From an uncultured Planctomycetota bacterium (GTDB lineage: Bacteria; Planctomycetota; Planctomycetia; Isosphaerales; Isosphaeraceae), in the NCBI GenBank assembly GCA_963737655.1, contig CAVTTN010000002.1, positions 6,720,001 to 6,784,000 of the forward strand: a stretch of 64,000 nucleotides of DNA. The letters are read 5' to 3'. The notes under the pieces are model-generated. The model searched no databases. It saw nothing but the letters and a program-made list of their open reading frames with translations, and was not told where the DNA came from. The first letter of the stretch is position 1; each line of letters opens with the position of its first letter. The position numbers and the translations under genes were made by a program. Of this stretch, positions 1 through 64,000 are shown piece after piece.

Positions 1-2676
1 CACGATCGTGAACGGTCCGGGCCCCCCGGGGATGGAGAACGCGATCAGGTCGGGGGTCGGGCTCTCGGCCTGATTCAGGTCGAGGATCGCCTGGCGGAGC
101 GACCCCGGGCCCGAGTCGTTCGTGTTGGTGACGGCGAACGTCGTGGCGTAGATCGTGATGGTCGACGTCGCCACGTTGGAGGTCTGCGATCCCAGGGTGT
201 CCTCGTACGTGAACGAGTCGGTCCCGAGGAACTCGGGGCCCGGGGCGTAGGTGAATGAGCCGTCCGCGTTGAGCTGGAGGCGGCCGTGGAGCGGGCCGGA
301 AACCAGCGACGCACGGAGCGGGCCGCCCCCGTGGACGTCGAGGTCGTTGCCCAGCACGCCTGGGGCCGCGACCGTGAGCGCCGTATCCACGTCGTCCTTG
401 TAGGAGTCGTCGGCTGCGAACACGGGAGTCGTCGCCGCCCCGATCGGCAGGTCGTTGGAGAATTCGGAGGTGTCGAAGAGCGAGTTGGTGGCCGTGGCGC
501 TGGCGAGGCCCGAAGCCGCCCCCGGGAGGACGGCGAGGAAGCTGGCGACTCCCGAGTCATCCGTCGTCACGGTCGTCTGGCCGAGATAGGTCCGGCCCTC
601 GCCGTGACCTGAGGGATCGGCCGAGGGGCTCGAGAAGAACTGGATGGTGAAGGGGGCATCCGCGGCCGAGTCCAGCGCCCCTTCGATGTAGGTTTGCCCG
701 TCGAAGGACGCGACGGCCCGGAGGACGGGATAGGGTTGGCCCGCGTTGGGCCCGTGCGAGGGCCCGTTGGGGGTCACGCCGTCGCCCCCGAGGTCGATGC
801 CCAGGCCCGCGTTGTCGTGGATCGAGTCGAACAGGATCGAGACGCCGGTCGGATTCCCGTAGTTCGGGTCGGCGACCAGGGCGACGCCGGCCCCCCCGTT
901 GTCGGCGATCACGTCGGCCGCCGCGGGCGATCCCCCGATCGAGTTGCCCGGGTTGGAGATCGTCAGGCCGTTGCCACCGTTGCCCAGGGCCGGGAACCCC
1001 GAGGCGTCGGTGCCGATGTAGTCGCCCTCGATCAGGTTCCGCCCGCTGCCGGACTGGCCCTCCATCAGGATGCCGGCCCTTCCGTTGCCCGCGATCACAT
1101 TAGCCGCCGCCGTGGTCCCCCCGATCGTGTTCAGGGCGCCAGAGAGGTTGATCCCGTCCTGGCCGTTGGGAAGGGGCCGGGTGCCGGAGTAGTCGGTTCC
1201 GATCTCGTTCCCCTGGACGACGTTGAAATCGGAGTCCGTCAGGTCGATCCCGTTGGCCGCATTGCCCGAGATCACGTTGCCGGCCCCGGGCGACGACCCG
1301 CCGATGGTGTTCGACGTCTCCTCGATCATGTAGATCCCGTTTGAGCCGTTTCCCAGGGCCTTCGTGCCGGTGGCGTCGGTGCCGATCTTGTTGCCCTGGA
1401 TGAGGTTGTATCCGGTGAGCTCCGAGGTGAATATGAGGCCATACCCTGAGTTCCCCGAGATGACGTTGCCCAGGCCCGGCGAGGTCCCCCCGATCGTGTT
1501 TCGGCCGTCTCCCGAGAAGATCCCCTCGCCGTTGGGGATGGCCTTCGTGCCGCTGACGTCGGTTCCGATCTCGTTGCCCTGGACGAGGATGCCCTCGCCC
1601 CGAAGGTCGATGCCCGAGCCCGCGTTGCCCGAGATGACGTTGCCCAGGACCTGCGATCCGTCGCTAACCACGACCCCCGAGCCGTTGCCGACGGCGATCG
1701 TCCCGGTCGGGTCGACCCCCACGAGGTTGTCCTGGACCAGCGCCGAGGAGTCGGTGGACACGCCATGCCCGTCAGACCCCGCCCCGCCCAGGACGTTGCC
1801 GGAACCGGCCGAGGGACCGCCGACGGTCGCCCCCGGCGACGACGAGAGCTGGAGGTCGGTGGCCGTATAGCCGAGCCGCGCCGCCCCGGAGCGATCCGTC
1901 CCGTAGTAGCTGCCCTGGAAGACGTCGTCGGGCGAGTTGTTCACGAGCACCCCGCCGCCGGCGTCGACGTACGGGCCGGTCCCCCGGCCGTTGTCGGCGA
2001 TCAGGAGCCGGTCCCCGGCCGACGCCCCTCCGATCGTGACGGCCGGGGCGCCGTCGATCAGGATGCCGACGCTGCCATTGCCGTCGGCGGTGGTGCCGTC
2101 GGGGTCCACGCCGAGGAAATCGCCGGAGATCGAGTCGCCGCCGGCCCCCTCCAGGTGGATCCCGTCGGTGAAGTCCGTGATCGCCAGCCCCCGGACCAGG
2201 CTGCTCCCTCCCGAGATCGCCAGGCCGTCGACCGACGCCCCGGCCTTCGCGCCGTCGAGGTGGATCGCGATCGTGGCGTTGTCGCCTTGCGCCAGCGTAT
2301 TCGGGCTCGAACCGGGCTGCGAATCGCCGTCGATGACGACGGGCCGGGTAATCGTCGGCAGGGCCGAGGCCGGCGAGATCGTCCACGTCCCGGCCTCCGC
2401 GTCGAAACCGGGGTCGGTGGCGGGGACCGCGAAGGCGATCGTGTCGGGAGTGGCGGATGTGTCGGTCGCGTCGGCGTTGACCCGGCCGATCGCCCAGCGG
2501 AGCGAGCCGGGGGCGTCGTCGTCGAAAGTGTCGAGGACCGTGAAGGTCGTGCTCAGGAGCGTCCGGATCTCGAGCACCTCGACCGGGGCGCGCGGGGTCG
2601 CGGCCGTCGGCCGACGTCTCCTCCTGCCCGCGCCACCCCGCCCGGCCCGCTTGGCCCCGAAGATCGGCAGGTCCAT
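1..2676 (-). CDS. Large secreted parallel beta-helix repeat / Ig-like surface protein (runs off the left edge)
   Basis: Not in the ORF track because no stop lies in the window. Manual translation from ATG 2676 gives [22 protein letters not shown]...[32 protein letters not shown] (planctomycete export motif), repeated GNVISGN/GNxIGTD motifs, and a second [15 protein letters not shown] module at the window edge in the same frame. Confidence 0.85.
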
Positions 2677-2940
2677 CGGCTCCGTCCCCCTCCCGTCGTC
2701 CCGACGTCGGCGATCCTTGCAGGGAGGGCCCCGGCCGGCTTCGTAGAATCTCCTATTTTGACATGTAAACCGCGTTCGTGCAACCGATCCCAGACGTGCG
2801 TACAGGTGCGACGGGCGGGGACGCCGCCGCGGTCGGCCGGGGCCATGCCCCGAGGGGTGGATCCGCGACGGGCCGGGGGGCCGGCCCCTCGACGGGTTCG
2901 GCTCTCGGGTCCGGGGCTCGTCCCCGGGCGTCCCCCCGGT

Positions 2941-3520
2941 TCATTTCGACCCCGCGGGGCCCCGTTTCCAGATTTCCATCAGCGACTCCGAGCCGCGGCT
3001 GGGGATGCCGTGCTCGGCCATCAGCGGCGACGTGGCCTCGTGGATCGCCCTGCGGCGGAAGACCATCGTCTCGGACGGCTCGCCGTGGAACCGGATCGTC
3101 AGGAACTCGCCCGAGCCGTCGCGGAGCACCTCGACCAGGTGCCGCAGGTTCCTCACGGGCACGCCGTCGACGTCCTTGACCACCCGGCCGAACGGGTCGG
3201 CGTAGCCCCGGGCGATCCGGTGCGGCAGGAGCGGCGAGGTCACCGCCACCAACTCCTCGCCCGGGGACGCGGCCCGGTTGCCCATCCTCGTCATCGGCGG
3301 GTTGCCGAGGGGCGAGGACGAGCCGCCCCGGACGTACAGGCCGACCGCCTCGGAGACCACCGGCGAGAACACCAGAGGGCCGAGGACGAAGTATTCGGGG
3401 CCCGGCCCTCCAGCGGCCGGATCAGGCGGTCGTCGTCCCGGGTCACGGGCACGGCCGAGTCCATCGGCTGCCCCTGACGGATCAGCCGGACCGGGAGGCG
3501 GCCTTCCCTTCGGGCCATCA
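2941..3520 (-). pseudogene. C-terminal fragment of a Deg/HtrA-like (protease Do-like) PDZ protease
   Basis: The tail of ORF 2941..4881 (PEYFVLGPLVFSP...VKDVDGVPVRNLRHLVEVLRD...FLTIRF) resembles the C-terminal PDZ region of Deg2-type proteases. The upstream piece (LPVRLIRQGQPMD...) is in another frame and no protease domain is present. Confidence 0.55.
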
Positions 3521-3558
3521 TGGGCGCCTCGGGGCCGAGGGCGCGAGGGGGTCGGGGC

Positions 3559-4131
3559 ATGGCGAGCGAGGATCGGCCGCCAGCGGGGGCGGGGCCGCCG
3601 GAGCGGTATCGAGAGTTCCTCCGCATGGTCGCCGGCGCCCCGCTGCGGTCGCTCCCGCCCCTGGGCCTGGACCCCTCCGATGCCGCCCAGCGGGCCCTGC
3701 TCAAGGCCCACCAGAACCGCGAGCAATTCCGGGGGGCGAGCGATGCCGAGTACCTGGCCTGGCTCCGACGGGTCCTCGTCCACGACCTCCGCGACGCCGC
3801 CCGCCGCCACGCCCGCGAGGCCGGCGCCCTGGGCGTCGAGGCCGACCTCGAGCGGTCGGCCCTCCGGCTGGAGGACTGGATCGAGGCCGGCGACACCTCC
3901 CCCCCGGCCCGGGCCTCTCGCGCCGAGTCCCTCCTCCGCCTGGCCGGGGCCCTGGCCGGGCTGCCCGAAGACCAGCGCCGGGCCGTCGAGCTCCGCCACC
4001 TCGTCGGCCTGGCCGTCCCTCAGGTCGCCGCGAGGATGGAGCGGACCGTCCCGGCCGTCGCCGGGCTGCTCCGCCGAGGGCTGGAGGCGCTGCGGAGGGC
4101 GGTCCCCGACCTGCTCGACGGCCTCGCCTGA
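3559..4131 (+). CDS. ECF-type sigma-70 factor
   Basis: Region 2 motif DPSDAAQRALLKAH...FRG...LAWLRRVL and region 4 motif LPEDQRRAVELRHLVGL...VAARMERT; directly upstream of a kinase gene. Confidence 0.9.
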   Translation: MASEDRPPAGAGPPERYREFLRMVAGAPLRSLPPLGLDPSDAAQRALLKAHQNREQFRGASDAEYLAWLRRVLVHDLRDAARRHAREAGALGVEADLERSALRLEDWIEAGDTSPPARASRAESLLRLAGALAGLPEDQRRAVELRHLVGLAVPQVAARMERTVPAVAGLLRRGLEALRRAVPDLLDGLA

Positions 4132-4158
4132 GCCGACGCATCCCCCCGAGACCCGGCC

Positions 4159-6921
4159 ATGAACCCCGAGGATTCCACCCGGGAACACGGAGGAGGCGAC
4201 CGGCTCGACTCGGCCCTGGCCGCCTACCACGAGGCGGAGGCCCGCGGCGAGGCGCCGGGCCTCGACACATTCCTCGCGTTGCGGTCCGACCTGGCCGACG
4301 GGCTCCGCGCCTACTTCGGCGTCGGGAGGAGGCTGGCGGAACTGGTCGGGGCGCCACGGGGCGACGGGCTGGACGACTTCGAGGTCTTGGGCGAGCTGGG
4401 CCGGGGCGGGATGGGCGTGGTGTTCGAGGCCCGTCAGAGGAGCCTGGGGCGGCCCGTGGCCCTGAAGATGATCCTGGGCTTGGCCGGCGGCGAGGAGGCC
4501 CGGCTGCTCCGCCGCGAGGCCGAGGCCGCCGCCCTGGACCACCCGGGGATCGTCCCGATCTACCTGGTCGGCGAGCACGACGGCCTCCCCTTCTTCGCCA
4601 TGAAGCTCATCCGGGGGGCCTCGCTCCGCGACCACCTGGGGCGGCTCCGCGCCGACCCCCGGGCGGCCTCCGCCACGCTGGCCGCCGTGGCCCGGGCCAT
4701 CCACCACGCCCACCGCAGGGGCGTCCTCCACCTCGACCTGAAGCCGGGCAACGTCCTGATCGACGAGGACGGCCGCCCGGTGGTCACCGACTTCGGCCTG
4801 GCCAAGAGCGCCGGGTCGGAGACCGGGCTGACGGCCCTGGGCAGCCCGGTCGGCACGGCCGAGTACATGAGCCCCGAGCAAGGCCGCCGGCCGTCGTGAC
4901 GCGGTGACCGTCGCGGCCGACGTCTACGGCCTGGGCGCCACTCGCTACGCCATCCTGACCGGCCGCCCCCCGCACCCGGGGGACTCGCTGGCCGAGACGC
5001 TGAGGAAGGTCCTGGAGGAGGAGCCGGCCCGGCCCCGGGCGATCGACTCGGGCGCCGACCGCGACCTGGAGGCGATCTGCCTGAAGTGCCTGGAGAGGGA
5101 CCCGAGGCGCCGCTACCCCTCGGCCGAGGCCCTGGCCGAGGACCTGGAGCGGAGGCGCGACGGCCTGCCGATCGCCGCGAGGACGCCGACGGCCTGGACC
5201 CACCTCGACCGCTGGCGACGGCGTCGCCCGGCGCTGGCGGCGATGCTGGCCCTGATCGTAGTCGGCACCCTGGCCTCCTTGGCCGTGGTCACCCGGCTCT
5301 GGCTCGACTCCGTCGCCGCACGGGCCGCGCTGGAGGAGGAGGCCTACGCCGACCGGATCGCCCTGGCCGACCGCGAGATCGCCGCCGGCCGGGTCGGCCG
5401 CGCAGAGGAGCTCCTGGAGGAATGCCCGGACAGGCTCCGGGGCTGGGAATGGCACCACCTGACCCGCCGGGGGGAGGCCCAGACTCTCCCGAGACAGGGC
5501 CCGCCGTCGATGATCGCCGTCCTGGCCTACAGCCCCGACGGCCGGTGGCTGGCCTCGGTCGGGGAGGACGGATGCCTGATCGTCCGCGACTCCCGGGCCG
5601 GCGCCGTGCGATTCTCGGCCCGCGACCCCGGCCTCGTCCCAGCCTCGAGCGTGGCCTATCGGGAGGATGGGCGGTCCCTCCTGGTGGGGACCTCCGGCGG
5701 AGACCTGATCGAGCGGGACGCGACGACCGGCGCCGAGACCTCGCGCCGGCCGCTCCACGTCCGCGCCATCCGCCGGATCGCCCCGAGCCCCGACGGCCTC
5801 CGGGTCGCGACCGCCGGGGACGATCGGACCGTCCGCATCCTGGACGCGACGAGCCTGCGGGAGCTGCTGAGCCTGGAGGGCGCCTCGCGGAGCATCCGGG
5901 CCGTGGCCTTCTCGCCCGACGGGCTCCGCCTGGCCTCCGGGGGGCTGGACGGCCAGGTGGTCCTCCGCGACGGAGCGCCCTGCCGGCGCCCATGGACCGG
6001 GAGCCGAGGGTCCTCCGGGGCCACGAGGGGACGGTCTCGGCCGTGGCCTTCGGGCCCGGGGGCACGCTGGCGACGGCCTCGGCCGACGGCACGGCGAGGA
6101 TCTGGGACGCGGCGACCGGGCGGGCCGTCCGCACGATCCGGCCGGGTTCCGGGGCGCTGACGGCCCTGGCCTTCTCCCCCGACGGCCGCCTGCTCGCCAC
6201 GGCCGGGAGGGACCGGAAGGTCAACGTCTAGGACCCGGGCACGGGCCGCCTGATCGTCCCCATAAGCCCCCACAACGGGGTCATCACCGCCCTGGCCTTC
6301 CGCCCCGACGGAGGGGCCCTGGCCGCCGCCGGCGACGACGGGTTCGTCCGCATCAAGGACGCCAGGACGTGGGAATCCCTGGCCGTCCAGGGCTCGGTCA
6401 GCCTCCCGGGGGGCCCCGGCGTCCCGATGACCTCGGTGGCCTTCCGGCCCGGGGGCCGAGACGTGGCGATGGGGCTGGCCATACCGGCGGTCCTCGTCGT
6501 CGATCCCGAGGACCGGAAGGCACGGGTCCGGACCGCGGCCACTCCGGCGGCGACGGTCCATTGCGTCGCCTACAGCCCCGACGGCCGCGTCCTGGCGGCG
6601 GGGGACTCGACCCACGGGGTCCGGCTCTGGGACGCCAGCACCCTCCGCTCCCTGAGGGTCCTGGCGGGCCACGAGGGGGACGTCCTGGCCCTGGCCTACA
6701 GCCCCGTCGGCCGGCGGATCGCCAGCGGGGGCTACGAGGGGTCGGTGCGGATCTGGGACGCCGAGGCCGGCCGGGAGCTCCACGTCCTGAGGGACGGCGT
6801 CGGCCCGATCGCCTCGGTCGCCTTCAGCCCCGACGGCCGCCGCCTGGCCGCCGCCCGGGGCGACCGCTCGGTCCTGCTCTGGGACCTCGACCGACTCCCC
6901 CCTCTGGCCTCGGCGAAATAG
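4159..6921 (+). pseudogene. Ser/Thr protein kinase with TM segment and WD40 repeats (frameshifted)
   Basis: Kinase motifs GRGGMGVV, VALK, HLDLKPGN, DFGLAK, YMSPEQ; continues in ORF 4904..6160 (DVYGLG, TM, WD40), shifts near 5975, has an in-frame TAG at 6229-6231 where a WD Trp is expected, then WD40 repeats to 6921. Confidence 0.85.
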
Positions 6922-7097
6922 CCCCGGCGGGCCGTCCGGAAAAAATCCCGAGAAAGCGCGGTCGGAAAACCCGCGCCGATCGTCGTCCAGTCCTGAGGGA
7001 GCGGACGAGCCCTCTCCCGAGACCCACGATCGAGGCGGCCGAAAGGCCCGCCAATGTCCCCGATAAGCCCCGACGAAGGACACCCGGGAGGAACCCC

Positions 7098-10000
7098 ACC
7101 CGCATCGACCGCCTCCTCAACCGATTTCGAAGGACCACTCCCCACCGCCGGAGGGCCACGGACCTCGCCCTCCGCCCCGCCGGGCCTGATCGATTGGAGT
7201 TGGAGAGGCGACGGCTCCTGGCCATGTACGTCGTGACCACAACGATCGATTTTGGCGGTGTCGACCCCTCCGGCAAGGATTTCAGCCTCAGAGATGCCAT
7301 CAGTTTCGCGAACGAATCCGGGGAACCGAGCACAGTCCTCTTCAATTTCACCGGAGACACAACCAGGATCGACGGCCTCCCCACGATCACCGTCGATAAT
7401 CCCCTGCAGGCCATCACCGTCCCTATCGCGATCGACGGGACCAGCGGGTACGGCTCGGCAATCCATCCCGGGGTCCAGCTCCGTGGGGTCCCGGGCGACG
7501 GGACTGGAGATGGGCTGTTGTTCAGCGGAAGCGGAGCGACTGGTTCGGTCGTCCGAGGCCTCGCGATCGGTGGATTTCAGGACAACGGGATTAGCCTGTT
7601 CGACGTAAGCGGTGTCTCGATCCAGACCTGCTACGTCGGTACGAACGGAACAGGCGAAGCGGCGAATGGCAACGGGATCGATGGCATCGCGTTGCTGAGG
7701 ACCAGCAACATCACCATCGGCGGCTTCGCCACGGGCACCGCCAACGTGATGTCGGGCAACGCGGGCGACGGCATCGGCCCGGTGTCCTCATCCCAGACGG
7801 CCGTTGTGGGCAACCGCATCGGCACGAACGCGGCCGGGTCCGCAGCCCTGGTCAACGCGAGCAACGGGGTGGAGGTCGATGCCCCTTCCCAGGGAACGAC
7901 CATCGGCGGCACCGCGCCGGGCTCGGGCAACGTGATCTCGGCCAACGGGGGCAACGGCGTCCGCCTCGACGGCGGCGCCTCGCCCACCGCCCTGAACGCC
8001 GTGATCGCCGGCAACATCATCGGGCTGGACGCCACCGCCACGAAACGGCTGGGCAACGCCTATCAAAACATCTGCGCCTACGACGCGACCGGCAACACCA
8101 TCGGCGGCACGGTCGCCGGGGAGACCAACGTCATCGGCGCCAGCGGCCAGGTCGGCCTATGGATCGACACAGGATCGACGGGCAATCTCGTCGCCGGCAA
8201 CCTGATCGGGACCAACTCGGCCGGGGCGTCGGGGCTGGGCAAGTCGTACCAGGGGATCTACGACAACGCGCCGAACAACACGATCGGGGCCGTGGCCGGG
8301 CCGGCCCAGGTGATCGTCGGCAGCGGCAACAACGGCGTGGCGATCAGCGCGGCGGCCCCGGGGGCGCTGGTCCAGGGGAACCTGATTGGCATCGGCCCGG
8401 GCGGGTCGGCGATCCCGAACTCTCAGGACGGCGTGCTGGTCCTCGGCCCCGGGGCCACGATCGGGGGGACCTCGGCGGCGGCCCGCAACGTGATCTCGGG
8501 AAACGGCCAGGCGGGGGTCTCGATCTCGGGGTCGGCCGCCTCCCGGGAACCTGGTCGAGGGCGATTACATCGGCACGGATTTGACCGGGCCTCGGCCATC
8601 GCCAATCAAAACAACGGCGTGGCCATCACGGGCGGAGCGTCGTCGAACACCATCGGGGGCAGCTCGGCCGCCGGCGCCGGGGACCTGATCTCCGGCAATG
8701 CGCCCACCCTGTCCTCTGGTGACGGCGTGTACATCAGCGACGCCGGGACGACCGGCAATCTCGTCCTTGGCAACACGATCGGCCTGAACGTCTCCGGGGC
8801 CGTCCTTGGGAACGGATATGGAGGGGTGGATCTGAGGCCCGGAGCCTCGGCCAACACCATCGGCGGGACCTCGCCCTCAACTCGGAACATTCTTTCGGGC
8901 AACGTGATCGGCGTGTTGATCGTCGGCTCGGCTTCGAACCTGGTCGAGGGCAACTCCATCGGGACCGATCCGGCGGGGAACTCGGCCCGGCCGAATAGTT
9001 TCGGGGTCCTGGTCAGCAACGGGGCGACGTCCAATACGATCGGAGGGAATGCGGCCCTTGGCGCGGGGAACGTGATCTCGGGCAATAGCCTGGATGGCGT
9101 CGAGATCCGCAATTCGGGGGCGAACGGGAACGTCCTCGTGGGCGACCTCATCGGCTTGAATGCGATGGGCAACGCCCTGGGCAATGGCCGGACGGGAGTT
9201 CAGATCTACAACAATTCCGGCAACACCGTCGGCGGGAGTTCACCGGCGCTCCGCAACGTCATCTCGAGTAATTCGGCCGACGCCGTGGATGTCTTCGGCC
9301 TCGGGGCCTTTTCGAATGTCATCCTGGGCAATGATATCGGCACCGATCCCACGGGCACGACGGCGCGGGCCAACGGGGGGGTTGGAGTCGCTCTCTTCTC
9401 CTCGGCCCACGGCAACACGATCGGCGGGGCGTTGCCCGGCTCGGGCAATGTGATCTCGGGCAACTCGGGGGCTGGCGTCTCGGTCCTGGGCAGCCAGGCC
9501 GTGGGGGACTCGATCCTCGGCGACCTGATCTTCGCGAATGGGACGATCGGCATCGACCTGGGAGGCGATGGGGCCACTCCCAATCATCCCGGGGGCGCAG
9601 TGTCCGGGCCGAACTCGCTCCAGAACCATCCCGTCCTGACCTCCGCCTATAGCACCCCGATGACGACCATCCTCGGGGGCACCCTGGATAGCCTTCCGAA
9701 CTCGTCGTTCCGCGTGGAAATGTTCGCCGGGCCTCCGGGCGGTGGGTCCTCGGTGTTCCTCGGGTTCGCGACGGTGGCGACCGGCGGCTCGGGCCATGGG
9801 TCGTTCTCGTTCCAGACGGCCTTTCGGGTCGATCCGGGTTGGGTCGTGACGGCCACGGCGACCGACTCCTCGGGCGATACCTCCGAGTTCTCGGCCCCTG
9901 CGACCGTCTCGCAGACGACCGACGTGACGTCGTCGGTGACGGTCGTCCGAGGGGGGTTCGTGATCACCAACCGCAAGCTCGGGACGTTCAGCCAGGAGGT

Positions 10001-10265
10001 CACGATCCGGAACACCTCCGGCCATGCTCTCCTGGGGCCGATCTCGCCGGTCCTCGATGGCCTGGCCAACGCCTCGCTCGTCAATTCGACGGGCGTGACG
10101 GGCCCGGCCAATCCGCCGGCCGGAAGCCCTTATCTCGACCTGGTCCCTCCCCTCGGCTCGCTAGCCGACGGGGGCAGCGTGACGGTTTATCTCGTGTTCT
10201 CCGACCCGACCTTCCGGACGATTTCTTACACTGCCAAGGTCCTCGCCGGAGGAGGCCCCCGGTGA
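7098..10265 (+). CDS. Large secreted parallel beta-helix repeat protein with the shared C-terminal domain (start uncertain)
   Basis: Part of ORF 6369..10265: RRRATDLALRP...LELERRRLLA export motif, SLRDAI module, many NVISGN/GNxIGT repeats. GGAGGA at 7087-7092 but no ATG right after it. Short out-of-frame patch at 8541-8593. Confidence 0.85.
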   Translation, partial: TRIDRLLNRFRRTTPHRRRATDLALRPAGPDRLELERRRLLAMYVVTTTIDFGGVDPSGKDFSLRDAISFANESGEPSTVLFNFTGDTTRIDGLPTITVDNPLQAITVPIAIDGTSGYGSAIHPGVQLRGVPGDGTGDGLLFSGSGATGSVVRGLAIGGFQDNGISLFDVSGVSIQTCYVGTNGTGEAANGNGIDGIALLRTSNITIGGFATGTANVMSGNAGDGIGPVSSSQTAVVGNRIGTNAAGSAALVNASNGVEVDAPSQGTTIGGTAPGSGNVISANGGNGVRLDGGASPTALNAVIAGNIIGLDATATKRLGNAYQNICAYDATGNTIGGTVAGETNVIGASGQVGLWIDTGSTGNLVAGNLIGTNSAGASGLGKSYQGIYDNAPNNTIGAVAGPAQVIVGSGNNGVAISAAAPGALVQGNLIGIGPGGSAIPNSQDGVLVLGPGATIGGTSAAARNVISGNGQAGVSISGSAASREPGRGRLHRHGFDRASAIANQNNGVAITGGASSNTIGGSSAAGAGDLISGNAPTLSSGDGVYISDAGTTGNLVLGNTIGLNVSGAVLGNGYGGVDLRPGASANTIGGTSPSTRNILSGNVIGVLIVGSASNLVEGNSIGTDPAGNSARPNSFGVLVSNGATSNTIGGNAALGAGNVISGNSLDGVEIRNSGANGNVLVGDLIGLNAMGNALGNGRTGVQIYNNSGNTVGGSSPALRNVISSNSADAVDVFGLGAFSNVILGNDIGTDPTGTTARANGGVGVALFSSAHGNTIGGALPGSGNVISGNSGAGVSVLGSQAVGDSILGDLIFANGTIGIDLGGDGATPNHPGGAVSGPNSLQNHPVLTSAYSTPMTTILGGTLDSLPNSSFRVEMFAGPPGGGSSVFLGFATVATGGSGHGSFSFQTAFRVDPGWVVTATATDSSGDTSEFSAPATVSQTTDVTSSVTVVRGGFVITNRKLGTFSQEVTIRNTSGHALLGPISPVLDGLANASLVNSTGVTGPANPPAGSPYLDLVPPLGSLADGGSVTVYLVFSDPTFRTISYTAKVLAGGGPR

Positions 10266-10291
10266 CGAACCCTGGCGCGGGAACCCCGACC

Positions 10292-11071
10292 ATGCGCCTC
10301 AAGACGACGATGCCCCCGGCCCTGATGCTCGGGCTGGCCCTCGCCCTCCCGCCGGCCCCCTCGCGGGCCGACTTCGTGTTCGACGTGACCTTGGACACAT
10401 CCCCCCTGAACGCCCCGGGCGCGGCCTTCGGCGGCGGCGGGCCGTACTCGATCGACTTCACCCTGACGGGCGCTGACCCGGCCCAGGCGAACTCGGTGCG
10501 GATCGCCGCGATCGATCTCGGCGGGGGCTCGGCGATGGGGCCGGCGTCGACGATCAACGGGGCGGCCGGGGACCTGACCTCGGGCGTGATCCTGGACGAC
10601 TCCGGGGGGTGGTTCTTCAACGACTTCAATCAGGTCTTCCTGCCCGGGGCTTCCCTGAGCTTCGAGGTCGCGACGACGGCAGACTTCGCCGGGGTCGCCC
10701 CCGACCTCCTGTCGTTCTCGATCCTCGACGCGGGAGGCGACCCGATCCCCACGGGCGACCCGACGGGCGGGGGCGCCCTCTTCTTCGTAACGCTGGACGG
10801 GCCGTCGCCGTCGCTAACGGATGCCTTCTCGGGCACGGACTCGTCGGGGACCCTGATGATCGGCCCGCCGAGCCTGACAAGGGCGGTCCCCGAGCCGTCG
10901 AGCGTGACCCTGCTCGTGCTCGGGGGCGCGGCCCTGCTCCGAGGGCGTCGCCGGCCCCGGCCTGCGGACGCCCTCGAGTCGCCGCCGACGCGACCCTGGA
11001 GGTCGTCTCATCGACGTCCAGGTAGGGATGCCCTCGGGCTTCGGGACGATTCGGGCGGACCTCCAGGATAA
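10292..11071 (+). CDS. PEP-CTERM sorting-domain protein (NF038129-like)
   Basis: Signal peptide ...APSRA|DFVFDVTLDTSPL; C-terminal VPEPSSVTLLVLGGAALLRGRRR. Confidence 0.9.
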   Translation: MRLKTTMPPALMLGLALALPPAPSRADFVFDVTLDTSPLNAPGAAFGGGGPYSIDFTLTGADPAQANSVRIAAIDLGGGSAMGPASTINGAAGDLTSGVILDDSGGWFFNDFNQVFLPGASLSFEVATTADFAGVAPDLLSFSILDAGGDPIPTGDPTGGGALFFVTLDGPSPSLTDAFSGTDSSGTLMIGPPSLTRAVPEPSSVTLLVLGGAALLRGRRRPRPADALESPPTRPWRSSHRRPGRDALGLRDDSGGPPG

Positions 11072-12191
11072 GGGCGTGGTCGATCGTGGAACTTCGGGGG
11101 GTGGCCTCTCGATCGTCGGGGGCTCGACCCGGGCCGCTTCGGGGGCCTGGATGTCGAGAGCGGTGGCGCCGGGGCGGGGAGGGGTCATGACCAGAGCCCG
11201 GTGAGCGAGGTCGAAACCCTCCATCTCTCGACCGTCGGGGGAAGCGATCGACAGCGAGGCCCCGGAGAACGGCCGGGCCTCCAAGCCGTTTTGTGGCCCC
11301 TTCGGCCTGGTCCCGCTCCTGTTAGGGGCCGGGTGAAGTCGTCGCGGGTGCGTTCTCGACGCGTCGCGGCCGCCAGTAGGGCCGTCGCCCCGGGTCGCCG
11401 AGCTGCCCGCGGCGGGATCCGTGGCCTCGAGCCCGCGGACTACGAGGGGCGCCGGCCCCTCCCTTTCGACCCGCCGCTCCGATCGAGGCCGAGACCCCGG
11501 GATGGGCCACGAAGAAGCGTCGCACCCGGCGATCCTCCTTCGTCGGGGATCGTTCGACGCTCGGCCCCAGGCCGGGCCGGCGGCCCGGTGGCGAAGGGCG
11601 TCGCGAATGATGCCTCGCCGGGCACCTCGGCCGAGGTGCCGTGCCCCAGCCCGGGGCGGGCCGCGGTCGGCGACGGCGTTCGTGGATGTCCGAGGGACCG
11701 GACCCGTGCCCTCCCCGGGTGTCCCTTTCTGGAGTGCCTCGGTCCCCCTCGTCCTCGTCCTTCAGCCCGTGCCTCCCGGTGGGCCGGAGGCCCGCCCCGA
11801 CGCGGGTGGCGGCCTCGGCCTCCCCCGACGGCCGGTCGATCGGGCTGCGCCCGCGGGTGCAATCCCCCGGGGGGCGGCCGGTCGAGGACACCTCGTCGAG
11901 GATTCGGACGCATGCCCGGCTCGTGATCGCAACGATCGCGGCTCTGGGCCTCGGGGCGTCCGGGTGGCCGAAGGCTCCGTCTCCGACCCGACGCGGGCCG
12001 CCGGGTAAAGCGGGGCGTTTGGGACCTCGGCCGTCCCCCGTCCCGCGCCCCAGGCCCATCCCCGGGGCGACGGCCCTGCCGGCCGTCCGTGCACCTTCGA
12101 GCGACCACCGGCGGCGCGAGGCGGCCCCTGAGGGCTAAGGAAAAGGCCTCGCCGGCTCCGGGTCCGCCCGGGGCCGGCGAGCCGTGTTACA

Positions 12192-12785
12192 TCAGCCCCG
12201 GCCGATCGACGGGGGGTGCCTGGCGGGGAGGGCCCGGAGCAGGATCGCGGCGAGCGCGATGAGGAGGACCAACGCCGGGCCGAGCCGCCGGGCGGCCGCG
12301 ACGGCGACGAGGCCGGGGGCTTCGACCAGGGGCCGCGACACCGTGTCGGCGGACGAGGCCAGGCCCCGGGCTCCGTCGAGGAAGGGGTCGGGGTCGGCGA
12401 GGAAGGCGGCCAGGGCGGCCGAGACCGCCAGGGCGCCCTCGTGTTTCCAGACGAACTCCAGCCCGGCGTCGCCCCGCCGGGCGACGACCGCCATCAGCTC
12501 GTCGGTGCGGCCGATCCGCGCCAGGGCGCCGGAGTCGGCCAGCGCCGCCAGACGCCGGGCGTTCGCCGGCCCCAGCGATTCCAGGGCCCGCCGACCGGCC
12601 GGGCCGAGGGCCGAAGGCACGACGAGGGCGGCTCGACGGGCCGCCGCGACCCCGACGCCCAGGGACCGGCTCGCCACCTTCGCGGCGGCTGATCCGGAGG
12701 GGCCGAGGCGGCGGGCGGAGGCCTTGGCGGCCTCGCGGGCGATCGTCCCGACCCCGGCCTCGGATAGAGCGGTCCCGAACCGCAT
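12192..12785 (-). CDS. Hypothetical protein with C-terminal hydrophobic segment (start uncertain)
   Basis: Protein-like composition (ELMAVVARRGDAGLEFVWKHEGALAVSAALAAFLADPDPFLDG) and TM-like tail. Confidence 0.5.
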   Translation of the reverse strand: MRFGTALSEAGVGTIAREAAKASARRLGPSGSAAAKVASRSLGVGVAAARRAALVVPSALGPAGRRALESLGPANARRLAALADSGALARIGRTDELMAVVARRGDAGLEFVWKHEGALAVSAALAAFLADPDPFLDGARGLASSADTVSRPLVEAPGLVAVAAARRLGPALVLLIALAAILLRALPARHPPSIGRG

Positions 12786-12789
12786 GATC

Positions 12790-13617
12790 GCAATCGCCAG
12801 CAGGATTGCCTCGACGGTGGAGAGACGACGAGCGGGCGAGCACGCCCGCCCTGCGGGCCTCGGAACGACGGCGGGCGAACTGGCGGAGCCTCGGGCCCAG
12901 GCCGGGCGCGGAAGTTGTGCCCTCCAGGGTCGCGCGCATCGCCGCGAGGACGGCCGACGATGCCGATCGCGCGAGGTCGGCGCGGGGGTCGCCCAGTCGC
13001 GACAGCTCGGCGGCGACCAGGCGGTCGACCGCGGCCCCGGCGGCCTGGCCCACGCCGAGGGTCGCCAGCGGCGAGGCGGTCAGCAGGCCGGCCCGGACGC
13101 CGACCCCAGGGCGGCCCGGCCCAGCGCCTCGCCCAGCGCCAGGGCGGCCAGGGTCGACGCCGCGTCCCGGCCGAACGACGCGATCGCCAGGGTTGACGCC
13201 CGAGACGTCGCCGCGGCCAGCTCGGCGTGGAGCCCGGCCACGTGGATCGGTGGGAGGGCCGGCGAGGGGACGTCCAGGTCGGCCCGGAGCCGGGTCGCGA
13301 GGTCGGCCTCGGCCGACTCGACGGCGACGGCCGAGTCGATCCTCGATCGCACCTCGGCCGGGTCGAGCAGCTCCTCGGCGGCCACGCGGTCGAGGAAGGC
13401 GGTGTGGCGGCCCGAGCCGGCCAGGGGGATAGGGTCCAGGGCGAGCCGCCAGTGGCCGCCCGGGCCCTGGGCCCGGGCGGCGAAGGCCGGGGCGCGGCGG
13501 GCGGCGTGGTCGAAGGTCGCGGCTAGGCGGGAGAGTTGGGCGTCGATCGCGGGGCCGCGGGCGGGCGGCCGGGCGGACAGCACTCCCGCGACTCGACGGA
13601 GGTCAAGGCCGCCCATG
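12790..13617 (-). pseudogene. Hypothetical helical protein, apparently frameshifted near 13085
   Basis: Protein-like stretches in ORF 13080..13805 (FLDRVAAEELLDPAEV...EADLATRLRADL) continue in ORF 12187..13053 (GAAVDRLVAAEL...). Confidence 0.35.
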
Positions 13618-13738
13618 CCCGGGACCGTGGCCAATGCCGTCGATCGGAGGCCCTCGGCGGGGAAGTCCACCGACCCGGAGGTCTCTGCGAGCCGGGGCGG
13701 TCGCGCCCGGTTGCGACCGCCGGGGATTCCTGGGAAGA

Positions 13739-13771
13739 TCGCTTCAGGTTTCGCCCCTCGACGGATAGAGA
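13739..13771 (+). promoter_or_regulatory. Putative ECF-dependent promoter (TCAG-N15-GGATA) upstream of the ECF gene
   Basis: 23/33-nt ungapped match to 22593-22625 (minus strand), upstream of the neighbouring surface-protein gene. Confidence 0.55.
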
Positions 13772-13780
13772 CTGCCGGTG

Positions 13781-14407
13781 ATGCCCGATCGGGACCACGA
13801 CCCACATTCGACGAAGGCCAGCCTCCTCCTTCGCATCCGGGACCACGGCGACTCGGCCTCCTGGGCCGACTTCGTCAGCGTCTACGCCCCGCTGATCCGT
13901 GGCTATTGCCGTCGGAAGGGGCTCCAGGAGGCGGACTCGGCCGACGTGGAGCAGGAGGTCCTCGCCCAGGTCGCGCGCTCGATCGCCGCCTTCGAGTACG
14001 AGCCCGGCCGGGGCCGGTTCCGCGACTGGCTGGGCAAGGTCACGCGGAGCAAGATCGCCCGGTTCCAGGAGAAGGCGGCGAGGGGCGGGCGGGCCGTGGG
14101 AGGGGAGGACTCGGGCGCGATCATCGACCGGATCGACGGCCCGGCGGAGGACCCCGAATGGACCTCCGCGTTCCACTCCCGCGTCCTGGACGTCGCCCTG
14201 GACCGGGTCCGCCCGGGGTTCGAGCCCTCCACCTGGTCGGCCTTCTCCGGGGTGTGGTCCGAGGGCCGTCCGGCGCCCGAGGTGGCCCGGGCCCTGGGCC
14301 TGACGATCGACTCGGTCTACGCCGCCAAGTTCCGGGTGCTCAAGCGCCTCCGCCAGGAAGTCCTGACCCTGGCCGACGACCTGCCGTCGGCCCCGTTCTC
14401 GGCGTGA
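13781..14407 (+). CDS. ECF-type sigma-70 factor
   Basis: STKASLLLRIRD...SWADFVSVYAPLI...DSADVEQEVL...GRFRDWL...EVARALGLTIDSVYAAKFRVLKRLRQE, typical of planctomycete kinase-associated ECFs. Confidence 0.92.
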   Translation: MPDRDHDPHSTKASLLLRIRDHGDSASWADFVSVYAPLIRGYCRRKGLQEADSADVEQEVLAQVARSIAAFEYEPGRGRFRDWLGKVTRSKIARFQEKAARGGRAVGGEDSGAIIDRIDGPAEDPEWTSAFHSRVLDVALDRVRPGFEPSTWSAFSGVWSEGRPAPEVARALGLTIDSVYAAKFRVLKRLRQEVLTLADDLPSAPFSA

Positions 14408-14435
14408 GGCCCCACGCCCCGGAGGCCGTCCCGCG

Positions 14436-17354
14436 ATGACCACCTGCCCCGCGACCGAGATCCTCGGCGCCCTGATCGGGGGCGACCTCCCGCCGGACCT
14501 GGCCTCGACGGTCCGGGCTCACGTGGAGGGCTGCCCCGAATGCCTGGGGACCCTGGACCGATTGACCGACGACCCGGAGCTGGCCTCGTGGATGGCCGAG
14601 GGGTCCGGCGAGCGCGCGACGCTCCCAGGGGCCGGCCCCGAGGCGGCCGCCCCGGCCCCCCTGCCCACGGCGATCGGCCCCTACGCGATCGAGGCCGAGG
14701 TCGGCCGCGGAGGGATGGGCGTGGTGTACCGGGCCCGGGACCCGGCGATGGGGCGGGTCGTCGCCCTGAAGGTGCTCCGGGCCGAGGGGATCGACCGGGC
14801 GGCCCGCGAGCGGTTCGTGAGAGAGGTCCGCGCCCTGGCCCGGGTCGAGCACGACCACGTCGTCCGGGTGTATACGACGAGCGGCCCGGACGAGCCGGTG
14901 GCCTACTTCGCGATGGAATACCTCGCCGGCCCGAGCCTGGCCGAGGAGGTCCGCGACCGGGGGCGGATCGACCCGAGGCGGGCGGCCCGGGTCGTGGCCG
15001 AGGTCGCCTCGGGGCTGGCGGCGGCCCACGCCTCGGGCCTGGTCCACCGCGATGTGAAGCCGGCCAACGTCCTGTTCGACGCCTCGGGCCGCGCCAAGGT
15101 CGGCGACTTCGGGCTGGCCCTCCTGGAGGGCGAGGCCTCGGGCCTGACCCGCGACGGGGTGATCGCCGGGACGCCCGCCTACCTGAGCCCCGAGCAGGCC
15201 CGGGGCGGGGCCGCCGACGCCCGGTCCGACGTCTACGCCCTTGGCGTGACCCTCTACGAGTGCCTGGCCGGCGAGAGCCCCTTCCGGGGGTCGCCGCACC
15301 GGGTCGTCCACCAAGTCCTCCACAACGAGCCCTTGCCCCCGCGGACGTTCCACGAGTCGATCCCGCGCAACCTGGAGACGATCGCGCTGAAGGCGATGGC
15401 CAAGGAGCCCGATCGCCGCTACCGGTCGGCCTCGGCCCTGGCCGACGATCTCGGTCGCTGGCTCGGCGGCGAGCCGATCGCGGCGCGGCCGGTCGGGACG
15501 ATCGAGCGGATCTGGCGGTCGGCCCGGAGGAGGCCGGCGGTCTCGGCCCTGGCCGCGGCCCTGGGGGCGGCGGTCGTGGCGGGGTTCGCCGGGGTCTCCT
15601 GGCAGTGGCGGAGGGCCGAGGCCAACGCCCGAGAGGCCAACGGCTATCTCCGCAAGACCCTCGAATCGGTGGACGCCTACTTCGTCAAGGTCAGCGAGAG
15701 CCGCCTCCTGGACGTCCCCAACCTCCAGCCCCTCCGCCGCGACCTCCTCGCCGCGGCCCGCGACTATTACGAGGCCCTCCTCCGCGACCGGCCGGGGGAC
15801 CCCGCCATCCGCCTCGACCTGGCCCGGGCCCGGGCCCAGCTCGCGGTGGTCGTCTCGACCGTCGGCACGGTCGATGAGGCGATCGGCCTGTTCCGGCAGG
15901 CGCTCTCGGAATTCGACCGGATCGTCGAGCGCTCCCCCGACGACCCGGCCGCGCGGTTCGCCCGGCTGTTCTGCCTGATCAACCTGGCGAAGGTGCAGAT
16001 CGGCAGCGCGCGATACGAGGACGCCCGAGCGACCTATCTCCGGGTCCTGGACGAGGCCGGGCCCCTGCGCCGCCTCCGGCCCGGGGCCGACGAGCCCCTC
16101 AAGGCGATCTACTCGGCCCGCCACGGCCTGGGCACGGTCGCCCTGTACCTCCGCGGCGACCTGGACGCCGCCATCGCCGAGTACGAGCGGGCGCTGGCGA
16201 TCAACCAGGAGCTGCTCGCACGCAAGCCGGACGACCGCGACTACCTGCGGAACGTCTCGAGGACGGCCGGGATGCTGGTGAACCCCTACGAGGGGAAGGG
16301 CCGGACCGCCGAGTCCCGCGCGGCGCTCGACCGGAGCTATGGGGCGACCCGGCGGCTGGTCGCCGAGCATCCCGAGGCCCAGGATTACCGGTTCGCCCTG
16401 GCGGCCCTGGAACGCTCCTACGCCCTGATCCCGTTCGCGCAGGCCACGGCGCTCCACGGCGCCGCGGCGATGGCGAAGATGGACGAGGCCCGGCAGCCCC
16501 TGGGCCGGGCCCTGGCCCTGGACCGCGACCTGGTGCGGGAGAACCCGCGGGTGGCCGTCTACCGCACCGACTTCCTCGGGTTGCTGTGGATCGCCGCCGC
16601 CCTGGAGTCGGCCTCGGGGCGGAACGACCGGGGCCTGGAGTTCCTGCGCGAGGCCCGCGAGGCCGCCTCCCCGGAGGTCGATCCGGACGCCCAGATGGGC
16701 TTCGATCGTCCGACCCAGGCGGCCATCCTGGGCACGACGGCGGTCGTCCTCGCCGAGGAGGGGCGAGCGGGCGAGGCCCGGCCGTTCCTGGACCAGGCCG
16801 ATCGCATCCTCGCCTCGCTCACGAAGGCGGAGCGGACGGCCTCCGCCCACATCGGGCCCCAGGCGATGATGGCCGCCTGCTACCGGGGGCAGATCCTCCT
16901 CGAAGCGGGGGACCCGGCCGAGAGCCTCCTGGCCTGGGACCGGGCATGCGAGCTGGCCCCCGCGCCCTGAGGCCCCTGATCGAATTCTTCCGGGAGATGT
17001 CCCGCGCCGAGGCCGCCCGAGGCCCCGACCCCGACCCGAAGCGGGCCCTGGCCGTGGCCCCCCTGGTCGATGCCATCTCCGCCGGGCAGCCGGTCCCCGG
17101 CGTCACGAACGTCTGGTACGCGAGGGTCCACGCCCTGGCCGCGTCCGTCGCCCCCGAGCCCCTCCGCCCGCGAGGCGCTCGACGCCCGGGCCGTCTTCCG
17201 CCTGGAGAAGGCGCGCGACGCCGGCCATTTCCGGGTCCCCGGCCGCACGGCCCGGGTCGATTCCGATCCCGCCTTCGCGCGGCTCCGCGACCGCGAGGAC
17301 TACCGAGGGTTCCGCAAGGCCCTCGGGGACCGGGCCGGCCGAGGCGATCGGTAG
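14436..17354 (+). CDS. Ser/Thr protein kinase with N-terminal HxxxCxxC motif, TM segment and TPR-like repeats (C-terminus frameshifted)
   Basis: HVEGCPEC, GRGGMGVVY, HRDVKPAN, DFGLA, GTPAYLSPEQ. ORF stops at 16970 but protein-like sequence continues in two other frames to ...DSDPAFARLRDREDY..., stop 17354. Confidence 0.88.
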
Positions 17355-17504
17355 CCGCTCCCGACGGGGTCGCGGAGGCCGCCCGAAGGATCGCGATCGG
17401 GCCAGCCGGGACGAGACCATCGACTGGACGGCGGCCCCGCCCCCCGAAGTCTCGGGGGGCGGGGCCGCGCGGGGCCGGGGTCAGAAATGGAGCCGAGCGG
17501 CCGA

Positions 17505-18194
17505 TCACGCCGCCGATCGGCGCCGGCGGGCCCAGGCCGTGGCGGCCGAGAGGCCCAGGACGAGCATCGTCGCGCTGGCCGGCTCGGGGACGCCCTGGAG
17601 GGTCACGACCGGCGGGCCGATCAGGAATCCCGCCTCGCCGCCCGGGAAGGCCCGGCCCGGGTCGCTCGCGTAGGTGTTGATGAACGGCGACGGCCCCGTG
17701 ATGTCCGTGCTCAGGAGCGTGTCGGCCGAGCTCGGGTCGGTCGTGGGCAGAGCGAAGCCCGAGCTGTCCAGGATCGAGAACGAGAAGTTGTCGGGGGCCG
17801 GCGCGTTCGCCGCGGTCGTCAGGACGACGCGGAAGGTCAGGATGTCGCCGGGCGTGAAGGTCTGGTTGAAGTCGGTCAGCGGGGCGGAATCGACGAGCGT
17901 GACCCCGGAGGTCAGGCTCCCGGTCGCCCCGCCCGTCAGGCCGGGCGAGCCGGTGGCCGCGCCCCCGGTTCCCAGGCCGATCCGGGTGATCGTGGCGGTG
18001 TCGGTGTTGGGGCTCCCGCCGATGGCCGTCAGCGTGAAGTCGATCGCGTAGGGGGCGCCTCCGGCGTTGGCCTGGAGGGGCGTGGTGTCCAGGGTCACGT
18101 CGAAGACGTAGTCGGCCCGGCTCGCGGCGGGCAGGGCGGCCATCAGGGCGAGGCCCAACAGACAGCGGGGGAAGATCGATCGCGGAGTGCTCAT
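17505..18194 (-). CDS. PEP-CTERM sorting-domain protein (NF038129-like), paralog of 10292..11071
   Basis: ...ASRA|DYVFDVTLDTTPL...DFNQTFTPG...APDNFSFSILD...VPEPASATMLVLGLSAATAWARRRR. Confidence 0.9.
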   Translation of the reverse strand: MSTPRSIFPRCLLGLALMAALPAASRADYVFDVTLDTTPLQANAGGAPYAIDFTLTAIGGSPNTDTATITRIGLGTGGAATGSPGLTGGATGSLTSGVTLVDSAPLTDFNQTFTPGDILTFRVVLTTAANAPAPDNFSFSILDSSGFALPTTDPSSADTLLSTDITGPSPFINTYASDPGRAFPGGEAGFLIGPPVVTLQGVPEPASATMLVLGLSAATAWARRRRSAA

Positions 18195-18334
18195 GACGGG
18201 ACGGGCTCCGGTCCGGGAAGGGGTCCGATCGGGGTGCGGGATGTCTCGGGTTAGTCGGGCCTCCGGGGGAGGGCCGCCCTCAGGCGCCCCTCCCCGGAAA
18301 GTCGCGCCTCGGGGGCGGCCCCGAGGGCCGAGGG

Positions 18335-21300
18335 TCAACGGGCCCCCGCTCCGGCCAGGACTCGGGCGGAGTAGGTGATCGGGCTCACGAGGCCCGGGTC
18401 GTTGAACTCCAGGTAGATCGTCACGCTCTGGCCGGCGCCCGGCGCATTCCCGGCGCCCAGGGGCACGTTGAAGTACGGGCTGCCGGCCTGGCCCACCTGC
18501 TGGGTGGTCCCGCTGGCGTTCACGAGCGTGGCGTGGGTCAGGTCGTCGAGCACCAGAGAGACCGGGCCGGCGATCGCCGAGCCCGAGGTGTTCTTGATCG
18601 TCACGGCCTGGAGGAAGTGGCCGGTCTTCTTGTTGTAGGCGAATCCGCCCCGCGTGAAGGCGACCTCGGAGGTCACGTCCTGGGTGACGCCCAGTAGGAG
18701 GTCGTTCGCCTCGTAGGTGCTGGTCATCGTCTCGCCGTTGGAGAGCGTGGGGAGGATCTTGGTGGCGAAGTCGCCGACCCTCGAGCCGAAGGTCAGGGGC
18801 CGGAAGCCGTCGGAGGGCCCGGGGTTGTCATTGTTGATCGTGACGACCCGGAGCGTCCCGTCCAGGGTGGCGACCCCCATCACGGCCAGGCGGTCGTACT
18901 GCGTCCCGACCGAGGTCCCCGCCAGACGGATGAACAGCGTGCCGCCGGGGCCCTGGGCGTAGTTGCCGTTCACGGTGAGGATGCCCGTATTCGCGAGAGG
19001 GCTGGACGGGGCGACCGTCGCGGCGGTGTTCGCGACGTCGGAATGGACGGTCCCGGGGCCGTAGAGGCCGCCGCCGTTGAGGGCCACGCCGGAGGCCGTG
19101 AGGGTCCCTCCGCCGAGGATCGTCCCGGACGCGAGGCCCGATTGGGTGTACGCCCCCTGGACGGTCAGCGTGTCGGTCGCGCCGAGGCCCACGCCCCCGG
19201 CGTTGGAGAACGCCCCGGCCGTGGTGAAGTTCCGGCCGTTCTGGAGGAAGAACTGGGCGTTATTGGCGTTGGTGGCGAGGCCCGCCAGCGCGTTCCCGCC
19301 GTTCTGATCGACGATGCCCGAGCCGGGGCCGAAGAGGAAGATCGAGGCGGCGTTCGTCTGGATGTTCGCGCCGGGGAACTGGAGCGTCCCGTAGACGAGG
19401 TAGGTGCCGCCGGTCAGGGTCGTCCCGGAGAAGTTGGAGAAGGGGCCGGTGAGGTCGAGGGTTCCCGTGTCCACCTCGATCGTGCCGGTGTTGCTCAGGG
19501 AGTAGTTGATCGTGGAGGTGCCGGCGCCCGAGGACTTCTTGAGGGTGCCCTCGTTGGTGAAGGTCCCGCCGTAGTAGGAGCGGAGGTAGCCGTCCCCCTG
19601 GAAGTCGAAGGTGGCGCCGGCCTGGTTGTCGATCGCGGCGCCGCCGCTGTAGCCGTAGACCTGGCCGCCGGAGCCGACCAGCGCCACGGTCCCGGCGTTG
19701 GTCAGCGTCCCGGTGAGCAGCTCGTTGTTCGTCCCGTCGATGGTGAGGCCACTGCCGCTGGCGACGGTGACCGAGCCGTCGAGGTATCCGCCGTTCCAGC
19801 GGAACATCCCGGCGGGGAGGTCGAACGTCGCGCCGGCCGCGTCGGTCGCGAGGTGGCCGCTGCTGAGGTAGACGGTCCCGGCGCCCGAGCCGGTCTCGGT
19901 GCCGGCGTAGGTGTAGGTGTTGCCGCCGGTCAGGTCGTAGGCCGCGCCCGACGCGACGACGAACTTGACGCCGGTGGAGGTCCCGCCTCCGGTGGGGGCG
20001 AGCGTGCCGGTATCGACCTCGGCGGTGGCGGTGTTATTGAACGTGAAGCCGACGTTGGAGGTGCCGGCGCCCGAGGACTTCTTGAGGGTGCCCTCGTTGG
20101 TGAAGGTCCCGCCGTAGTAGGAGTGGAGGTAGCCGTCCCCCTGGAAGTCGAAGGTGGCGCCGGCCTGGTTGTCGATCGTGGCGCCGCCGCTGTAGCCGTA
20201 GACCTGGCCGCCGGAGCCGACCAGCGCCACGGTCCCGGCGTTGGTCAGCGTCCCGGTGAGCAGCTCGTTGTTCGTCCCGTCGATGGTGAGGCCACTGCCG
20301 CTGGCGACGGTGACCGAGCCGTCGAGGTATCCGCCGTTCCAGCGGAACATCCCGGCGGGGAGGTCGAACGTCGCGCCGGCCGCGTCAGTCGCGAGGTGGC
20401 CGCTGCTGAGGTAGTCGGTCCCGGCGCCCGAGCCGGTCTCGGTGCCGGCGTAGGTGTAGGTGTTGCCGCCGGTCAGGTCGTAGGCCGCGCCCGACGCGAC
20501 GACGAACTTGACGCCGGTGGAGGTCCCGCCTCCGGTGGGGGCGAGCGTGCCGGTATCGACCTCGGCGGTGGCGGTGTTATTGAACGTGAAGCCGACGTTG
20601 GAGGTGCCGGTTCCCGAGGACTTCTTGAGGGTGCCCTCGTTGGTGAAGGTCCCGCCGTAGTAGGAGTGGAGGTAGCCGTCCCCCTGGAGGTCGAAGGTGG
20701 CGCCGGCCTGGTTGTCGATCGTCGCGGTCGAGCTGTAGCCGTAGAGCTGGCCGCCGGAGCCGACCAGGGCGATCGTCCCGGCGTTGGTGAGCGTGCCTTG
20801 GAGGTAGTCGTTGTTCGTGCCGTCGATCGTGAGCGACCCGGCATTCGTGACCGAGCCGGCGAGGTAGCCGCCGGACCACTGGAACATCCCGGCCGGCAGG
20901 TTGAACGTCGCCCCGGCGTCGCCGGTGGTCAGGGTTCCGCTGCGGAGGATCACCGTCCCGCCGCCCGAGCCGGTCTCGGTCCCGGCGTAAGTGTAGGTGG
21001 TATTGCCCGTCAGGTCGTAGGCCGCGCCCGGGGCCACGATAAACTGGGCGTTGGTGGATGTCCCACTCCCGGTCGGGTCCAGCGTGCCGGTATCGACCTC
21101 GGCGGTCGCGGTGTTGTCGAGCGCGAAGCTGATCGTGGAGGTTCCGGTTCCCGAGGACTTCTTGAGGGTGCCCTCGTTGGAGAAGGTCCCGCCGTAGTAA
21201 TAGCGGAGGTAGCCGTCCCCCTGGAGGTCGAAGGTGGCGCCGGCCTGGTTGTCGATCGTCGCGGTCGAGCTGTAGCCGTAGAGCTGGCCGCCGGAGCCGA

Positions 21301-22390
21301 CCAGGGCCGCGGTCCCGGCGTTGGTGAGGGTGCCGACGAGGAACTCGTTCCCCGTGCCGTCGATCGTCAGCGACCCGGCGTTCGTGACCGAGCCGTAGAG
21401 GTTGCCGCCGCTCCACTGGAAGAGGCCCGACGGGAGATTGAAGGTCGTCGACCCGTTGGCGGGGGTGATCAGGGTCCCGCTGCGGAGCAGGACGGCCCCC
21501 GCGCCCGAGCCGGTCTGCGTGCCGGAGAACGTGTTGGTGGCGTTGCCGGTCAGGTCGTAGATCGCGTCCTTGGCGACCACGAAATGCACGCCGGTGGTCG
21601 TCCCGCCGCCGCCGGGATAGAGCGTGCCGGTATCGACCTCGGCCGTGCCGGTGTCGTTCAGGGTGAAGCCGACGTTGGAGGTGCCGGCGCCCGAGGACTT
21701 CTTCAGCGTACCCTCGTTGGTGAAGGTCCCGCCGTAGTAGTGGTTCAGGTAGCCGTCCCCCTGGAAGTCGAAGGTGGCGCCGGCCTGGTTGTCGATCGTG
21801 GCGCCGCCGCTGAAGCCGTAGACCTGGCCGCCGGAGCCGACCAGGGCCACGGAGTTCGTATTCGTGAGGGTGCCGAAGAGGTACTCGTTCGCCGTGCCGT
21901 CGATGGTCATCGACCCGGCATTCGTGACCGAGCCGTACAGGTTGCCGCCGCTCCAGGAGGACGTGCCGCCGAACGACACCGGGGCGGCGGCGTTGACGGC
22001 CCCGCCGCTGAGGTTCAGGCCGCCGGGCACGGTCGAGGCCGCGTCGATCTGGAGGCCACCGTTGGAGATGGCGATCGTCGTGTTGGCGTTGTCCGTGAGG
22101 TTCTGGATCTCGTTGCTGCTGCCGTTGGTAATTGTCACCGAGCCGGGGCTGGTCAGCTCGATCTCGGCGTTGTTGCTCGCGGAGGGGACGACGCCCTCGA
22201 CCCAATTCGAGGCGGTGTCGAAGTCGCCGCCGGAGGGATGGAGGGCGGCGTTCCAGTGGATGGTCGTGACGGACATCACGACCCGGCCTTCCAGCGATTC
22301 GAGATCGGGCCGGCGTCCTAGTCGGGGGCGGCGCGACGGAAGGGCGAGGGGGCGGCCCGGCAGGGCGCGCCCGAGGAAGCGACGGATCAT
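18335..22390 (-). CDS. Large secreted beta-strand-repeat adhesin-like protein with the shared C-terminal domain
   Basis: RRPDLESLEGRVVMS export motif; five ~180-aa G/T/N-rich repeats; C-terminal DVTSEVAFTRGG...ITYSARVLAGAGAR. Confidence 0.9.
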   Translation of the reverse strand: MIRRFLGRALPGRPLALPSRRPRLGRRPDLESLEGRVVMSVTTIHWNAALHPSGGDFDTASNWVEGVVPSASNNAEIELTSPGSVTITNGSSNEIQNLTDNANTTIAISNGGLQIDAASTVPGGLNLSGGAVNAAAPVSFGGTSSWSGGNLYGSVTNAGSMTIDGTANEYLFGTLTNTNSVALVGSGGQVYGFSGGATIDNQAGATFDFQGDGYLNHYYGGTFTNEGTLKKSSGAGTSNVGFTLNDTGTAEVDTGTLYPGGGGTTTGVHFVVAKDAIYDLTGNATNTFSGTQTGSGAGAVLLRSGTLITPANGSTTFNLPSGLFQWSGGNLYGSVTNAGSLTIDGTGNEFLVGTLTNAGTAALVGSGGQLYGYSSTATIDNQAGATFDLQGDGYLRYYYGGTFSNEGTLKKSSGTGTSTISFALDNTATAEVDTGTLDPTGSGTSTNAQFIVAPGAAYDLTGNTTYTYAGTETGSGGGTVILRSGTLTTGDAGATFNLPAGMFQWSGGYLAGSVTNAGSLTIDGTNNDYLQGTLTNAGTIALVGSGGQLYGYSSTATIDNQAGATFDLQGDGYLHSYYGGTFTNEGTLKKSSGTGTSNVGFTFNNTATAEVDTGTLAPTGGGTSTGVKFVVASGAAYDLTGGNTYTYAGTETGSGAGTDYLSSGHLATDAAGATFDLPAGMFRWNGGYLDGSVTVASGSGLTIDGTNNELLTGTLTNAGTVALVGSGGQVYGYSGGATIDNQAGATFDFQGDGYLHSYYGGTFTNEGTLKKSSGAGTSNVGFTFNNTATAEVDTGTLAPTGGGTSTGVKFVVASGAAYDLTGGNTYTYAGTETGSGAGTVYLSSGHLATDAAGATFDLPAGMFRWNGGYLDGSVTVASGSGLTIDGTNNELLTGTLTNAGTVALVGSGGQVYGYSGGAAIDNQAGATFDFQGDGYLRSYYGGTFTNEGTLKKSSGAGTSTINYSLSNTGTIEVDTGTLDLTGPFSNFSGTTLTGGTYLVYGTLQFPGANIQTNAASIFLFGPGSGIVDQNGGNALAGLATNANNAQFFLQNGRNFTTAGAFSNAGGVGLGATDTLTVQGAYTQSGLASGTILGGGTLTASGVALNGGGLYGPGTVHSDVANTAATVAPSSPLANTGILTVNGNYAQGPGGTLFIRLAGTSVGTQYDRLAVMGVATLDGTLRVVTINNDNPGPSDGFRPLTFGSRVGDFATKILPTLSNGETMTSTYEANDLLLGVTQDVTSEVAFTRGGFAYNKKTGHFLQAVTIKNTSGSAIAGPVSLVLDDLTHATLVNASGTTQQVGQAGSPYFNVPLGAGNAPGAGQSVTIYLEFNDPGLVSPITYSARVLAGAGAR
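19513..21960 (-). repeat. Intragenic tandem repeats, period 537-543 bp
   Basis: Anchor TGGAGGT.CCGG..CCCGAGGACTTCTT recurs at 19513, 20056, 20599, 21136, 21676; the first two units are nearly identical in DNA. Confidence 0.9.
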
Positions 22391-22592
22391 GTCATGCAGA
22401 CTCCGTGTTGGAAGAGGCCCTCGGCGGTACGGCCCGCCTCCGACGACCTCGGTGGATCAGCCCGCAGATCGAGCAGACACTCCGCGTCTCCTGGCCCGGG
22501 ACATCCCTCGCCCCCGGCCCCGACGAGTCCGCGAAATGCGGCCCTCCGTCGTCGGATCGGCTCGACCGGCTCGGAAGGAGCTCGTGCCCCCC

Positions 22593-22625
22593 TCTATATC
22601 CACCGAGGGCGCGGATCTGAGGCGA
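22593..22625 (-). promoter_or_regulatory. Putative ECF-dependent promoter (TCAG-N15-GGATA) upstream of the 22390 gene
   Basis: Same motif and spacing as 13739-13771. Confidence 0.55.
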
Positions 22626-23101
22626 AATTTCGGAGATAATCGCACGTCTTGAGGGAGACCCCCCGCGTCAATCCTCGAACGTCACGCGCCCTTGCCCCGC
22701 CACTCCAACGAGGCCCTGGGTGTACTTGGAGCGGGGAGGAGGCCCCATCCCCAAGATTCACGGGTGGATAGAATGCGACCCGGTCAGCGTCTTTCCCGGT
22801 TCCCGGCGGAATCGCGCGTGGTGGGAGGCCGCCCCGTCTCGTCGCTGGGGATGCGGCCAGGGAATGACCTCTTGGGGGGCAGGAACGCCCTCCTCCCCTC
22901 CCGCCTTCGTCTCCGCTTCCCGCCGGATACTTGGGGTTCAAGCGAAGGTGAAGGCGCGGGTGACCCCGATTGCGGAGCCGGGGCCAACCCCGGTTCACGG
23001 CTTCGCGCCGACGGATTCCGCGGAATGAAGCGTTCACGGCCAGAACGCGGATATTGAGGTGCGGGGCAGGCCGAGAGGGGAATCGAAAGCCTGGGATCGA
23101 A

Positions 23102-24624
23102 AAAAACTAGGGTGGCAAAGTTTCCTTGATCAAGGCATCTTCAAGTTCCCGGAGATACACGGCCGGGTCGCGGCGGAACCGCCGGCCCTGTGCCCGCACC
23201 TCCTGGCGCCGCTCCAATCTGGCGAGAAGCTTTCGCCAGGCCTCCAGGTCCGACGGCATCAGGTCCTCGCCTCGAACTTCCCCCCGCAGCCGCGTCGCCA
23301 CCGCCGCCGGAAGCCGCACCGACCCGCGCACCACAAGCCCAGGCGACGCGACCTTCCGGCCGCTGCACCGCCGCTCGTGATACCGGTGCGAGCCGAACGA
23401 CTGCTCCAGGTCGTTGTCCGTCCGCGGCAGGTCCGCCACGTCGTAGCAGTGGAACAACCCCGGCCAATCGCTCCGCGTCACCTTCCGGAAGTGCCCCGGC
23501 GCCCCGCTCAGATCCCCGGCATGCCCGGCGTTCCGTGCCATCGCGCCCAGCGAGCCCCTGCAGCGCGCCCTCACCGCCGCACCGGTAAGCCCGGCCACGT
23601 TCGCCGGGATCGCCGCGGCCCGGAACACCCAGTCGTAGGCCGCCTCCACCGGCGCCCGCAAGGCCGCCGTCGCCTCCAGGCCACCGGAGAGCAACGACCG
23701 TAACCGTCTCAGGTCGGGCGGGATCCCCCTTTTTCCTCGACCCGGTCGAGGCTCTCCACCACCGCTTTGAGCCGCCCCTTGAGCACCAGCCCCGGGGCCG
23801 ACAGCGGCGGCCGGCCGTCGTCGGTCAACGCGCTGCGGACCGCGGCGCAATACCCCCGGATCGCTTTCGCCTCCGAGTCGTCACGGCCCTCGGCCTTCCG
23901 CTCGATCGGCCGCACCCCGCGGACCTGCTTCTTCAACTCCTTCTTGGCGTGCCGGTCGGCCTCGTAGATCGGCCTGGCCGCCTCGCGGAGGTAATGGAAG
24001 AGGACCTCGCCACCGAGGCAGTCGCGGATCACCCAGAGGACCTCGTGGCCGACGTCGGGCCGGAGGCCGTCGATGGCCAGGATCACCCTCCCGGCGGCCG
24101 CCGTCACCCGGCGCAGGCGTTCGGTGTCGGCGAGCGACAGGGCGAGCCGCTCGTCGTAGCGGTCGAGCAGGTTGGTGACGGTGCGGAGGCAGAGGGGCAC
24201 GCCGCGCCGGGTCAGCTCGGCATGGATCTCGGGGGCGCTGCGGTGCTGGGCGTGCCGCAAGGTCCCGATCAGGGCGACGACGTCGAGGCCGAACTCGTGC
24301 TCCGGCAGGGCGTAACGGCCCTCCTGCTCGGGGCGGAGCGGGACGGCGCGTCGGGGGCATCGGGGGCCGCGACAGCGGCGGACCTGGAGCCGGAGCCGGA
24401 CCGTGCCGCTCAGGGTTGTGACGGACCGCTGGGTCATGTAGGCGGCCCAGAGCGGCGCGCTGCAGGCGGGGCAGGCCCGCGTCAGTGCGGGAAGCTCGAT
24501 GGTCTGATCGGGTTGAGGGCGGGCACTCCGTCGGGCCATGGCAGCACTCCTTGAAGTCGAATTGGCCCAAGGAGTAACAAATACGGGGATCGCCCATCAA
24601 GGAAACTTTGCCACCCTAGTTTTT
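23102..24624 (-). mobile_element. Insertion sequence with perfect 29-bp terminal inverted repeats and a two-ORF transposase (family uncertain, ISNCY-like)
   Basis: AAAAACTAGGGTGGCAAAGTTTCCTTGAT at 23102-23130 and its exact reverse complement at 24596-24624 flank ORFs 23709..24539 and 23107..23850. Confidence 0.85.
23107..24539 (-). pseudogene. Transposase (orfA/orfB joined by frameshift; probable internal deletion)
   Basis: CPAC zinc finger, ILAIDGLRPDVGHEVLWVIRD, LPRTDNDLEQSFG. Slippery GAAAAAGGGGG run at ~23724-23735. Abrupt GGEVL-FHYLREAA join near 24000 leaves no second catalytic Asp region. Confidence 0.75.
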
Positions 24625-24735
24625 CTCGTTTGCGGTCTAAATCCCGGCCCCGCAACGAGTTTGAGTCGTCCACGATTCCATCAAATCCCCGCTTGGTATC
24701 CGTTGGGATCATTTCCGGTATCCGCCCGGTGTCCG

Positions 24736-25212
24736 TCAACGGCCGCCGCCCGACTCCGCCTTCGCGCTCGACTTGTTCTTCCGCAGGGCGGTCAACGGGT
24801 TGCCGTTACTGTCATAGAGCGTGACCTGGAAGCTGGCCTCCGAGCTGGCGTCGGCGGAGGACAGGGTCACGGTCAGCCCCAGGCTAACGCCGAAGGTGGC
24901 CGGGGCATAGGTTTCATTGACCTGCCCGCCGTCGGTCGAGAAGACGATCGGGGCGCCGGCGCCGGTCACGTCCCCCATCACGGTCGAGAAGCTCCCCAGG
25001 CCCGCATCGCCCAGGAAGTGATCGACCGTCGCCGTGACGACGCCCGCGCCGGCGGGATTGAGCTGGAGGTCGAGATAGCCCGGCGTCCCGGAGATCGACG
25101 AGGTGTCGATGCTCAGGTCATAGACGAAATCGGCCCGGGCCCGGCCCGGGGCCGCGACCAGCAGGAGGGCCAGCACCAGGGCGGGGCCGATCGTCGTGAA
25201 TCGAGGGGTCAT
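24736..25212 (-). pseudogene. Truncated NF038129-like PEP-CTERM family protein (sorting tail missing)
   Basis: ...RARA|DFVYDLSIDTSSISGTPGYLDLQLNP...SFQVTLYDSNGNPL then unrelated residues; no VPEP motif; ends about 110 bp from the IS. Confidence 0.65.
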
Positions 25213-25300
25213 GGGGCACACGTCCTGTTCGGGAGGGGTCACTCAGGGGGATGGGGCGGCCCGAGGAGGGGCCGCCCGACGCGTTTCTCGGGCCGAGGTC

Positions 25301-28300
25301 TCAACCCCAACTGCTCGGGTTGAAGACGCTGCTCGATCCGAAGGCGTTGGTCACGAATGCGGAGTAGATCGTGTTCGCCTTGGAACTGAAGAAGGTCTGA
25401 ATGTCGCCGGCGACGTACCCCGCGCCGTGGAGGACGGCGTACAGGTCCGCCGGATCGACGAGGTTGAAGACGTCCTGGACGGCCGAGCTGACGGAGGTGA
25501 GGTCGTAGCTCAGGCTCTTGAGGATCTGGACGACCTGGCGGGCACTCTGGTTGTAGGCGGACTGGAGGGCGCCCGCCGCCTGGTCCAGGGTGTAGCCGGC
25601 GGACGTCAGGACCCCGACGACGTCCGAGGCCGCCAGGGAGAGGTCGGACTTGAGGGCGGCGGCGACGTCCCCGGCGAGGTATCCGGCCGTCCTGAGCGCC
25701 GAGGCGACCTGCACTTTCGCAACGAGGTACTCGTCCGTGAGGACGCCGGCGATCGTCGAGAGCGTCTGGCCGGCGTCTTGCAGGTCCGCGGCCACCAGGG
25801 CCTCGGTCTGATGGTACAGTTCATCCAGGACGCGACCGATGTCGGAGGCCCCGGCCAGGATGCCCGACTTGATGTCCGAGGTCCATTGCCCGAGGTTGTT
25901 CGTGTAGAAGCTCGAGAAGAGCGAGGTGGCATCGGCCGAGATGGCATCGACGGCCTGCCCGGCCAGCGCGGCGAAGGTGCCCGGGCTGGCGCTCAGGGGC
26001 AGGGTGAGGAGGGAGGGCACGCTCAGCCTGGTGCCCTCGAACGTGAATCCGCCGCCGAGGCCCAGGCTGAAGGAACCCGTGCCGTTGCCGGAGCCGGCGG
26101 ACACGGTGATCGTGCCGCTGAAGCCGGCCTGGAGGTGGATCGACCCCAGGTCCACTTCGACCGGCAGGAAATTCTTGCTGCCGGGGATGTCGATCGGCCC
26201 GACCTCGGCGTCGATCCCGAAGGCGATCGAGGACGTGCCGCCGAAGGCCCAGGACGGCGAGGACGTGTCGAGGCCCACGAGGTTGACATACAGGCCGACC
26301 CCGAGGCTGACCCCGGGGACGAAGACCTGCCCGGCGATGTTGAACCGCTCGGTGGACGGGCCCCAGGCCAGGGTCGTGACGATCGACGTTCCCAGGTCCA
26401 TCCCGAAGAGCGACCCGGAGGCCGTCAGCGACAGCCCCGAGGTGTTGAAGGAGAAGGCGCCGGTGAGATCGACCAGGGAGGAGGACGACGACACCTGGCC
26501 GAGGGTCAGCTCGGCGGACCCGCTCACGGTCGCGGTGCTGGTGGCGACGGACACGGTGCCGTCGAGCCGCCCCAGGCCGACCGGGAGTGCGGCGTCGAGG
26601 CCCATCCGATAGTTGCCGGCGCCCCAGTCGAGCGCGACGTCGAACGCGATGGAGCCGAGATTCCCGGTGCCCAATGTCCCCGTGGCGGAGAGGTCCAGGC
26701 CCTTCGAGTTGACGGACACGGCCCCGCCCGCCGTGATGAGCTTGGAACTCCCCGCCTTCGCGGTGAAGCTCGCCGTGCCGCTGATCCCCGCGCCGGCGTA
26801 GGCCAGGCTGCCGCTGAGATCCAGCTGGGCCGCGGCGCCGGTGCCGAGATTGTAGTCGAAGGCGACGGAGTCCGCGACCGTCGATCCCCAGTTCACGTCC
26901 AGGAAGCCCTGGCCGAGCGTGCCGCCGGCCACCGAGACATTCCCGGTCACGCTCATCAGGGAGCCGTTGATCAGGAGGGTGCCGTTGGCGTCGATCAACG
27001 GGACCGACACGCCCGGGATCCGGCCGAACTGGAAGTCTTCGGAGCCGCCGATGGAGTAGCCCGTCCTGGGGTCGTCCCTCAGGGTGAGGTTGCCGGAGAG
27101 CTCCGCCTGCCCCCCGAACCCCAAAAGATCGATCGTCATCGACGAGATGGCCGCGCTGCTCCAGCTCAGGTCCATCGAGGCGGTCCCGGTGCCGAGGAGT
27201 CCGCCGACCATGCTGGCGGTGCCGACGATGTCCAGCTCGGTCGAGGAGATGGTCACGGTCCCCACCTCGGTGAACAGCGCGTAGGTGCTGCCCTCGTACA
27301 GGACGCTCTCGCCGAAGGTCAGGCCGACGCTGGCGGAGACCACGACCGTCGAGGTACCGGGGTTCAGGATCGCCCCGGACAGCGAGGTGATGTAGAAGCC
27401 GGAGGCGCCGACGGGGATGCCCGGCGACTGCTCGTAGCCCAGCTCGATCTCCTGGAGGACGCCGTTGGAGAAGTCGAGCTCGCCGTTGACGACCAGGCCG
27501 GGTTCCAGCTGGACGCTGCCGCCCGCGTCAATCGTGATCGTCCCGGCGACGTCCCGGTACAGGACGCTCAGGGTCGTGAAATCGACGGCCCCGGGGGAGA
27601 CGGTCACGCTCAGATCCAGCCCATCGACCTGGACCGCGCCGGTCTTCGTGTTGATGGTCAGGCCCGAGTCGGGCAGCGTCACGGTGCCGGAGATCACCGA
27701 GCCCAGGCTGAGCGTGGCCCCACCGGTGACCTGGAGGTAGGAATGGGCCGGGTCGTAGGACACCCCCAACTCGTTGAACGCCAGGGACGTCGGCCCCAGG
27801 GTGATCCCCCCGCTGTGGAGGGTCAGGTTCAGGGTCTGGAGCGACCAGTCCTGGAGGACCAGCCCCGGACTGTTCGGGTCGTCGCCGAAGTCCGCCGCCA
27901 CATGATTGACAATCCCCCCGAGCGTGCTGACGGTCGCCGTCCCGAACAGCGAGAAGTGGGAATGGGGGTCGGTCGCCGTCGCGGCGAGGTAGCTCACGCC
28001 CAGGTCGGTGTCGTCGAGCGTGAGGCCGAAGCGCTGGATTTCCTGGGTGGACTTCACGATCCCGTCGAATTTGGTGAGGTCTCCGCCGGAGATCACGATC
28101 CCGGCGGTCTGATGGAGGACGGTGTCGATGGTGTCCTGGCCGCCGAGATCGACCGCGATTTCAACGCTGTGATCCTTGCTGCTCACGCTGGCGTTGCCCG
28201 CGACGCTGAAGAAGCCGCCGTTAGCCGGCGAGTACTGGAAATCGAGGTTCACGATCTGGATCGACCCCGCGCCGCCCGCCAGTTTGATGTTGGCGGACAC

Positions 28301-31300
28301 GCTGGCATCGAAATGCGTGAGCTGCCCGTTCCTGACCACGATCCCCGGGGTGGGGACGCCGTCCGCCGTGAGGCCGCCGAAGTCGATGTCGAGGTAGACC
28401 CCCGCGCTCCGGATCGGGAGGAAGGCGTTGCCGGTGATGGCGAAGGTGTCGTTACTCGCGGTGTAGACGAGTTGGAGTTGCTCGAAATTGAAAGTCATCC
28501 CGGCCACGGTGAAGCCGGCGATCACGGAGGCATCGAAGTGGTCGAGCTGGCCCGCGACGACCTCGAAGTCGAGGTCGGCATGGAACCCCTGGAGGCCCGG
28601 GATATTCAGGCCACTGTGCCCGGTCACTTCGTAGCTCCCGCCGTTGTCCGTCGCGTAGGCGAGGTTCAGGTTCGGATTGCTGACCGTGACCCCGGCGAGC
28701 ACGACGCTGGCGCCGCAGCCCACGCTGAAGGGCTGGACCACGCCGTTCTGGATCTCCAGGCTGGAACCCGCGATGTCGCTGCCCGAGCCGAGCTGGGCGG
28801 TGATCGTGAGGGTGGCGATCGACGGGGTGGTGAAGGTCGTCGAGCCGGCGATGGCGAAGGTCCCGCCCGCGGCCGTCGTGTAGGCCAGGGTCAAGCCCGA
28901 GGCGGCCACGGACATGCCTCCCAGGACGAAGGGGCCGGAGACCGACGCCCCCAGGGCCGAGAACGAGCCGCCCGAGATCATTAGTCCGGCCGTGGCCACG
29001 TTATTGACCTTGCCGCCCAGGACGACCGGCAGGGACGGGTCGGAGGAGACCGCCGGGTCGGTCAGGGTCGCGGCGCCGGTCACAGTGAAGGTCCCGGCGT
29101 TCGCGGGCGAGAACGCCACCGCCAGGCCCGCCGTGGAGAAGGTGTAGCCGCCCAGGCTCGGGGCGCCCACCGACGCGGTGGCCGTGGCCCCGAACGGCTG
29201 GGGCACGCCGTTCATGAGCTGGAGGCCCGCGCCTGCCGTCCCGAGCGTCAGGGGCAGGTCGGGGAGGCCGGCGAAGCTCGGGAACTTGATGTCGGTCTTC
29301 CCGGAAAGGGTGTAGGTGCCGTTGTTGGCCGGGGCGTAGACGATCTCCAGGGCCGAGGCGTCGAACGACGCACCGTCCAGGGTGAAGGAGCCCGTCATCG
29401 CCGAGTCCAGGGTCACCGTACTGCCCGAGATCACCAGCCCGGCCGTCGGCTGGCCCGCCCCCGGGACCGTCCCGCCCAGGACGGCCGTCAGCGACGGCCC
29501 GCCGGTCAGCGAGGGGTCCGTTACCGTGGTCGTGCCCTTGATGGTGAAGGCCCCCAGGGCCGGATTCGAATCGGTCACGGTCAGGGCCGAGGCGTCGAAC
29601 GCGAGGCCGCCCAGGCTGATCGAGCCGGAGAGGGTCCCTCCGACCTGGGTCAGCACCCCGTTCTGGATGGAGAGCCCGTTCCCGACCGAGGTCGGCAGAG
29701 GGATCGCGAGCGTGAGCGGCCCGGCCGTCAGCAGGGCGTCCCCGCTGATCGTGAACGTCCCGGAGTTCGCGGTCGAATAGCCCAGCGTCAGGCTGGTCCT
29801 GGCGGCGAGGCTCCCCCCGGGTACGGTCAGGCCGGTCAGGGTGCCGGCGACCGTGCCGAGCGACCCGTTGGTGATCACCACGCCGGCGTTGGCGGAGTTC
29901 GTGCCGAACTGGACGGTCGCGCCGGTGAGGTTGGCGACCCCGGAGATCACCGCGGCGCCGAAGATCCGGTAGCTGGCCTGGCCCGTCCCGCCCGGCGGCG
30001 GGGTGACGACGGCCCGGAGGTTCGTCGACGTGAACGTCACGTTCCCGAGGGTGAACGAGGTGAGGGTCGAGTTCGCGCCGAAGACCATCCTCACCCCGCC
30101 CGAGGTGACCACGGTCCCGATGGGGGGCACGGTGGTCGCGGCCGGGGCGTTGGGGTCGGAGAAGACCCGGGGCGAATAGGAGATCGCCCCGTTGGTCGGG
30201 TTGCTGGAGGTCAGGCCGATCTGGAAGGACCCGCCGGCGGCGAGCGAGGCGATCGACCCGGGGATCGCCAGGAGGGGGACGCCGCTCGGCGCCGTCTGGA
30301 CGGTCAGGGCCGTGGTCGTCCCGGCGTTCAGGAGGGTGGCCGACTGGAGGACGGCCGTCGAGGGCAGCCCCGCCAGCAGGACGCGGAACGGGCCCGAGAG
30401 CGGGCCGCTCGTCGTGTTGGTCAGGGTCAGGGTGCCGGTCGTCAGCCGGGTGATCGGATTGCCGTGGAACGGGCCCTGGGCGGCCGAGAGGCCGGTCGTG
30501 AGGTCGGCCGCCACGTCGATCGCGATGGCGCCGGGCGCAGTCGGGACGGTCGCCTTCAGGTATCCCAGCGTCACGACCGGATAGGCCATGCCCGGATGGG
30601 CCAGGCCCGAGGAGGTCTGGAAGACATGGTTGCCGGAGACCGTCACCATCCCGTTCGTCACGGCGATCGTCACCGGCGAGTTGGTGCCGCCCGAGGAGTC
30701 GAATTTGCCGTCGCCCCAGGAGACGGTCGCGCTATAGGCGGCGGGGTCCGTCGAGGCGCCGACGGCGCGGAAGGTCGCCAGGGCCTGGGTCCCGGTGGAT
30801 TGGCCCTGCATGGCCGAGAACGCGCCCGTGAGGCTCACGGTGATCCCGGGGGTCACGTCGAACGCCCCGGTCTTCGCGGCCGTCAGGCTGCCGGCGGAGG
30901 CGGCCAGCGTGTACGACCCGGCGGTCGCCAGGACCAGGTTGGGGAAGGTCGCGACCCCGTTCACGGCGTTGAGCGTGGTCGCGGCGCCCGCCTGTCCGCC
31001 AGAGGGGGTGGCCGTCAGCGCCACGGAGGCCGAGCTGGTGGTCACCAGGTTGCCATACAAGTCCTCCACGTCCACCACGACGGCCGGGTTCAGGGCCTGT
31101 CCCGTCGCGGCGGTCCCCGGGGTCGCGCCGAACACCAGTTTGTTCGCCGTGGTCGGCGCCACCAGGAGGCTGGTCGAGGGAGAATTGGCGAGCCCGGTCG
31201 AGGTCGCCGTGATCCCGTAGTTCCCCGCCGTGTTGAGGATGAGGCCCGAGAACTTGGCGTCGCCACTAGAGGTCATGGCCGTGGGCGTGCCGCCGACGAA

Positions 31301-34300
31301 ATTGCCGGGGCCGTTGAGCGTCAGGCTCACACTGGTCGAACTGGTGGTCAGCTGGTTGCCGAACTGGTCCTCCACAAGCACGTGGATGAGGGGGCTCAGG
31401 GAAATGCCGGCGGTCGCCGTCGCCGGGGCGGTGACGATCGCGAGCTGGCTCGCCCCGGCGGGCGCCTCCTTGAACGAGGACGAGGCCGGCGAGGTCAGAG
31501 AGGCGGTCGAGGCCGTCAGGGTGTAGCTGCCGGCGGTGTCGAGGACGAGGTTCGGGAACGTCACCACGCCCAGGACGGGGGCCGCGACCAGGACGCTCTC
31601 GGGCGTGAACGAGTGGGTCCCGTTGACCGCCAGGGACACCACGTCCGTGCTGGTGGTCACCACGTTGTTGTAGGCGTCCCACAGCGTGACCAGGACCGAG
31701 GAGGAGAGCGGCTGGCCGGCCGTCGTCGTCTTCGTCGGGACCTGCGTGATCCCGAGGGAGGCGACCGTCCCCGGCGAGACGACGACCGACAGGGGCGTCG
31801 CGGTCGTGATGCTGCCGGACCTGGCCGTCGGGGTATAGGTCCCCGCGGTTTGCAGGACCAGGCTGGAGAACGTCGCCACGCCGTTCACCGCATTGACCGT
31901 CGACGTGCCGGCGAGGACGCCGGGGCCGTTGACCGTGAGGGCGACCGACCCCGAGGCGGAGGTGATCAGGTTGCCGTAGGAGTCCTCCAGGCCGACCTGG
32001 ACCGGGGCCAGGGTCGTTCCCGAGGTCGCGCTGGCGGGGCCTCCGGTGAGGACCACGAGGGCGACCGTGGCGTTCGCGCTCACGGTGACCGGGTCGGAGG
32101 TGGCCGAGGCCAGCCCGGTCGAGCTCGCCGTGAACGTGCTGGTGCCGGCCGTCGTGGGGACCAGGTTCGAGAAGGTCGCCACCCCCTTCACGGCCGAGAC
32201 CGTCGTCGGGCCGGCGCCGTCGGCGGACGAGACCGTCACCGAGGCCGTGCTGGTGGTCGCGACGTTGCCATCCTGGTCCTCGACGAGGACCTGGAGCGGG
32301 CCCAGCGTGGCGCCCGCCAGCGCCGGGCCGGGCGTCTGGGACACGGACAGTTGGCTCGCCGCGCCCGCCACCACGTTCACGCCGGTCGTCGTCGAGGCAC
32401 CGTCGGCCGAGGCCAGGAGGGCATAGGTGCCGGCCGCCTGGAAGACCAGGTCGGGGAACGTCGCCACTCCGTTGACGGCCACGGACGTCGTGGTCGTCCC
32501 CCCCACGGAAATCGAGTCGATGAGGTCGGTGGGACCGAATGCAGAATTCGTGTTGTTGGCCCCGAGGAACTCGAGGACTTGGCTCCCTGCGGAGACCGCG
32601 AAGGACCCCGTGGTGTAGCTGGTGAAGGCCGTCCCCGACGGCTTGACCGTGCCGACGATCGCGCCATCGACCTCGACCTCGATCTCCTCCGAGGAACTTA
32701 CGCTCCCGGCGGCCGCCACGGCGAGGAAGCTCAGCGTGTACGTGCCCGAGGCGGGGAAAGAGACCGGCTGGCTCAGCCAGCCCGTGCCCTCGACGAAGGC
32801 GACCTGGGTCCCCTCGGGGGCGTTGACGTGGCTCGGGAAGACGGTGCTGCCGTTGCCGGCGAACCCGGCCCCGCTGACATACACTCCCTGCTGGGTGCTC
32901 TGCGTGCTGAAGCTCCACGGCGATCCGCTCGGGGAGTACATGTAGTGGTTGGTCGCTGCGGCGACCGATGGCGCCTCGAACCCGGGGTCGGCGACCGTCG
33001 CACTGAGGTTGGACGTGGAGGCGTTCGTCCTCTCAGTGATCGAGTCGATGAAGGCGGTGTTGTCGCCGATGCCGTTGGTCCCGAGGAATTCGACGCTGTA
33101 CGTCCCGGCCGGCTCGGCGAAGGCCGGGGTGCTGTAGGACATGTAGGTCGTCCCCGAGGGCGTGATCCTGCCGACCTCCACGCCGTTGACCAAAACGTCG
33201 ATCGACTGCGCCGAGGGCACGTTCTGCCTCTGCGCGGCGAGGACATTGAGGGTATACAGGCCCGGGACGGGGAACGAGAGCGGCTCGCTCAGCCAGCCCG
33301 TGTCCTGGACGAAGGCGACCTGGGTCCCCTCGGGGGCGCCGGGGTTGCCCGAGGTGAAGCCGCTGCCGTTGCTGCTGAGCCCGGCCCCGTCCGACCCGGC
33401 GTGCGTGCTGAAGGTCCACGCCGAGCCGCTCGGCGCGTAGGTGAAGGCGCCGCTCCCGAGCGAGTCGGACTCGAAGCCCGGGTCGAGGATCGGGGCGGTG
33501 ACGTCGGACGCGTTGGGACCCGCTTGCTCGGTGATCGAGTCGATGAGGGTGGTGTGGTCGTCGCCGGAGGGGTTGGTCCCGAGGAACTCGATCGAGTGTT
33601 GTCCGGCGGTCACCGCGAAGGACGGCGTGCTGTGGGGCAGGTAGGAAGTATAGAAAGACGTAAATGTGTCGATCAGTCGGCCATCGACGAGCACCTGGAT
33701 GGTCTGGAAGGTGGACCCGTCGGTGGCCCTGTGGGCGGCGAGGAAGCCCAGGGTATAGTTGCCCGCGGCGGGGAAGTTGAACGTCTGGGTGATCGAGCCG
33801 GTGCCCTGGATGAAGGCGACCTGCCCGCCGTCGGGGGTGGCCGGGTTGCCCGAGGTGTAGGCCGTGCCGTTGGCGTTGATCCCGGCCGCGTTCAACCCCG
33901 AACGCGCGCTGAAGGTCCACGGCGAGCCGGTCGGCTGGTACTGGAAGCCGCCATTGACCGAGGGGGACTCGAACCCGGCGTCGGCGATCTCGGCCGGGAG
34001 GCTGAGGGTCGCCGTGACGGGGAGATTCCCGTCCACATAGTTGCCGTATTGATCGGTGGCATAGATCTTGCCCTCCGAGAAGGGCTGACCCGCCGTGACC
34101 GTCGACGACGGCGTGTAGGTCGATAGGCCCGTCGCCTTGCCCGGGAGGACGAAGAACGACCCCGACGTGACTCCGGGGATGGAAATGCCGGTCCCATTGG
34201 GGGTCGCCGGGGCGCTGTCGTTGGCGTACTGGTCGTCCTGCCCGGCGATCTGGAGCTGGTAGAGCCCCGCGGTTCGGAGTGTGGCGTTGGCGAAATTGCC

Positions 34301-35326
34301 CTTCCCCGGGTCGACGATCCCGTTCGTCGGGGCGGAGGTGAAGGCGGTCCCCGCCTTGGCGGAAATGCTGGAGTCCGAGCCTCCGTTGGCGGGATCCGGT
34401 GCATAGAGGTAGGGGAATGGGTCCGAGGACTCGGCCGGCAGGACGGGTTCGCCGTCCGCGAAGTTGCCCGACAGGCTCAGGAAGGCCCCGCCGATATTGG
34501 AATTGTTGTGCGTGCTGGCGTTATAGTACTGGATCTCGATGTGATGAGAACCCACCGTCAGCGACTGGGCCGTCGTCCCGGTCTTCTTCAGCGTCAGGTG
34601 GTTGCCTTCGAGGTTGACGACCTGTTGGTAATCGACGGAGAGGACCGCGCCGTCGTCGGCCGCGAGGGTGAAGCTCGCGATGCCGGCCTGGCTGGCCGAA
34701 ACATTGAAATTGCCACTGATGTCAAGGTAAGCGTTCTGGAGCGACGTGTCCGGGTTGCTCGAGATCTTCGGGCCATCGGCGCCGAGGAAGTCCTGAAGGT
34801 GGCTGGGGTCGTATCCGTTGTAGATCGTCCCCTGGAGGATGGTCGATGCGAACGTGGCCTGCGGGATCCCCGAGGTGATCTCGTGATTCTGGGCCGAGGC
34901 GACGCTGCTCGGGCCCGCGGACAAGGCGTAATAGGAGCCGGCCAGCGACCCGGTCGCGGTCTGGTAGAGGGGTTGGAACCCGCTGCCCGCCGACGAATTC
35001 GTCGATTGGGTCGTCGGGATGATGGCGTCCCCGTTACTCTGGAAGGTGCCGCTGACGGAGAGATGGGCACCGCCGACCCCGTTGACCAGCGCCTGGTTCA
35101 CGTACTGAAGTTCGATCGTGTGGACGCCCGAGTCCAGGACGACGCTGTCGGTGGCGCCCCCGATGTTCGAGGTGTTCGGGAGCAAGGCCCCGTCGATGCT
35201 GATCTGCGCGTAGTCGTCGCTGTTCAGGCTGAAGTTCGCGGTCCCGGCCTGGGCGGGAGAGACGTTGATGTAGCCCTTGAAGTCGATGTAGGTGGTGTTG
35301 AGGACAGGGTTCGTGGTGGAGAACGA
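25301..35326 (-). CDS. Giant multidomain surface protein, main part (PA14-like, carbohydrate-binding-like, Ig-like repeats, beta-rich region, helical C-terminal repeats)
   Basis: 3357-aa ORF lacking its own N-terminus; two FxLxxDDxA...GxHxIEIQY PA14-like units, three DxGFESPS...WTFS units, repeated V.AVNGVATF..L.....GTYTL units. Confidence 0.88.
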   Translation of the reverse strand, partial: SFSTTNPVLNTTYIDFKGYINVSPAQAGTANFSLNSDDYAQISIDGALLPNTSNIGGATDSVVLDSGVHTIELQYVNQALVNGVGGAHLSVSGTFQSNGDAIIPTTQSTNSSAGSGFQPLYQTATGSLAGSYYALSAGPSSVASAQNHEITSGIPQATFASTILQGTIYNGYDPSHLQDFLGADGPKISSNPDTSLQNAYLDISGNFNVSASQAGIASFTLAADDGAVLSVDYQQVVNLEGNHLTLKKTGTTAQSLTVGSHHIEIQYYNASTHNNSNIGGAFLSLSGNFADGEPVLPAESSDPFPYLYAPDPANGGSDSSISAKAGTAFTSAPTNGIVDPGKGNFANATLRTAGLYQLQIAGQDDQYANDSAPATPNGTGISIPGVTSGSFFVLPGKATGLSTYTPSSTVTAGQPFSEGKIYATDQYGNYVDGNLPVTATLSLPAEIADAGFESPSVNGGFQYQPTGSPWTFSARSGLNAAGINANGTAYTSGNPATPDGGQVAFIQGTGSITQTFNFPAAGNYTLGFLAAHRATDGSTFQTIQVLVDGRLIDTFTSFYTSYLPHSTPSFAVTAGQHSIEFLGTNPSGDDHTTLIDSITEQAGPNASDVTAPILDPGFESDSLGSGAFTYAPSGSAWTFSTHAGSDGAGLSSNGSGFTSGNPGAPEGTQVAFVQDTGWLSEPLSFPVPGLYTLNVLAAQRQNVPSAQSIDVLVNGVEVGRITPSGTTYMSYSTPAFAEPAGTYSVEFLGTNGIGDNTAFIDSITERTNASTSNLSATVADPGFEAPSVAAATNHYMYSPSGSPWSFSTQSTQQGVYVSGAGFAGNGSTVFPSHVNAPEGTQVAFVEGTGWLSQPVSFPASGTYTLSFLAVAAAGSVSSSEEIEVEVDGAIVGTVKPSGTAFTSYTTGSFAVSAGSQVLEFLGANNTNSAFGPTDLIDSISVGGTTTTSVAVNGVATFPDLVFQAAGTYALLASADGASTTTGVNVVAGAASQLSVSQTPGPALAGATLGPLQVLVEDQDGNVATTSTASVTVSSADGAGPTTVSAVKGVATFSNLVPTTAGTSTFTASSTGLASATSDPVTVSANATVALVVLTGGPASATSGTTLAPVQVGLEDSYGNLITSASGSVALTVNGPGVLAGTSTVNAVNGVATFSSLVLQTAGTYTPTARSGSITTATPLSVVVSPGTVASLGITQVPTKTTTAGQPLSSSVLVTLWDAYNNVVTTSTDVVSLAVNGTHSFTPESVLVAAPVLGVVTFPNLVLDTAGSYTLTASTASLTSPASSSFKEAPAGASQLAIVTAPATATAGISLSPLIHVLVEDQFGNQLTTSSTSVSLTLNGPGNFVGGTPTAMTSSGDAKFSGLILNTAGNYGITATSTGLANSPSTSLLVAPTTANKLVFGATPGTAATGQALNPAVVVDVEDLYGNLVTTSSASVALTATPSGGQAGAATTLNAVNGVATFPNLVLATAGSYTLAASAGSLTAAKTGAFDVTPGITVSLTGAFSAMQGQSTGTQALATFRAVGASTDPAAYSATVSWGDGKFDSSGGTNSPVTIAVTNGMVTVSGNHVFQTSSGLAHPGMAYPVVTLGYLKATVPTAPGAIAIDVAADLTTGLSAAQGPFHGNPITRLTTGTLTLTNTTSGPLSGPFRVLLAGLPSTAVLQSATLLNAGTTTALTVQTAPSGVPLLAIPGSIASLAAGGSFQIGLTSSNPTNGAISYSPRVFSDPNAPAATTVPPIGTVVTSGGVRMVFGANSTLTSFTLGNVTFTSTNLRAVVTPPPGGTGQASYRIFGAAVISGVANLTGATVQFGTNSANAGVVITNGSLGTVAGTLTGLTVPGGSLAARTSLTLGYSTANSGTFTISGDALLTAGPLTLAIPLPTSVGNGLSIQNGVLTQVGGTLSGSISLGGLAFDASALTVTDSNPALGAFTIKGTTTVTDPSLTGGPSLTAVLGGTVPGAGQPTAGLVISGSTVTLDSAMTGSFTLDGASFDASALEIVYAPANNGTYTLSGKTDIKFPSFAGLPDLPLTLGTAGAGLQLMNGVPQPFGATATASVGAPSLGGYTFSTAGLAVAFSPANAGTFTVTGAATLTDPAVSSDPSLPVVLGGKVNNVATAGLMISGGSFSALGASVSGPFVLGGMSVAASGLTLAYTTAAGGTFAIAGSTTFTTPSIATLTITAQLGSGSDIAGSSLEIQNGVVQPFSVGCGASVVLAGVTVSNPNLNLAYATDNGGSYEVTGHSGLNIPGLQGFHADLDFEVVAGQLDHFDASVIAGFTVAGMTFNFEQLQLVYTASNDTFAITGNAFLPIRSAGVYLDIDFGGLTADGVPTPGIVVRNGQLTHFDASVSANIKLAGGAGSIQIVNLDFQYSPANGGFFSVAGNASVSSKDHSVEIAVDLGGQDTIDTVLHQTAGIVISGGDLTKFDGIVKSTQEIQRFGLTLDDTDLGVSYLAATATDPHSHFSLFGTATVSTLGGIVNHVAADFGDDPNSPGLVLQDWSLQTLNLTLHSGGITLGPTSLAFNELGVSYDPAHSYLQVTGGATLSLGSVISGTVTLPDSGLTINTKTGAVQVDGLDLSVTVSPGAVDFTTLSVLYRDVAGTITIDAGGSVQLEPGLVVNGELDFSNGVLQEIELGYEQSPGIPVGASGFYITSLSGAILNPGTSTVVVSASVGLTFGESVLYEGSTYALFTEVGTVTISSTELDIVGTASMVGGLLGTGTASMDLSWSSAAISSMTIDLLGFGGQAELSGNLTLRDDPRTGYSIGGSEDFQFGRIPGVSVPLIDANGTLLINGSLMSVTGNVSVAGGTLGQGFLDVNWGSTVADSVAFDYNLGTGAAAQLDLSGSLAYAGAGISGTASFTAKAGSSKLITAGGAVSVNSKGLDLSATGTLGTGNLGSIAFDVALDWGAGNYRMGLDAALPVGLGRLDGTVSVATSTATVSGSAELTLGQVSSSSSLVDLTGAFSFNTSGLSLTASGSLFGMDLGTSIVTTLAWGPSTERFNIAGQVFVPGVSLGVGLYVNLVGLDTSSPSWAFGGTSSIAFGIDAEVGPIDIPGSKNFLPVEVDLGSIHLQAGFSGTITVSAGSGNGTGSFSLGLGGGFTFEGTRLSVPSLLTLPLSASPGTFAALAGQAVDAISADATSLFSSFYTNNLGQWTSDIKSGILAGASDIGRVLDELYHQTEALVAADLQDAGQTLSTIAGVLTDEYLVAKVQVASALRTAGYLAGDVAAALKSDLSLAASDVVGVLTSAGYTLDQAAGALQSAYNQSARQVVQILKSLSYDLTSVSSAVQDVFNLVDPADLYAVLHGAGYVAGDIQTFFSSKANTIYSAFVTNAFGSSSVFNPSSWG

Positions 35327-35456
35327 CCAAACAGACTCCACCTCAAGCGACAGGTGGTGCGCCGCCGCTGACACCGGCTACCATCGGTGTCGACGCGCTG
35401 CTTGAGCTGGCTGCGTGGTGCCGAGAGCACCTGAGTCAACGACCCGGAGACACTCC

Positions 35457-35644
35457 ATGTCCAACCACCCTCGAACCATCGCTCCCCCCCGCCCCTGACG
35501 GCCAATCCCACCCCACGGGACAGCACGCCGACGATCTGGGCTCGCCTGCCGACCGACCGCCAGCAACAACTCCGCGACCTGCTCGGCCTGCTCCTGGCCA
35601 GGCTCCTGACGGCTCGACGCAGCCAGGAGGCCGAGCATGACTGA
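35457..35644 (+). CDS. Small (~62 aa) helical protein overlapping the recombinase start (1-nt frameshift in a C7 run)
   Basis: Adding one C at 35484-35490 gives MSNHPRTIAPPPPLTAN...TIWARLPTDRQQQLRDLLGLLLARLLTARRSQEAEHD; its stop overlaps the recombinase 5' end. Confidence 0.5.
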
Positions 35645-37757
35645 CCCGCTCCGCTCGCCCAAGCTCAGGGCCTGGCATCTCGACCGCTCGGCCTTCGTCT
35701 ATGTCCGCCAGTCCACGCCCCAGCAGGTGATCGAGCATCAGGAATCGACCGCCCGCCAGTACGCCCTGGCCGATCGCGCCGTCGCCCTCGGCTGGACTCG
35801 GGACCGTGTGATGACGATCGACGATGACCTGGGCAAGAGCGGCCAGTCGATCGAGGGCCGGCCCGGCTTCCAGCGGCTCCTGGCCGAGGTCGCCCTGGAT
35901 CACGTCGGACTGATCCTCGGCCTGGAGATGAGCCGCCTGGCCCGCTCCAATCGCGACTGGCACCAATTGCTCGAGCTCTGTGCACGGTTCCGCGTGCTCC
36001 TGGCCGACGCCGACTCGGTCTACGACCCGTCCGACCACAACGACCGGCTCCTGCTCGGCCTGCACGGGATGATGAGCGAGGCGGAGCTTCATGTCCTCAA
36101 GGAACGCATGTATCAGGGCAAGCTCAACAAGGCCCGTCGGGGGGCCCTGATGGGGGTGCCCCCGATCGGCTACGTCAAGCTCGCCTCGGGCGAATGGGCC
36201 ATCGACCCCGACGAGCAGGTCCAGGCAACCGTCCGGCTGATCTTCGACCAATTCGATCGCGAGACGACCCTGCACGGCCTGCTCCGCTACCTGGTCCACC
36301 ACGGCGTCCGAATCCCGGTCCGGTCGAACGCAGGCCCGAGCCGGGGTGAGTTGGAGTGGCGACGGCCGAACCGGGCCACGCTGTCGAATCTGCTGCATCA
36401 CCCGAGCTATGCCGGTGCCTATCGGTTCGGCTACCGGCCGGTCGACCCGCGTCGCAAGCGGGCGGGGCGTCCGGGCACCGGCAAGCTGATCCGGCGGCCG
36501 GAGGAGTGTCTTGTCCTGATCCGCGACCGGCTGCCGGCCTACATCACCTGGGACCGATTCCAGGCCACACAGGGGCGACTCGACGCCAACCGGGCCCGGC
36601 ACGACCGCCAAGGCGCACCGCGACAAGGTGCCTCGCTCCTGGCCGGATTGCTCCGGTGCGGGAGGTGCGGCCGACGGATGATCGTCCGGTACTCCGGGCC
36701 GAAGAATCGACATGCCTATGCATGCACACGCGGCTCGGCCGACTATGCCGAGCCGCTCTGCCAGGGCCTGTCGGGGCCGGTGCTCGACGAGTTGGTCGCC
36801 ATCCGGGTGCTGGCGGCGGTCGAGCCGGCGGCGCTGGAGGCGAGCCTCGCGGCGGTGGCCGGGGTCGAGCGGGAGCGGGCCGAACTGGCCCGACACTGGC
36901 ACCTGCGGCGCGAGCGAGCCGCTCACGAGGTCGATCGCGCGTGCCGGCAGTATCAGGCCTGCGAGCCGGAGAACCGCCTGGTGGGCCGCGAGCTGGAGCG
37001 ACGCTGGGAGGAGACGCTCAATACGCAACGGCGGCTGGAAGACGAGTTCGAGCGATGGCAGCGGACGGCACCGGGCCGGCTCTCGGGCGACGACGAGCGG
37101 GCGATCCGCTCGCTGGCGGCCGACTTGCCGGCGGTCTGGGGGGCGGCCACGACGAGGCCGGCGGAGCGGCAACGGATCGTCAGGCTCTTGATCGAACAAG
37201 TGAAGGTCCAAGTGGACAAGTCGAGCGAACGCGTCGCCGTCGAACTCTCGTGGGTCGGCGGCCTGATCGAGTTGCACACCGTGTCGCGTCCGGTGAACCG
37301 GTACGACATGCAGGCGGACTATCCCCGCCTGGTGGAGCGACTGCAAGCCTGGTCCGCCGAGGGCCGAAGTGCCGAGGCCATGGCCGCGGCACTCAACGCC
37401 GAAGGCTTCCGCCCGCCGAAGCGTGCCGCTCGCTTCACGCGGGAGATGGTGCGGCGACTCTCGTGGCACCTGAATCTGGCCCGCCGCGAGCCGCACGGCA
37501 GCCTGGCCGGGTTGGGTGCCGACGAGTACCGCCCCGGTGGACTGGCTCGTCATCTGGGGATCTCGCGGGACACGGTCCGCGGTTGGATCCGTCTCGGCCG
37601 TGTGACAACCCGCCGCGATGCCGAGGGACATCACATCGTCTGGGCCGACGCCTCGGAACTGGCCCGGCTGGGCGAACTCCACGGACTGCGACAAAGCTGG
37701 GAGTCCAAGGAGCGTTTCACCGAACTGATCCAGCCCAAAGTCCGCCCCGAGCGATAA
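35637..37757 (+). CDS. Large serine recombinase (resolvase + recombinase + zinc-ribbon domains)
   Basis: AFVYVRQST catalytic motif, DDDLGKSG, RPGFQRLL, EMSRLARS, LLAGLLRCGRCGRRM zinc ribbon, coiled coil. Confidence 0.95.
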   Translation: MTDPLRSPKLRAWHLDRSAFVYVRQSTPQQVIEHQESTARQYALADRAVALGWTRDRVMTIDDDLGKSGQSIEGRPGFQRLLAEVALDHVGLILGLEMSRLARSNRDWHQLLELCARFRVLLADADSVYDPSDHNDRLLLGLHGMMSEAELHVLKERMYQGKLNKARRGALMGVPPIGYVKLASGEWAIDPDEQVQATVRLIFDQFDRETTLHGLLRYLVHHGVRIPVRSNAGPSRGELEWRRPNRATLSNLLHHPSYAGAYRFGYRPVDPRRKRAGRPGTGKLIRRPEECLVLIRDRLPAYITWDRFQATQGRLDANRARHDRQGAPRQGASLLAGLLRCGRCGRRMIVRYSGPKNRHAYACTRGSADYAEPLCQGLSGPVLDELVAIRVLAAVEPAALEASLAAVAGVERERAELARHWHLRRERAAHEVDRACRQYQACEPENRLVGRELERRWEETLNTQRRLEDEFERWQRTAPGRLSGDDERAIRSLAADLPAVWGAATTRPAERQRIVRLLIEQVKVQVDKSSERVAVELSWVGGLIELHTVSRPVNRYDMQADYPRLVERLQAWSAEGRSAEAMAAALNAEGFRPPKRAARFTREMVRRLSWHLNLARREPHGSLAGLGADEYRPGGLARHLGISRDTVRGWIRLGRVTTRRDAEGHHIVWADASELARLGELHGLRQSWESKERFTELIQPKVRPER

Positions 37758-37815
37758 ACTGGGGGTGGCCCGGCTCACTCCGAGCCTGGCCACCCCACCG
37801 CGCTCTTGGAAGGCA

Positions 37816-38316
37816 TTATGGCTGGACCATCGAAGAGGGGTTCCAGTCGTTCTTCAGGAAGTCGCTGATGTTGGTAGTGTCGAAGCCGGTGTAGCCGTTG
37901 GGCGACGAGAACAGCGTGGAGACGAAGGTCAGGGTCACGTTGTGCGCCTGGGCCTGCGCGGCGGCGACCGAACCGTTCTGCTGTCTCGCCTCGGAATAGA
38001 GGTCCGCGTAGAGTCCGGGCACGCCCGTGATCGCATGGGCCTGGGCGGTGAAGGTGAAGTCGCTCGCCGCGACGCTCGGGTCCCTGGGCAGGATGTTGCC
38101 GGTGGTGGAATCCACCATCTCGGCCTGCGCGAGGGGGCTGGGGGCCTGGCCGGCGACGAACGAGGCGGGCGACTGGGCGACCAGGACGCTGAGGCCCGAG
38201 GGGCAGGCCCGCTCTTCCAGGTCCTCCATCATCAGGCGGAGCGAATGGGACCGCGCCCCCCGGCGGAGTCGGGACCGCGGGGCCCGGGGCCATGCCAGAA
38301 GTCGATGGAGGGACAT
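37816..38316 (-). pseudogene. N-terminal part of the interrupted giant surface protein
   Basis: AGGAG RBS, MSLHRLL...RLMMEDLEERACPS export motif; ends GFDTTNISDFLKNDWNPSS, which aligns with GYDPSHLQDFLGADG in the second PA14-like unit of the downstream ORF. Confidence 0.8.
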
Positions 38317-38680
38317 GGGGTATCTCCTGGAAGTTGGAGCGCGAAGGGTGGGGGTCAATGTCCAGGCGCAATCCGTCGTCCCGAGCCGTCCGGGGCGTGG
38401 AGCCCCGGCTCGCCGGTCGACGAGGTGTCGCGATGTCGAGGGTGCCGAGGCCGCTTCGTCGGCTGCCTGAGCGAGGTTCCGCCTCGGGTGTCGTCGCCGA
38501 GCCGATCGCCCTACAGGAGTCTTCTCTCGCGCATGTCACGACTTTCCCGGGGCGACCGCCCAGGGCCCGCCACCGGGGTCGTCGCGGGCCGGGCGCGAGG
38601 CCGCCCGGCGGCCGGATCGGGGCCGTTCGGGGCGTGGCGGGTCGCTCGATTCCCGGTCGCCGGGCCGGCGGCTCTGGGGT

Positions 38681-39331
38681 TCAGGCGATCAGCTCGCCCA
38701 TCTCCTCGCGGAGGCGACGCAGGACGTGCGACTTGGCCAGGCGGACGGCGTTGGCGGTGATCCCCAGCTCGGCGGCGACCTCGGCGGTCGGGCGCGACTC
38801 GACGGTCGCCTGCCCGAACGCCGTCCAGGTCCGGCGCTCGACCTGGTGCTGGACCTCTCTCAGGGCCCGATGATACAGGTCGGAGACCTCGGACGACCCC
38901 TCCGAGAGCGCGACCTCGTGCGAGGGTGCGGGGACCTGCTGGAGCTGGAGCTGCGCGTCGGTCCCGCCGACGGCCCGCTGTTCCCGCAGGCGGGAGTAGT
39001 CCACGAGCTTGTGGCGGGCGATCCCGCGCATCCAGCCGCGGAAGGACGTGCCCGGCTGATCGGGCCGGAACTGGCCGAGGCTGGAGGAGATCGCCGCGAG
39101 GACCTCCTGCGACACGTCGGCGACCTCGTGGTCGGCGATCCCCCATTGCCGGCACCAATGGTGGATCAGCGGGGAGTCGAGCCGGACCAGCCGCACCCAC
39201 GCCTCCGGCTCGCGCGCCAGGCGCGCTTCAACAACGACGAGGACGGCGCATCCGCGGGATTCAAGCCGAGGTCCTCCGCCGGATTCGCCCGGCCGTGCCC
39301 CCGACCCCAATCCTCGCCGACTGGAGGACAT
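38681..39331 (-). CDS. ECF-type sigma-70 factor (start uncertain)
   Basis: AWVRLVRLDSPLIHHWC...DVSQEVL...SFRGWMRGIARHK...EVAAELGITANAVRLAKSHVLRRLREE. Confidence 0.9.
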   Translation of the reverse strand: MSSSRRGLGSGARPGESGGGPRLESRGCAVLVVVEARLAREPEAWVRLVRLDSPLIHHWCRQWGIADHEVADVSQEVLAAISSSLGQFRPDQPGTSFRGWMRGIARHKLVDYSRLREQRAVGGTDAQLQLQQVPAPSHEVALSEGSSEVSDLYHRALREVQHQVERRTWTAFGQATVESRPTAEVAAELGITANAVRLAKSHVLRRLREEMGELIA

Positions 39332-39460
39332 GTTAGTAGCATTGGGGGCACGCGTCCGACTAATCTAACAGACCCAGGGCCCCGGAGTACATCGCGGACC
39401 CGGCGACGACCCAGGCCTCCGGGGGCCGGGACGACGAAGGGCCGGCACGAAGGGGCGCCG

Positions 39461-42400
39461 ATGGGCCGCATCGACTGTCCGGACCTGGCCACGCTCTCTG
39501 ATTTCGTGCTGGGCAAGCGGCCGATCGCCGAGCTGACGACCGTGGCCGAGCACCTGGACGTCTGCCCCGAATGCGAGCGGACGACCGGGCGGCTCGACGG
39601 CGAGGCCGACGAGGTCGTCTCCGACCTGAAGCGGATCGCGCCGGTCCCCGCAGGCGGCGAGTCGACCGGGACCGTCGCCGCGTCGGGCGAGGTCCAGGCG
39701 GCCCCGGCGATCGGGGCCTGGGGCGAATACCGGATCGTCCGCGAGATCGGCCGGGGCGGCATGGGCGTGGTCTGCGAGGCGTACCAGGGCTCGCTGAACC
39801 GGCACGTCGCGCTGAAGTTCCTGCCCGAGCGCGGCAACCTCGCCCGATTCCGCCGCGAGGCCCGGGCCGCCGGGCGGCTGCACCACACCAACATCGTCCC
39901 GGTCTTCGGCGTGGGGGAACACGGGGGGCGGCATTTCTACGTGATGCAGTACATCGTCGGCCGGGGGCTGGACGTCGTCTCGCGGGAGCGGGTCGCGGCC
40001 GGGGCGGCGGCCTCGCCGCGCGAGGTGGCGAGGATCGGCGTCCAGGCGGCCGAGGCCCTGGCGCACGCCCACGACCTGGGGGTGATCCACCGCGACGTCA
40101 AGCCCTCCAACCTCCTGCTGGACGACCAGGGGACGGTCTGGGTCACCGACTTCGGCCTGGCCAAGGTCGCCGACGAGGAGGAGCTCACCGGCACCGGCGA
40201 CCTCCTGGGCACCGTCCGCCACATGCCCCCCGAGGCGTTCGAGGGCCGCTACGACGTCCGGGGCGACGTCTACGCGCTGGGCATGACCCTGTACGAGCTG
40301 ATCGCCTCCCGCCCGGCCTTCGACGAGTCCGACCGCGCCCGCCTGATCCGACTGGTCACGACCGGCGACCCGCCCCGGCTCCGCGACCTTGACCGCGCCG
40401 TCCCGCGCAACCTGGAGACGGTAATCCATAAGGCCATCGAGCGCGGCCCGGCGCACCGCTACCAGACGGCCTCCGCGCTGGCCGACGACCTGAGGCTCAT
40501 CCTGGAGGACCGCCCGATCCACTCCCGGCGGATCGGCGAGGCGGAGAGGATCGCCCGCTGGTGCCGCCGCAACCCGGTGCCGGCGGGCCTGATGGCGGCC
40601 CTCGCCCTGGTCTTCTGGGTCGGCTTCGGCCTGGTCGCCTGGGAGTGGCGGGAGGCCGTGGCCGAGCGCGAGGCGAAGGACGATCAGGTCCTCAAGGCCA
40701 TCGCCGCCGGGGTGGAGGCCCGCGACGCCCGGGACGTCGCCCTCGTCGAGCAGAAGAAGGCGGCCGACTCCGCCGGCCTCGCCGGCCGCCGGCTCTACTT
40801 CGGCCTGATCGACCGCGCCCGCCTGGAACGCCAGGTCGGCAACATCGCCGAGGCCGAGGACCTCCTCGACCGCTGCGAGCCGGCCCGCCGGGGCTGGGAG
40901 TGGCACTTCCTCAAGCGGCTGGACCACGCCGAGCTGCTGAACCTGAGCGGCCACGACGGCTGGGTCGAGGCGGTCGCCTACAGCCCCGACGGCAAGTGGA
41001 TCGCCACCGCCGGGGGCGGCGACCCGTTCTACGAATCGAACTGGCGGATCACGCCCGGCGCGGTCATCCTCTGGGATGCCGAGACCGGCCGGCCGGCGCG
41101 CACGCTTCGCGGGCACCGGCACCTGCTCCGCAAGATCGCCTTCACCCCGGACGGCCTCCTGCTCGCCTCGTCGAGTCTCGACGGGACCATCCTGCTCCAC
41201 GAGGTCGCCACCGGCCGGCTCGTCCGGACCCTGGAGGTCGGCAAACCTTACGACCGTCCTGCGAGCGAGGTCGTCGATAACAATCGACCGCCGTGGAGTC
41301 GAGGCAGGGCCCGTCGGGGGCGATGGACCTGGCGTTCAGCCCCGACGGGCGGCGGCTGGCGGTCGCCTCGCAGCAGATGGTCAAGCTGATAGACGCCGAG
41401 ACGACCGACGAGGTGCTCACGCTCCGAGGCCGGTACCATCTCCTGCCGAGCAACCACGGCTTCAACCCCCGCGTCCGCTTCAGCCCCGATGGCCGCGGAC
41501 TCTTCGCGGTCTGCTCCGACTCGTGGGAGCCATTGGCCGTGTGGTCCGGCGTGCCGGACGGGCCCGGCGAGCGCGAGGCGAGGCTCGGCGCGGCCCGCCG
41601 TCGCGCCGTGACCCGCCACCTCGCGCTGGCCAATGACCACGCGACGCGACGCGGCCCGGCGCGGCTGATCGCCCTGGACCACCTCGACCACGCCCGGAGG
41701 CTCGGCCTGGACTCGTCCGAGGCGTTCGTGACCTGGGCCCGGATCCTCGCCGGACTCGACCTCGGAGGCCCGGGCGACCCCGCGCTGGACCTGGCCCTAA
41801 ACCTGGCGCCGGACGACGACGAGACCCTGGCCGGCCTGGCCCACACCTGGGCTAGCTTGGGCCGATTCCGGGGCGCCGGGGCCTGGTACTCGCGGATGAA
41901 GCGACTGCCCGATCGCGTCTTCTCGGCCCACTGGACCCCGCACCCCCAGGCCCTGGTGCTCTCGGGCGACCTCGCCCTCTTCCGCCGCTTCTGCGCCGAG
42001 GCCGTCCGGCGCTGGGAGGCGGACCCCGATCCCCGCTGGCTCCCCGACAAGCTGCCCTACGACAATTCGCTCGTCGCCGACTCGGGCATCGACGCCGAGA
42101 CGCGAATCCGGATCGCCCGGCACGCGTATGAGGGCGCGCTGGCGGTCGGGGACAGATCCCGCCAATTCTGGGGCCTGCTCGCCCTCGGGGCCGCCCACCT
42201 CCGCGCCGGCGATCCCGAGCGGGCCGAACCGCTCCTCCGCGAGGTGCTCGGCCGCACGTCGGACGACCAGTTGCGGGCCCTGGTCGCCTCCTGGCTGTCC
42301 CTCACGACCCGTCGCCAGGGGCGAGCCGCCGAGGCGAAGACGTGGTTCGACCAGGCCGACCGCTTCCTCCGCGAGCGGGCCCCCGGCGGGCGTCCCGATC

Positions 42401-42567
42401 GCGAGCACCGCCCACCGGACGGCCTGGACCACCTGGACTGGTGGAGGCTCCTCATCGCCTGGGGCGAGGCCCGCGACCTGTTCCTCGACGACGCCTTCCC
42501 CGCCCGGCCATTCGCCCCTAATCGGGCAGGGCGAACGCCACGAAGGCGTCTCCGGCCTTCGTCCTGA
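39461..42567 (+). CDS. Ser/Thr protein kinase with HxxxCxxC motif, TM, WD40 and TPR-like regions (frameshift near 41290)
   Basis: HLDVCPEC, GRGGMGVV, HRDVKPSN, DFGLAK, WD40 repeats; continues in ORF 41293..42567. Confidence 0.85.
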
Positions 42568-44398
42568 GCTTGCCCGCCCCTCCGGCGGCGATCACCACGA
42601 ACTGGCGGCCGCGGACCTCGTACGTCGCCGGGGTGGCGTAGCCGCCGGCCGGCAGCGGGTGCTCCCAGAGGAGCTTCCCGGTCGCCTTGTCGAAGGCGTG
42701 GATCCGCTCGTCCTTCGTCCCGGCGATGAAGACGATCCCTCCGGCCGTGACGATCGACCCCCCGAAGGTCTCCGTCCCGGTCCTCGGCACGCCCCGGGCG
42801 GTCAGCTCGGGGTGCTCGCCCAGCGGCACCTGCCAGGCGAATCCGCCCTGGTTCAGGTCGATGGCCGTGAGGACGCCCCAGGGCGGCTTGATCGCCGGAT
42901 ACCCCTCGTGGTCGAGGAACTGGATGTAGCCGGTGTGCCGGAACGGGCCGTGCCGGCCCACGTCCTCGGGCTTCGAGTCGGCGATCGTCAGGAGGTTCGG
43001 GACGTTGTTCGAGTTGACGTAAAGCAGGCCCGTCGTCGGGTCGAACGACGCCCCGGACCAGTTCGCCCCGCCGTGGAACCCGGGGATGACGACGGTGCCC
43101 CGGGCGCTCGGCGGGTTGAACGCGGGGCCGTTCCGGACCTTCTTCAAAAGGGCCAGGGCCGAGGCCCGGTTCGCCGGGCCGATGTCCGTCACGTTCGTCT
43201 CGTCGAAATGCTGGGCCGCGAACGGAGGCGGCTTCACCGGGATCGGCTGGGTCGCGGCGGCCCTCTCGCCCGGGACGTCGGAGGCCGGGACGGGCCGGTC
43301 CTCGACCTCGAACAGGGGCTTGCCGGTCTCCCGGTCGAACAGGAAGACGTATCCGGTCTTGGTGACCTGGGCGACGGCGTCCACGGGCCGGCCGTCTCGG
43401 GTGACGGTGACGAGGTTCGGGTAGGTCGGCAGGTCGTGGTCCCAGAGGTCGTGGCGGAGGGTCTGGAAGTGCCACATCCTTCGTCCCGTGCGGGCATCCA
43501 GGGCGATCGTGCAGTTGCCGAAGAGGTTGTCGCCGAGCCGGTCGCCGCCGAAGAAGTCGAAGGCGGGGGAGCCGAGGCCGGCGAAGACCATGCCGCGGGC
43601 CGGGTCGACGCTCAGGCCGCCCCAGGCGTTGGCGCCCCCTCGGTCCTTCCACGAGTCGCCGTGCCAGGTCTCATGGCCGAACTCGCCGGGGCCGGGGACG
43701 GTGCGGAACCGCCAGAGCTGGGCCCCGGTGCGGACGTCGAACGCGCGGACGTCCCCCGGGGCGGCGATCCCCGGCCCCTCGTCGCACGACATGCCGAGGA
43801 TCACCGCGTCCCGCCAGACGACCGGGGCCGAGGTCGGCCCGTAGGCCAGCCGGGCGACCTTCGGGTCGAGCTCCGGGCGGAGGTCGCGGACGCCCCCGCG
43901 GCCGAACTTCGGGTCGAGCTTGCCGGTCCTCGCGTCGATCGAGAACAGGCGGCCGTCGGACGTGCCGTGGAGGACCCTCCGCTCGCCCTCGGGGCGGCCG
44001 TCGGACCAGAACGCACACCCGCGATTGACCCCGCCGGAGGCCGGCTGGTGTTCATACGGGCGATCCTTCAACGGGTCGAACTGCCAGAGCTCGCGGCCGG
44101 TCTCGGCATCCAGGGCCACCACGCGGAGATACCCCGTGGTGACGTACATGACCCGATCGACGACGATGGGCGTGCATTCGATGGTCTTCCCGGCCCGCCC
44201 TTCGAGCTCGCCGGTATGGTAGGTCCACGCCGGCCTGAGCCGGGCCACGTTCTCGCGGTTGATCGCGTCGAGAGGGGAATAGCGGGTGCAGCCCGGGTCA
44301 TGCCCCACGCTCGGCCAGTCGGAAGTCTTCGGTGCCTGGGCCTCGGCACGGACGGCCACGGCGATCAGGCAACCGAGGGCGACCCGGTGGAAACGCAT
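42518..44398 (-). CDS. PQQ-dependent (quinoprotein glucose-type) dehydrogenase
   Basis: Signal peptide, RYSPLDAINRENVARLRPAWTYHTG, NRGCAFW, HDLWDHDLP, GGANWSG, KPPWG, LPAGGYATPATY. Confidence 0.93.
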   Translation of the reverse strand: MRFHRVALGCLIAVAVRAEAQAPKTSDWPSVGHDPGCTRYSPLDAINRENVARLRPAWTYHTGELEGRAGKTIECTPIVVDRVMYVTTGYLRVVALDAETGRELWQFDPLKDRPYEHQPASGGVNRGCAFWSDGRPEGERRVLHGTSDGRLFSIDARTGKLDPKFGRGGVRDLRPELDPKVARLAYGPTSAPVVWRDAVILGMSCDEGPGIAAPGDVRAFDVRTGAQLWRFRTVPGPGEFGHETWHGDSWKDRGGANAWGGLSVDPARGMVFAGLGSPAFDFFGGDRLGDNLFGNCTIALDARTGRRMWHFQTLRHDLWDHDLPTYPNLVTVTRDGRPVDAVAQVTKTGYVFLFDRETGKPLFEVEDRPVPASDVPGERAAATQPIPVKPPPFAAQHFDETNVTDIGPANRASALALLKKVRNGPAFNPPSARGTVVIPGFHGGANWSGASFDPTTGLLYVNSNNVPNLLTIADSKPEDVGRHGPFRHTGYIQFLDHEGYPAIKPPWGVLTAIDLNQGGFAWQVPLGEHPELTARGVPRTGTETFGGSIVTAGGIVFIAGTKDERIHAFDKATGKLLWEHPLPAGGYATPATYEVRGRQFVVIAAGGAGKLRTKAGDAFVAFALPD

Positions 44399-44644
44399 GC
44401 GTCGCTCCCTGGAGGATAGGCGGCCGAAGGCCCCCGGCTCGTGGGGTCATTTCATGCGCCCTGCGCGGCCCGGCCCGGCGCGTGCTCTCGTGAAACCGGC
44501 GGCAATGGTGCTGCCTGGCGCCGATGTCCGACGAGCGGGGCCGCGGGGAAGTCGGCGACGGGGGCGGGGCGAAGGACAGGCCACCACGGGAGCGTAGCAT
44601 CCCCCGCAGTGCTCCGCCAGGAGGAATCCGCCGAGGGGCCGAGG

Positions 44645-45009
44645 TCAGGGGCCGATCGTCACCGCCACGTGGACCCGATCCTCGAAACCCTGCTCGATCG
44701 ACTCGATGGTCGCCGCCTTGCCCAGGAGGGCCAGGTCGAGGAGGTCCGCGCGACGACGCGGGTTCGGCCTGACGCGGTCGCCGGCGCGATGCTCGGCGGG
44801 GCCGAGGTGGACGCAATCCAGACGGCGGCGGTCGATCACTTCGAACGGGTCATCCATGAGTCGGCTCCTCCGACGGAGGCCGGAGCCCATGGAACGTGCC
44901 GTGAAGCCCATGAGCTGCTCGCGGGCCAGCGATTCGGTCCTCGCAGGAGGTCGCGGGCGCGGTCGTCCACGGACATCAGGGCGTCCTTCTCGTCGTCGGT
45001 GAGGGTCAT
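44645..45009 (-). pseudogene. Remnants of two conserved hypothetical genes
   Basis: Fragments MTLTDDEKDALMSVDDRARDLL.../RTESLAREQLMG and MDDPF...GDRVRPNPRRRADLLDLALLGKAATIESIEQGFEDRVHVAVTI, both broken. From memory they resemble genes of [NiFe]-hydrogenase accessory clusters (unverified). Confidence 0.4.
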
Positions 45010-45644
45010 GAATCCATCCCCGCCTCGGGCCCGCGATGCCGTTCGGCGACCTCCCGGGACCAGCCCTCACCTGGCGTGCCGAGGACCGGGAGAGGCCGGC
45101 CGCCTCGGCGGATTGGGCCGGGGCTCGGTCCAATCGGCGGGATCAGGATGATTTTCAGGAACGAGGTCTTGACGGCCCGATGTCGAGGATTATGATGAGG
45201 GCGTTGATGCTCATGAGGGGCATCGAACAACCGGCTAAGGCGGCCCCGTCGTGCGAGACCCTCTCTCGCATCCACGGGGCTTGTTGTTTGCGCCTGGCCT
45301 TCCCCCGTCCGGCGACCGGACGGCGCCCGGGTCGTGGATTCGACCCGGACTCGACGGCTTCGCGGTCATGAGTGCCGCTCCCCTGGTCCCTCGGCGAGTT
45401 TCGCCGACGGGCCGATCGGAGACGGCACCATGCGGACGTTCTTCCTGAGCCTGATGGACCCGACGCCCCGTCCAGGGCCTCGGGCCCGGGCCCGCCCTCT
45501 CGCCCTGAGCGGGTCGCTCGACCTCCTCGCCGGGGCCAGGCGTCCCTCGTCCGTCGTCGATCGCCTCGACGACGCCCGCCCCTCGCCGGATCGCGACGGG
45601 GTCGGTCCCGGGAATCCGGACCCTTCATCAACGGAGTGCCAACC

Positions 45645-45893
45645 ATGCTGGTCTTGAGCCGCAAGCCCGACGAATCGCTGGTGATCGACGGGGGAATCCG
45701 CGTGACCGTCCTGGGAGTCCGGGGCGGCCAGATCCGCCTGGGGATCGAGGCGCCCAAGGACGTCCGGGTCTTCCGCGAGGAGCTCCTGGCCGCCGACCCG
45801 GCGCTCCGGGTTGCGGATCGTCGAGTCGCGGGGATCGGGACGAAGGCCAGCCCGACCCGTTCGCTGCCCCCGGCCCGGAGGACCCTGCCATGA
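45645..45893 (+). CDS. csrA: Carbon storage regulator CsrA
   Basis: MLVLSRKPDESLVIDGGIRVTVLGVRGGQIRLGIEAPKDVRVFREEL. Confidence 0.95.
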   Translation: MLVLSRKPDESLVIDGGIRVTVLGVRGGQIRLGIEAPKDVRVFREELLAADPALRVADRRVAGIGTKASPTRSLPPARRTLP

Positions 45894-46195
45894 ACCGCCT
45901 TCGACCAACCGACGAGCCGGTCCGCCACGAGGTCCTGACCCGGCTCCGCGGGCCGGCGACCGACGCCGGCCCGGCCGTGGAAGTCGCCGCCGAGAACGGC
46001 ATCGTGACCCTGACCGGCCAGGTCGCCTCGGCCGAGGAGCGGGCCCGGGCCGAGAGGCTCGCGGCGTCCTGTCCGGGCGTCCGGCAAGTGGTCAACCAGA
46101 TCGCGATCGATGAGCCGAGACCGACCGCCCAGGAGGAATTCGGGCTGGCGAGGGCGGTCATCGAGGCGTTCCACCCTCGCCAGGGCCCGGCCTGA
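45890..46195 (+). CDS. BON domain protein
   Basis: VEVAAENGIVTLTGQVASAEERARAERLAASCPGVRQVVNQI. Confidence 0.9.
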   Translation: MNRLRPTDEPVRHEVLTRLRGPATDAGPAVEVAAENGIVTLTGQVASAEERARAERLAASCPGVRQVVNQIAIDEPRPTAQEEFGLARAVIEAFHPRQGPA

Positions 46196-46268
46196 GCCGT
46201 CGGCCCGAGAGATCGATCCAGGAGCCCCATCGCACTCGACTTGAAACCCCACCCAGGAGCCGACGACC

Positions 46269-47033
46269 ATGTTCCCGATCCGCACGATCCTCGCCCCGAC
46301 CGATTTCTCAAGTCCCTCGCTGTCTGCGGTCGAGCTCGCCGCCTGCCTGGCGAACGACTCCGGGGCCCGGCTGATCGTCCTGGAGGTCCGGGGCGACTCC
46401 GGGTCGGGCGGGGAGGCGCAGGCGGTCGCCAGGGATCGGCTGGGCCGCCTCTGTGCCTCGGTCGCGGCCTCGGGGCCGGTCGAGGGCCGGGCGGCGACCG
46501 GCGATCCGGTCGAGGAAGTCCTCCGCGAGGCCCGCGAGGTCCGGGCCGACCTGATCGTCCTGGGCTCGCTCCGGAGGAAGCCCTCGGATCGGCCGGGGAC
46601 CGTCGTCATGTCCGAGAGGATCACGCAGGGGGCCCAGTGCCCGGTCCTCTCGCTCCAGTTTCCGACTTCCGGCGCCGCCGAGGATCGGATGGAATGCGGC
46701 TGCGGACGCCCTCTGGCCCAGTCGGCCGGCGACGTGATCGTGCTTTATGAGTCGTGCCCCTGCACGGGCCGAGCCTCGGCTTTGGTCCATCATCGCGGCT
46801 TCCCCGAGGTCATCGGCGAGGGCTCGACGGTGGCCGAGGGGGCCGACCAGCTCGTCCGCCACCTGATCCGGGCCCGAGACCACGCTCGGGGGCCCTGGCA
46901 CCTCGACCCGATCGACCACGCCCTGGAGGACGTGGCCCTGTTCATCCGGGGCCTCCCGCTCGAAGAGGCGCCCCCGGCCCCGGCGACCTTCCGCGCCTAC
47001 GCCCCGCCCCCCCTGATCGAGGCCATCCCCTGA
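46269..47033 (+). CDS. Universal stress protein with extra Cys/His-containing C-terminal domain
   Basis: IRTILAPTDFS...GDPVEEVL...ADLIVLGS...AQCPVL, then CGCG...CPC...HHRGFPEVIGEG. Confidence 0.85.
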   Translation: MFPIRTILAPTDFSSPSLSAVELAACLANDSGARLIVLEVRGDSGSGGEAQAVARDRLGRLCASVAASGPVEGRAATGDPVEEVLREAREVRADLIVLGSLRRKPSDRPGTVVMSERITQGAQCPVLSLQFPTSGAAEDRMECGCGRPLAQSAGDVIVLYESCPCTGRASALVHHRGFPEVIGEGSTVAEGADQLVRHLIRARDHARGPWHLDPIDHALEDVALFIRGLPLEEAPPAPATFRAYAPPPLIEAIP

Positions 47034-47106
47034 CCGAATCGAATCGAACCTACCCAACTCACCCACGATCGAGCCTCGAATCCTTTCTCACCGAGGAGTG
47101 ATCGCC

Positions 47107-47940
47107 ATGATGCGAAGCCTGGTGATCGGACTGGACGGGTCGGACGACGACGAGGCGGCCCTGGACCTGGGGCTCCGCTGGGCCTCGGACTACCACGCCC
47201 TGGCCGTGGGCGTGGCCGTGATCGACGAGCCCGGCATCCTCAACTCGGGCGACGTCCTGTTCACCGAGTCGTACCATCGCCCGATCGCCGCGCCTCTGCT
47301 CGCCGACGCCCGCCGCAAGGCCGGAGAGATCGAGCGCCGGTTCGTCGACCGGGCGAGGAAGGCCGGCGTCCTCTACCGGATGCTGGAATACCGGGGGACG
47401 CCCCACGTCCAGCTCGCCGAGGAGTCGCAGGGCCATGACCTGATCGTCCTCGGCCGCCGGACCCATTTCGACTTCGGCTGGGAAGACGAGCCCGACGACA
47501 CGCTCGCCCAGGTCCTCCGCTCGGGCTCGCGGCCGGTCGTCACCGCCCCTCCGGCCCGGGGCGGAGACGGCCGGGCCGTGATGATCGCCTACGACGGCAG
47601 CCTCCAGGCCGCCCACGCCGTCTTCAGCTTCGAGGCCACCGGCCTGGGCCGATCCCGGCCGGTCCACGTCGTCTCGGTCGGTCCGGACCGCGACGAGGCC
47701 GAGCGCAAGGCCGCGAGGGCCCTGGAATTCCTCCGCTCCCACGACCTCGACGCCCGGCCCGTCCCCATCGCCAGCCACCTCGCCCCGGCCGAGGTCCTCC
47801 TCGATCAGGTCGAGCGGCTCGATGCCGGTCTCCTGGTCCTCGGAGCCTGCGGCCGGTCGGTCCTCCGCGAGTTCTTCCTCGGCTCGGTCACCCGGACCCT
47901 CCTGGAAGAATGCCCGGTGCCGGTCTTCTGCGACCACTGA
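47107..47940 (+). CDS. Tandem-domain universal stress protein
   Basis: SLVIGLDGS...HDLIVLG...VMIAYDGS...LLVLGACGRSVLREFFLGSVTRTLL...VPVF. Confidence 0.92.
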   Translation: MMRSLVIGLDGSDDDEAALDLGLRWASDYHALAVGVAVIDEPGILNSGDVLFTESYHRPIAAPLLADARRKAGEIERRFVDRARKAGVLYRMLEYRGTPHVQLAEESQGHDLIVLGRRTHFDFGWEDEPDDTLAQVLRSGSRPVVTAPPARGGDGRAVMIAYDGSLQAAHAVFSFEATGLGRSRPVHVVSVGPDRDEAERKAARALEFLRSHDLDARPVPIASHLAPAEVLLDQVERLDAGLLVLGACGRSVLREFFLGSVTRTLLEECPVPVFCDH

Positions 47941-48329
47941 CCGCCCGGGCGGATCGGCTCCTCCGACCATCCCCCCTGGGGTCCTGGATTCCAGGCACGG
48001 ACATCGGCCCCCGCCTCGCCGAGGACGCCCGCCCCGGGTGGATTCCGGGGACTCCGGGGCGACCTCGCGGGGCAGGGGCGTCGTCGCGCGCGGAACGATC
48101 GTTCGACCCCGAGATCGCCGACCGGGCCGGTTCCTTCGAAGGGGCCCCTCGGCCGGGAACATTTTGGGTGCCAAGGGTTCCGTTGTCGGAATCCTTGCCG
48201 CCCAGGACGCTTCCGATGACGCTGCTTCCGTGAAAGAACCGGCCCGGGGATTCCCGACTCGGCCCCTTCCGTCGCGCGCTCGGCTCCGATACCATCGAAC
48301 GGCTTCGAAATCGCGACGACGGCCGCGAG

Positions 48330-48776
48330 GTGGCCCCCGTGTCGCTGGACCTGACCGAAGATTTCTTCAACCAGTTCGAGGCCCTCCGACGGGAGAACGC
48401 CCGCCTCCTCGCCGGTCAAGGAGCCGGCGGCCCCAGGCCGCCCGATCCCGTGATCCCGGCCGAGGATCTGGCCACGCTCCGGGAAGAGCGGGACCAATGG
48501 CGGGAACGCGCCCTGAAGGCCGAGGCTGAACTCGAAGTCGAGGAGACCGTCACCCCGCCCGATTCGGTGATCTCGGCCGAGGATCTGGCCACGCTCCGGG
48601 AAGAACTGGCCCAATGGCGGAAGCGAGCCTTGAAGGCCGAGGCCAAACCTTCGGCCGAAGTCCTCCACTCCAGGCTGCACCTGGCCCTCGATCGCATCGA
48701 GAACCTGGAACTCGACCTCCTCGCCCGAGACCGACGCATCCTCGCCCTGGAAGGGGAGCTCTATGGAGGACACTGA
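48330..48776 (+). CDS. Small coiled-coil protein with a 39-aa internal duplication
   Basis: PPDxVIxAEDLATLREExxQWRxRALKAEA twice (117-bp period); overlaps the next gene. Confidence 0.7.
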   Translation: MAPVSLDLTEDFFNQFEALRRENARLLAGQGAGGPRPPDPVIPAEDLATLREERDQWRERALKAEAELEVEETVTPPDSVISAEDLATLREELAQWRKRALKAEAKPSAEVLHSRLHLALDRIENLELDLLARDRRILALEGELYGGH

Positions 48777-49941
48777 TGCCATCTCGGCAACCCACGCCAA
48801 CGCCCCTCCCGCATCAGGGGACGGCCCGGCCCCCTTCGTCCCGCCCCAGAAGACCTGCCCGGAATGCGGAGACGCCTTCGACCTCGCCTTCGACAACACC
48901 GTCAAGCTCCCCGGGGCCGATTGCACGGTCTATTATTGCGACCGCAAGCACGTCTTCCTGGAGACGGACAAGGGCGAGGTCCGCGTGCCGATCTGCTCCG
49001 TGGCCGACCCGAAGGCGAGCCTGACGGCGTGGTCGAAACGGGCCGAGAAGACGGGCGAGACGATCGCCGAGAACGCAGCCAGGAAGGCCAGGGAGGCCGT
49101 CGAGGGCCAATGGGACAGGCTGTCCCGGGCCCTTCGCCAGGAGCTCGACCTGGCCGGGATCAGGAAGCAAATCGAGGACGACCAGAACGGACGAACCCTC
49201 GCCGATTCGGCGTTCAAGGACGAACTCACCAAGGTCCTCTCGGCCAACATCTCGGGGACGTATCGCGCCATCGCCAACGACGTCGAGAAGGCCCTCAAGG
49301 ACGCCCTGGAGAAGCTCGGGACCAGTCACATTGCATCGATGAATACTCACTCCGCGAGCCTTGAAAAGTTATTCAAGAACTACTATGAGCCGATCCTCGC
49401 GAAAGTGGAGGTCCAGGCCAGGCTGGCCCAGGAGGGCCGGACGGACCTCTCCCGGGTCAAGGAGCTGACCACCGAACTCGCCGGGCAGGGATCGACCCTG
49501 GAGACGAAGGTCCTGCCGGGGATCGAGCAACTGATCGGCCGGGTGGAGACGCTGGAAGGGCTGGAAGATCGGATCAAGAAGCGATTGCGCCAGGCGCTCC
49601 ACGAGCGAGACCTCCTCGCCGGCCAGATCAGCCTGAAGGATGACGTCCTCCCCCTCTTCGACGCCCTGGACAGGGCCCGCGACGGCGACGGGCTCGCGGC
49701 CATCCGCGACCAGTTCGCCCGCTGGCTGGCGATCCGCGGCATCGACGAGATCAAACCCGACCCGGGCACGCCCTACGACGACGTCCGGCACTGGATCGAC
49801 TCGACCGAGCCGACCGACGACCCGGCACGCCACGATCGGATCGCCCGGATCCTCACCCCCGGCTACCTCTGGAACGAGAAGGTCGTCAGAAAGGCAAAAG
49901 TCATCACGTATGGCCATGACAGGGGGAGTGCGCGATCATGA
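48763..49941 (+). CDS. GrpE-like nucleotide exchange factor domain protein with N-terminal Cys cluster and long coiled coil
   Basis: C-terminus LPLFDALDRA...GIDEI...GTPYDDVRH...ILTPGYLWNEKVVRKAKV matches the GrpE head; N-terminal CPEC...C...CDRKH. Confidence 0.75.
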   Translation: MEDTDAISATHANAPPASGDGPAPFVPPQKTCPECGDAFDLAFDNTVKLPGADCTVYYCDRKHVFLETDKGEVRVPICSVADPKASLTAWSKRAEKTGETIAENAARKAREAVEGQWDRLSRALRQELDLAGIRKQIEDDQNGRTLADSAFKDELTKVLSANISGTYRAIANDVEKALKDALEKLGTSHIASMNTHSASLEKLFKNYYEPILAKVEVQARLAQEGRTDLSRVKELTTELAGQGSTLETKVLPGIEQLIGRVETLEGLEDRIKKRLRQALHERDLLAGQISLKDDVLPLFDALDRARDGDGLAAIRDQFARWLAIRGIDEIKPDPGTPYDDVRHWIDSTEPTDDPARHDRIARILTPGYLWNEKVVRKAKVITYGHDRGSARS

Positions 49942-51723
49942 GCCTTGGAATCCCGATACTTGGCCTGGATCTCGGCACGAGCACCTGCCTGGGCTGCGCG
50001 ATCCGGGACGGCCGGCCGCAGTTCATCCAGCCCGATCGTTTCTATTATCCGGCCGACTACTCGGGCGACCTGGCCTATCCCGAGTTCATCATGCCGTCGG
50101 TCTTCGCCGTCCATTCCCAGCTGGGCTACCGGACCGGCGAGAGGGCCCTGGAGCAACTGAGAAGAGACCCGAAGCTCGGCCGGGACATGGTTTTGGGGGT
50201 CAAGCGGGACCTGGTCATGGAGGGGCACCGGGTCTATCATCTCGGCCCGTCGAAGGAGGCGTTCTCGCCGTCCCGGATCGTCCAGCAATATGCGTACGTC
50301 CTGCGGGTGGCGGCCGAGAAGCAATGGAAGCTGGGCGAGGGGTCGATCACCGGGGCCGTCGTGGCGGTCCCCACGGCGTTCGGCTCGGTGGAGCGCCTGG
50401 CGACGCGGAAAGCCTGCGAAAAGGCCGGCCTGAGCCGCGTGGAGTTCCTGGACGAGCCGGTGGCCGCCGCGTATTCCCTGAAGCTCCAGGAGGAGGCGAA
50501 GAGGCGGCTGATCATGGTCGTGGACCTCGGCGGAGGGACGCTGGACGTGACCCTCCTGGCCGTGGGCAAGGGGGTCGGGGAAGGGGGGTTCGACGAGCTC
50601 GGCCGGGACGGCGACCCCCGGCTCGGCGGCCTGGACTGGGACCACGAGATCGCCGCCGCCATCGCCCACTCCCAGACGCTCCGCCCGGCCCTGCCCGAGG
50701 ACCTGTTGCGAGACATCCTCCGCCGAGACGATGACCTGAACCGTCGCGACGACGACGACCAGGCCCTGGAACGCGCCGGCCTGGTCCGCTATATCCGCCA
50801 GATCCTCTCCGAGGCGGCCGAGGGGGGCAAGAAGGAGTTCTTCGAGCAGTTCCGGGGCGTCAGCCCCAAGGTCCGGGCCCAGAAGCTGGCTTCGCCCCTG
50901 GAACTCCGGGCCAGCCCGAGCGTCGGCGGCGATCTCTCCAGGGAAATCCCCGGCTTCCCCGAGACCATCCCGACGGTGAAATTCCCGGGGCCGAACTACC
51001 TCAAGCGCACCGCCCCCCTGGTCCAGAGGTGCCTGAAGATCTGCGAGCGAGTCCTGAAGGACGCCTCGGCCGACACCGGCCAGGCCCTGACCTGGAACGC
51101 CCTGGACCGCGTGTATCTGGCCGGCGGAGGGGCGTTCATGGCCAGCGTCGTCCAGGCGTTCGCCGACGTCCTGAAGGACAACCCCAGGGTCACCGAGCCC
51201 TCCCTGGCCGACCAGCCCCAACAGGCCGTGGCCCTGGGCGCCGCCCTCTGCGCCGAGGAGATCCGCAACGGCCGAGAAGTCTTTCACCTGAACAAGAAGC
51301 GATGCCCCCGAGAGGTCGGCCTGCTGATCGACGACGGCGAAGGATCCAAGGACTTCCTCACCCTGGTCCCCCGCCACGCCGCCATCCCCTTCGCCGAGCC
51401 CCCGGACGCACACCCAACCCGTGAACTTCCCCGAGGACTGGAACGGCCGGCTGAGGATCGACGCGGCCGAGAGGGTCGATCCCGAGAACCCTTCCAAGCT
51501 CGTCATGTTCCCCCCATTACTCCTCCGACACCCCCCCTCGGACGCCGCCCGGCCGGAGTGGGCCACGGTCTCCGCCGAGGCCCGGATCGACGGCGTGATC
51601 GACCTGGACATCCGTTGGGGCAACCAGTCCGACACGATCCGCGTCGACATCGACCCCGTCCGCCGGGCGGCCCCGGAGGCCAACGGCCACGCCCACCCGG
51701 TCGACGAAGCCCTCCGACGCTGA
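49938..51723 (+). CDS. Divergent Hsp70-family protein (frameshift near 51415)
   Basis: GLDLGTST, AVVAVPTAFG, LDEPVAAA, VVDLGGGTLDVT, LGGLDWD, VYLAGGG, AVALGAA; C-terminus continues in ORF 51421..51723. Confidence 0.88.
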
Positions 51724-51864
51724 GCCCCGAACTGGCCCGTCCTAGGAGAATGGGAAACCTGGAGGGTCTGAGTAATTTGTTTGCCCGACCCATGCCAAAT
51801 GGTTAAGGTGGGACGCGACGACGACCGCTTCGGCGAGGCCCTCGGGACGAGGTGGACACCCATC

Positions 51865-54747
51865 ATGAGCGGCGAGCATCCGGCGCAGGCGGGCCCCGGG
51901 GACGACGGGCCGGACGGGGCGAGGAAGCCCCTCGACAAATCGACCGGACCGGGCGACGGCTCCGAGACCCAACCCGACCTGGATTGGGAATCGGACGTCT
52001 CGGACTCGCTCGACGACGTGTTCCCCCTGGACTTCCTTTCGACGGGGCCGTCCCAGGACGCCGGGCAAACCGACTCCGCCGAGGACGAGCCGGACGTCCA
52101 GGACGCCGAAATCTGGGCCGAGACCGGCGAGGACGAGGAGATCCTGGACGCCCCCCTGGTCGAGGACTTCGACGACGGCCCCGAACACCCCGCCTCCGAG
52201 GGAGTGGATGCCGTCCTCGGCAAGTCCCGGCCGTCCGGCGAGGGCGAAGCCGTCGCGCCCCCCAGCCCGAAGGACGCGACGCTGAAAAGCGGCTCGACCA
52301 CCGCGAAGGATGCGACGCTGAAGAGCGGCTCGGCGACCTCGAAGGACGCGACGCTGAAAAGCGGCTCGGACGCCTCGAAGGATACGACCCAGACCGAGGA
52401 TATGGAGACATTCTCCGAAGGCGGATACGCCACCCTCGGCAAACGGCGCATCGCGACCGATCCGAGGGAACCGGTGATTCCGACGCCCCCACCTCCGCCT
52501 CCTCCGCCGGAGGATGAGAAGAAGACGCCGCCCCGCGTCCTCCCCCTCGCGGCCTCGCTGGTCCTGGGGGCGGTCACGGCCGGCGGGGGGATGGGGTTCT
52601 GGGCCTGGCAGGAGTCCGGCAAGCAGGCCGTCCGAATCCAGGAGAGCCAGAAACGGGAGCAGGACGCCAGGGCCCAGGCCGAGAAGGCCGAGAAGGAGCG
52701 GAAGGCAATCGCCGACAAGGCCCAGGATACTCTCGACGCCGCCAAGAAGGACGCGGAGGTCAAACTAGCCCAGGAACAGAAGCTCACCAAAGCGGCCAAC
52801 GAAGTCGCCGAACAGGCCCGAAAAGACGCCGCGGCGGCCAAGACGCAGGAAGAGATCGCGACCCAGCTTGCGAAGACGGCCAAGGAGCAGCAGGAGGAAG
52901 CGGATGCGAAGGCGGAAACCGCCCGTCATCGCGCGACCTTACTCGCCGATCGCTCGGCGGAGGGTCGGGCCAAGCTCGCCGAGGAGACTAACGACCCGAA
53001 GGAGGCCGCGGGCCATCACCTCGATGCCGCCGACCGTTTTCTGATCGCCGGAAAGCTCGACGAGGCCATCGCCCAGGCCACCAAGGCCCGCGATCGGGCC
53101 CAGAAGGCACAGGACCCGGCCGCCGAACTCGACTCGCTGTTCCTGCTCGTGGCCTCCCTGGAAAAGTCCGGCCGCCTCGAGGATGCCAGGGCCCTCTGCG
53201 ACAAGGCCCAGGCCGTCGAGGGCGGCGACCCGGCGAAGAAGAGCCGCCTGAAGAACCTGGGCGGCTACCTCGACTCGAAGAAACGGCGGGCCGAAGCGGC
53301 CAAGACCGGCGGCAACTCCCTCGGCTCGGCGCGGAGAGGCAGGCCCTCGACCCTGGTCCTCGTCCTCGCCCAGGCCCCGCCCCATGAGCTGCCCAAAGCT
53401 ATCGAGGACGAGTTGAAGGCCGCCCTGGCCGAGGTCCGGGACGACAATCCCGAGTCCTTCGCCCGGGCCGCGAGCCTGGAGATCGAGGCCGGCAACTTCT
53501 TCGCCAAGGACCAGCCGGCGAAGGCCCGGCCGCATTTCGAGGCCGTCCTCTCGCTGGCCCGTCGGGGCCTCTCGGCCTGTGCGGTCCTGGCCCTCTCGGG
53601 AGAGCGGGGCTCCACGATCAACTCCCTGATCCAGACACTTGACGCCGACTCCAAAGAGGCCGACCAGAAGCTCGCCCAACTGCCGGCCCCCACCGACCTT
53701 GCCGGCCAGTTGAAGAAGGCCAAGACGGAGCGCGACAACCTGGAAAAGTCCGAGAAACGCCTCGCCGACCTGGCCGAGCAGATCGCCTCCATGCCCGTCG
53801 GCGAGCGAAAACGCCTGGCCGAGCCGATCCCGGTTCAAAGACTCGACCCGTCGGACAACTCCAGGGAATCGGAAAAGTCCAAGCAATGGCGAGAACAGCT
53901 CTCCTCGGCGGTCTCCGGGGTGATCGCCGAACGGGCCAAGGCCGAGAAGGAGCGCGACAACCTGGAAAAGTCCGAAAAACACCTCGCCGACCTGGCCGAG
54001 CAGATCGCTTCCATGCCGGTTGGGACGCAAAAGCTCCTGGACGGGGCGCTTCCAACCCCGGATCAGAGGCTCGACCCATCGGACAAGTCCAAGGAATGGC
54101 GGGTAAGACTCTCCTCGGCCGTGAGCAAGGTCATCAACGATCGAGCCAAGGCCATCGCCCAGCGGGCCGAGGCCGAGAAGGACCGAGACCAGGCCCGAGC
54201 CGCCTTCGCCGATCGCGCCTCCTGGATCAAGACGGCCCAGGACATCGCCGGGCTCGTGGCCTATGCGACGCCCATCCCGCCCACCACCGCCGGGACCCTG
54301 GAATCGGCCGTGAGTCTCCCGTGGCGAGACGGGTTGGTGGCTCAGGTCCGCCAGGCCCTGGACAAGCGCGGGTCTCCCGTCGCAGGCTCGTCACCGTCGG
54401 TCCAACCCTCATTGCAGAACGAGGTTGCGGCGGAGGCCGAGTTCCTCAGCGGGTGGGACCTCTCGGACCGAGGACAATTCGGCCCAGCCGAGCAAGCGTT
54501 TTCCCGAGGCGGCCGGCTCCTTCCCGCAGAGCCGAAGTTTGCCTATTTCCGCGCCCTGGCCCTGCATGACGCCGGGCGGACCGCCGAGGCCGAACTGGCC
54601 GCCCGCCAGGGTGCCGCCCTGGAATGGGCCCGAGGCCCCGCGACCTCCTCGGTCGATGGCGACCTGATCCGTGTCCAGGGACCCCGGCGGCTCTGGCTCG
54701 AATCGTTCCGGACCACCGGACACGCCCCCGTCGGCGCCTCCTGGTGA
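51865..54747 (+). CDS. Membrane-anchored coiled-coil/TPR-like protein with acidic disordered N-terminus
   Basis: D/E-rich N-terminus, poly-Pro, TM (LAASLVLGAVTAGGGMGFWAW), A/K/E coiled coil, TPR-like helices, C-terminal RVQGPRRLWLE. Confidence 0.8.
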   Translation: MSGEHPAQAGPGDDGPDGARKPLDKSTGPGDGSETQPDLDWESDVSDSLDDVFPLDFLSTGPSQDAGQTDSAEDEPDVQDAEIWAETGEDEEILDAPLVEDFDDGPEHPASEGVDAVLGKSRPSGEGEAVAPPSPKDATLKSGSTTAKDATLKSGSATSKDATLKSGSDASKDTTQTEDMETFSEGGYATLGKRRIATDPREPVIPTPPPPPPPPEDEKKTPPRVLPLAASLVLGAVTAGGGMGFWAWQESGKQAVRIQESQKREQDARAQAEKAEKERKAIADKAQDTLDAAKKDAEVKLAQEQKLTKAANEVAEQARKDAAAAKTQEEIATQLAKTAKEQQEEADAKAETARHRATLLADRSAEGRAKLAEETNDPKEAAGHHLDAADRFLIAGKLDEAIAQATKARDRAQKAQDPAAELDSLFLLVASLEKSGRLEDARALCDKAQAVEGGDPAKKSRLKNLGGYLDSKKRRAEAAKTGGNSLGSARRGRPSTLVLVLAQAPPHELPKAIEDELKAALAEVRDDNPESFARAASLEIEAGNFFAKDQPAKARPHFEAVLSLARRGLSACAVLALSGERGSTINSLIQTLDADSKEADQKLAQLPAPTDLAGQLKKAKTERDNLEKSEKRLADLAEQIASMPVGERKRLAEPIPVQRLDPSDNSRESEKSKQWREQLSSAVSGVIAERAKAEKERDNLEKSEKHLADLAEQIASMPVGTQKLLDGALPTPDQRLDPSDKSKEWRVRLSSAVSKVINDRAKAIAQRAEAEKDRDQARAAFADRASWIKTAQDIAGLVAYATPIPPTTAGTLESAVSLPWRDGLVAQVRQALDKRGSPVAGSSPSVQPSLQNEVAAEAEFLSGWDLSDRGQFGPAEQAFSRGGRLLPAEPKFAYFRALALHDAGRTAEAELAARQGAALEWARGPATSSVDGDLIRVQGPRRLWLESFRTTGHAPVGASW
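52270..52389 (+). repeat. 36-bp intragenic tandem repeat (KDATLKSGSxxx x3 plus a partial unit)
   Basis: AAGGA(C/T)GCGACGCTGAA(A/G)AGCGGCTCG at 52270, 52306, 52342. Confidence 0.9.
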
Positions 54748-54954
54748 GGCTCGCCCCGGGTCGATCCATTCTCAAGGCGGGAAAGACTTTCCGCGTCTCG
54801 AACCCTCTCCCCCGCCTCGGGGGAGGGGGCGTCGGGAGGCCCGGGTTTCACCGACGAATCGACCCGGAAGGTCCGCCCCACCCCCTCGCAACCGGCCGAC
54901 CTCCCGGTTAAGCTCTCGGGGACCAGTCCCCTCCGGTGGCGGGAGGCCCTGCCC

Positions 54955-56463
54955 ATGCCGAACAAGTATTCGATCGGGAGCGTCAACCTGGTCAGCTCCA
55001 CCGACCCCTCGGCCCTCGCCCCGGGGCCGAGCCGCCTCGCCCGGGGCCCCGTTCCGCCTCCTGGTCGTCGGCGACTTCCGCGGCCATCGCGGGGCCGACT
55101 CCCCTCCGCTCGCCTCCCGGAAGCCGGTGAAGGTCGATCGCGACAACTTCGACGACGTCCTGGCCAGGCTCGCCCCGAGCCTCCAGTGGACCGGACGCGA
55201 CGCCGAATCCTCGATCTCGCTTCGGTTTACGGAAATCGACGACTTCCACCCCGACCGCGTCCTCGAACGCTCGGGGACGTTCGACGCCCTCAAGAAACTC
55301 CGCCGAGACCTGGACGACCCCTCGAAGATCGACGACGTGGCCGACCGCCTGGGCATGAGGGTCGCCCCGCCCCCCTCGGCCTCCTCGCCGCCTCCCGGCA
55401 CCGACCCCGCGCCGATCGACCTGCTCGACCAGATCCTCCTCCAGACGCCCACCGTGCCGACCGGCCCGGGGCTGCTCGGCCCGTGGGAGGCGTTCCTCGA
55501 CACCCTCACCACCGGCCATCGCGTCGCCGGCGCCGACCCCCGCCGCGCCGACCTCGACCGCGCCCTCCAATCGGCCGAGGCCGACCTCCTCCGCGCCCTC
55601 CTCCACCATCCCGAATTCCAGTCCCTGGAAGGACTTTGGCGAGGTCTCCGCTTCCTCACCCGCCGCCTCGACACCGACGGCTCGCTCTCCATCTGGGCCC
55701 TCGACGCCTCGAAATCCGAGATCGCCGCCGACCTCTCCGCCGGCGCCCCGGCCCTGAAGAAACTGCTGATCGAGCCGACCGTCGGCACCCCCGGGGGACA
55801 GCCCTGGGCCGTGATCTCGGCCGCTTTCGAATTCGGACCCGTCCCGACCGATCTGGCTACCCTGGAAGGGCTTGCGGTCGTCGGACGGGTCTGCGGCGCC
55901 CCCGTCCTGGCCGGCGCGTCCCCCGAGTTCCTCGGCGTCGAATCGCTGGCCGAGACCCCCGACCCCGACGACTGGCCGGGCCTGGCGGATTCCGACCTCG
56001 AAGCCGCCTGGTCGGCCCTCCGCCGAGGCCCGAACGCCGCGTTCCTGGGCCTGGCGATCCCCCGATTCCTCCTCCGCCAGCCCTATGGCAGCGACGGGGA
56101 ATCCATCGACACCTTCCCATTCGAAGAAATCGGCCCGGGGCAGGGGAATTCGGCCTTCCTGTGGGGCAATCCGGCCATCGCCCTCGGCGAAATGCTCGGC
56201 CGGGCCTTCTCCATCGGCGGCTGGAACCTCCGGCTCGGCACCACCAACGAGATCGACGGCCTCCCCGCCCACATCGACCGCCGGGGCGAGGAATCGCTCA
56301 TGACCCCCTGCGCCGAGGCGCCCTGGGCCTCCGGGCCGGCGAGGCGATCCTCGACCGCGGCCTGATGCCCCTGCTCTCCATCGCCGGACGCCCCGCGATC
56401 CGCCTCTCCCGGTTCCAGTCCGTGGCCGACCCGGTCCGCCCCCTGGCCGGTCGGTGGGGCTGA
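54955..56463 (+). CDS. Type VI secretion sheath-like protein, TssB-like plus TssC-like regions in one gene (two frameshifts)
   Basis: PFRLLVVGDFRG...VDRDNFDDVLARLAPSL...LRFTEIDDFHPD (TssB-like), then LLHHPEFQSLEGLWRGLRFL...PRFLLRQPYG...FLWGNPA...GLMPLLS (TssC-like); shifts near 55040 and 56320. Confidence 0.8.
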   Translation: MPNKYSIGSVNLVSSTDPSALAPGPSRLARGPVPPPGRRRLPRPSRGRLPSARLPEAGEGRSRQLRRRPGQARPEPPVDRTRRRILDLASVYGNRRLPPRPRPRTLGDVRRPQETPPRPGRPLEDRRRGRPPGHEGRPAPLGLLAASRHRPRADRPARPDPPPDAHRADRPGAARPVGGVPRHPHHRPSRRRRRPPPRRPRPRPPIGRGRPPPRPPPPSRIPVPGRTLARSPLPHPPPRHRRLALHLGPRRLEIRDRRRPLRRRPGPEETADRADRRHPRGTALGRDLGRFRIRTRPDRSGYPGRACGRRTGLRRPRPGRRVPRVPRRRIAGRDPRPRRLAGPGGFRPRSRLVGPPPRPERRVPGPGDPPIPPPPALWQRRGIHRHLPIRRNRPGAGEFGLPVGQSGHRPRRNARPGLLHRRLEPPARHHQRDRRPPRPHRPPGRGIAHDPLRRGALGLRAGEAILDRGLMPLLSIAGRPAIRLSRFQSVADPVRPLAGRWG

Positions 56464-57125
56464 TCGAGGCACGGAGCAGCGAAGGCGCGAAGAGGCTCAC
56501 GGGACGTTCCCCAAACATCAAGCGGTCGGACATCGCCCCGGCCCCAGCCGGAACCTGTTGCAAGACACCATCGCGACCGACCGCCCCAACGATCACCCCT
56601 CCTCGAATTTCTTCAAAAGCGTCGCCACAAGACCCCGATCGAGGAGCGCCCGGGGACCACACGCAGCCCCGCCGCGCAAGGCCCAAAGTGCGCCGGTTTC
56701 GGACCCATTTTTGTCCCCGAAACTATTCGGAGCCAATCGCCCGATGTTCCAGGAGGGAAATCGGTTCGGGAAACCTCACAAAAACATCCAAACACCAGCG
56801 TGTTTCCCCGCGCAGAAGTGACTGCGCATCGAAAACGGCCGTTTTTCCGCCGTTTGCGCGCTTTTTGGGGAAAATGTGTTGTCAAATATTGTCAACTTCC
56901 CAGGTTCGAGAAAATTAGCGGAAATCATGGAGTCCAGTCGGCACGATCGAAAACCCCAATAGTAGCGAGGAATCGGGGCCGCACGACGGAAGGCCGCGCG
57001 ACTCGCCTGGTCCCCTTCGCACCAGGTTTTCACGACCGCCGGGGAAACGGGTCGGAAGCCCGAAATAAGTTTATTTAGGCGATTTACGCGTTTCGCCGCT
57101 CCGGCCTCTTTGGTCTCGACGACCC

Positions 57126-58082
57126 TCAGGGGGTGTCCAGGGGGCTGCGGACCCCGAGCGGGCCGGACTGAAGAACGTGGGTATAAATCATGGTAGTGCG
57201 AACATCTTCATGCCCCAGGAGTTCCTGGACCGTCCGGATGTCGCGCCCTTCTTCCAGGAGGTGGGTGGCGAAGCTATGGCGGAGCGTGTGGGGGCTGGCC
57301 GGCTTGACCAGGCCCGCGCGGAGGGCGGCCCGTCGCACCGCCCTCTGCAGCGCCTGCTCTCCCACGTGGTGACGGCGGACCGCCCCCGATCGCGGATCGA
57401 CCGACTTCGTCCCCGCGGGGAAGACGTACTGCCAGCCGAGCGAGCGATCCGCCTCGGGATACTTCCTCGCCAGGGCGAACGGCAGGTGGACCCGCCCGAA
57501 CCCCTGGCGGAGGTCCTGCGAATGGAGGTCCTTCACCCGGGCGACCTGGCGCCGAAGCGCCTCGACCAGCGCGACCGGGAGCACCGTCACGCGGTCCTTC
57601 TGCCCTTTGCCGTCGCGAACGACCAGGTGCTTCTGCCCGAAATCCACGTCCTTGACGCGCAAGCGGACGCATTCCATCAGCCGGAGTCCGGACCCGTAAA
57701 GCAGCCCGGCCATCAGCCCGAACGTCCCGTCGAGCTGCGCCAGAAGAGCGCGAACCTCCTGGCGAGTCAGGACCACCGGCAGCCGCTCGGGCCTCCGGGC
57801 CCTGGGCAGGTCGCCAAACTCCTCCAGAGGACGCTTCACGACCTCCCGGTAGAGGAACAACAGGGCGCTGAGTGCCTGGTTCTGGGTCGAGGCCGCCACA
57901 TTCCGATCCACCGCCAGATGGGTCAGGAAGGCCCCAACCTCCACCTCGCCCATTTCCTCGGGATGCCGCTTCTCGTGAAACAAGATGAACTGCTTCGCCC
58001 AGCGGACATAAGCATCCTCAGTGCGAAGGCTATAATGCAACGTCCGGGCAGCCTCCCGGACCCGGTCCAGCAGCATCGACAT
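57126..58082 (-). CDS. intI: Integron integrase
   Basis: [44 protein letters not shown], IntI-specific insert ([12 protein letters not shown]...WQYVFP...RRHH), [26 protein letters not shown]. Confidence 0.98.
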
Positions 58083-58179
58083 GGTCGTGTCGTCCCGATC
58101 AACGAATCAAGGAAGAGAAAATCCAAAGAAAATCCTTGCAAGGCGAACTCCCCGCCGGCAAAATCAACAACCGGCCCGA

Positions 58180-58231
58180 GATTATACGTCCGAAACGACG
58201 TGATAAACCACATCATTTCGGACGTATAATC
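58180..58231. promoter_or_regulatory. 16-bp perfect inverted repeat carrying outward-facing TATAAT boxes between intI and attI
   Basis: GATTATACGTCCGAAA (58180-58195), 20-nt spacer, TTTCGGACGTATAATC (58216-58231). Confidence 0.65.
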
Positions 58232-58239
58232 CCGCAAAT

Positions 58240-58282
58240 TCGGGGATTCTGCGTCACTTTCGATGTCTACTTCATGTTAGGC
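58240..58282 (+). other. Putative attI site
   Basis: First GTTAGGC core (58276-58282) upstream of intI, at the AT-rich to GC-rich transition, not preceded by an attC hairpin. Left boundary approximate. Confidence 0.75.
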
Positions 58283-58513
58283 GGCTCAGGAGTCGAAGCC
58301 TTCGGTCGTGCTCGTCGTCGGCCTCGCCGGTCGCGCCTCGGCTCGACGACGCCATCGGTCGGGCCCCTGGAGTCGGCCTCGGCGGTGGTGCGCGTCGTCG
58401 CCCTCGCCGGCCGCGCCCCCGAGGTCGGGCCCGTCGGCCGGCGCCCCCTTGCCAACGCCGTCGGTCCGTGCCAGGATCGTCGGTGTCGGCGCGTGGGGCG
58501 TCGCCGGGGCGCC

Positions 58514-58613
58514 GCCTAACCCGGCGCTGCAGCGGACCCGGCCCGCGGTCGACGATCACTCTCCTCTCAATCTCGCCGGGCGCGGGCCGGTCCGCTGAGC
58601 TTTGTCGTTAGGC
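58514..58613 (+). other. attC site 1 (intact)
   Basis: GCCTAAC...CTGCAGCGGACC...GGTCCGCTGAG...GTTAGGC. Confidence 0.93.
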
Positions 58614-58978
58614 GGCTGACTCACGGGTCATTCGCAAGGTCTGATGGCAGCGTGCGACGTCGCCGGGGGCCCGGTCGGTCCCGTGCTTCGAGCGTCGTCG
58701 CCGCCGTGTCATCGCGCATCGCCGGTGGCCTCGGTCCTCACCGCGGTGGTGTCGTTGCCGTGGGGGCTCGCGTGCGTTCGTTGCCGCGGGGGTCTTGCGT
58801 CGTGCTCACGCGCCGCCTCCCCGTGAACTCTTCGCGCCGGCGGTTCGGCATCGGTTGATACTATGTGGGCATGATCATCGATCGGCCCGCATCCCCCCCG
58901 GCCCCCGCGACGACGGGGACGGCCCGATCCGGCTCGGCGGGGCTTGCGGTCGGGCGCCCCGCCTCCGACCCGTCGCCC

Positions 58979-60331
58979 TCACGACGGCGGCGACGGCGGC
59001 GACTTCGCCACCAGCTCGTAGCCCAGCGACCTCGCCTTGCGCCGCAGCGACCGCTCCTGCTTCGCGCGCACCTCGGCCTCGTACTCCGCCAGCGACCTCG
59101 ACACGTACTCCTCGCCGTGCCTGAGCATCCGGTACACCAGCCGCGACAGCTTGTGCGCCGTCGCCGTGATCGCCCCCCGGCCGCCGATCCGGCCCTTGAT
59201 CCGCCGGTAGAACTGGCCCGTCGCCGTCGCCGTCCGGCCCGCCGCCTGCGCCGCCATCCGCAGCGCCTGACCCACCCGGTTCTTGCCCTTGCGGGGCGTG
59301 CGACGCCGCTCGGTCTTGTTGCTCCGGTCGGTCCGCGGGCAGAGGCCCAGCCAGCTGGCGAAGTGCTTCTCGCTCGGGAACCGCCCCACGTCGCCGCCGA
59401 GCTCGGCCAGGATCACCGTCGCCGTCGTCGCGTCGATCCCCTCGATGGCCGTCAGGTCCACGCCGATCGCCCGGGCCAGCTTGGCCGGGGCGTCGAACCG
59501 CACGTCGTTGGCCTTGCGGCCGCGCTTGCGGGGCCTCGCCGCGATCGGCCGGCCTTCGGAGCGGTCGGGCAGGCGGTCCAGCTCCTCGGCGATCCGGGCG
59601 TCGCACTCGTCGACCTGGCGGTGGAGGTAGTGGTACAGGTCGGACGCCTGCCTCAGGGCGAACAGGTGCTCGGGCCGCCAGGTGCCCTCCAGGGCCCGGG
59701 CGATCTCCGCCTCGTCCCGGGCGCACCGCTCGTGCCGCAGCGCGGCCAGCTTCGTGGCGTCCCGCTCGCCGGCGAGGATCGCGGCGATGATCGCCGTGCC
59801 GGTGACGCCCGTGATGCTGCTGACGACCTCGGTCAGCTTCACATTCATCTGCTCCAAAGCCTTCTGCATGTGCTGGACGTGGTGCGAGGCGTACCGCACG
59901 AGCATCTGCCGCTGCCGCCAGTAGCCGCGCAGGGCCAGGACGGCCCCGGGCGGGCGGAAGGACGGGCGGAGCAGGCCGCACGAGTGGAGGCGCTGGAGCC
60001 ACTGGCAGTCGAGCCGGTCGGTCTTGGGCCGGGCGCCGCAGTGGCTGGCCTGGCTCGGCTCGATGAGGAAGACCTCGAAGCCGCGCGATTCGAGCAGCTC
60101 GAACAGGGGGATCCAGTAGACGCCGGTGGACTCCAGGACCACCGAGGTGACGCCCTCGGCCCGGAACCAATCGGCCAGGGCGTGGAGGTCGGCCGAGCAG
60201 GCGCCGAAGGTGCGGACCCGTCCGGGCCCGACGCAGGCGACGTGGTTGTCGGAGTGGACGTCGACGGCGGCGGCGTGGGGGTGGACGACCGGCAGGGACG
60301 CGTCGGGATCGGGGGGCGTGCGGCGACTCAT
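58979..60331 (-). CDS. IS110-family DEDD transposase/recombinase
   Basis: AAVDVH, VLESTGVYW, KTDRLD catalytic residues; C-terminal FPSEKHFASWLGLCP...S and AITATAHKLSRLVYRML. Confidence 0.96.
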   Translation of the reverse strand: MSRRTPPDPDASLPVVHPHAAAVDVHSDNHVACVGPGRVRTFGACSADLHALADWFRAEGVTSVVLESTGVYWIPLFELLESRGFEVFLIEPSQASHCGARPKTDRLDCQWLQRLHSCGLLRPSFRPPGAVLALRGYWRQRQMLVRYASHHVQHMQKALEQMNVKLTEVVSSITGVTGTAIIAAILAGERDATKLAALRHERCARDEAEIARALEGTWRPEHLFALRQASDLYHYLHRQVDECDARIAEELDRLPDRSEGRPIAARPRKRGRKANDVRFDAPAKLARAIGVDLTAIEGIDATTATVILAELGGDVGRFPSEKHFASWLGLCPRTDRSNKTERRRTPRKGKNRVGQALRMAAQAAGRTATATGQFYRRIKGRIGGRGAITATAHKLSRLVYRMLRHGEEYVSRSLAEYEAEVRAKQERSLRRKARSLGYELVAKSPPSPPS

Positions 60332-60359
60332 GGCGAGGGCTCCGGCGGGTGGGGGGCCA

Positions 60360-60580
60360 AGCCGTCGCGGGCCGAGAGGGGGTCCGGGGACGAGGTAGTC
60401 TCCCCGACGGGAACGTCGCGGGGCCGTGTTGACACGGCGCCGCGGGTCACCAATGATGGGGCCACGGCCTCTCGGGCCAAGCTAACCTGCGGGCGGCGAG
60501 CACCAGGGAGATGACGGCCGGGAGGCCCGCGGCGGCGACGCCGATCGTACCGCGCCCCGGTTCACGTCCGTCGGGGAGCG
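60360..60580 (-). ncRNA. Putative bridge/seek RNA of the IS110 element (boundaries and strand inferred)
   Basis: Non-coding, hairpin-rich, conserved in blocks with the 380-bp mini-elements; contains CTAACCT (target match) and CTCCCCG (element-end match). Confidence 0.65.
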
Positions 60581-60601
60581 GTCGCAGGCCGCGCGGAGAG
60601 T

Positions 60602-60698
60602 TAACCTTGCGCTGCAGCGGACCCGGCCACGGGCCGCGCCTTGTGTCCTTTCCGGCTCGTCGGTCCGTGGACCGGTCCGCTGAGCTTTGGCGTTAGGC
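60602..60698 (+). other. attC site 2 (left box interrupted by IS110)
   Basis: TAAC...CTGCAGCGGACC...GGTCCGCTGAG...GTTAGGC. Confidence 0.92.
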
Positions 60699-60907
60699 GG
60701 CTGACTCACGGGTCATTCGCGAGGCCCGTTCGCAGCGAAGCAAGCGACGTCGCCGGCGGCTCGGTCGGTCCCGTGCTTCGAGCGTCGTCACCGCCGTGTC
60801 GTCGAACATCGCCGCGGGCATCGGTCCTCACCGCCGCGGGTTCGTTGCCGTGGGGTCTCGCGTGCGTTCGTTGCCGTCGGGGTCTTGCGTCGTGCCTTCG
60901 CGCCGCC

Positions 60908-61287
60908 TCTTCGTGAACTCTTTGGCTGGGAACGGCCATCGACGCGCGACACTACCCCAACCCCAGGCTTTGTGGCCGGGCAGCGGCGAGGTCCGGGTAG
61001 CAAACCGACGGATTCAAGAGCGGCGGACGAGGCGCGGGCCGAGAGGGGAGTCGGTTACGTTTGCAGTCTCTTCGACGGGAACATCCCCGCGAGTCGGCTC
61101 GCGGGGCGTCGCCAATGACCGGATCACGACCTCTCGGGCCAGGCTAACCTACGGGCAGGGAGCACCAAGGTGGAGACGGCCGGGAGGCCCGCGCCACACT
61201 CAGGCTACGCCGCGCCGGGTCGGCGGGCAAGTCGTCCCCGACCCCCGTTCACGCCCCGTCGGGAGCGGACGAAGGCCGCAGGATGGT
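60908..61287 (-). mobile_element. 380-bp non-autonomous IS110-related mini-element, copy 1 (in attC 3)
   Basis: Between GCC 60905-60907 and TAAC 61288-61291; ends and right ~250 bp homologous to the IS110 ends and non-coding region; no transposase. Confidence 0.9.
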
Positions 61288-61384
61288 TAACCTTGCGCTG
61301 CAGCGGACCCGGCCACGGGCCGCGTTCTTTGTTCTTTCACGCTCACAGGTCCGTGGACCGGTCCGCTGAGCTTTGGCGTTAGGC
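61288..61384 (+). other. attC site 3 (interrupted)
   Basis: TAAC...CTGCAGCGGACC...GGTCCGCTGAG...GTTAGGC. Confidence 0.92.
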
Positions 61385-61408
61385 GTCTTCGCAGCGGAGG
61401 GGCACGCG

Positions 61409-61855
61409 GTGGGGATCACTCCGGCGACGCGGAAGCCGGTCCACCTCCTGACGGCTGCCGATCTCGCGGCGTTCCCGGTCTGGGAGTACGCCGACGATGA
61501 GGAGTCCGTCGAGGGTCGGGATGAGACCTGGATCCGCCCTGTCCCCGTCGAAGTCATGCCTTCCCGGAGCTATGCCATCGTCGCGGCGGACTTCGAGGCT
61601 GCTTGCGGTCGTCGCTTCCAGGGGTATGTCTTCGTCTCCACGTTGGAGGGCGCCCCCGACGCATGCCAGGGCGTCATCTGGTCAGGTTCGTCGGGCCTCT
61701 TCGTCGCTAACCCGGAGGCTGTCGTCTACAAGGGATCGCGGGCTGAGTTGCTCGCAGGGCTGGGCGTCGGCGAGCATGAGTTGTTCCCCCTGTCCTTCCG
61801 TCCGCGCGTTCCGGTCGAGGGTATGCAAGGGCTCTGGTCAGGCGTGTTACCCTAA
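61409..61855 (+). CDS. Cassette-encoded hypothetical protein
   Basis: GGAGG RBS, GTG start, RKPVHLLTAADLAAFPVWEYADDEE...DETWIRPV; stop abuts attC 4. Confidence 0.8.
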   Translation: MGITPATRKPVHLLTAADLAAFPVWEYADDEESVEGRDETWIRPVPVEVMPSRSYAIVAADFEAACGRRFQGYVFVSTLEGAPDACQGVIWSGSSGLFVANPEAVVYKGSRAELLAGLGVGEHELFPLSFRPRVPVEGMQGLWSGVLP

Positions 61856-61856
61856 C

Positions 61857-61958
61857 GCCTAACCCGGCGCTGCAGCGGACCCCGGCCACGGGCCGCGCTT
61901 TCTCTTCTGTTGTAGCTCAGTGGTCCGTGGCCGGGTCCGCTGAGCTTGGTCGTTAGGC
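61857..61958 (+). other. attC site 4 (intact)
   Basis: GCCTAAC...GTTAGGC with the same inner boxes. Confidence 0.93.
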
Positions 61959-61977
61959 GTCAGGGGGCGATCTCGCC

Positions 61978-62421
61978 GTGAGCGTCAAAGTCCTCGCGCT
62001 CGACCTTGAGCGAACGCTGATCGATGACGCCCTGAGCGCCCGCCCACGGCCCGGCCTCCGCGATTTCCTCGCCTTCTGCGACGAGAGCTTCACGCGGGTC
62101 GCCATCTACACCACGGTCGAGGAGACCGACGCCCGCGAAGTCATTGATGAACTGGCCCGTGAGGGCCACGTCACTCAGGCCCTGCTAGCGCGGCTGGAGT
62201 ACATCGATTGGTCGGGCGAGCACAAGGATCTTGCGTATGTGCCCGGCGTCGCCGCGGAAGAGGTGGTGCTCGTCGATGACGACGCCGGTTGGATCCGGCC
62301 GGATCAGCGAGGGAGCTGGGTCGCCATCAAGCCCTGGGACGGCGGGCCGGACGGCGAGTTGCCCCGCATCAGGTCAATACTCCAGGCCCTGGTCGCCGGT
62401 GTGGCCGCGCCGGATGCCTAA
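61978..62421 (+). CDS. Cassette-encoded HAD-superfamily (NIF/FCP1-like) protein
   Basis: VLALDLERTLI...RPGLRDFL...AIYT...KDL...VVLVDD; the second Asp of DxD is Glu; stop lies in the attC TAA. Confidence 0.75.
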   Translation: MSVKVLALDLERTLIDDALSARPRPGLRDFLAFCDESFTRVAIYTTVEETDAREVIDELAREGHVTQALLARLEYIDWSGEHKDLAYVPGVAAEEVVLVDDDAGWIRPDQRGSWVAIKPWDGGPDGELPRIRSILQALVAGVAAPDA

Positions 62422-62515
62422 CCTCGCGCTGCAGCGGACCCGGCCCGCCGCGGCGTTTTCTGGTATCATCAAGCCTTCACTTGGCGGTCCGGTCCGCTGA
62501 GCTTTGGCGTTAGGC
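62416..62515 (+). other. attC site 5 (intact)
   Basis: GCCTAAC...GTTAGGC with the same inner boxes. Confidence 0.93.
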
Positions 62516-62557
62516 GGCTCGACCTCAACCGTGGACGACGTGCACGATGACCCCTCG

Positions 62558-62977
62558 ATGGAGATACGCTCCTGCCACGGCAGGCGTGGCCTCCGCTTCC
62601 ACAGCCGGCGCGGAGACTACTTCCACGCGAGCGTCGAGGGTGACGGCCCGAGTGCCTCCGTGCGGGTCTGGGGCTACACCGATTGCCACCTCCTCGTCGA
62701 CCTCTTCGAGTCGATCGCCCACGACTGGCGCGGCTGGCAAGGCGAGCGTTCCTGGTCCTCCATCGAGGATGAGTTCCGCATCGGTGCCACCACCGACAAG
62801 GCGGGCCATGTCACCCTCTCGGTTGTGCTTGCTCACTGTGACGGGATGGACGACTGGCGGCTCTCGGTGCCGGTCTTCACCGAGGCCGGACAGCTCGAAA
62901 AGATCGCCCGAGAGGTCGCTCGCTTCTTCTCCGGCGATGCGAGCGGCCCCCCGCCCGCAGATGCCGCCTCTTCGTGA
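62558..62977 (+). CDS. Cassette-encoded hypothetical protein (DUF6228-like; start may be GTG 62531)
   Basis: LFESIAHDWRGWQGERSWSSIEDEF...GHVTLSV...EAGQLEKIAREVARFF; last two codons and stop come from the mini-element. Confidence 0.75.
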   Translation: MEIRSCHGRRGLRFHSRRGDYFHASVEGDGPSASVRVWGYTDCHLLVDLFESIAHDWRGWQGERSWSSIEDEFRIGATTDKAGHVTLSVVLAHCDGMDDWRLSVPVFTEAGQLEKIAREVARFFSGDASGPPPADAASS

Positions 62978-63348
62978 ACTCTTTGGCTGGGAACGGCCAT
63001 CGACGCGCGACACTACCCCAACCCCAGGCTTTGTGGCCGGGCAGCGGCGAGGTCCGGGTAGCAAACCGACGGATTCAAGAGCGGCGGACGAGGCGCGGGC
63101 CGAGAGGGGAGTCGGTTACGTTTGCAGTCTCTTCGACGGGAACATCCCCGCGAGTCGGCTCGCGGGGCGTCGCCAATGACCGGATCACGACCTCTCGGGC
63201 CAGGCTAACCTACGGGCAGGGAGCACCAAGGTGGAGACGGCCGGGAGGCCCGCGCCACACTCAGGCTACGCCGCGCCGGGTCGGCGGGCAAGTCGTCCCC
63301 GACCCCCGTTCACGCCCCGTCGGGAGCGGACGAAGGCCGCAGGATGGT
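62969..63348 (-). mobile_element. 380-bp non-autonomous IS110-related mini-element, copy 2 (in attC 6)
   Basis: Identical by eye to 60908-61287; between GCC 62966-62968 and TAAC 63349-63352. Confidence 0.9.
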
Positions 63349-63447
63349 TAACCTCGCGCTGCAGCGGACCCCGGCCACGGGCCGCGCCTTCTGCGTCTTC
63401 GTAACTCGCTGGTCCGTGGCCGGGTCCGCTGAGCTTGGTCGTTAGGC
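63349..63447 (+). other. attC site 6 (interrupted)
   Basis: TAAC...CTGCAGCGGACC...GGTCCGCTGAG...GTTAGGC. Confidence 0.92.
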
Positions 63448-63464
63448 GGCGGGAGGCTCCCGCG

Positions 63465-63785
63465 ATGGAATGGCCCGAACCGTGGTGCGATGTCGCCGAT
63501 CTCGGCCCCGACTTCGCGGCTACGTTCGAGCGCGTCCTGGTGCGCGAGGTCGCGAGGGGCCATCCGCTCCACGGCATCACGGTCGCAGCGGTCGGCAAGC
63601 GCGACGGCACCGACGACGTGCTATTTCGGCTGCTCGACGGCTCCGGGCGTGTTGCTGCCGTGCATCTGACCTGGACGCGCTCACCTCCCGAACGGCCACC
63701 CTGGCCGGCAACCGAACTATTCGCCAATTTCGAGGCGTTTGCCCGGCATCAGATGCAACCCGACCACGAGGAATACGTGACGTAG
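63465..63785 (+). CDS. Cassette-encoded hypothetical protein
   Basis: GGAGG RBS; MEWPEPW...EVARGHPLHG...DDVLFRL...AAVHLTW...PWPATELF. Confidence 0.8.
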   Translation: MEWPEPWCDVADLGPDFAATFERVLVREVARGHPLHGITVAAVGKRDGTDDVLFRLLDGSGRVAAVHLTWTRSPPERPPWPATELFANFEAFARHQMQPDHEEYVT

Positions 63786-63806
63786 CGGCGGGCACAGAAC
63801 GCCGCC

Positions 63807-64000
63807 TCTTCGTGAACTCTTTGGCTGGGAACGGCCATCGACGCGCGACACTACCCCAACCCCAGGCTTTGTGGCCGGGCAGCGGCGAGGTCCGGGTAGC
63901 AAACCGACGGATTCAAGAGCGGCGGACGAGGCGCGGGCCGAGAGGGGAGTCGGTTACGCTTGCAGTCTCTTCGACGGGAACATCCCCGCGAGTCGGCTCG
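63807..64000 (-). mobile_element. Mini-element copy 3 (runs off the right edge; presumably in attC 7)
   Basis: Starts after GCCGCC (63801-63806); matches copies 1 and 2 except T>C at 63959. Confidence 0.88.

What the first reader, a model, noticed from the sequence alone, without database searches (positions are those of the whole stretch)
58511..63806. attC occupancy tracks a 12-nt target, GCCGCCTAACCT, half of which is present in the putative guide RNA
Seen: the three fully visible occupied sites reconstruct to GCCGCC|TAACCT (attC 2, 3, 6), and the fourth has the GCCGCC left half. All three empty sites mismatch it: GCCGCCTAACCC (attC 1), AACGCCTAACCC (attC 4), GATGCCTAACCT (attC 5). Both element types carry CTAACCT internally at the homologous position (60482-60488; 61144-61150). 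Inference: CTAACCT is one target guide, and site choice is sequence-programmed and extends into cassette DNA left of attC rather than depending on the attC hairpin. The second guide is unresolved (GACGGC, shared by both elements, is a one-mismatch candidate). n is only 7.
Basis: partly seen in the sequence, partly recalled or inferred. Interest (0 to 1): 0.75.

Follow-up and report, generated by a model that had tools for sequence, protein, structure and literature searches.

The report
RNA-guided jumping elements in integron sites
A bacterial jumping gene uses a small guide RNA to land in the joints of a gene-cassette array, and a miniature copy that lacks the enzyme but keeps its own guide RNA appears to borrow the enzyme and has outnumbered it.

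Summary
The window holds an integron whose attC sites carry an IS110 bridge-recombinase element (1784 bp) and a 380-bp transposase-less element. The local observation is exact, and TAACCT does follow copy 3. Genome-wide the 12-mer is only a consensus: all 36 insertions are at C|TAACCT, but only 18 of 35 scored have the exact 12-mer, and GATGCC|TAACCT is occupied elsewhere. AGGTTAG (CTAACCT read on the RNA strand) is a real target guide: across 32 different guides in relatives it matches the insertion flank at 157 of 160 positions (shuffled mean 48). GACGGC is a stem, not a guide; the second guide is the opposite loop strand and pairs loosely. The 'cassette DNA' GCC is part of the attC stem, and attC context matters (34 of 48 CC|TAACCT attC sites occupied, 0 of 14 elsewhere). 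The less ordinary part: the mini element (28 copies against 8) keeps a complete bridge RNA whose donor guide changed together with its own end, so it probably redirects the helper's recombinase to itself. Known mechanism, new variant; no expression or movement shown.

The parts
57126..58082 (-). integron integrase IntI
   Evidence: TIGR02249 475 bits, cut-off 265; only full copy in the genome
58276..58282 (+). GTTRRRY crossover of the presumed attI, start of cassette 1
   Evidence: sequence; similar regions precede other arrays; attI status inferred
58511..58613 (+). attC 1, empty, GCCGCC|TAACCC; mismatch at the distal end of the strict guide
58812..58817 (+). left half of target in attC 2 (GCCGCC), part of the extended R'' stem
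58818..60601 (-). autonomous IS110-family element, 1784 bp; one T shared between the ends and the target
   Evidence: ends mapped on 8 copies
58979..60331 (-). 450-aa DEDD bridge recombinase (D24, E67, D105, D108, S337)
   Evidence: PF01548 + PF02371; NF033542 253 bits; aligns to IS621 8wt6; residue numbers
60345..60538 (-). predicted bridge RNA of the IS (ends approximate)
   Evidence: consensus fold and compensatory pairs in 24 sequences
60482..60488 (-). strict target guide AGGTTAG (3' strand of the target-binding loop)
   Evidence: covariation 157 of 160 positions over 32 guides
60505..60514 (-). loose target guide, 5' strand of the target-binding loop (IS)
   Evidence: loop geometry; weak covariation, z up to 4.3
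60401..60406 (-). donor guide CGGGGA of the IS, same as its own right end (58818-58823)
60544..60549 (-). -10-like hexamer upstream of the IS RNA
   Evidence: 83 TAnnnT hits at 28-30 nt upstream of the stem in 112 related sequences; position; function untested
60429..60457 (+). sigma-70-like promoter match, antisense to the RNA and facing the downstream cassettes; IS only
   Evidence: 1 found, 0.1 expected; consensus match only
60602..60698 (+). attC 2 body, intact from TAAC to R'
60908..61287 (-). 380-bp transposase-less element, copy 1 of 3 in the window, 28 in the genome
   Evidence: no tblastn match to the recombinase inside it
61144..61150 (-). strict target guide AGGTTAG of the mini element
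   Evidence: same in all 28 minis
61167..61176 (-). loose target guide of the mini element
61069..61074 (-). donor guide CGAAGA of the mini, same as its own right end (60908-60913) and different from the IS at two positions
   Evidence: 28 of 28 minis; G080 and L001 minis
61288..61384 (+). attC 3 body (occupied)
61854..61958 (+). attC 4, empty, AACGCC|TAACCC
62413..62515 (+). attC 5, empty, GATGCC|TAACCT; a usable target class (same 12 nt occupied at C2:1678865)
62969..63348 (-). mini element copy 2 in attC 6 (body 63349-63447)
63807..64000 (-). mini element copy 3; runs to 64186 and is followed by TAACCT

Best explanation
An IS110-family bridge recombinase and its RNA insert two kinds of element into the first bases of integron attC sites. 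The RNA is read from the minus strand. Its target loop has a strict 7-nt guide (AGGTTAG, pairing CTAACCT on the plus strand) and a loose 10-nt guide on the other side that favours CCxCC left of the joint. Recombination centres on a CT (target) / TT (donor) core; the element ends up opposite to the cassettes, between the cassette gene and an otherwise intact attC. Sequence sets the address and the attC hairpin (or selection against other insertions) narrows it. The 380-bp element has no enzyme but keeps a whole bridge RNA whose donor guide matches its own end; it most likely loads its RNA on the IS recombinase and so moves itself. Shown: anatomy, junctions, guide-flank and guide-end covariation, conserved RNA fold. 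Inferred: transcription, protein binding, circles, movement in trans, role of the hairpin.
For: Recombinase family and catalytic residues; 6 of 8 IS copies have an intact 450-aa frame. 36 of 36 insertions at C|TAACCT. 32 distinct guides match their own flank at 157 of 160 positions, shuffled mean 47.7, maximum 74 in 10,000; 64 of 82 unique guide-flank pairs match 5 of 5. GGGTTA-guide relatives L139 and L180 sit in TAACCC attC sites, the class left empty here. 47 of 62 R' ends carry 10 of the 12 target bases inside the same hairpin, none has the AG the guide needs, none is occupied. Two-loop RNA fold: 96.5% of cells paired, 9 of 18 pairs with two-sided changes, 0 of 500 shuffles. Donor guide equals own end: CGAAGA in 28 of 28 minis, CGGGGA in 7 of 8 IS (the 8th is truncated), TGAAGA in the L001 mini. 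CC|TAACCT: 34 of 48 attC occupied, 0 of 14 elsewhere, p=1.4e-6.
Against: No RNA or read evidence. The 5' guide pairs poorly in both elements and its register is unsettled (two diagonals, z 3 to 4.3); the 5' donor guide of the IS hardly matches its donor. Some AGGTTA-guide relatives sit at TAACCA sites (L088, L098) or outside attC (L203, L102, L109, L119, L191), so neither the sixth base nor the hairpin is an absolute need in the family. Empty TAACCC sites are 13 copies of only 4 cassettes. Some occupied sites are copies of an already occupied cassette. The helper RNA could pair the mini's end through two G-T wobbles, so the mini RNA is not logically required.
Confidence: 0.78

Rival explanations
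1. Pure 12-nt sequence programming, independent of attC structure.
For: 12-mer enriched at occupied sites: 18 of 35 against 2 of 47, p=8e-7; 16 of 33 against 2 of 37 after grouping cassettes. Relatives with the same guide insert outside attC.
Against: 17 of 35 occupied sites lack it; the left hexamer alone does not discriminate (18 of 35 against 18 of 47, p=0.27); 38 C|TAACCT sites outside attC, one a perfect 12-mer (C2:4536561), are all empty; the left GCC belongs to the attC stem (110 of 138 matches to the cassette start, shuffled 100 +/- 2.3).
Confidence: 0.12
2. The mini is an ordinary ends-only MITE moved by the helper's enzyme and the helper's RNA; its own RNA is a relic or a regulatory decoy, as proposed for Ssr9.
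For: Helper donor guide can reach the mini end by two wobbles (inference); MITEPpu9/ssr9 precedent, where Ssr9 is discussed as a regulator; ends-only 88-bp derivatives of another IS110 exist in this genome.
Against: Guide and end changed together at two positions and again at a third in L001; both target guides and all helices are kept in a homologue 83% identical (G080); a second mini lineage carries different target guides, and L141 and L224 match their own flanks fully, L117 with one mismatch.
Confidence: 0.25
3. Occupancy mostly reflects history: elements travel inside cassettes moved by IntI, old attC sites predate them, and insertions outside arrays are purged; the apparent hairpin need is selection.
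For: Same occupied cassette in two arrays (C2:1673484 and 6787034); 8 C|TAACCT attC sites with 2 or more changes in the L'' box are all empty; occupied attC still folds its main stem.
Against: 70 cassette groups remain after grouping and 33 are occupied, so most insertions are independent; one cassette occurs both occupied and empty.
Confidence: 0.3

Closest known systems
IS621 / IS110-group bridge recombinases (PMC11208160, PMC11208158)
   Same: DEDD + Tnp recombinase, non-coding end upstream of the gene, RNA with a target loop and a donor loop, CT core on the strand the 3' guide pairs with, no real target duplication.
   Different: 450 aa against about 326 aa; relative to the gene the core reads AG and the top-strand guide comes first, the order Siddiquee et al. 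report for IS1111 members rather than ISEc21; target and donor cores differ (CT, TT); 5' guides pair loosely.
IS1111-attC group: ISPa21, ISPst6, ISKpn4, ISPa25 (PMC11187229; PMC3001079; Tetu and Holmes 2008 and Post and Hall 2009 not read)
   Same: [quoted passage not shown]
   Different: Those have the RNA downstream of a 330-350 aa transposase and 7-17 bp subterminal repeats; here the RNA is upstream, the enzyme is 450 aa and the only repeat is a 6-7 bp GTGAAC motif 35 nt inside the left end. Likely an independent arrival at attC (inferred; no tree with those proteins was made).
ISPpu9 with MITEPpu9/ssr9 (PMC12288879)
   Same: IS110-group element recombining at AG, with a transposase-less partner that carries an RNA resembling the IS leader, forms its own circles and lies alone or in tandem behind the IS; L001 shows the same tandem.
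   Different: In the sections read, Ssr9 is treated as a hitchhiker or regulator, not as a bridge RNA with its own donor guide; targets are REPs; MITE and IS are near equal in number (8 and 7), against 28 and 8 here.
ISPpu10 sequence-plus-hairpin targeting (bioRxiv 10.64898/2026.03.19.712850)
   Same: Strict right guide, permissive left guide, and a target hairpin that raises efficiency.
   Different: There a short local stem-loop in a REP; here the target is the base of a 100-nt attC stem, and the gate is inferred from genome counts only.
Group IIC-attC introns (PMC3001079)
   Same: Insert on the bottom strand between cassette gene and attC and can carry outward promoters.
   Different: Retroelements with a reverse transcriptase; no relation in mechanism.

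Membership tests
IS110 family bridge recombinase | N-terminal DEDD (PF01548) and C-terminal PF02371 domain with catalytic serine | tested here: met
IS110 family bridge recombinase | Non-coding RNA with target and donor loops | tested here: met
   predicted from conserved fold and compensatory pairs; not in Rfam
IS110 family bridge recombinase | Guides covary with target and donor | tested here: met
   3' target guide strong; 3' donor guide 72 of 72 in relatives, end candidates pre-filtered to six 5-mers; 5' guides weak
IS110 family bridge recombinase | Scarless insertion at a short core | tested here: met
   joined flanks restore attC; occupied and empty forms of one cassette
IS110 family bridge recombinase | RNA expressed and bound by the enzyme; circular intermediate | not testable with these tools
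   no sequencing run was listed
IS110 group (against IS1111 group) | Long left end holding the RNA, no long subterminal repeats | tested here: met
   270-288 bp upstream with the RNA, about 160 bp downstream
IS110 group (against IS1111 group) | Bottom-strand guide 5' of top-strand guide relative to the gene, as in ISEc21 | tested here: not met
   order is reversed here
IS1111-attC group | Insertion near the 5' end of attC, antisense | tested here: met
   36 of 36
IS1111-attC group | RNA downstream of a 330-350 aa transposase; 7-17 bp subterminal repeats at both ends | tested here: not met
   RNA upstream, 450 aa, 6-7 bp motif 35 nt inside the left end
IS1111-attC group | Monophyly with ISPa21/ISPst6/ISKpn4 transposases | not tested
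   no named member was retrieved; best plasmid matches are unnamed IS110 proteins below 50% identity
Non-autonomous IS110 derivative (MITEPpu9 type) | Helper-like ends, no transposase, many copies at the helper's target | tested here: met
Non-autonomous IS110 derivative (MITEPpu9 type) | Movement depends on the helper enzyme in trans | not testable with these tools
   inferred; in G080 the search found only a fragment of a close helper, genome 77% complete

The most novel reading that the evidence does not exclude
The 380-bp element is a guide-RNA satellite: a mobile element whose only product is a bridge RNA that captures another element's recombinase and points it at the satellite's own ends. 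The pairing is one-sided (helper guide can wobble-pair the satellite end, satellite guide cannot pair the helper end), which would let it outcompete its helper, as in 28 copies against 8. Such satellites arose at least twice in this IS110 clade and retarget on their own, and this one hides at the edge of attC so that IntI carries it along with cassettes.
Probability: 0.55. Interest if true: 0.7.

Novelty: new variant of a known kind. Interest (0 to 1): 0.52.

Why it matters
The guide itself is known biology. What would matter: (1) a natural two-part system in which enzyme and guide RNA sit on different mobile elements, with the donor guide visibly reprogrammed by evolution, gives a direct test of how RNA-guided recombinases are parasitised; (2) one genome supplies 36 insertions and about 85 unused near-matches, a natural specificity scan showing a strict and a loose guide plus a probable attC gate; (3) a second, apparently independent IS110 route to attC shows that cassette arrays are repeatedly colonised in a way that leaves attC usable; (4) a 450-aa recombinase clade with at least 32 natural target guides is raw material for genome-editing tools.

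Tried and rejected
Exact 12-mer as requirement: rejected. GACGGC as second guide: rejected, it is a stem. A second guide 3' of AGGTTAG, as in IS621 gene orientation: not found; the variable strand lies 5'. Extension of the strict guide to a 7th base beyond TAACCT: match 0.23, chance level. Handshake base after the guide against the donor: fits in the window's IS and mini but only 22 of 44 relatives, no shuffle control, inconclusive. Hairpin energy does not separate occupied from empty attC (p=0.14). Single-sequence folds were not better than shuffles (z -1.55 and -0.42). Rfam: one sub-threshold chance hit. A separate autonomous parent with the mini's ends: none in G000; the other IS110 (34% identity) has different ends and guides. 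Sequencing runs: none was listed, so no reads were laid. Earlier findings of the scan: nothing returned. Tetu and Holmes 2008 is not held. L223 was a false short element (it has a transposase) and was left out.
Full report
Setting. The window is G000:C2:6720001-6784000. An integron integrase lies at 57126-58082 (minus; TIGR02249), followed by a cassette array whose attC sites are about 97 bp. Two elements interrupt attC sites: a 1784-bp element at 58818-60601 with a 450-aa IS110-family recombinase (D24, E67, D105, D108, S337) and a 380-bp element without a recombinase gene at 60908-61287, 62969-63348 and 63807-64186. The genome holds 36 such elements in several arrays: 28 minis and 8 IS, 6 with an intact frame. 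Mini and IS are 69-76% alike over the RNA region.

Check of the observation. The seven local sites are as described, and TAACCT follows copy 3. For the genome I built a profile from 57 seed attC sites; of 101 hits, 83 passed (E at most 1e-3, start of the profile matched) and one lone end remnant was dropped, leaving 82 sites, 35 occupied. Exact 12-mer: 18 of 35 occupied, 2 of 47 empty. C|TAACCT: 35 of 35 and 18 of 47; the 36th element also has it, in a truncated attC. Left hexamer alone: 18 of 35 and 18 of 47 (p=0.27). After grouping by cassette (70 groups, 33 occupied) and keeping only C|TAACCT groups, C at -5 is enriched (23 of 33 against 4 of 16, p=0.005), C at -2 weakly (p=0.03), G at -6 and -3 not at all; CCxCC gives 20 of 33 against 2 of 16. 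Eight empty sites have decayed L'' boxes; without them CCxCC is 22 of 35 against 2 of 10, p=0.03. All 13 TAACCC sites are empty, but 10 are one cassette. So the right half is strict, the left half is a preference, and occupancy is not saturated: one cassette occurs both occupied and empty.

The guide is real. The RNA runs on the minus strand, upstream of the gene. A shared motif was found 156 times in these 200 loci; 116 had a left end that could be anchored without using the guide. Of 82 unique guide-flank pairs 64 match at all 5 variable positions and 10 at 4; taking the first flank listed for each of 32 distinct guides gives 157 of 160 matches, against a shuffled mean of 47.7 and a maximum of 74. 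Kin are not independent, but the guides differ widely. Relatives L139 and L180, with GGGTTA, occupy TAACCC attC sites; L080, L088 and L098 tolerate a mismatch at that distal base. Inside G000, 47 of 62 R' ends carry ten of the twelve target bases in the same hairpin; none has the two bases the guide needs and none is occupied.

RNA structure and second guide. An alignment of 24 sequences (22 relatives picked by protein similarity and by the inner hairpin, plus IS and mini; 28 distinct candidates were listed and 6 near-duplicates or distant ones were left out) gave an internal loop with about 10 nt on each side. Four named helices are paired in 96.5% of cells with two-sided changes at 9 of 18 pairs, above all 500 shuffles and all slid controls. 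GACGGC overlaps the closing stem, constant whatever the target. The other loop strand (60505-60514; 61167-61176) covaries with the other flank, weakly and on two neighbouring registers (60 pairs, 42 guides, best z 4.3 among 80 cells). In the mini it reads CCACCT against the target's CCGCCT, which fits the CCxCC preference (inference). Read with a CT core as for IS621 (passages of PMC11208160 and PMC11208158), AGGTTAG is the right guide and the loose strand the left guide; all left joints keep the target's CT and the right joints the donor's TT. The same asymmetry, strict right and permissive left, is reported for ISPpu10 (abstract and passages).

Does the hairpin matter? The GCC left of R'' mirrors the start of the same cassette (110 of 138 matches in 46 cassettes, shuffled 100 +/- 2.3), so it is attC stem, not free cassette DNA. 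Outside attC, 38 C|TAACCT sites are all empty, one of them a perfect 12-mer; for CC|TAACCT the contrast is 34 of 48 against 0 of 14. A hairpin gate as in ISPpu10 or selection against insertions elsewhere could each explain this; some same-guide relatives do insert outside attC. The insertion leaves TAAC, L'', L' and R' in place and the main stem still folds, and one occupied cassette occurs in two arrays, so elements probably also travel with cassettes (inference).

The mini element. Its donor guide CGAAGA equals its own end in 28 of 28 copies; the IS has CGGGGA in both places (7 of 8). A homologue 83% identical in a genome of the same genus keeps guide and end and also sits in attC (G080; the DNA search matched 17 of 121 family genomes, full length only in G000 and G080). 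In L001 a 391-bp mini lies directly behind an IS and has TGAAGA in both places. A second lineage of about 478 bp (L117, L141, L159, L224) has four different target guides; L141 and L224 match their own flank, L117 with one mismatch, L159 could not be scored. Paired change of guide and end argues that the mini's RNA works in cis. By base-pairing rules the helper guide can reach the mini end through two G-T wobbles whereas the mini guide meets two A-C mismatches on the helper end; this one-sidedness may explain 28 against 8 (inference).

Literature. IS1111-attC elements are known and seekRNA-guided (PMC11187229, passages and sections 9 and 12; PMC3001079, passages); the two original papers were seen only as references. 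MITEPpu9/ssr9 is the nearest precedent for the mini (PMC12288879: abstract, passages, sections 4, 13 and first part of 18); those sections do not call Ssr9 a bridge RNA. Searches listed no paper on an upstream-RNA IS110 at attC or on a transposase-less element with its own donor guide; passages of two 2026 texts and PMC12444791 had none either. ISfinder, subscription journals and all supplements were not seen and may list such elements.

Verdict. The mechanism is that of known bridge recombinases. The variant, an IS110-layout element at attC with a guide-carrying satellite that outnumbers it, is moderately interesting and directly testable.

Noticed in passing
G000:C2:4847051-4848544 (+); fragment at C2:287107-287601: A second IS110 (34% identical enzyme) with the same RNA scaffold, 3' guide GTGTTA-G and a near-perfect 5' guide, sits in an attI-like GTTAG crossover on the top strand, so two lineages attack opposite ends of the integron sites.
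   Followed up: partly
G000:C2:4298419-4298506, 1121384-1121471 and about 689466-689553 (-): Ends-only derivatives of about 88 bp of that second IS110, without a bridge RNA, two of them at GTTAG sites: a contrasting non-autonomous strategy in the same genome.
   Followed up: partly
window 58277-58510: Cassette 1 (about 240 bp, no convincing gene) occurs in 10 near-identical copies across four arrays, sometimes in tandem, always with the unused TAACCC site; it may escape insertion for that reason.
   Followed up: partly
window 58130-58280: The attI/promoter-like region recurs at five other places (85-95% identical) though only one full intI exists, suggesting dispersed arrays served in trans.
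   Followed up: no
window 60429-60457 (+): TTGACA-17-AATGAT promoter match inside the IS donor-loop hairpin, antisense to the RNA and facing downstream cassettes; not found in the mini; recalls Asr9 of ISPpu9.
   Followed up: no
L136, L138, L162, L173, L181, L182, L190, L196, L205: Relatives with the GGGTTA guide mostly sit in another short repeated palindrome-like sequence rather than attC.
   Followed up: no
L102, L189, L194, L011: Tandem junctions: elements inserted next to the right end of another element, and in L102 several repeats of the 11-nt right end.
   Followed up: no
window 54955-56463: A gene upstream of intI appears frameshifted (split between two frames); its protein looks like a type VI secretion sheath subunit (recalled resemblance, not searched).
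   Followed up: no

What the first reader, a model, noticed from the sequence alone, without database searches (positions are those of the whole stretch)
58817..61074. An internal 7-mer co-varies with each element's own end: candidate donor-binding guide
Seen: in the full IS the junction reads CTCCCCG-TGAAC (58817-58823) and its non-coding region has AGT-CTCCCCG-ACGGG (60400-60406). In the mini-element the junction reads CTCTTCG-TGAAC (60907-60913) and the homologous internal position has AGT-CTCTTCG-ACGGG (61068-61074). The same CC>TT double change occurs at both distant positions. Known: bridge RNAs have a donor-binding loop that base-pairs with the element's end junction. Inference: this is the donor guide, and the mini-element carries its own orthogonal RNA/donor pair. 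Only two element types are compared here. The IS 7-mer also lies in an 11-nt complement to 60568-60578, so an intramolecular stem is an alternative.
Basis: partly seen in the sequence, partly recalled or inferred. Interest (0 to 1): 0.85.

Follow-up and report, generated by a model that had tools for sequence, protein, structure and literature searches.

The report
Guide RNA word matching element's end
A seven-letter word inside a jumping gene and inside its miniature hitch-hiker spells each element's own end, as expected if each makes a guide RNA that tells a shared recombinase which DNA to move.

Summary
The window carries an IS110-family element (58819-60600, recombinase gene on the minus strand) and a 378-bp element without a recombinase gene (60909-61286). 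Both sit in attC sites of a chromosomal integron. The internal 7-mer (60400-60406; 61068-61074) equals the first five bases of the element plus the 2-base crossover core (58817-58823; 60907-60913). All 6 full copies in the genome pair CCCCG with CCCCG, and all 28 minis pair CTTCG with CTTCG; there are no hybrids. In relatives from other genomes the 7-mer at the homologous position recurs at the element's own far end in 32 of 36 types, against 39 of 1108 mismatched pairings, with 13 different 7-mers. A twin module carries a second 7-mer that spells the attC flank. The conserved fold is a three-way junction with two look-alike loops. The 11-bp stem is real in the full IS, but it is lost in the mini and in most relatives. 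The kind is known (Durrant 2024). New here are the mini with its own complete RNA and a re-coded guide/end pair, and the swapped order of guides. RNA expression and mobilisation in trans are inferred.

The parts
57126..58082 (-). integron integrase gene intI
   Evidence: NCBIfam TIGR02249 integron integrase, 475 bits against a cut-off of 265. It is the only copy in the genome over the cut-off.
58514..58613 (+). empty attC site (R'' GCCTAACC ... R' CGTTAGGC). It shows the uninterrupted target GCCT|AACC.
58817..58818 (+). crossover core CT (AG on the recombinase strand) at the far end of the full IS
   Evidence: Shared by the empty attC and by all 6 IS and 28 mini left junctions. It forms the last two letters of both guide 7-mers.
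58819..60600 (-). full IS110-family element, 1782 bp without the core; 6 copies in the genome
   Evidence: Copies and flanks. The right end GGAGAG is followed by TT and then AACC of attC.
58819..58823 (+). terminal five bases CCCCG of the IS: the donor half-site read by the internal guide
   Evidence: Constant in 6 of 6 IS copies and different from the mini (CTTCG).
58823..58838 (+). sub-terminal inverted repeat at the far end: GTGAAC, then AACTCTTCGCGCC
   Evidence: 12 of 14 bases are the inverted copy of 60589-60602. The GTTCAC part is mirrored at 60560-60565. Relatives show the same kind of mirror in 11 of 27 types against 15 of 626 foreign pairings.
58979..60331 (-). recombinase gene, 450 aa
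   Evidence: Pfam PF01548 and PF02371. NCBIfam NF033542, IS110 family RNA-guided transposase, 253 bits against a cut-off of 140.
60361..60536 (-). core of the predicted bridge RNA. Helix P1 (60525-60536 with 60361-60372) encloses a target module and a donor module.
   Evidence: RNAalifold on 27 types. Pair counts: P1 0.69, P2 0.93, P3 1.00, P4 0.71, P5 0.86 paired. Shifted controls give 0.2-0.65; for P4 they reach 0.65, a small margin.
60400..60406 (-). donor guide 5'-CGGGGAG-3' (the finding's internal 7-mer). It lies on the 3' strand of the donor loop, after the conserved CCCGU.
60408..60452 (-). hairpin P5 capping the donor loop (UGGUGAC...GUUCCCG)
   Evidence: The mini has a different hairpin sequence at the same place.
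60482..60488 (-). target guide 5'-AGGUUAG-3' = attC flank AGGTT plus core AG
   Evidence: In relatives, matches to the flank upstream of the RNA-bearing end lie 114-144 nt upstream of the guide. This was the strongest non-trivial diagonal in the covariation scan.
60490..60519 (-). target loop: stem strand GGCCG, a 9-nt 5' strand UCAUCUCCC, and hairpin P3 (UGGUGC..GCCCG)
   Evidence: In relatives the 9-nt strand is antisense to the flank beyond the far end in 8 of 26 types against 10 of 644, but not in the IS or the mini.
60560..60578 (-). leader segment CUCCCCGACGGACGUGAAC: antisense copy of the far end with a 6-nt insert. It forms the 11-bp complement to the donor guide.
60601..60698 (+). second core copy TT (60601-60602) and the rest of the interrupted attC
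60907..60908 (+). core CT at the far end of the mini element
60909..61286 (-). mini element, 378 bp, no recombinase gene; 28 copies in the genome
   Evidence: The only ORFs listed within it are short and lie in all frames, and none was tested. Its homology to the IS is limited to about 75% identity over the RNA region.
60909..60913 (+). terminal five bases CTTCG of the mini
   Evidence: 28 of 28 copies
61068..61074 (-). mini donor guide 5'-CGAAGAG-3'
   Evidence: 28 of 28 copies. It is unpaired in the mini's minimum-energy fold.
61144..61150 (-). mini target guide AGGUUAG, the same as in the IS
61247..61265 (-). mini leader segment CUCCCGACGGGGCGUGAAC. It is not compensated for the GG>AA change in the guide.
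61287..61384 (+). second core copy TT and the rest of the attC interrupted by the mini
62968..63353 (-). second mini copy in the window, with its core copies
63806..64000 (-). third mini copy, cut by the end of the window

Best explanation
The 7-mer is the donor guide of a bridge RNA. The RNA is encoded on the minus strand in the 270-nt non-coding end upstream of an IS110-family recombinase gene.

The predicted RNA folds into a three-way junction with two look-alike internal loops. Each loop is closed by a stem and capped by a UGGUG...CCCG hairpin. On the 3' strand of the first loop sits AGGUUAG, which equals the attC flank plus the 2-base core. On the 3' strand of the second loop sits CGGGGAG, which equals the last five bases of the element's far end plus the same core. 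Each word can pair with the opposite DNA strand, so one recombinase-RNA complex holds the element's end and the attC site together and exchanges strands at the core (CT on the plus strand).

The mini element has lost the recombinase gene but keeps a complete RNA of this kind with the same target word. Its donor word is changed at two bases (CGAAGAG), and its own end carries the matching change. It would therefore be moved by the IS's recombinase loaded with the mini's own RNA, while each RNA ignores the other element's ends.

Shown here: the sequence identities, the covariation, the conserved fold and the protein family. Inferred: transcription, RNA-protein binding, pairing with DNA, and mobilisation in trans.
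For: 1. Within the genome, 6 of 6 full copies and 28 of 28 minis keep guide and end matched, with no hybrids. This holds for mini subfamilies only 87.6-88.4% identical to the reference copy.

2. Across genomes, the own 7-mer lies downstream of the gene in 32 of 36 types, against 39 of 1108 foreign pairings, with 13 distinct 7-mers. It lies at the independently mapped end in six multi-copy families. L084 and L069 differ by one base at both sites.

3. Mini homologues elsewhere: a same-genus genome has an 83%-identical mini with CGAAGAG and CGAAG. The contig behind L031 has a relative of the IS (84% aa identity) in tandem with a mini that carries TGAAGAG at both sites.

4. A parallel module matches the target flank. 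A purely element-internal repeat cannot explain this.

5. The fold is conserved, with compensatory changes in P2, P3 and P5. G-U pairs mark the minus strand as the RNA strand. In the mini the P5 hairpin is replaced by a different sequence that still forms a hairpin.

6. The protein is an IS110 family RNA-guided transposase.

7. Published model: loops with guides that include the core; donor mismatches are poorly tolerated (PMC11208160, passages); the two loops are pseudo-symmetric (PMC11208158, passages).
Against: - There is no evidence of transcription. No RNA run holds the locus, and the consensus scan found no promoter on the minus strand.
- No Rfam family matches.
- The order of guides within the loops is the reverse of IS621.
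- I found no guide for the other donor half, the first bases of the RNA-bearing end.
- In the IS and the mini, the 5' strand of the target loop does not match the attC flank.
- In the full IS the guide is predicted to be locked in an 11-bp helix in the full-length leader.
- In the per-position table the ends were located with the help of a 6-mer match, so only searches count as independent.
- Four of 36 types miss. In L045 the last base differs. L090 and L107 have truncated genes, so the downstream window was misplaced. L056 is unexplained.
Confidence: 0.85

Rival explanations
1. The 7-mer is only one strand of an intramolecular helix (60400-60410 with 60568-60578) that shapes or regulates the leader RNA. 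On this view its likeness to the element's end is a by-product.
For: There is a perfect 11-bp complement in the IS. The IS minimum-energy fold uses it. The IS duplex of leader and guide is -25.8 kcal/mol, better than with all 25 foreign guides. In several relatives of the GGGGAG subgroup the own guide also ranks near the top: 0 to 2 of 20 foreign guides do as well in L034, L035, L036, L042, L099 and L105, but 5 of 20 in L040 and 8 of 25 in L031.
Against: In the mini the guide changed and the leader did not: its own duplex ranks 16 of 26, and its minimum-energy fold leaves the guide unpaired. Types outside the GGGGAG subgroup show no clear preference, with ranks from 11 of 25 to 25 of 25, except L084 at 2 of 22. 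A helix does not explain identity with the far end in 32 of 36 types, nor the twin word that matches the target flank. A masking helix can coexist with a guide role.
Confidence: 0.05
2. The two copies of the 7-mer are DNA sites for the recombinase (a direct repeat at the end and inside the element), read by protein and not by RNA.
For: The element also carries inverted repeats near its ends that could be protein sites.
Against: Sixteen different 7-mers are seen in proteins 41-84% identical: 13 by the strict anchor, TTGAGAG by the looser anchor, and CGAAGAG and TGAAGAG in minis. Protein reading would need protein specificity to change each time. The IS and the mini in one genome would need two proteins, yet only one clade of this recombinase is present, plus one 33%-identical paralogue. 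The word lies in a conserved RNA fold next to a twin word that spells the target.
Confidence: 0.04
3. The 7-mer reads the target rather than the donor. If the boundary were at 58823|58824, as first written, CTCCCCG would be flanking DNA.
For: The first two letters (CT) are indeed shared with the target. The RNA's other word is a target guide.
Against: The empty attC reads GCCT|AACC. Both element types sit in the same kind of attC but carry type-specific CCCCG or CTTCG in every copy, while the flanks beyond vary.
Confidence: 0.03

Closest known systems
IS621 bridge RNA (IS110 group; Durrant et al. 2024, PMC11208160; Hiraizumi et al. 2024, PMC11208158; passages and one section read)
   Same: - The RNA is encoded in the non-coding end upstream of a DEDD/Tnp recombinase gene.
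- It has two pseudo-symmetric internal loops, one for the target and one for the donor.
- The guides include a 2-base core, which reads CT when the DNA is viewed from the plus strand.
- Donor and RNA covary.
   Different: [quoted passage not shown] In IS621 it lies on the 5' side and is 8-9 nt long.
- Both loops hang from one three-way junction instead of standing in series.
- No guide was found for the second donor half.
- The donor-side core reads TT and the target-side core CT in all 34 copies.
- No Rfam match.
seekRNA of IS1111/IS110 elements, including the attC-seeking ISKpn4 and ISPst6 (Siddiquee et al. 2024, PMC11187229, passages read). The IS1111-attC group (Tetu & Holmes 2008; Post & Hall 2009) was seen only in reference lists.
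   Same: - It targets one end of integron attC sites in one orientation.
- The full IS has sub-terminal inverted repeats (12 of 14 bases).
- The stretch beyond the repeat is unequal at the two ends.
- The complement of the recombinase-sense strand comes first in the RNA, which is the order reported for IS1111.
   Different: - The long non-coding region and the RNA lie upstream of the gene, not downstream.
- The 7-base extension lies at the end downstream of the gene.
- In relatives the inner repeat lies about 40 nt inside the RNA-bearing end.
- I did not compare the proteins with named IS1111-attC members.
MITEPpu9, the ssr9 module of ISPpu9 in Pseudomonas putida (Pares-Guillen et al. 2025, PMC12288879, passages read)
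   Same: - It is a small element without a recombinase gene, tied to an IS110-family IS.
- It is flanked by end sequences like those of the IS.
- It has an AG core.
- It carries a small-RNA gene.
- It is found alone or in tandem downstream of the IS, as in locus L031 here.
- It is proposed to move with recombinase supplied in trans.
   Different: - In the passages I read, Ssr9 is discussed as a partner of an antisense RNA, not as a bridge RNA with its own guides.
- Its end boxes differ from those of the IS by 1-3 mismatches, with no matching change in an RNA reported.
- Here the mini keeps both guide modules, has a re-coded donor word that matches its re-coded end, and outnumbers the IS 28 to 6.

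Membership tests
IS110-family RNA-guided recombinase (protein) | N-terminal DEDD (RuvC-like) domain and C-terminal Tnp domain | tested here: met
   PF01548 E=1.9e-17 (residues 22-162) and PF02371 E=5.9e-18 (residues 293-375). NF033542, 253 bits against a cut-off of 140.
bridge RNA (IS621 type) | encoded in a non-coding end beside the recombinase gene, on the same strand | tested here: met
   The conserved motifs and fold lie in the 273 nt upstream of the gene. The strand is inferred from G-U pairs in P2, P3 and P5.
bridge RNA (IS621 type) | two similar internal loops, each closed by a stem and capped by a stem-loop | tested here: met
   Modules T (P2/P3) and D (P4/P5). P2 0.93, P3 1.00 and P5 0.86 of cells paired, with AU/UA replacements; shifted controls give 0.2-0.5. 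P4 is weaker: 0.71 against up to 0.65.
bridge RNA (IS621 type) | one loop matches the target and the other the donor, both including the core dinucleotide | tested here: met
   Target word equals the flank. Donor word equals the far end in 32 of 36 types against 39 of 1108. Both words end in AG or AA.
bridge RNA (IS621 type) | [quoted passage not shown] | tested here: not met
   The order is swapped: the sense-strand 7-mers lie on the 3' sides. The 5' strand of the target loop is antisense to the far flank in 8 of 26 types. The scheme is equivalent to IS621 only if the DNA is turned by 180 degrees.
bridge RNA (IS621 type) | a second donor guide for the other half of the donor | tested here: inconclusive
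   No diagonal for the first bases of the RNA-bearing end appeared apart from the self-match. Instead, an antisense copy of far-end positions -13 to -7 lies about 40 nt inside the RNA-bearing end (11 of 27 against 15 of 626).
bridge RNA (IS621 type) | the RNA is made and binds the recombinase | not testable with these tools
   No RNA run is listed for the locus.
IS1111 group | sub-terminal inverted repeats of 7-17 bp (as stated in PMC11208160 and PMC11187229) | tested here: met
   60589-60602 against 58825-58838: 12 of 14 bases. The relatives lack this outer repeat and have only the inner one.
IS1111 group | long non-coding region and RNA downstream of the gene | tested here: not met
   273 nt lie upstream and 155 nt downstream, and the RNA motifs are upstream. 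The seekRNA paper notes a few exceptions with an upstream region (PMC11187229, passage).
MITE-like hitch-hiker of an IS110 element (MITEPpu9 type) | no recombinase gene, IS-like ends, many copies, same target | tested here: met
   378 bp, 28 copies, the same attC position and orientation, and the same target word.
MITE-like hitch-hiker of an IS110 element (MITEPpu9 type) | excises as a circle when recombinase is supplied in trans | not testable with these tools
   There are no reads to lay. Only one recombinase clade of this kind, plus a 33%-identical paralogue, is in the genome.
chromosomal integron | intI followed by an array of attC sites | tested here: met
   TIGR02249, 475 bits. 17 attC-like sites follow intI, and 9 of them are occupied by these elements. 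R''/R' were recognised by the RYYYAAC/GTTRRRY consensus, which I recalled rather than took from a tool.

The most novel reading that the evidence does not exclude
The mini is an RNA-only parasite of the IS. It encodes no protein but a complete bridge RNA with a private donor code, so it captures the IS's recombinase for itself while its ends stay invisible to the IS's own RNA, and the IS's ends stay invisible to its RNA. This would be a natural pair of orthogonal bridge RNA/donor sets sharing one recombinase and one target. The pairing has lasted: it is kept through 12% divergence within this genome, in a same-genus genome, and in a distant contig where the first guide base and the end changed together. 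It let the mini outnumber the IS 28 to 6 and occupy much of an integron's attC array.
Probability: 0.5. Interest if true: 0.75.

Novelty: new variant of a known kind. Interest (0 to 1): 0.6.

Why it matters
Bridge RNAs are used as programmable recombination tools, and natural cases show what the system tolerates. If the reading holds, one recombinase serves two RNAs with different donor codes in the same cell. That is direct natural evidence that donor specificity lies in a few RNA bases, and it offers a ready-made orthogonal pair to test.

It also shows that an RNA-guided mobile element can be parasitised by an element that carries only the guide. This extends the single described case, MITEPpu9.

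The guide order, the three-way junction and the missing second donor guide mark a clade whose wiring differs from IS621. That is useful for comparing mechanisms.

For integron biology, 9 of 17 attC sites of this array are split by these elements, which should affect cassette excision.

Tried and rejected
- Rfam: no family above noise in 58000-62600.
- Public runs: no RNA holder listed. Five runs hold only 5-6% of the words, so none was laid.
- tblastn against plasmids: only generic 'IS110 family transposase' labels at 50% identity or less, and no named IS, so the IS110 or IS1111 subgroup could not be set from names.
- Guide for the first bases of the RNA-bearing end: none found in the covariation scan or by eye in either loop.
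- 5' strand of the target loop against the attC flank in the IS and the mini: 1 and 2 of 6 bases match, so no match. Its partial likeness to the sense strand of the element's own first bases (UCUCC in the IS) did not hold in L031 or L112.
- A long-range pairing of CCGGGG (just after the leader segment) with CCCCGG (after the guide) was considered. It crosses helix P1, which is better supported, and I dropped it.
- Promoter scan: nothing on the minus strand. The junction of the two ends does not give a convincing -35/-10 by eye.
- Earlier notes of this scan near the place and by sequence: nothing.
- Literature searches for an element without a recombinase gene but with its own bridge RNA (terms: bridge RNA, non-autonomous, MITE, IS110, orphan, bRNA, transposase-less, solo bridge RNA, miniature, trans-mobilization). 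These gave only MITEPpu9, plus a preprint remark that bridge RNA may act in trans for elements lacking the 5' region (10.64898/2026.08.14.744561, passage).
- Supplements of the cited papers were not opened. Durrant's supplementary tables may already list this clade.
Full report
**What is there**

The window holds the start of a chromosomal integron. The ORF at 57126-58082 (minus strand) is an integron integrase: TIGR02249, 475 bits against a cut-off of 265. It is the only one in the 7.6-Mb genome over the cut-off.

To its right lies an array of palindromic sites that begin GCCTAACC and end CGTTAGGC. These fit the attC consensus R''/R', which I recalled rather than took from a tool.

The ORF at 58979-60331 (minus strand, 450 aa) is an IS110-family recombinase. 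It hits PF01548 and PF02371 and NF033542, 'IS110 family RNA-guided transposase', at 253 bits against a cut-off of 140.

**Boundaries**

The genome has 6 full copies of the element: three are identical and three are about 96.5% identical. It has 28 copies of the small element: 24 are 98.9-100% identical to the window's copy, and the others are 97.9, 95.0, 88.4 and 87.6% identical.

The 210-bp stretches left of both elements (58607-58823 and 60699-60913) occur only twice in the genome, so they are flank, a pair of related cassettes.

In every copy the right flank is the attC remainder, AACC followed by GCGCTGCAGCGG (one attC is truncated). The left flank ends in ..GCCT followed by CCCCG in 6 of 6 full copies and by CTTCG in 28 of 28 minis. 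Further left the flanks are unrelated.

An empty attC reads GCCT|AACC (58514). The elements therefore start right after CT: 58819 for the IS and 60909 for the mini. They end before TT-AACC: at 60600 and 61286. This matters because it puts the two variable bases inside the element.

**The observation**

All coordinates check. The two 7-mers are common words in this window: 23 occurrences of CTCCCCG where 53 are expected, and 20 of CTCTTCG where 14 are expected. Recurrence alone means nothing.

What counts is that the words sit at homologous positions and change together. In this genome the pairing is perfect in 34 of 34 elements, with no hybrid of one type's guide and the other type's end. The pairing survives in mini subfamilies that differ from the main one by about 12%.

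**The covariation test in relatives**

A protein-based scan of one genome per species gave 79 loci with relatives at 41-84% amino-acid identity.

In their upstream non-coding ends a motif CCCGT-7mer-A(C/T)T is conserved, and I used it as an anchor that does not look at the other end. The regex found this motif in 53 of 79 loci. Of these, 51 also had at least 150 nt downstream of the gene. I grouped them into 36 types by less than 90% identity of the first 150 nt downstream, which over-splits some families.

The own 7-mer recurs within 330 nt downstream of the gene in 32 of 36 types. Foreign 7-mers recur in 39 of 1108 pairings. The four misses are these:
- L045, where only the last base differs.
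- L090 and L107, where the gene match is truncated, so the window was misplaced.
- L056, which is unexplained.

The hit always follows GTT(C/A/T)N. In six multi-copy families it ends exactly where the copies diverge from their flanks.

Thirteen different 7-mers behave this way. A fourteenth (TTGAGAG, L109) appears with a looser anchor.

L084 and L069, which are 78% identical, have TTGGAAG and TTAGAAG, each at both places. The per-position table shows identity at 202 of 203 cells. However, its ends were located with the help of a 6-mer match, so it only illustrates and does not test.

**A twin word for the target**

About 80 nt upstream in the RNA, a second conserved frame, CCCG-N-7mer-C(U/A)UGG, carries AGGUUAG in both the IS (60482-60488) and the mini (61144-61150). 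This equals the attC flank AGGTT plus the core.

In relatives, this 7-mer equals the flank beside the RNA-bearing end at 114-144 nt upstream. L036 and L037 are copies of one element, 99% identical. They differ by one base in the word (CATTCAG against CATTTAG), and each matches the flank of its own insertion. Two further copies (L038, L039) carry the word that fits the other flank variant, with one mismatch each.

In an unbiased scan of RNA columns against four DNA sites, this was the strongest diagonal after the trivial self-matches. The donor word came next.

Both words end in the same two bases, AG (rarely AA). This is the crossover core, which reads CT on the plus strand.

**The fold**

RNAalifold on 27 types, together with pair counts, gives the following.

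- An outer helix P1 (0.69 of cells paired, against 0.39-0.46 when the partner is shifted) encloses two modules.
- The target module is closed by P2 (0.93). It has a 9-nt 5' strand, a capping hairpin P3 (UGGUGC...GCCCG, 1.00, with GC-to-AU and CG-to-UA replacements), and then the target word.
- The donor module is closed by P4 (0.71; its controls reach 0.65, so it is the weakest helix). It has a capping hairpin P5 (UGGUGAC...GUUCCCG, 0.86), and then U plus the donor word.

G-U pairs in these helices would be C-A on the other strand, so the RNA strand is the recombinase strand.

The mini keeps all of this. Its P5 hairpin has a different sequence that still forms a 9-bp hairpin, and its minimum-energy fold reproduces P1, P2, P3 and P4 with the donor word unpaired. 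Single-sequence stability is not unusual for this G+C content (z = -0.57 and -1.51), so the support comes from comparison and not from energy.

**How it compares with the known model**

In IS621 each loop consists of stem, left guide, stem-loop and right guide. The 5' guide pairs with the bottom strand over 8-9 nt, the 3' guide pairs with the top strand over 4-7 nt, and all guides include the CT core (PMC11208160 and PMC11208158, passages read).

Here the words that carry the sequence of the recombinase-sense strand lie on the 3' side. In relatives, the 5' strand of the target loop is antisense to the flank beyond the far end, with at least 5 of 6 bases matching in 8 of 26 types against 10 of 644 foreign pairings.

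The scheme equals that of IS621 only if the DNA is turned by 180 degrees. The core then reads CT, as in IS621.

The order 'complement of the top strand first' is what the seekRNA paper reports for IS1111 elements (PMC11187229, passage). The full IS also has a 12-of-14 sub-terminal inverted repeat. However, the RNA lies upstream of the gene, as in the IS110 group.

So the element works like a bridge-RNA element. It is a member of the IS110 family by its protein, and its RNA wiring is mixed. I did not see its sequence.

**The stem alternative**

The 11-bp complement is real and strong. The IS leader pairs with its own guide region at -25.8 kcal/mol, better than with any of 25 foreign guides, and the IS minimum-energy fold uses it.

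In several relatives whose word is (C/T)GGGGAG the own guide also ranks near the top: 0 to 2 of 20 foreign guides do as well in L034, L035, L036, L042, L099 and L105. In L040 it is 5 of 20 and in L031 8 of 25.

The other subgroups show no clear preference, with ranks from 11 of 25 to 25 of 25, except L084 at 2 of 22. In the mini the guide changed while the leader kept CUCCCG (rank 16 of 26).

The leader segment is better described as an imperfect antisense copy of the far end. Its GUGAAC half mirrors far-end positions -13 to -7. This mirror recurs about 40 nt inside the RNA-bearing end in 11 of 27 types, against 15 of 626 foreign pairings.

I cannot tell whether it acts as a DNA inverted repeat, as a further RNA guide, or, in the IS, as a mask of the donor word in the unprocessed transcript. 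It does not replace the guide reading.

**The mini element**

The mini is not a recent deletion of the IS. It shares only the first ten or so bases of the far end and the RNA region, at about 75% identity. True deletion derivatives of the IS also exist, with IS-type ends, but as single copies.

Mini homologues occur in a same-genus genome, at 83% identity, with CGAAGAG and CGAAG, in an attC.

Another homologue lies on the contig behind L031. There a relative of the IS (84% aa identity) is followed directly by a mini whose guide and end both read TGAAGAG. That tandem resembles ISPpu9 with its ssr9 module, MITEPpu9. MITEPpu9 forms circles and is proposed to move with recombinase supplied in trans (PMC12288879, passages read).

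The genome has no other recombinase of this clade, only a 33%-identical paralogue. The most likely picture is therefore that the minis use the IS's protein with their own RNA.

Two mismatches in a 7-nt donor guide should block cross-recognition, given that donor mismatches are poorly tolerated in IS621 (PMC11208160, passage). This step is inference.

**What remains open**

- I have no evidence of transcription.
- I found no guide for the first bases of the RNA-bearing end.
- In the IS and the mini, the 5' strand of the target loop does not match the attC flank (1 and 2 of 6 bases). Target choice may therefore rest on the 7-nt word plus the attC structure, as a preprint proposes for a stem-loop beside the ISPpu10 target (10.64898/2026.03.19.712850, abstract and passages).
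- The core reads CT at the far end and TT at the RNA-bearing end in all 34 copies and in several relatives, although both guides say CT. IS621 tolerates change at the first core base (PMC11208158, passage).

**Verdict**

The kind of system has been known since 2024. The variant is new in two respects: a mini element with its own complete bridge RNA and a re-coded guide/end pair, and a clade with swapped guide order that fills an integron's attC sites.

Noticed in passing
window 60429-60457 (+): The only sigma-70-like promoter match in 58700-61450 (TTGACA, 17 nt, AATGAT; 0.0 expected in shuffles) lies on the strand opposite to the predicted RNA, inside the donor-loop hairpin of the full IS. It would drive an antisense transcript across the target module. 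The mini lacks it. ISPpu9 has an antisense RNA at a similar place (PMC12288879, passage).
   Followed up: no
window 58601-58602/60601-60602 context; all copies in G000: The 2-base core reads CT at the far end but TT at the RNA-bearing end in all 6 IS and 28 mini copies. Relatives L036, L040 and L099 do the same (AA against AG on the recombinase strand), although both RNA words end in AG. The tandem junction in L031 also reads AA. This suggests that the donor core differs from the target core and that one outcome of strand exchange is always kept.
   Followed up: partly
window 58614-58816 and 60699-60906: Two related cassettes of about 205 bp (86% identical) are the only two copies in the genome. 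Each lies directly left of an element, and neither has an obvious gene.
   Followed up: no
window 58514-64000 and on to G000:C2:6794008: Of 17 attC-like sites after intI, 9 are split: by 2 full IS, 6 minis and 1 deleted IS. All insertions have one orientation, antisense to cassette transcription. The remaining copies sit at six other places in the genome beside the same kind of attC remainder (four groups of two or more elements and two lone minis). No integrase over the cut-off lies anywhere but in this window.
   Followed up: partly
window 60506-60514 and 61168-61176 (-): The 9-nt 5' strand of the target loop varies among close relatives (UCAUCUCCC, UCUCCACCU, UCACUUCCC, UCGUCACCC, UACUCUCCU) without matching the constant attC flank. 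In other clades it is antisense to the flank.
   Followed up: partly
G000:C2:6791944-6792597 and 1680650-1681649 (outside the window): Two single-copy deletion derivatives of the IS keep IS-type ends. One retains the target word but has lost the donor module. The other keeps both modules and 142 codons of the gene.
   Followed up: partly
G000:C2:290834, 291157, 1118571, 1119605 (outside the window): The 17-mer GCCGCCTCCCCGTGAAC (attC edge plus the first ten bases of the IS) recurs at four places. Each time it is followed by unrelated DNA with a TTTACA...TATACC promoter-like pair and runs of GGAAAAGGGGACGG repeats. No matching right end was found.
   Followed up: no
L031:1811-2273 and L031 whole: A 2.3-kb contig labelled as coming from a different phylum-level group than most other relatives holds the closest relative of the IS (84% aa identity) and a mini in tandem. 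This suggests that the pair travels together between distant hosts.
   Followed up: partly
G000:C2:4847387-4848220: A second IS110-family gene, 33% identical, lies about 2 kb from one of the divergent minis (4850321).
   Followed up: no

What the first reader, a model, noticed from the sequence alone, without database searches (positions are those of the whole stretch)
60908..64000. Transposase-free 'guide-RNA-only' IS110 mini-elements spreading through integron attC sites
Seen: three copies of a 380-bp element (60908-61287, 62969-63348, 63807->64000; one SNP noticed) follow GCCGCC at cassette ends. The two complete copies split the attC left box GCC|TAAC at the same base as the full IS110 at 58818-60601. 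They share its end motif (CGTGAACTCTT...GTTCACG...GGGAGCGG...AGGCCGC...GT) and ordered blocks of its upstream non-coding region (GGGCCGAGAGGGG, AGTCTC..CGACGGGAAC, CCAATGA, CCTCTCGGGCCA.GCTAACCT.CGGGC, GAGCACCA, GACGGCCGGGAGGCCCGCG), but encode no transposase. Known: IS110/IS1111 recombinases are programmed by an RNA from the element's non-coding end (bridge RNA/seekRNA), and attC-targeting IS1111 elements exist. Inference: these are non-autonomous elements that keep their own guide RNA and borrow the recombinase in trans, i.e. a natural minimal RNA-programmed parasite. They differ between the conserved blocks, so they are not simple deletion products of the neighbouring IS copy.
Basis: partly seen in the sequence, partly recalled or inferred. 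Interest (0 to 1): 0.93.

Follow-up and report, generated by a model that had tools for sequence, protein, structure and literature searches.

The report
Transposase-less bridge-RNA mini-elements in attC sites
A 380-base mobile element that has lost its recombinase gene but kept its own guide RNA gene has copied itself 28 times into the recombination sites of this bacterium's integron gene cassettes, apparently by borrowing the enzyme of a related full-length insertion sequence.

Summary
The 380-bp element has 28 full-length copies in the genome, against 6 intact copies of the 1784/1802-bp IS110-family element. All 28 sit at GCC|TAAC of an attC site, in one orientation, with no duplication. 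One cassette exists both occupied and empty.

The element is a right-end piece of about 118 bp joined to 262 bp of the non-coding region upstream of the recombinase gene. That region folds, on the recombinase-sense strand, into a covariation-supported RNA with two internal-loop arms.

- One loop strand matches the right flank in 23 of 28 elements, across 12 different specificities.
- Another matches each element's own left end: TCTTCG in the mini, TCCCCG in the resident IS.
- Only attC sites reading TAACCT are occupied: 34 of 43, against 0 of 15 TAACC[C/G] sites.

Transcription, circle formation and use of the resident recombinase in trans are inferred, not shown.

Verdict: a new variant of a known kind, a MITE-like IS110 derivative carrying its own bridge RNA. 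I found no description of such an element in the library searched.

The parts
57135..58073 (-). Integron integrase gene (intI), start of the cassette array
   Evidence: TIGR02249 match of 474.6 bits against a curated cut-off of 265, open frame with no stops
58818..60601 (-). Full-length IS110-family element (1784 bp) inserted at GCC|TAAC of an attC site
   Evidence: 3 identical copies and 3 copies of a 97% variant of 1802 bp in the genome; flanks read
58979..60331 (-). DEDD recombinase (transposase) gene, 450 aa
   Evidence: Pfam PF01548 (1.9e-17) and PF02371 (5.9e-18); distant match to the IS621 transposase 8wt6_A, E 1.5e-10
60359..60537 (-). Bridge-RNA-like core of the full IS, in the non-coding region upstream of the recombinase gene
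   Evidence: Row 'fullA' of alignment A1; structure counts; model R1 scores it 154.8 bits. Target guide CTAACCT at 60482-60488 and donor guide CTCCCCG at 60400-60406, read on the + strand
60908..61287 (-). Mini-element copy 1 (380 bp, no recombinase gene). Strand is that of its RNA.
   Evidence: Sub-terminal inverted repeat CGTGAAC at 60912-60918 and GTTCACG at 61247-61253
61026..61197 (-). RNA core of mini copy 1 (172 nt): outer helix, target-binding arm and donor-binding arm
   Evidence: MFE -84 kcal/mol, z -3.57, 0 of 200 shuffles as good; + strand z -1.79. R1 score 159.9 bits. Structure counts
61144..61150 (-). Right-flank target guide of mini copy 1 (+ strand text CTAACCT; RNA AGGUUAG)
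   Evidence: Matches the flank TAACCT 6 of 6. The same column matches the cognate flank in 23 of 28 elements with 12 different guides
61168..61173 (-). Probable left-flank target guide of mini copy 1 (RNA CCACCU against flank CCGCC|T)
   Evidence: 5 of 6 here. Family-wide cognate mean 4.44 against non-cognate 3.48, permutation 0 of 100000, three perfect 6/6 cases
61068..61074 (-). Donor guide of mini copy 1 (+ strand text CTCTTCG; RNA CGAAGAG), matching the element's own left end TCTTCG
   Evidence: 6 of 6. 22 of 23 elements match their own end 6/6, across five end types
61202..61230 (-). Candidate internal promoter of the mini RNA: TTGCCC, 17 nt, TAGCCT in RNA sense, just upstream of the outer helix
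   Evidence: A TANNNT hexamer at the same place in 14 of 18 family members; hexamers conserved in the related-genome mini while the spacer differs. Inference only: the sigma-70 scan did not call it
62969..63348 (-). Mini-element copy 2 (RNA core 63087-63258)
   Evidence: 100% identical to copy 1
63807..64000 (-). Mini-element copy 3, cut by the window end (complete in the genome)
   Evidence: one base differs (63959 C)
60602..60698 (+). Right part of the attC site split by the full IS (TAACCTT ... GTTAGGC); its left part is GCC at 58815-58817
   Evidence: attC-type pattern count
61288..61384 (+). Right part of the attC site split by mini copy 1; its left part is GCC at 60905-60907
58514..58613 (+). 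Unoccupied attC site reading GCC|TAACCCG, with a mismatch to the guide at position 6
   Evidence: 0 of 15 TAACC[C/G] sites are occupied genome-wide

Best explanation
The 380-bp repeat is a non-autonomous, MITE-like derivative of an IS110-family, bridge-RNA-guided insertion sequence. It consists of about 118 bp of the right end (in recombinase orientation) joined to about 262 bp of the left end and non-coding region. The recombinase gene is absent.

On the window's minus strand it encodes an RNA of about 172 nt. An outer helix closes a junction with two arms, each an internal loop.

- **Target arm.** The 3' strand pairs with C|TAACCT, the right half of the attC R'' box. The 5' strand probably pairs with the other DNA strand at ..CCGCC|T.
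- **Donor arm.** The 3' strand pairs with the element's own left end, (C/T)|TCTTCG.

A DEDD recombinase supplied in trans would bind this RNA. The most likely source is the six intact copies of the related 1784/1802-bp IS in the same arrays. The recombinase would then recombine the joined ends of the mini (GGATGGT|TCTTCG) with GCC|TAAC of an attC site. This inserts the mini in one orientation without duplication and splits the attC site.

The mini's donor guide matches its own end and not that of the resident IS. It must therefore use its own RNA, so it is a parasite that brings the guide and borrows the enzyme.

**Shown:** anatomy, copy number, insertion site, empty site, fold covariation, guide-to-flank and guide-to-end covariation, and the strand of the RNA.

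**Inferred:** transcription, the promoter, binding by the resident recombinase, a circular or copy-out intermediate, and current activity.
For: 1. **Copies and site.** There are 28 full-length copies against 6 intact full ISs. 28 of 28 are flanked by ..C| and |TAACCT in the same orientation relative to attC; the three bases before the element are GCC in 26 of 28 (GAC and TCC in the other two), and there are 26 distinct left flanks.
2. **Empty site.** The cassette at C2:1971064 carries the mini, and its duplicate at C2:6787901 does not. The left 60 of 60 bases are identical, the right flank is the same apart from a 1-base indel, and the junction is GCC|TAAC with no duplication.
3. **Recent burst.** 15 copies are identical and the median pairwise difference is 1.
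4. **Fold.** On 18 family members, 93.5% of 868 cells pair, against at most 51.3% when partners are slid. 8 pairs change on both sides, in 34 cells, and 0 of 500 shuffles reach this. Pair 11/170 of the outer helix shows GC, AU, CG, UA and GU.
5. **Strand.** 812 of 868 cells pair in the recombinase sense, against 723 of 868 on the other strand, with 101 G-U cells. The mini core folds with z -3.57 on the minus strand and -1.79 on the plus strand.
6. **Target guide.** With the junction fixed by a rule that ignores the guide, 23 of 28 elements match 6/6, 3 match 5/6, 1 matches 4/6 and 1 matches 2/6. There are 12 distinct guides with a summed match of 64 of 72. The non-cognate mean is 2.36 of 6, and 0 of 100000 permutations reach the observed sum.
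7. **Donor guide.** 22 of 23 elements match their own left end 6/6 and 1 matches 5/6. The end types are TCCCCA, TCCCCG, TCTTCG, TCCCAA and TCTTAA.
8. **Selectivity in this genome.** 34 of 43 attC sites reading TAACCT are occupied, against 0 of 15 reading TAACC[C/G] (Fisher 4.4e-8).
9. **Constraint within the recombinase-less lineage.** Comparing this genome's minis with each other and with a related genome's mini, the ends are 93-100% identical, the RNA core 88-93% and the left spacer 72-81%. 5 of 7 variable scorable pairs are G-C to G-U changes that keep pairing only in the RNA sense.
10. **Literature.**
   - The RNA works in trans, and mini-ISs with only ends move when RNA and enzyme are supplied (PMC11187229, sections 11 and 12 and passages read; PMC11208160, passages).
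   - The same bridge RNA mediates excision (PMC13626964, abstract).
   - A copy-out pathway has been reported (bioRxiv 10.1101/2025.10.25.684509, abstract).
Against: - No expression data: no RNA run was listed.
- The sigma-70 scan found no promoter on the RNA strand of the mini.
- The RNA core of the mini is only 74% identical to that of the resident IS, so acceptance by that recombinase is untested.
- A guide for the element's right end was not found. The last bases of that end vary between relatives with no covarying RNA segment.
- The left-flank guide is weak: the mini matches 5/6 and the resident IS only 4/6, and I allowed three registers.
- Two elements (L126, L129) match their flanks poorly, 2/6 and 4/6.
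- Some copies lie in duplicated segments, so there are fewer than 28 insertion events and the Fisher test overstates independence.
- The related genome holding the same mini type shows no close full-length partner, only 40-43% identical recombinases and one fragment. That genome is 77% complete.
- The structure was derived from the same sequences it was counted on.
Confidence: 0.75

Rival explanations
1. The minis were amplified by their own cognate full-length element, with TCTTCG ends and a matching RNA, which has since been lost. The resident IS does not mobilise them, and they are now stranded relics.
For: - The mini RNA clade is sister to the resident IS clade, not nested in it, at 74% identity.
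- No full-length element with the mini's code was found in this genome, in 120 genomes of the family, or in two collection scans: 71 loci, of which 1 matched the model and that one was a mini.
- A related genome holds the mini type without a close partner.
Against: - 15 identical copies and a median difference of 1 base point to very recent copying, while six intact resident recombinase genes are present.
- All helices and conserved blocks are shared with the resident IS RNA.
- Published work found similar guide RNAs serving recombinases only 46% identical (PMC11187229, section 9).
Confidence: 0.15
2. The minis are passive cargo. Both the recombinase and the RNA of the resident IS act on them in trans, and the RNA region they carry is a leftover without function.
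For: The target guides of the mini and the resident IS read the same site, CTAACCT. The published assays moved cargo flanked only by IS ends.
Against: - The resident IS donor guide reads TCCCCG and the mini end is TCTTCG, 2 of 6 different. The mini carries the matching guide.
- The mini RNA core and guides are conserved within the recombinase-less lineage while the spacers drift.
- A resident-IS deletion derivative that lost most of the RNA (C2:6791945-6792592) is single-copy.
Confidence: 0.07
3. The copies spread with their cassettes, by integron recombination, segmental duplication or assembly error, not by transposition of the 380-bp unit.
For: Two pairs of copies share a left flank, and two pairs share a right flank.
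Against: - There are 26 different left flanks in 8 separate arrays.
- The same cassette occurs with and without the element, with a precise boundary.
- Occupancy follows the guide's sixth base.
Confidence: 0.03

Closest known systems
IS110-family bridge-RNA / seekRNA elements (IS621, ISEc21; Durrant 2024, PMC11208160; Siddiquee 2024, PMC11187229)
   Same: - DEDD recombinase with both Pfam domains.
- The non-coding region upstream of the gene is longer than the other end (270 against 161 bp).
- An RNA with two internal-loop arms reads target and donor on both DNA strands.
- No target duplication.
- Guides are naturally reprogrammed between relatives.
   Different: - The mini has no recombinase gene at all.
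- This clade has a 7-11-bp sub-terminal inverted repeat, a feature used to define IS1111.
- The strand order of its target guides follows the IS1111 order described in PMC11187229, if 'top' is taken as the recombinase-sense strand (my inference).
- The protein is 450 aa and only distantly related to IS621 (E 1.5e-10).
- No Rfam family matches.
IS1111-attC group (ISPst6, ISKpn4, ISPa25; Tetu and Holmes 2008; Post and Hall 2009). Known to me from citations in PMC11187229; the original papers were not held.
   Same: Orientation-specific insertion into one end of integron attC sites, guided by an RNA from the non-coding region. The elements are IS110/IS1111 superfamily members with sub-terminal repeats.
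   Different: In those elements the RNA lies downstream of the recombinase gene, whereas here it lies upstream. They are autonomous. No recombinase-less, amplified derivative is mentioned in the passages I read. Membership by recombinase phylogeny was not tested.
MITEPpu9 / ssr9 module of ISPpu9 in Pseudomonas putida (PMC12288879, passages read)
   Same: A small non-autonomous unit flanked by sequences like the ends of an IS110-family element. It forms its own minicircles, is proposed to use the IS recombinase in trans, and is present in more copies than the IS.
   Different: That unit carries the Ssr9 small RNA, not the bridge RNA; there the bridge RNA stays with the recombinase gene. Here the unit carries the guide RNA itself, with a donor code of its own. 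There are 8 copies in REP sequences there, against 28 in attC sites here.
Engineered mini-IS donors with RNA and recombinase supplied in trans (PMC11187229, sections 11 and 12; PMC11208160)
   Same: The same logic holds: ends plus a matching RNA are enough for movement when the enzyme is supplied.
   Different: Those are laboratory constructs. Here it is a natural lineage, kept across two species of a genus and amplified.

Membership tests
IS110 family (sensu lato) | DEDD (RuvC-like) recombinase with a Tnp domain | tested here: met
   For the full IS: PF01548 and PF02371 and an IS621 match. The mini itself encodes none, so it is a derivative, not an autonomous member.
IS110 family (sensu lato) | Site-specific insertion without target duplication | tested here: met
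   Occupied and empty pair, GCC|TAAC; 28 of 28 and 6 of 6 flanks
IS110 family (sensu lato) | Non-coding-end RNA whose loops are complementary to target and donor | tested here: met
   Fold counts, right-flank guide, donor guide, left-flank guide weaker. The fourth guide was not found.
IS110 family (sensu lato) | Circular double-stranded intermediate with abutted ends | not testable with these tools
   No reads available
IS110 subgroup | Long left end carrying the RNA upstream of the gene; short right end | tested here: met
   270 bp upstream (60332-60601) against 161 bp downstream (58818-58978); criterion from PMC11208160
IS110 subgroup | No sub-terminal inverted repeat, or only 2-3 bp | tested here: not met
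   CGTGAAC/GTTCACG is 7 bp, and the repeat is up to 11 bp in relatives
IS1111 subgroup / IS1111-attC group | Sub-terminal inverted repeats of 7-17 bp | tested here: met
IS1111 subgroup / IS1111-attC group | RNA-bearing non-coding region downstream of the gene (long right end) | tested here: not met
   The region lies upstream of the start codon at 60331
IS1111 subgroup / IS1111-attC group | Recombinase groups with IS1111 proteins in a tree | not tested
   No ISfinder set at hand
MITE (non-autonomous miniature element) | Short, no transposase, ends like those of an autonomous IS, multiple copies | tested here: met
   380 bp, 28 copies, ends and repeat shared with the IS
MITE (non-autonomous miniature element) | Terminal inverted repeats and target-site duplication | tested here: not met
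   The repeats are sub-terminal and asymmetric, 4 and 34 bases from the ends, and there is no duplication. This is as expected for an IS110 derivative.
Integron attC site (the target) | R''(GCCTAAC)...R'(GTTAGGC) imperfect palindrome at cassette ends, next to intI | tested here: met
   Sequence, intI, 58 sites of this type in arrays

The most novel reading that the evidence does not exclude
This is a self-guided, enzyme-free mobile lineage: a bridge-RNA gene plus the two DNA ends that this RNA recognises. It has evolved its own donor code (TCTTCG with guide CGAAGAG), distinct from that of the recombinase-encoding IS it exploits.

- It persists in two species of a genus.
- It outnumbers its helper 28 to 6.
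- Together with the helper, it has occupied 34 of 43 cognate attC sites, splitting them and probably immobilising those cassettes.

If this holds, RNA-guided recombinases have natural hyperparasites that carry only the programme. Guide and enzyme can then evolve as separate replicators.
Probability: 0.6. Interest if true: 0.85.

Novelty: new variant of a known kind. Interest (0 to 1): 0.8.

Why it matters
- **Mobile-element biology.** Bridge and seek RNAs were described in 2024 as parts of autonomous IS110/IS1111 elements. A natural element that keeps only the RNA and its recognition ends shows that the RNA-plus-ends unit is itself a unit of selection. It also supplies a natural experiment on which parts of the RNA are needed: three guides, the helices and a candidate promoter are conserved while the spacers drift.
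- **Engineering.** This clade offers 12 naturally reprogrammed target guides and five donor codes on one scaffold, a ready covariation data set for an IS110 type far from IS621.
- **Integron biology.** More than half of one class of attC sites in this genome is split by these insertions. That should block excision of those cassettes and may fix array order.
- **Limit.** None of this is yet shown at the bench.

Tried and rejected
- **Rfam.** A scan of 50000-64000 at E up to 1 gave two chance hits (a snoRNA and a miRNA) and no bridge-RNA family.
- **RNA runs.** No RNA holder was listed.
- **Promoter scan.** The sigma-70 and terminator scan gave only a plus-strand promoter-like site inside the full IS hairpin and nothing on the RNA strand of the mini.
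- **First guide test.** Taking the best match anywhere in 230 nt downstream did not discriminate (cognate mostly 6/7, non-cognate mean 5.19/7). I replaced it with a junction fixed by the repeat-plus-offset rule. That rule dropped L127, whose end is GC rather than GT; by eye its flank TGAAAG matches its guide 6/6.
- **Fourth guide.** I looked by eye in the 5' strand of the donor arm for a guide to the element's right end. Only the conserved CGA and GU positions match and nothing covaries.
- **Possible helix over the donor guide.** A helix covering columns 131-137/151-157 is 80% paired and broken in the mini. I left it out of the model.
- **Collection scans.** Scans for the mini-specific 18-mer gave 25 and 46 loci. 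70 of the 71 are chance hits and only L152 matches model R1.
- **Second IS110-family gene.** A 38% identical gene near one diverged mini has only a 22-bit R1 hit upstream, so I did not take it as the partner.
- **Literature.** PMC2447020 (IS1111-attC) is not held. Searches 'bridge RNA'+MITE, IS110+'miniature inverted-repeat', 'bridge RNA'+IS110+orphan, IS110+'bridge RNA'+non-autonomous, attC+MITE+IS110 and seekRNA found no recombinase-less element carrying a bridge RNA. Subscription papers and supplements were not seen.
- **Earlier findings.** The three look-ups returned nothing.

Full report
**1. What is there**

The window ends in an integron. An integrase gene lies at 57135-58073 on the minus strand (TIGR02249, 474.6 bits, cut-off 265). 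Cassettes follow on the plus strand, separated by attC sites of the form GCCTAACC..GCGCTGCAGCGGACC...GTTAGGC.

A 1784-bp IS lies at 58818-60601. It carries a 450-aa DEDD recombinase gene on the minus strand at 58979-60331, with Pfam PF01548 and PF02371. The protein is distantly related to the IS621 transposase (E 1.5e-10).

All four insertions split an attC site between GCC and TAAC.

**2. Genome-wide picture**

BLAST of the 380 bp against the three-contig genome gives 28 full-length copies:
- 24 are at least 97.9% identical to the query;
- one is 95% identical;
- two are 88% identical (one 98.9% copy among the 24 is counted above);
- in addition, the diverged region of each full IS matches at 75% over 167 nt.

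There are six intact full ISs, three of 1784 bp and three of a 97% variant of 1802 bp, plus two fragments.

All 28 minis have ..C| on the left (GCC in 26 of 28) and |TAACCT on the right, in one orientation relative to the attC site. 26 left flanks are different. The copies fall in eight arrays, and only the one in the window has an integrase hit over the cut-off. Fifteen copies are identical and the median pairwise difference is one base.

**3. Proof of insertion**

The 100 bases left of the mini at C2:1971064 recur at 100% identity at C2:6787801-6787900. There they run straight into TAACCTCGCGCTGC. Side by side, the left 60 of 60 bases agree and the right flanks are the same apart from a one-base indel. 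The same cassette therefore exists occupied and empty, and the 380 bp went in between GCC and TAAC with no duplication. A second, 89% similar pair gives the same picture.

**4. Anatomy of the mini**

The first 15 bases and the last 42 or so resemble the ends of the full IS, including a sub-terminal inverted repeat CGTGAAC/GTTCACG. Positions 119-290 align with the region just upstream of the recombinase start codon. The left 118 bp correspond to the end downstream of the gene.

No recombinase remnant is present. ORFs are GC-rich chance frames that begin outside the element. One-base indels between sub-lineages break any frame.

**5. The non-coding region is a structured RNA in the recombinase sense**

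Homologues of the core occur in 16 of 120 other genomes of the family by BLAST and in 22 of 120 by a covariance model. Of the 27 loci fetched:
- 15 have a 62-82% identical recombinase gene next to the match;
- 3 were 30-base chance matches;
- the remaining 9 had no tblastn hit. Four of these are recombinase-less minis, two are mini copies or pieces from the related genome, and three carry truncated genes or sit at contig ends.

I aligned 18 cores (A1) and counted pairs on a structure made of an outer helix, a target arm and a donor arm with an inner hairpin.
- 93.5% of 868 cells pair, against 42-51% when the partners are slid.
- Eight pairs change on both sides, in 34 cells.
- 0 of 500 shuffles reach the observed covariation score, percentage paired or number of doubly changed cells; for the count of such pairs it is 28 of 500.
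- One pair of the outer helix shows GC, AU, CG, UA and GU.
- The inner hairpin of the donor arm has three different sequences (full IS, mini, relatives) that all pair.

The caveat is that the structure was read from these same sequences.

On the opposite strand only 723 of 868 cells would pair, against 812, because 101 cells are G-U. The mini core alone folds to -84 kcal/mol with z -3.57 on the minus strand, against z -1.79 on the plus strand.

**6. Guides**

*Right-flank target guide.* The 3' strand of the target arm reads, in window orientation, C-T-NNNNN, and this equals the right flank. I fixed the junction by a rule that ignores the guide: the first repeat plus 38-44 bases, ending in GT. 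Under that rule:
- 23 of 28 elements match 6/6, three match 5/6, one 4/6 and one 2/6;
- there are 12 different guide hexamers (TAACCT, TAACCC, TGACCC, TCCACC, TCCACT, TTCGCT, TATGTG, TTTTTG, TGCCAA, TAAATG, TAATAT, GAACAC);
- the summed match is 64 of 72, against a non-cognate mean of 2.36 of 6;
- 0 of 100000 permutations reach that sum.

One element (L127) was dropped by the rule; by eye it matches 6/6.

*Donor guide.* The 3' strand of the donor arm has the same format, CCCG-N-guide-AG, and equals the element's own left end. 22 of 23 elements match 6/6 and one matches 5/6. There are five end types:
- TCCCCA in most relatives;
- TCCCCG in the resident IS and a same-genus relative;
- TCTTCG in the mini of this genome and of one same-genus genome;
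- TCCCAA and TCTTAA in two distant members.

*Probable left-flank target guide.* The 5' strand of the target arm resembles the left flank plus T. Three cases are perfect with unusual flanks (TACAC|T, TTACC|T, AGCCC|T). The cognate mean is 4.44 of 6 against 3.48, with 0 of 100000 permutations. I allowed three registers and the classes are related.

*Right-end guide.* I found no guide for the element's right end.

**7. The guide explains which sites are hit in this genome**

Of 58 attC sites of this sequence type, all 34 occupied ones (28 by the mini, 6 by the IS) read TAACCT. Of the 24 empty ones, 9 read TAACCT and 15 read TAACC[C/G]. That is 34 of 43 against 0 of 15 (Fisher 4.4e-8). Some sites are duplicates, so the test overstates independence.

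**8. The mini is a lineage of its own**

Its RNA core is 74% identical to the resident IS core. Together with the mini of a same-genus genome it forms a clade sister to the resident-IS clade (support 0.975).

Within the mini lineage the conservation by region is:

| Region | Identity |
|---|---|
| Ends | 93-100% |
| RNA core | 88-93% |
| Left spacer | 72-81% |
| Variable stretch | 71-88% |

The target and donor guides are invariant. Five of seven variable scorable pairs are G-C to G-U changes that keep pairing only in the RNA sense.

A TANNNT hexamer stands at a fixed place upstream of the outer helix in 14 of 18 family members. In the amplified mini subfamily it is TAGCCT, preceded at 17 nt by TTGCCC. 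The three old, low-copy minis have TAGCCC. This fits an internal promoter but is inference only.

No full-length element with the mini's code was found in this genome, in the family, or in two collection scans.

**9. Other genomes**

Recombinase-less derivatives of 476-489 bp occur in four other genera (loci L070, L072, L082, L118). The L070, L072 and L082 elements keep the start-codon region of the recombinase gene. The G038 one is 97% identical to the neighbouring full IS. Each is single-copy as far as the search shows. Deletion derivatives therefore arise repeatedly, but only the lineage in this genus has diverged and amplified.

**10. Mechanism and what is inferred**

Published work supplies the mechanism.
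- IS110/IS1111 recombinases need the RNA for circle formation and insertion.
- The RNA works in trans.
- A cargo flanked only by the ends moves when RNA and enzyme are supplied (PMC11187229, sections 9, 11 and 12 and passages; PMC11208160, passages).
- The same RNA mediates excision (PMC13626964, abstract).
- A copy-out route has been reported (bioRxiv 10.1101/2025.10.25.684509, abstract).

The mini has everything but the enzyme. Its donor guide fits its own end and not the resident IS end, so it should depend on its own RNA. Transcription, acceptance of this RNA by the resident recombinase and the intermediate are not shown. No RNA run was listed.

**11. Comparison and novelty**

The clade mixes traits. 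The position of the RNA and the ratio of end lengths are IS110-type. The 7-11-bp sub-terminal repeat is an IS1111 trait (criteria from PMC11208160). It is therefore not a member of the described IS1111-attC group by RNA position; phylogeny was not tested.

The closest natural precedent is MITEPpu9, an IS110-associated module that carries the Ssr9 RNA, not the bridge RNA (PMC12288879).

Six full-text searches and term look-ups in the two founding papers found no recombinase-less element that keeps the bridge RNA. Subscription papers and supplements were not seen.

I rate it a new variant of a known kind.

Noticed in passing
G000:C2:1975837-1976216 (outside the window): One mini copy is a chimera. 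Its left 118 bp are identical to the amplified subfamily, and its right part matches the old 88% subfamily. This suggests recombination between mini copies.
   Followed up: partly
G000:C2 copies at 1679757/1977493 and 1678865/1976601: Two pairs of minis share only the left flank or only the right flank. At 1977493 the attC site ends 12 bases after the mini. This looks like exchange between arrays across mini copies, which would shuffle cassettes.
   Followed up: no
window 58649-58832 and 60739-60922: Two neighbouring cassette ends are 88% identical paralogues (repeat D4). One is followed by the full IS and the other by a mini.
   Followed up: partly
G000:C2:6791945-6792592 (outside the window): This is a decayed resident IS. 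The first 390 bp and the last 143 bp are joined by about 115 bp of unrelated A/T-richer sequence with its own inverted repeat. Most of the RNA is lost and the copy is single.
   Followed up: partly
window 60429-60457 (+ strand): A sigma-70-like site, TTGACA-17-AATGAT, scoring 10 of 12, lies antisense inside the donor-arm hairpin of the full IS. It is not conserved in the mini.
   Followed up: no
L089, L090, L092, L096, L097, L082, L130 (other genera): Relatives with the guide TCCACC all sit in one conserved repeated sequence of about 70 nt (..TTTGT(T/C)ACC|TCCACCGCCGCTCCGATAGC..). This is a non-attC target of unknown nature.
   Followed up: no
L086 / L098 (G039:C193): One IS copy is followed, 11 bases after its right end, by the left end of another copy (TGT|TATGTGCCATC|TCCCCATGAAC). 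This is a near-tandem pair.
   Followed up: no
L217:1620-3027 (G000:C2:4847119-4848526): A second IS110-family gene (429-aa ORF, 38% identical) has a weak 22-bit hit of model R1 just upstream. It is probably a distant relative of the same RNA type.
   Followed up: partly
window 52268-52393 and 53716-54053: There are tandem 36-nt repeats (three overlapping 54-nt copies) and a 116-nt direct repeat 222 nt apart, upstream of the integron.
   Followed up: no
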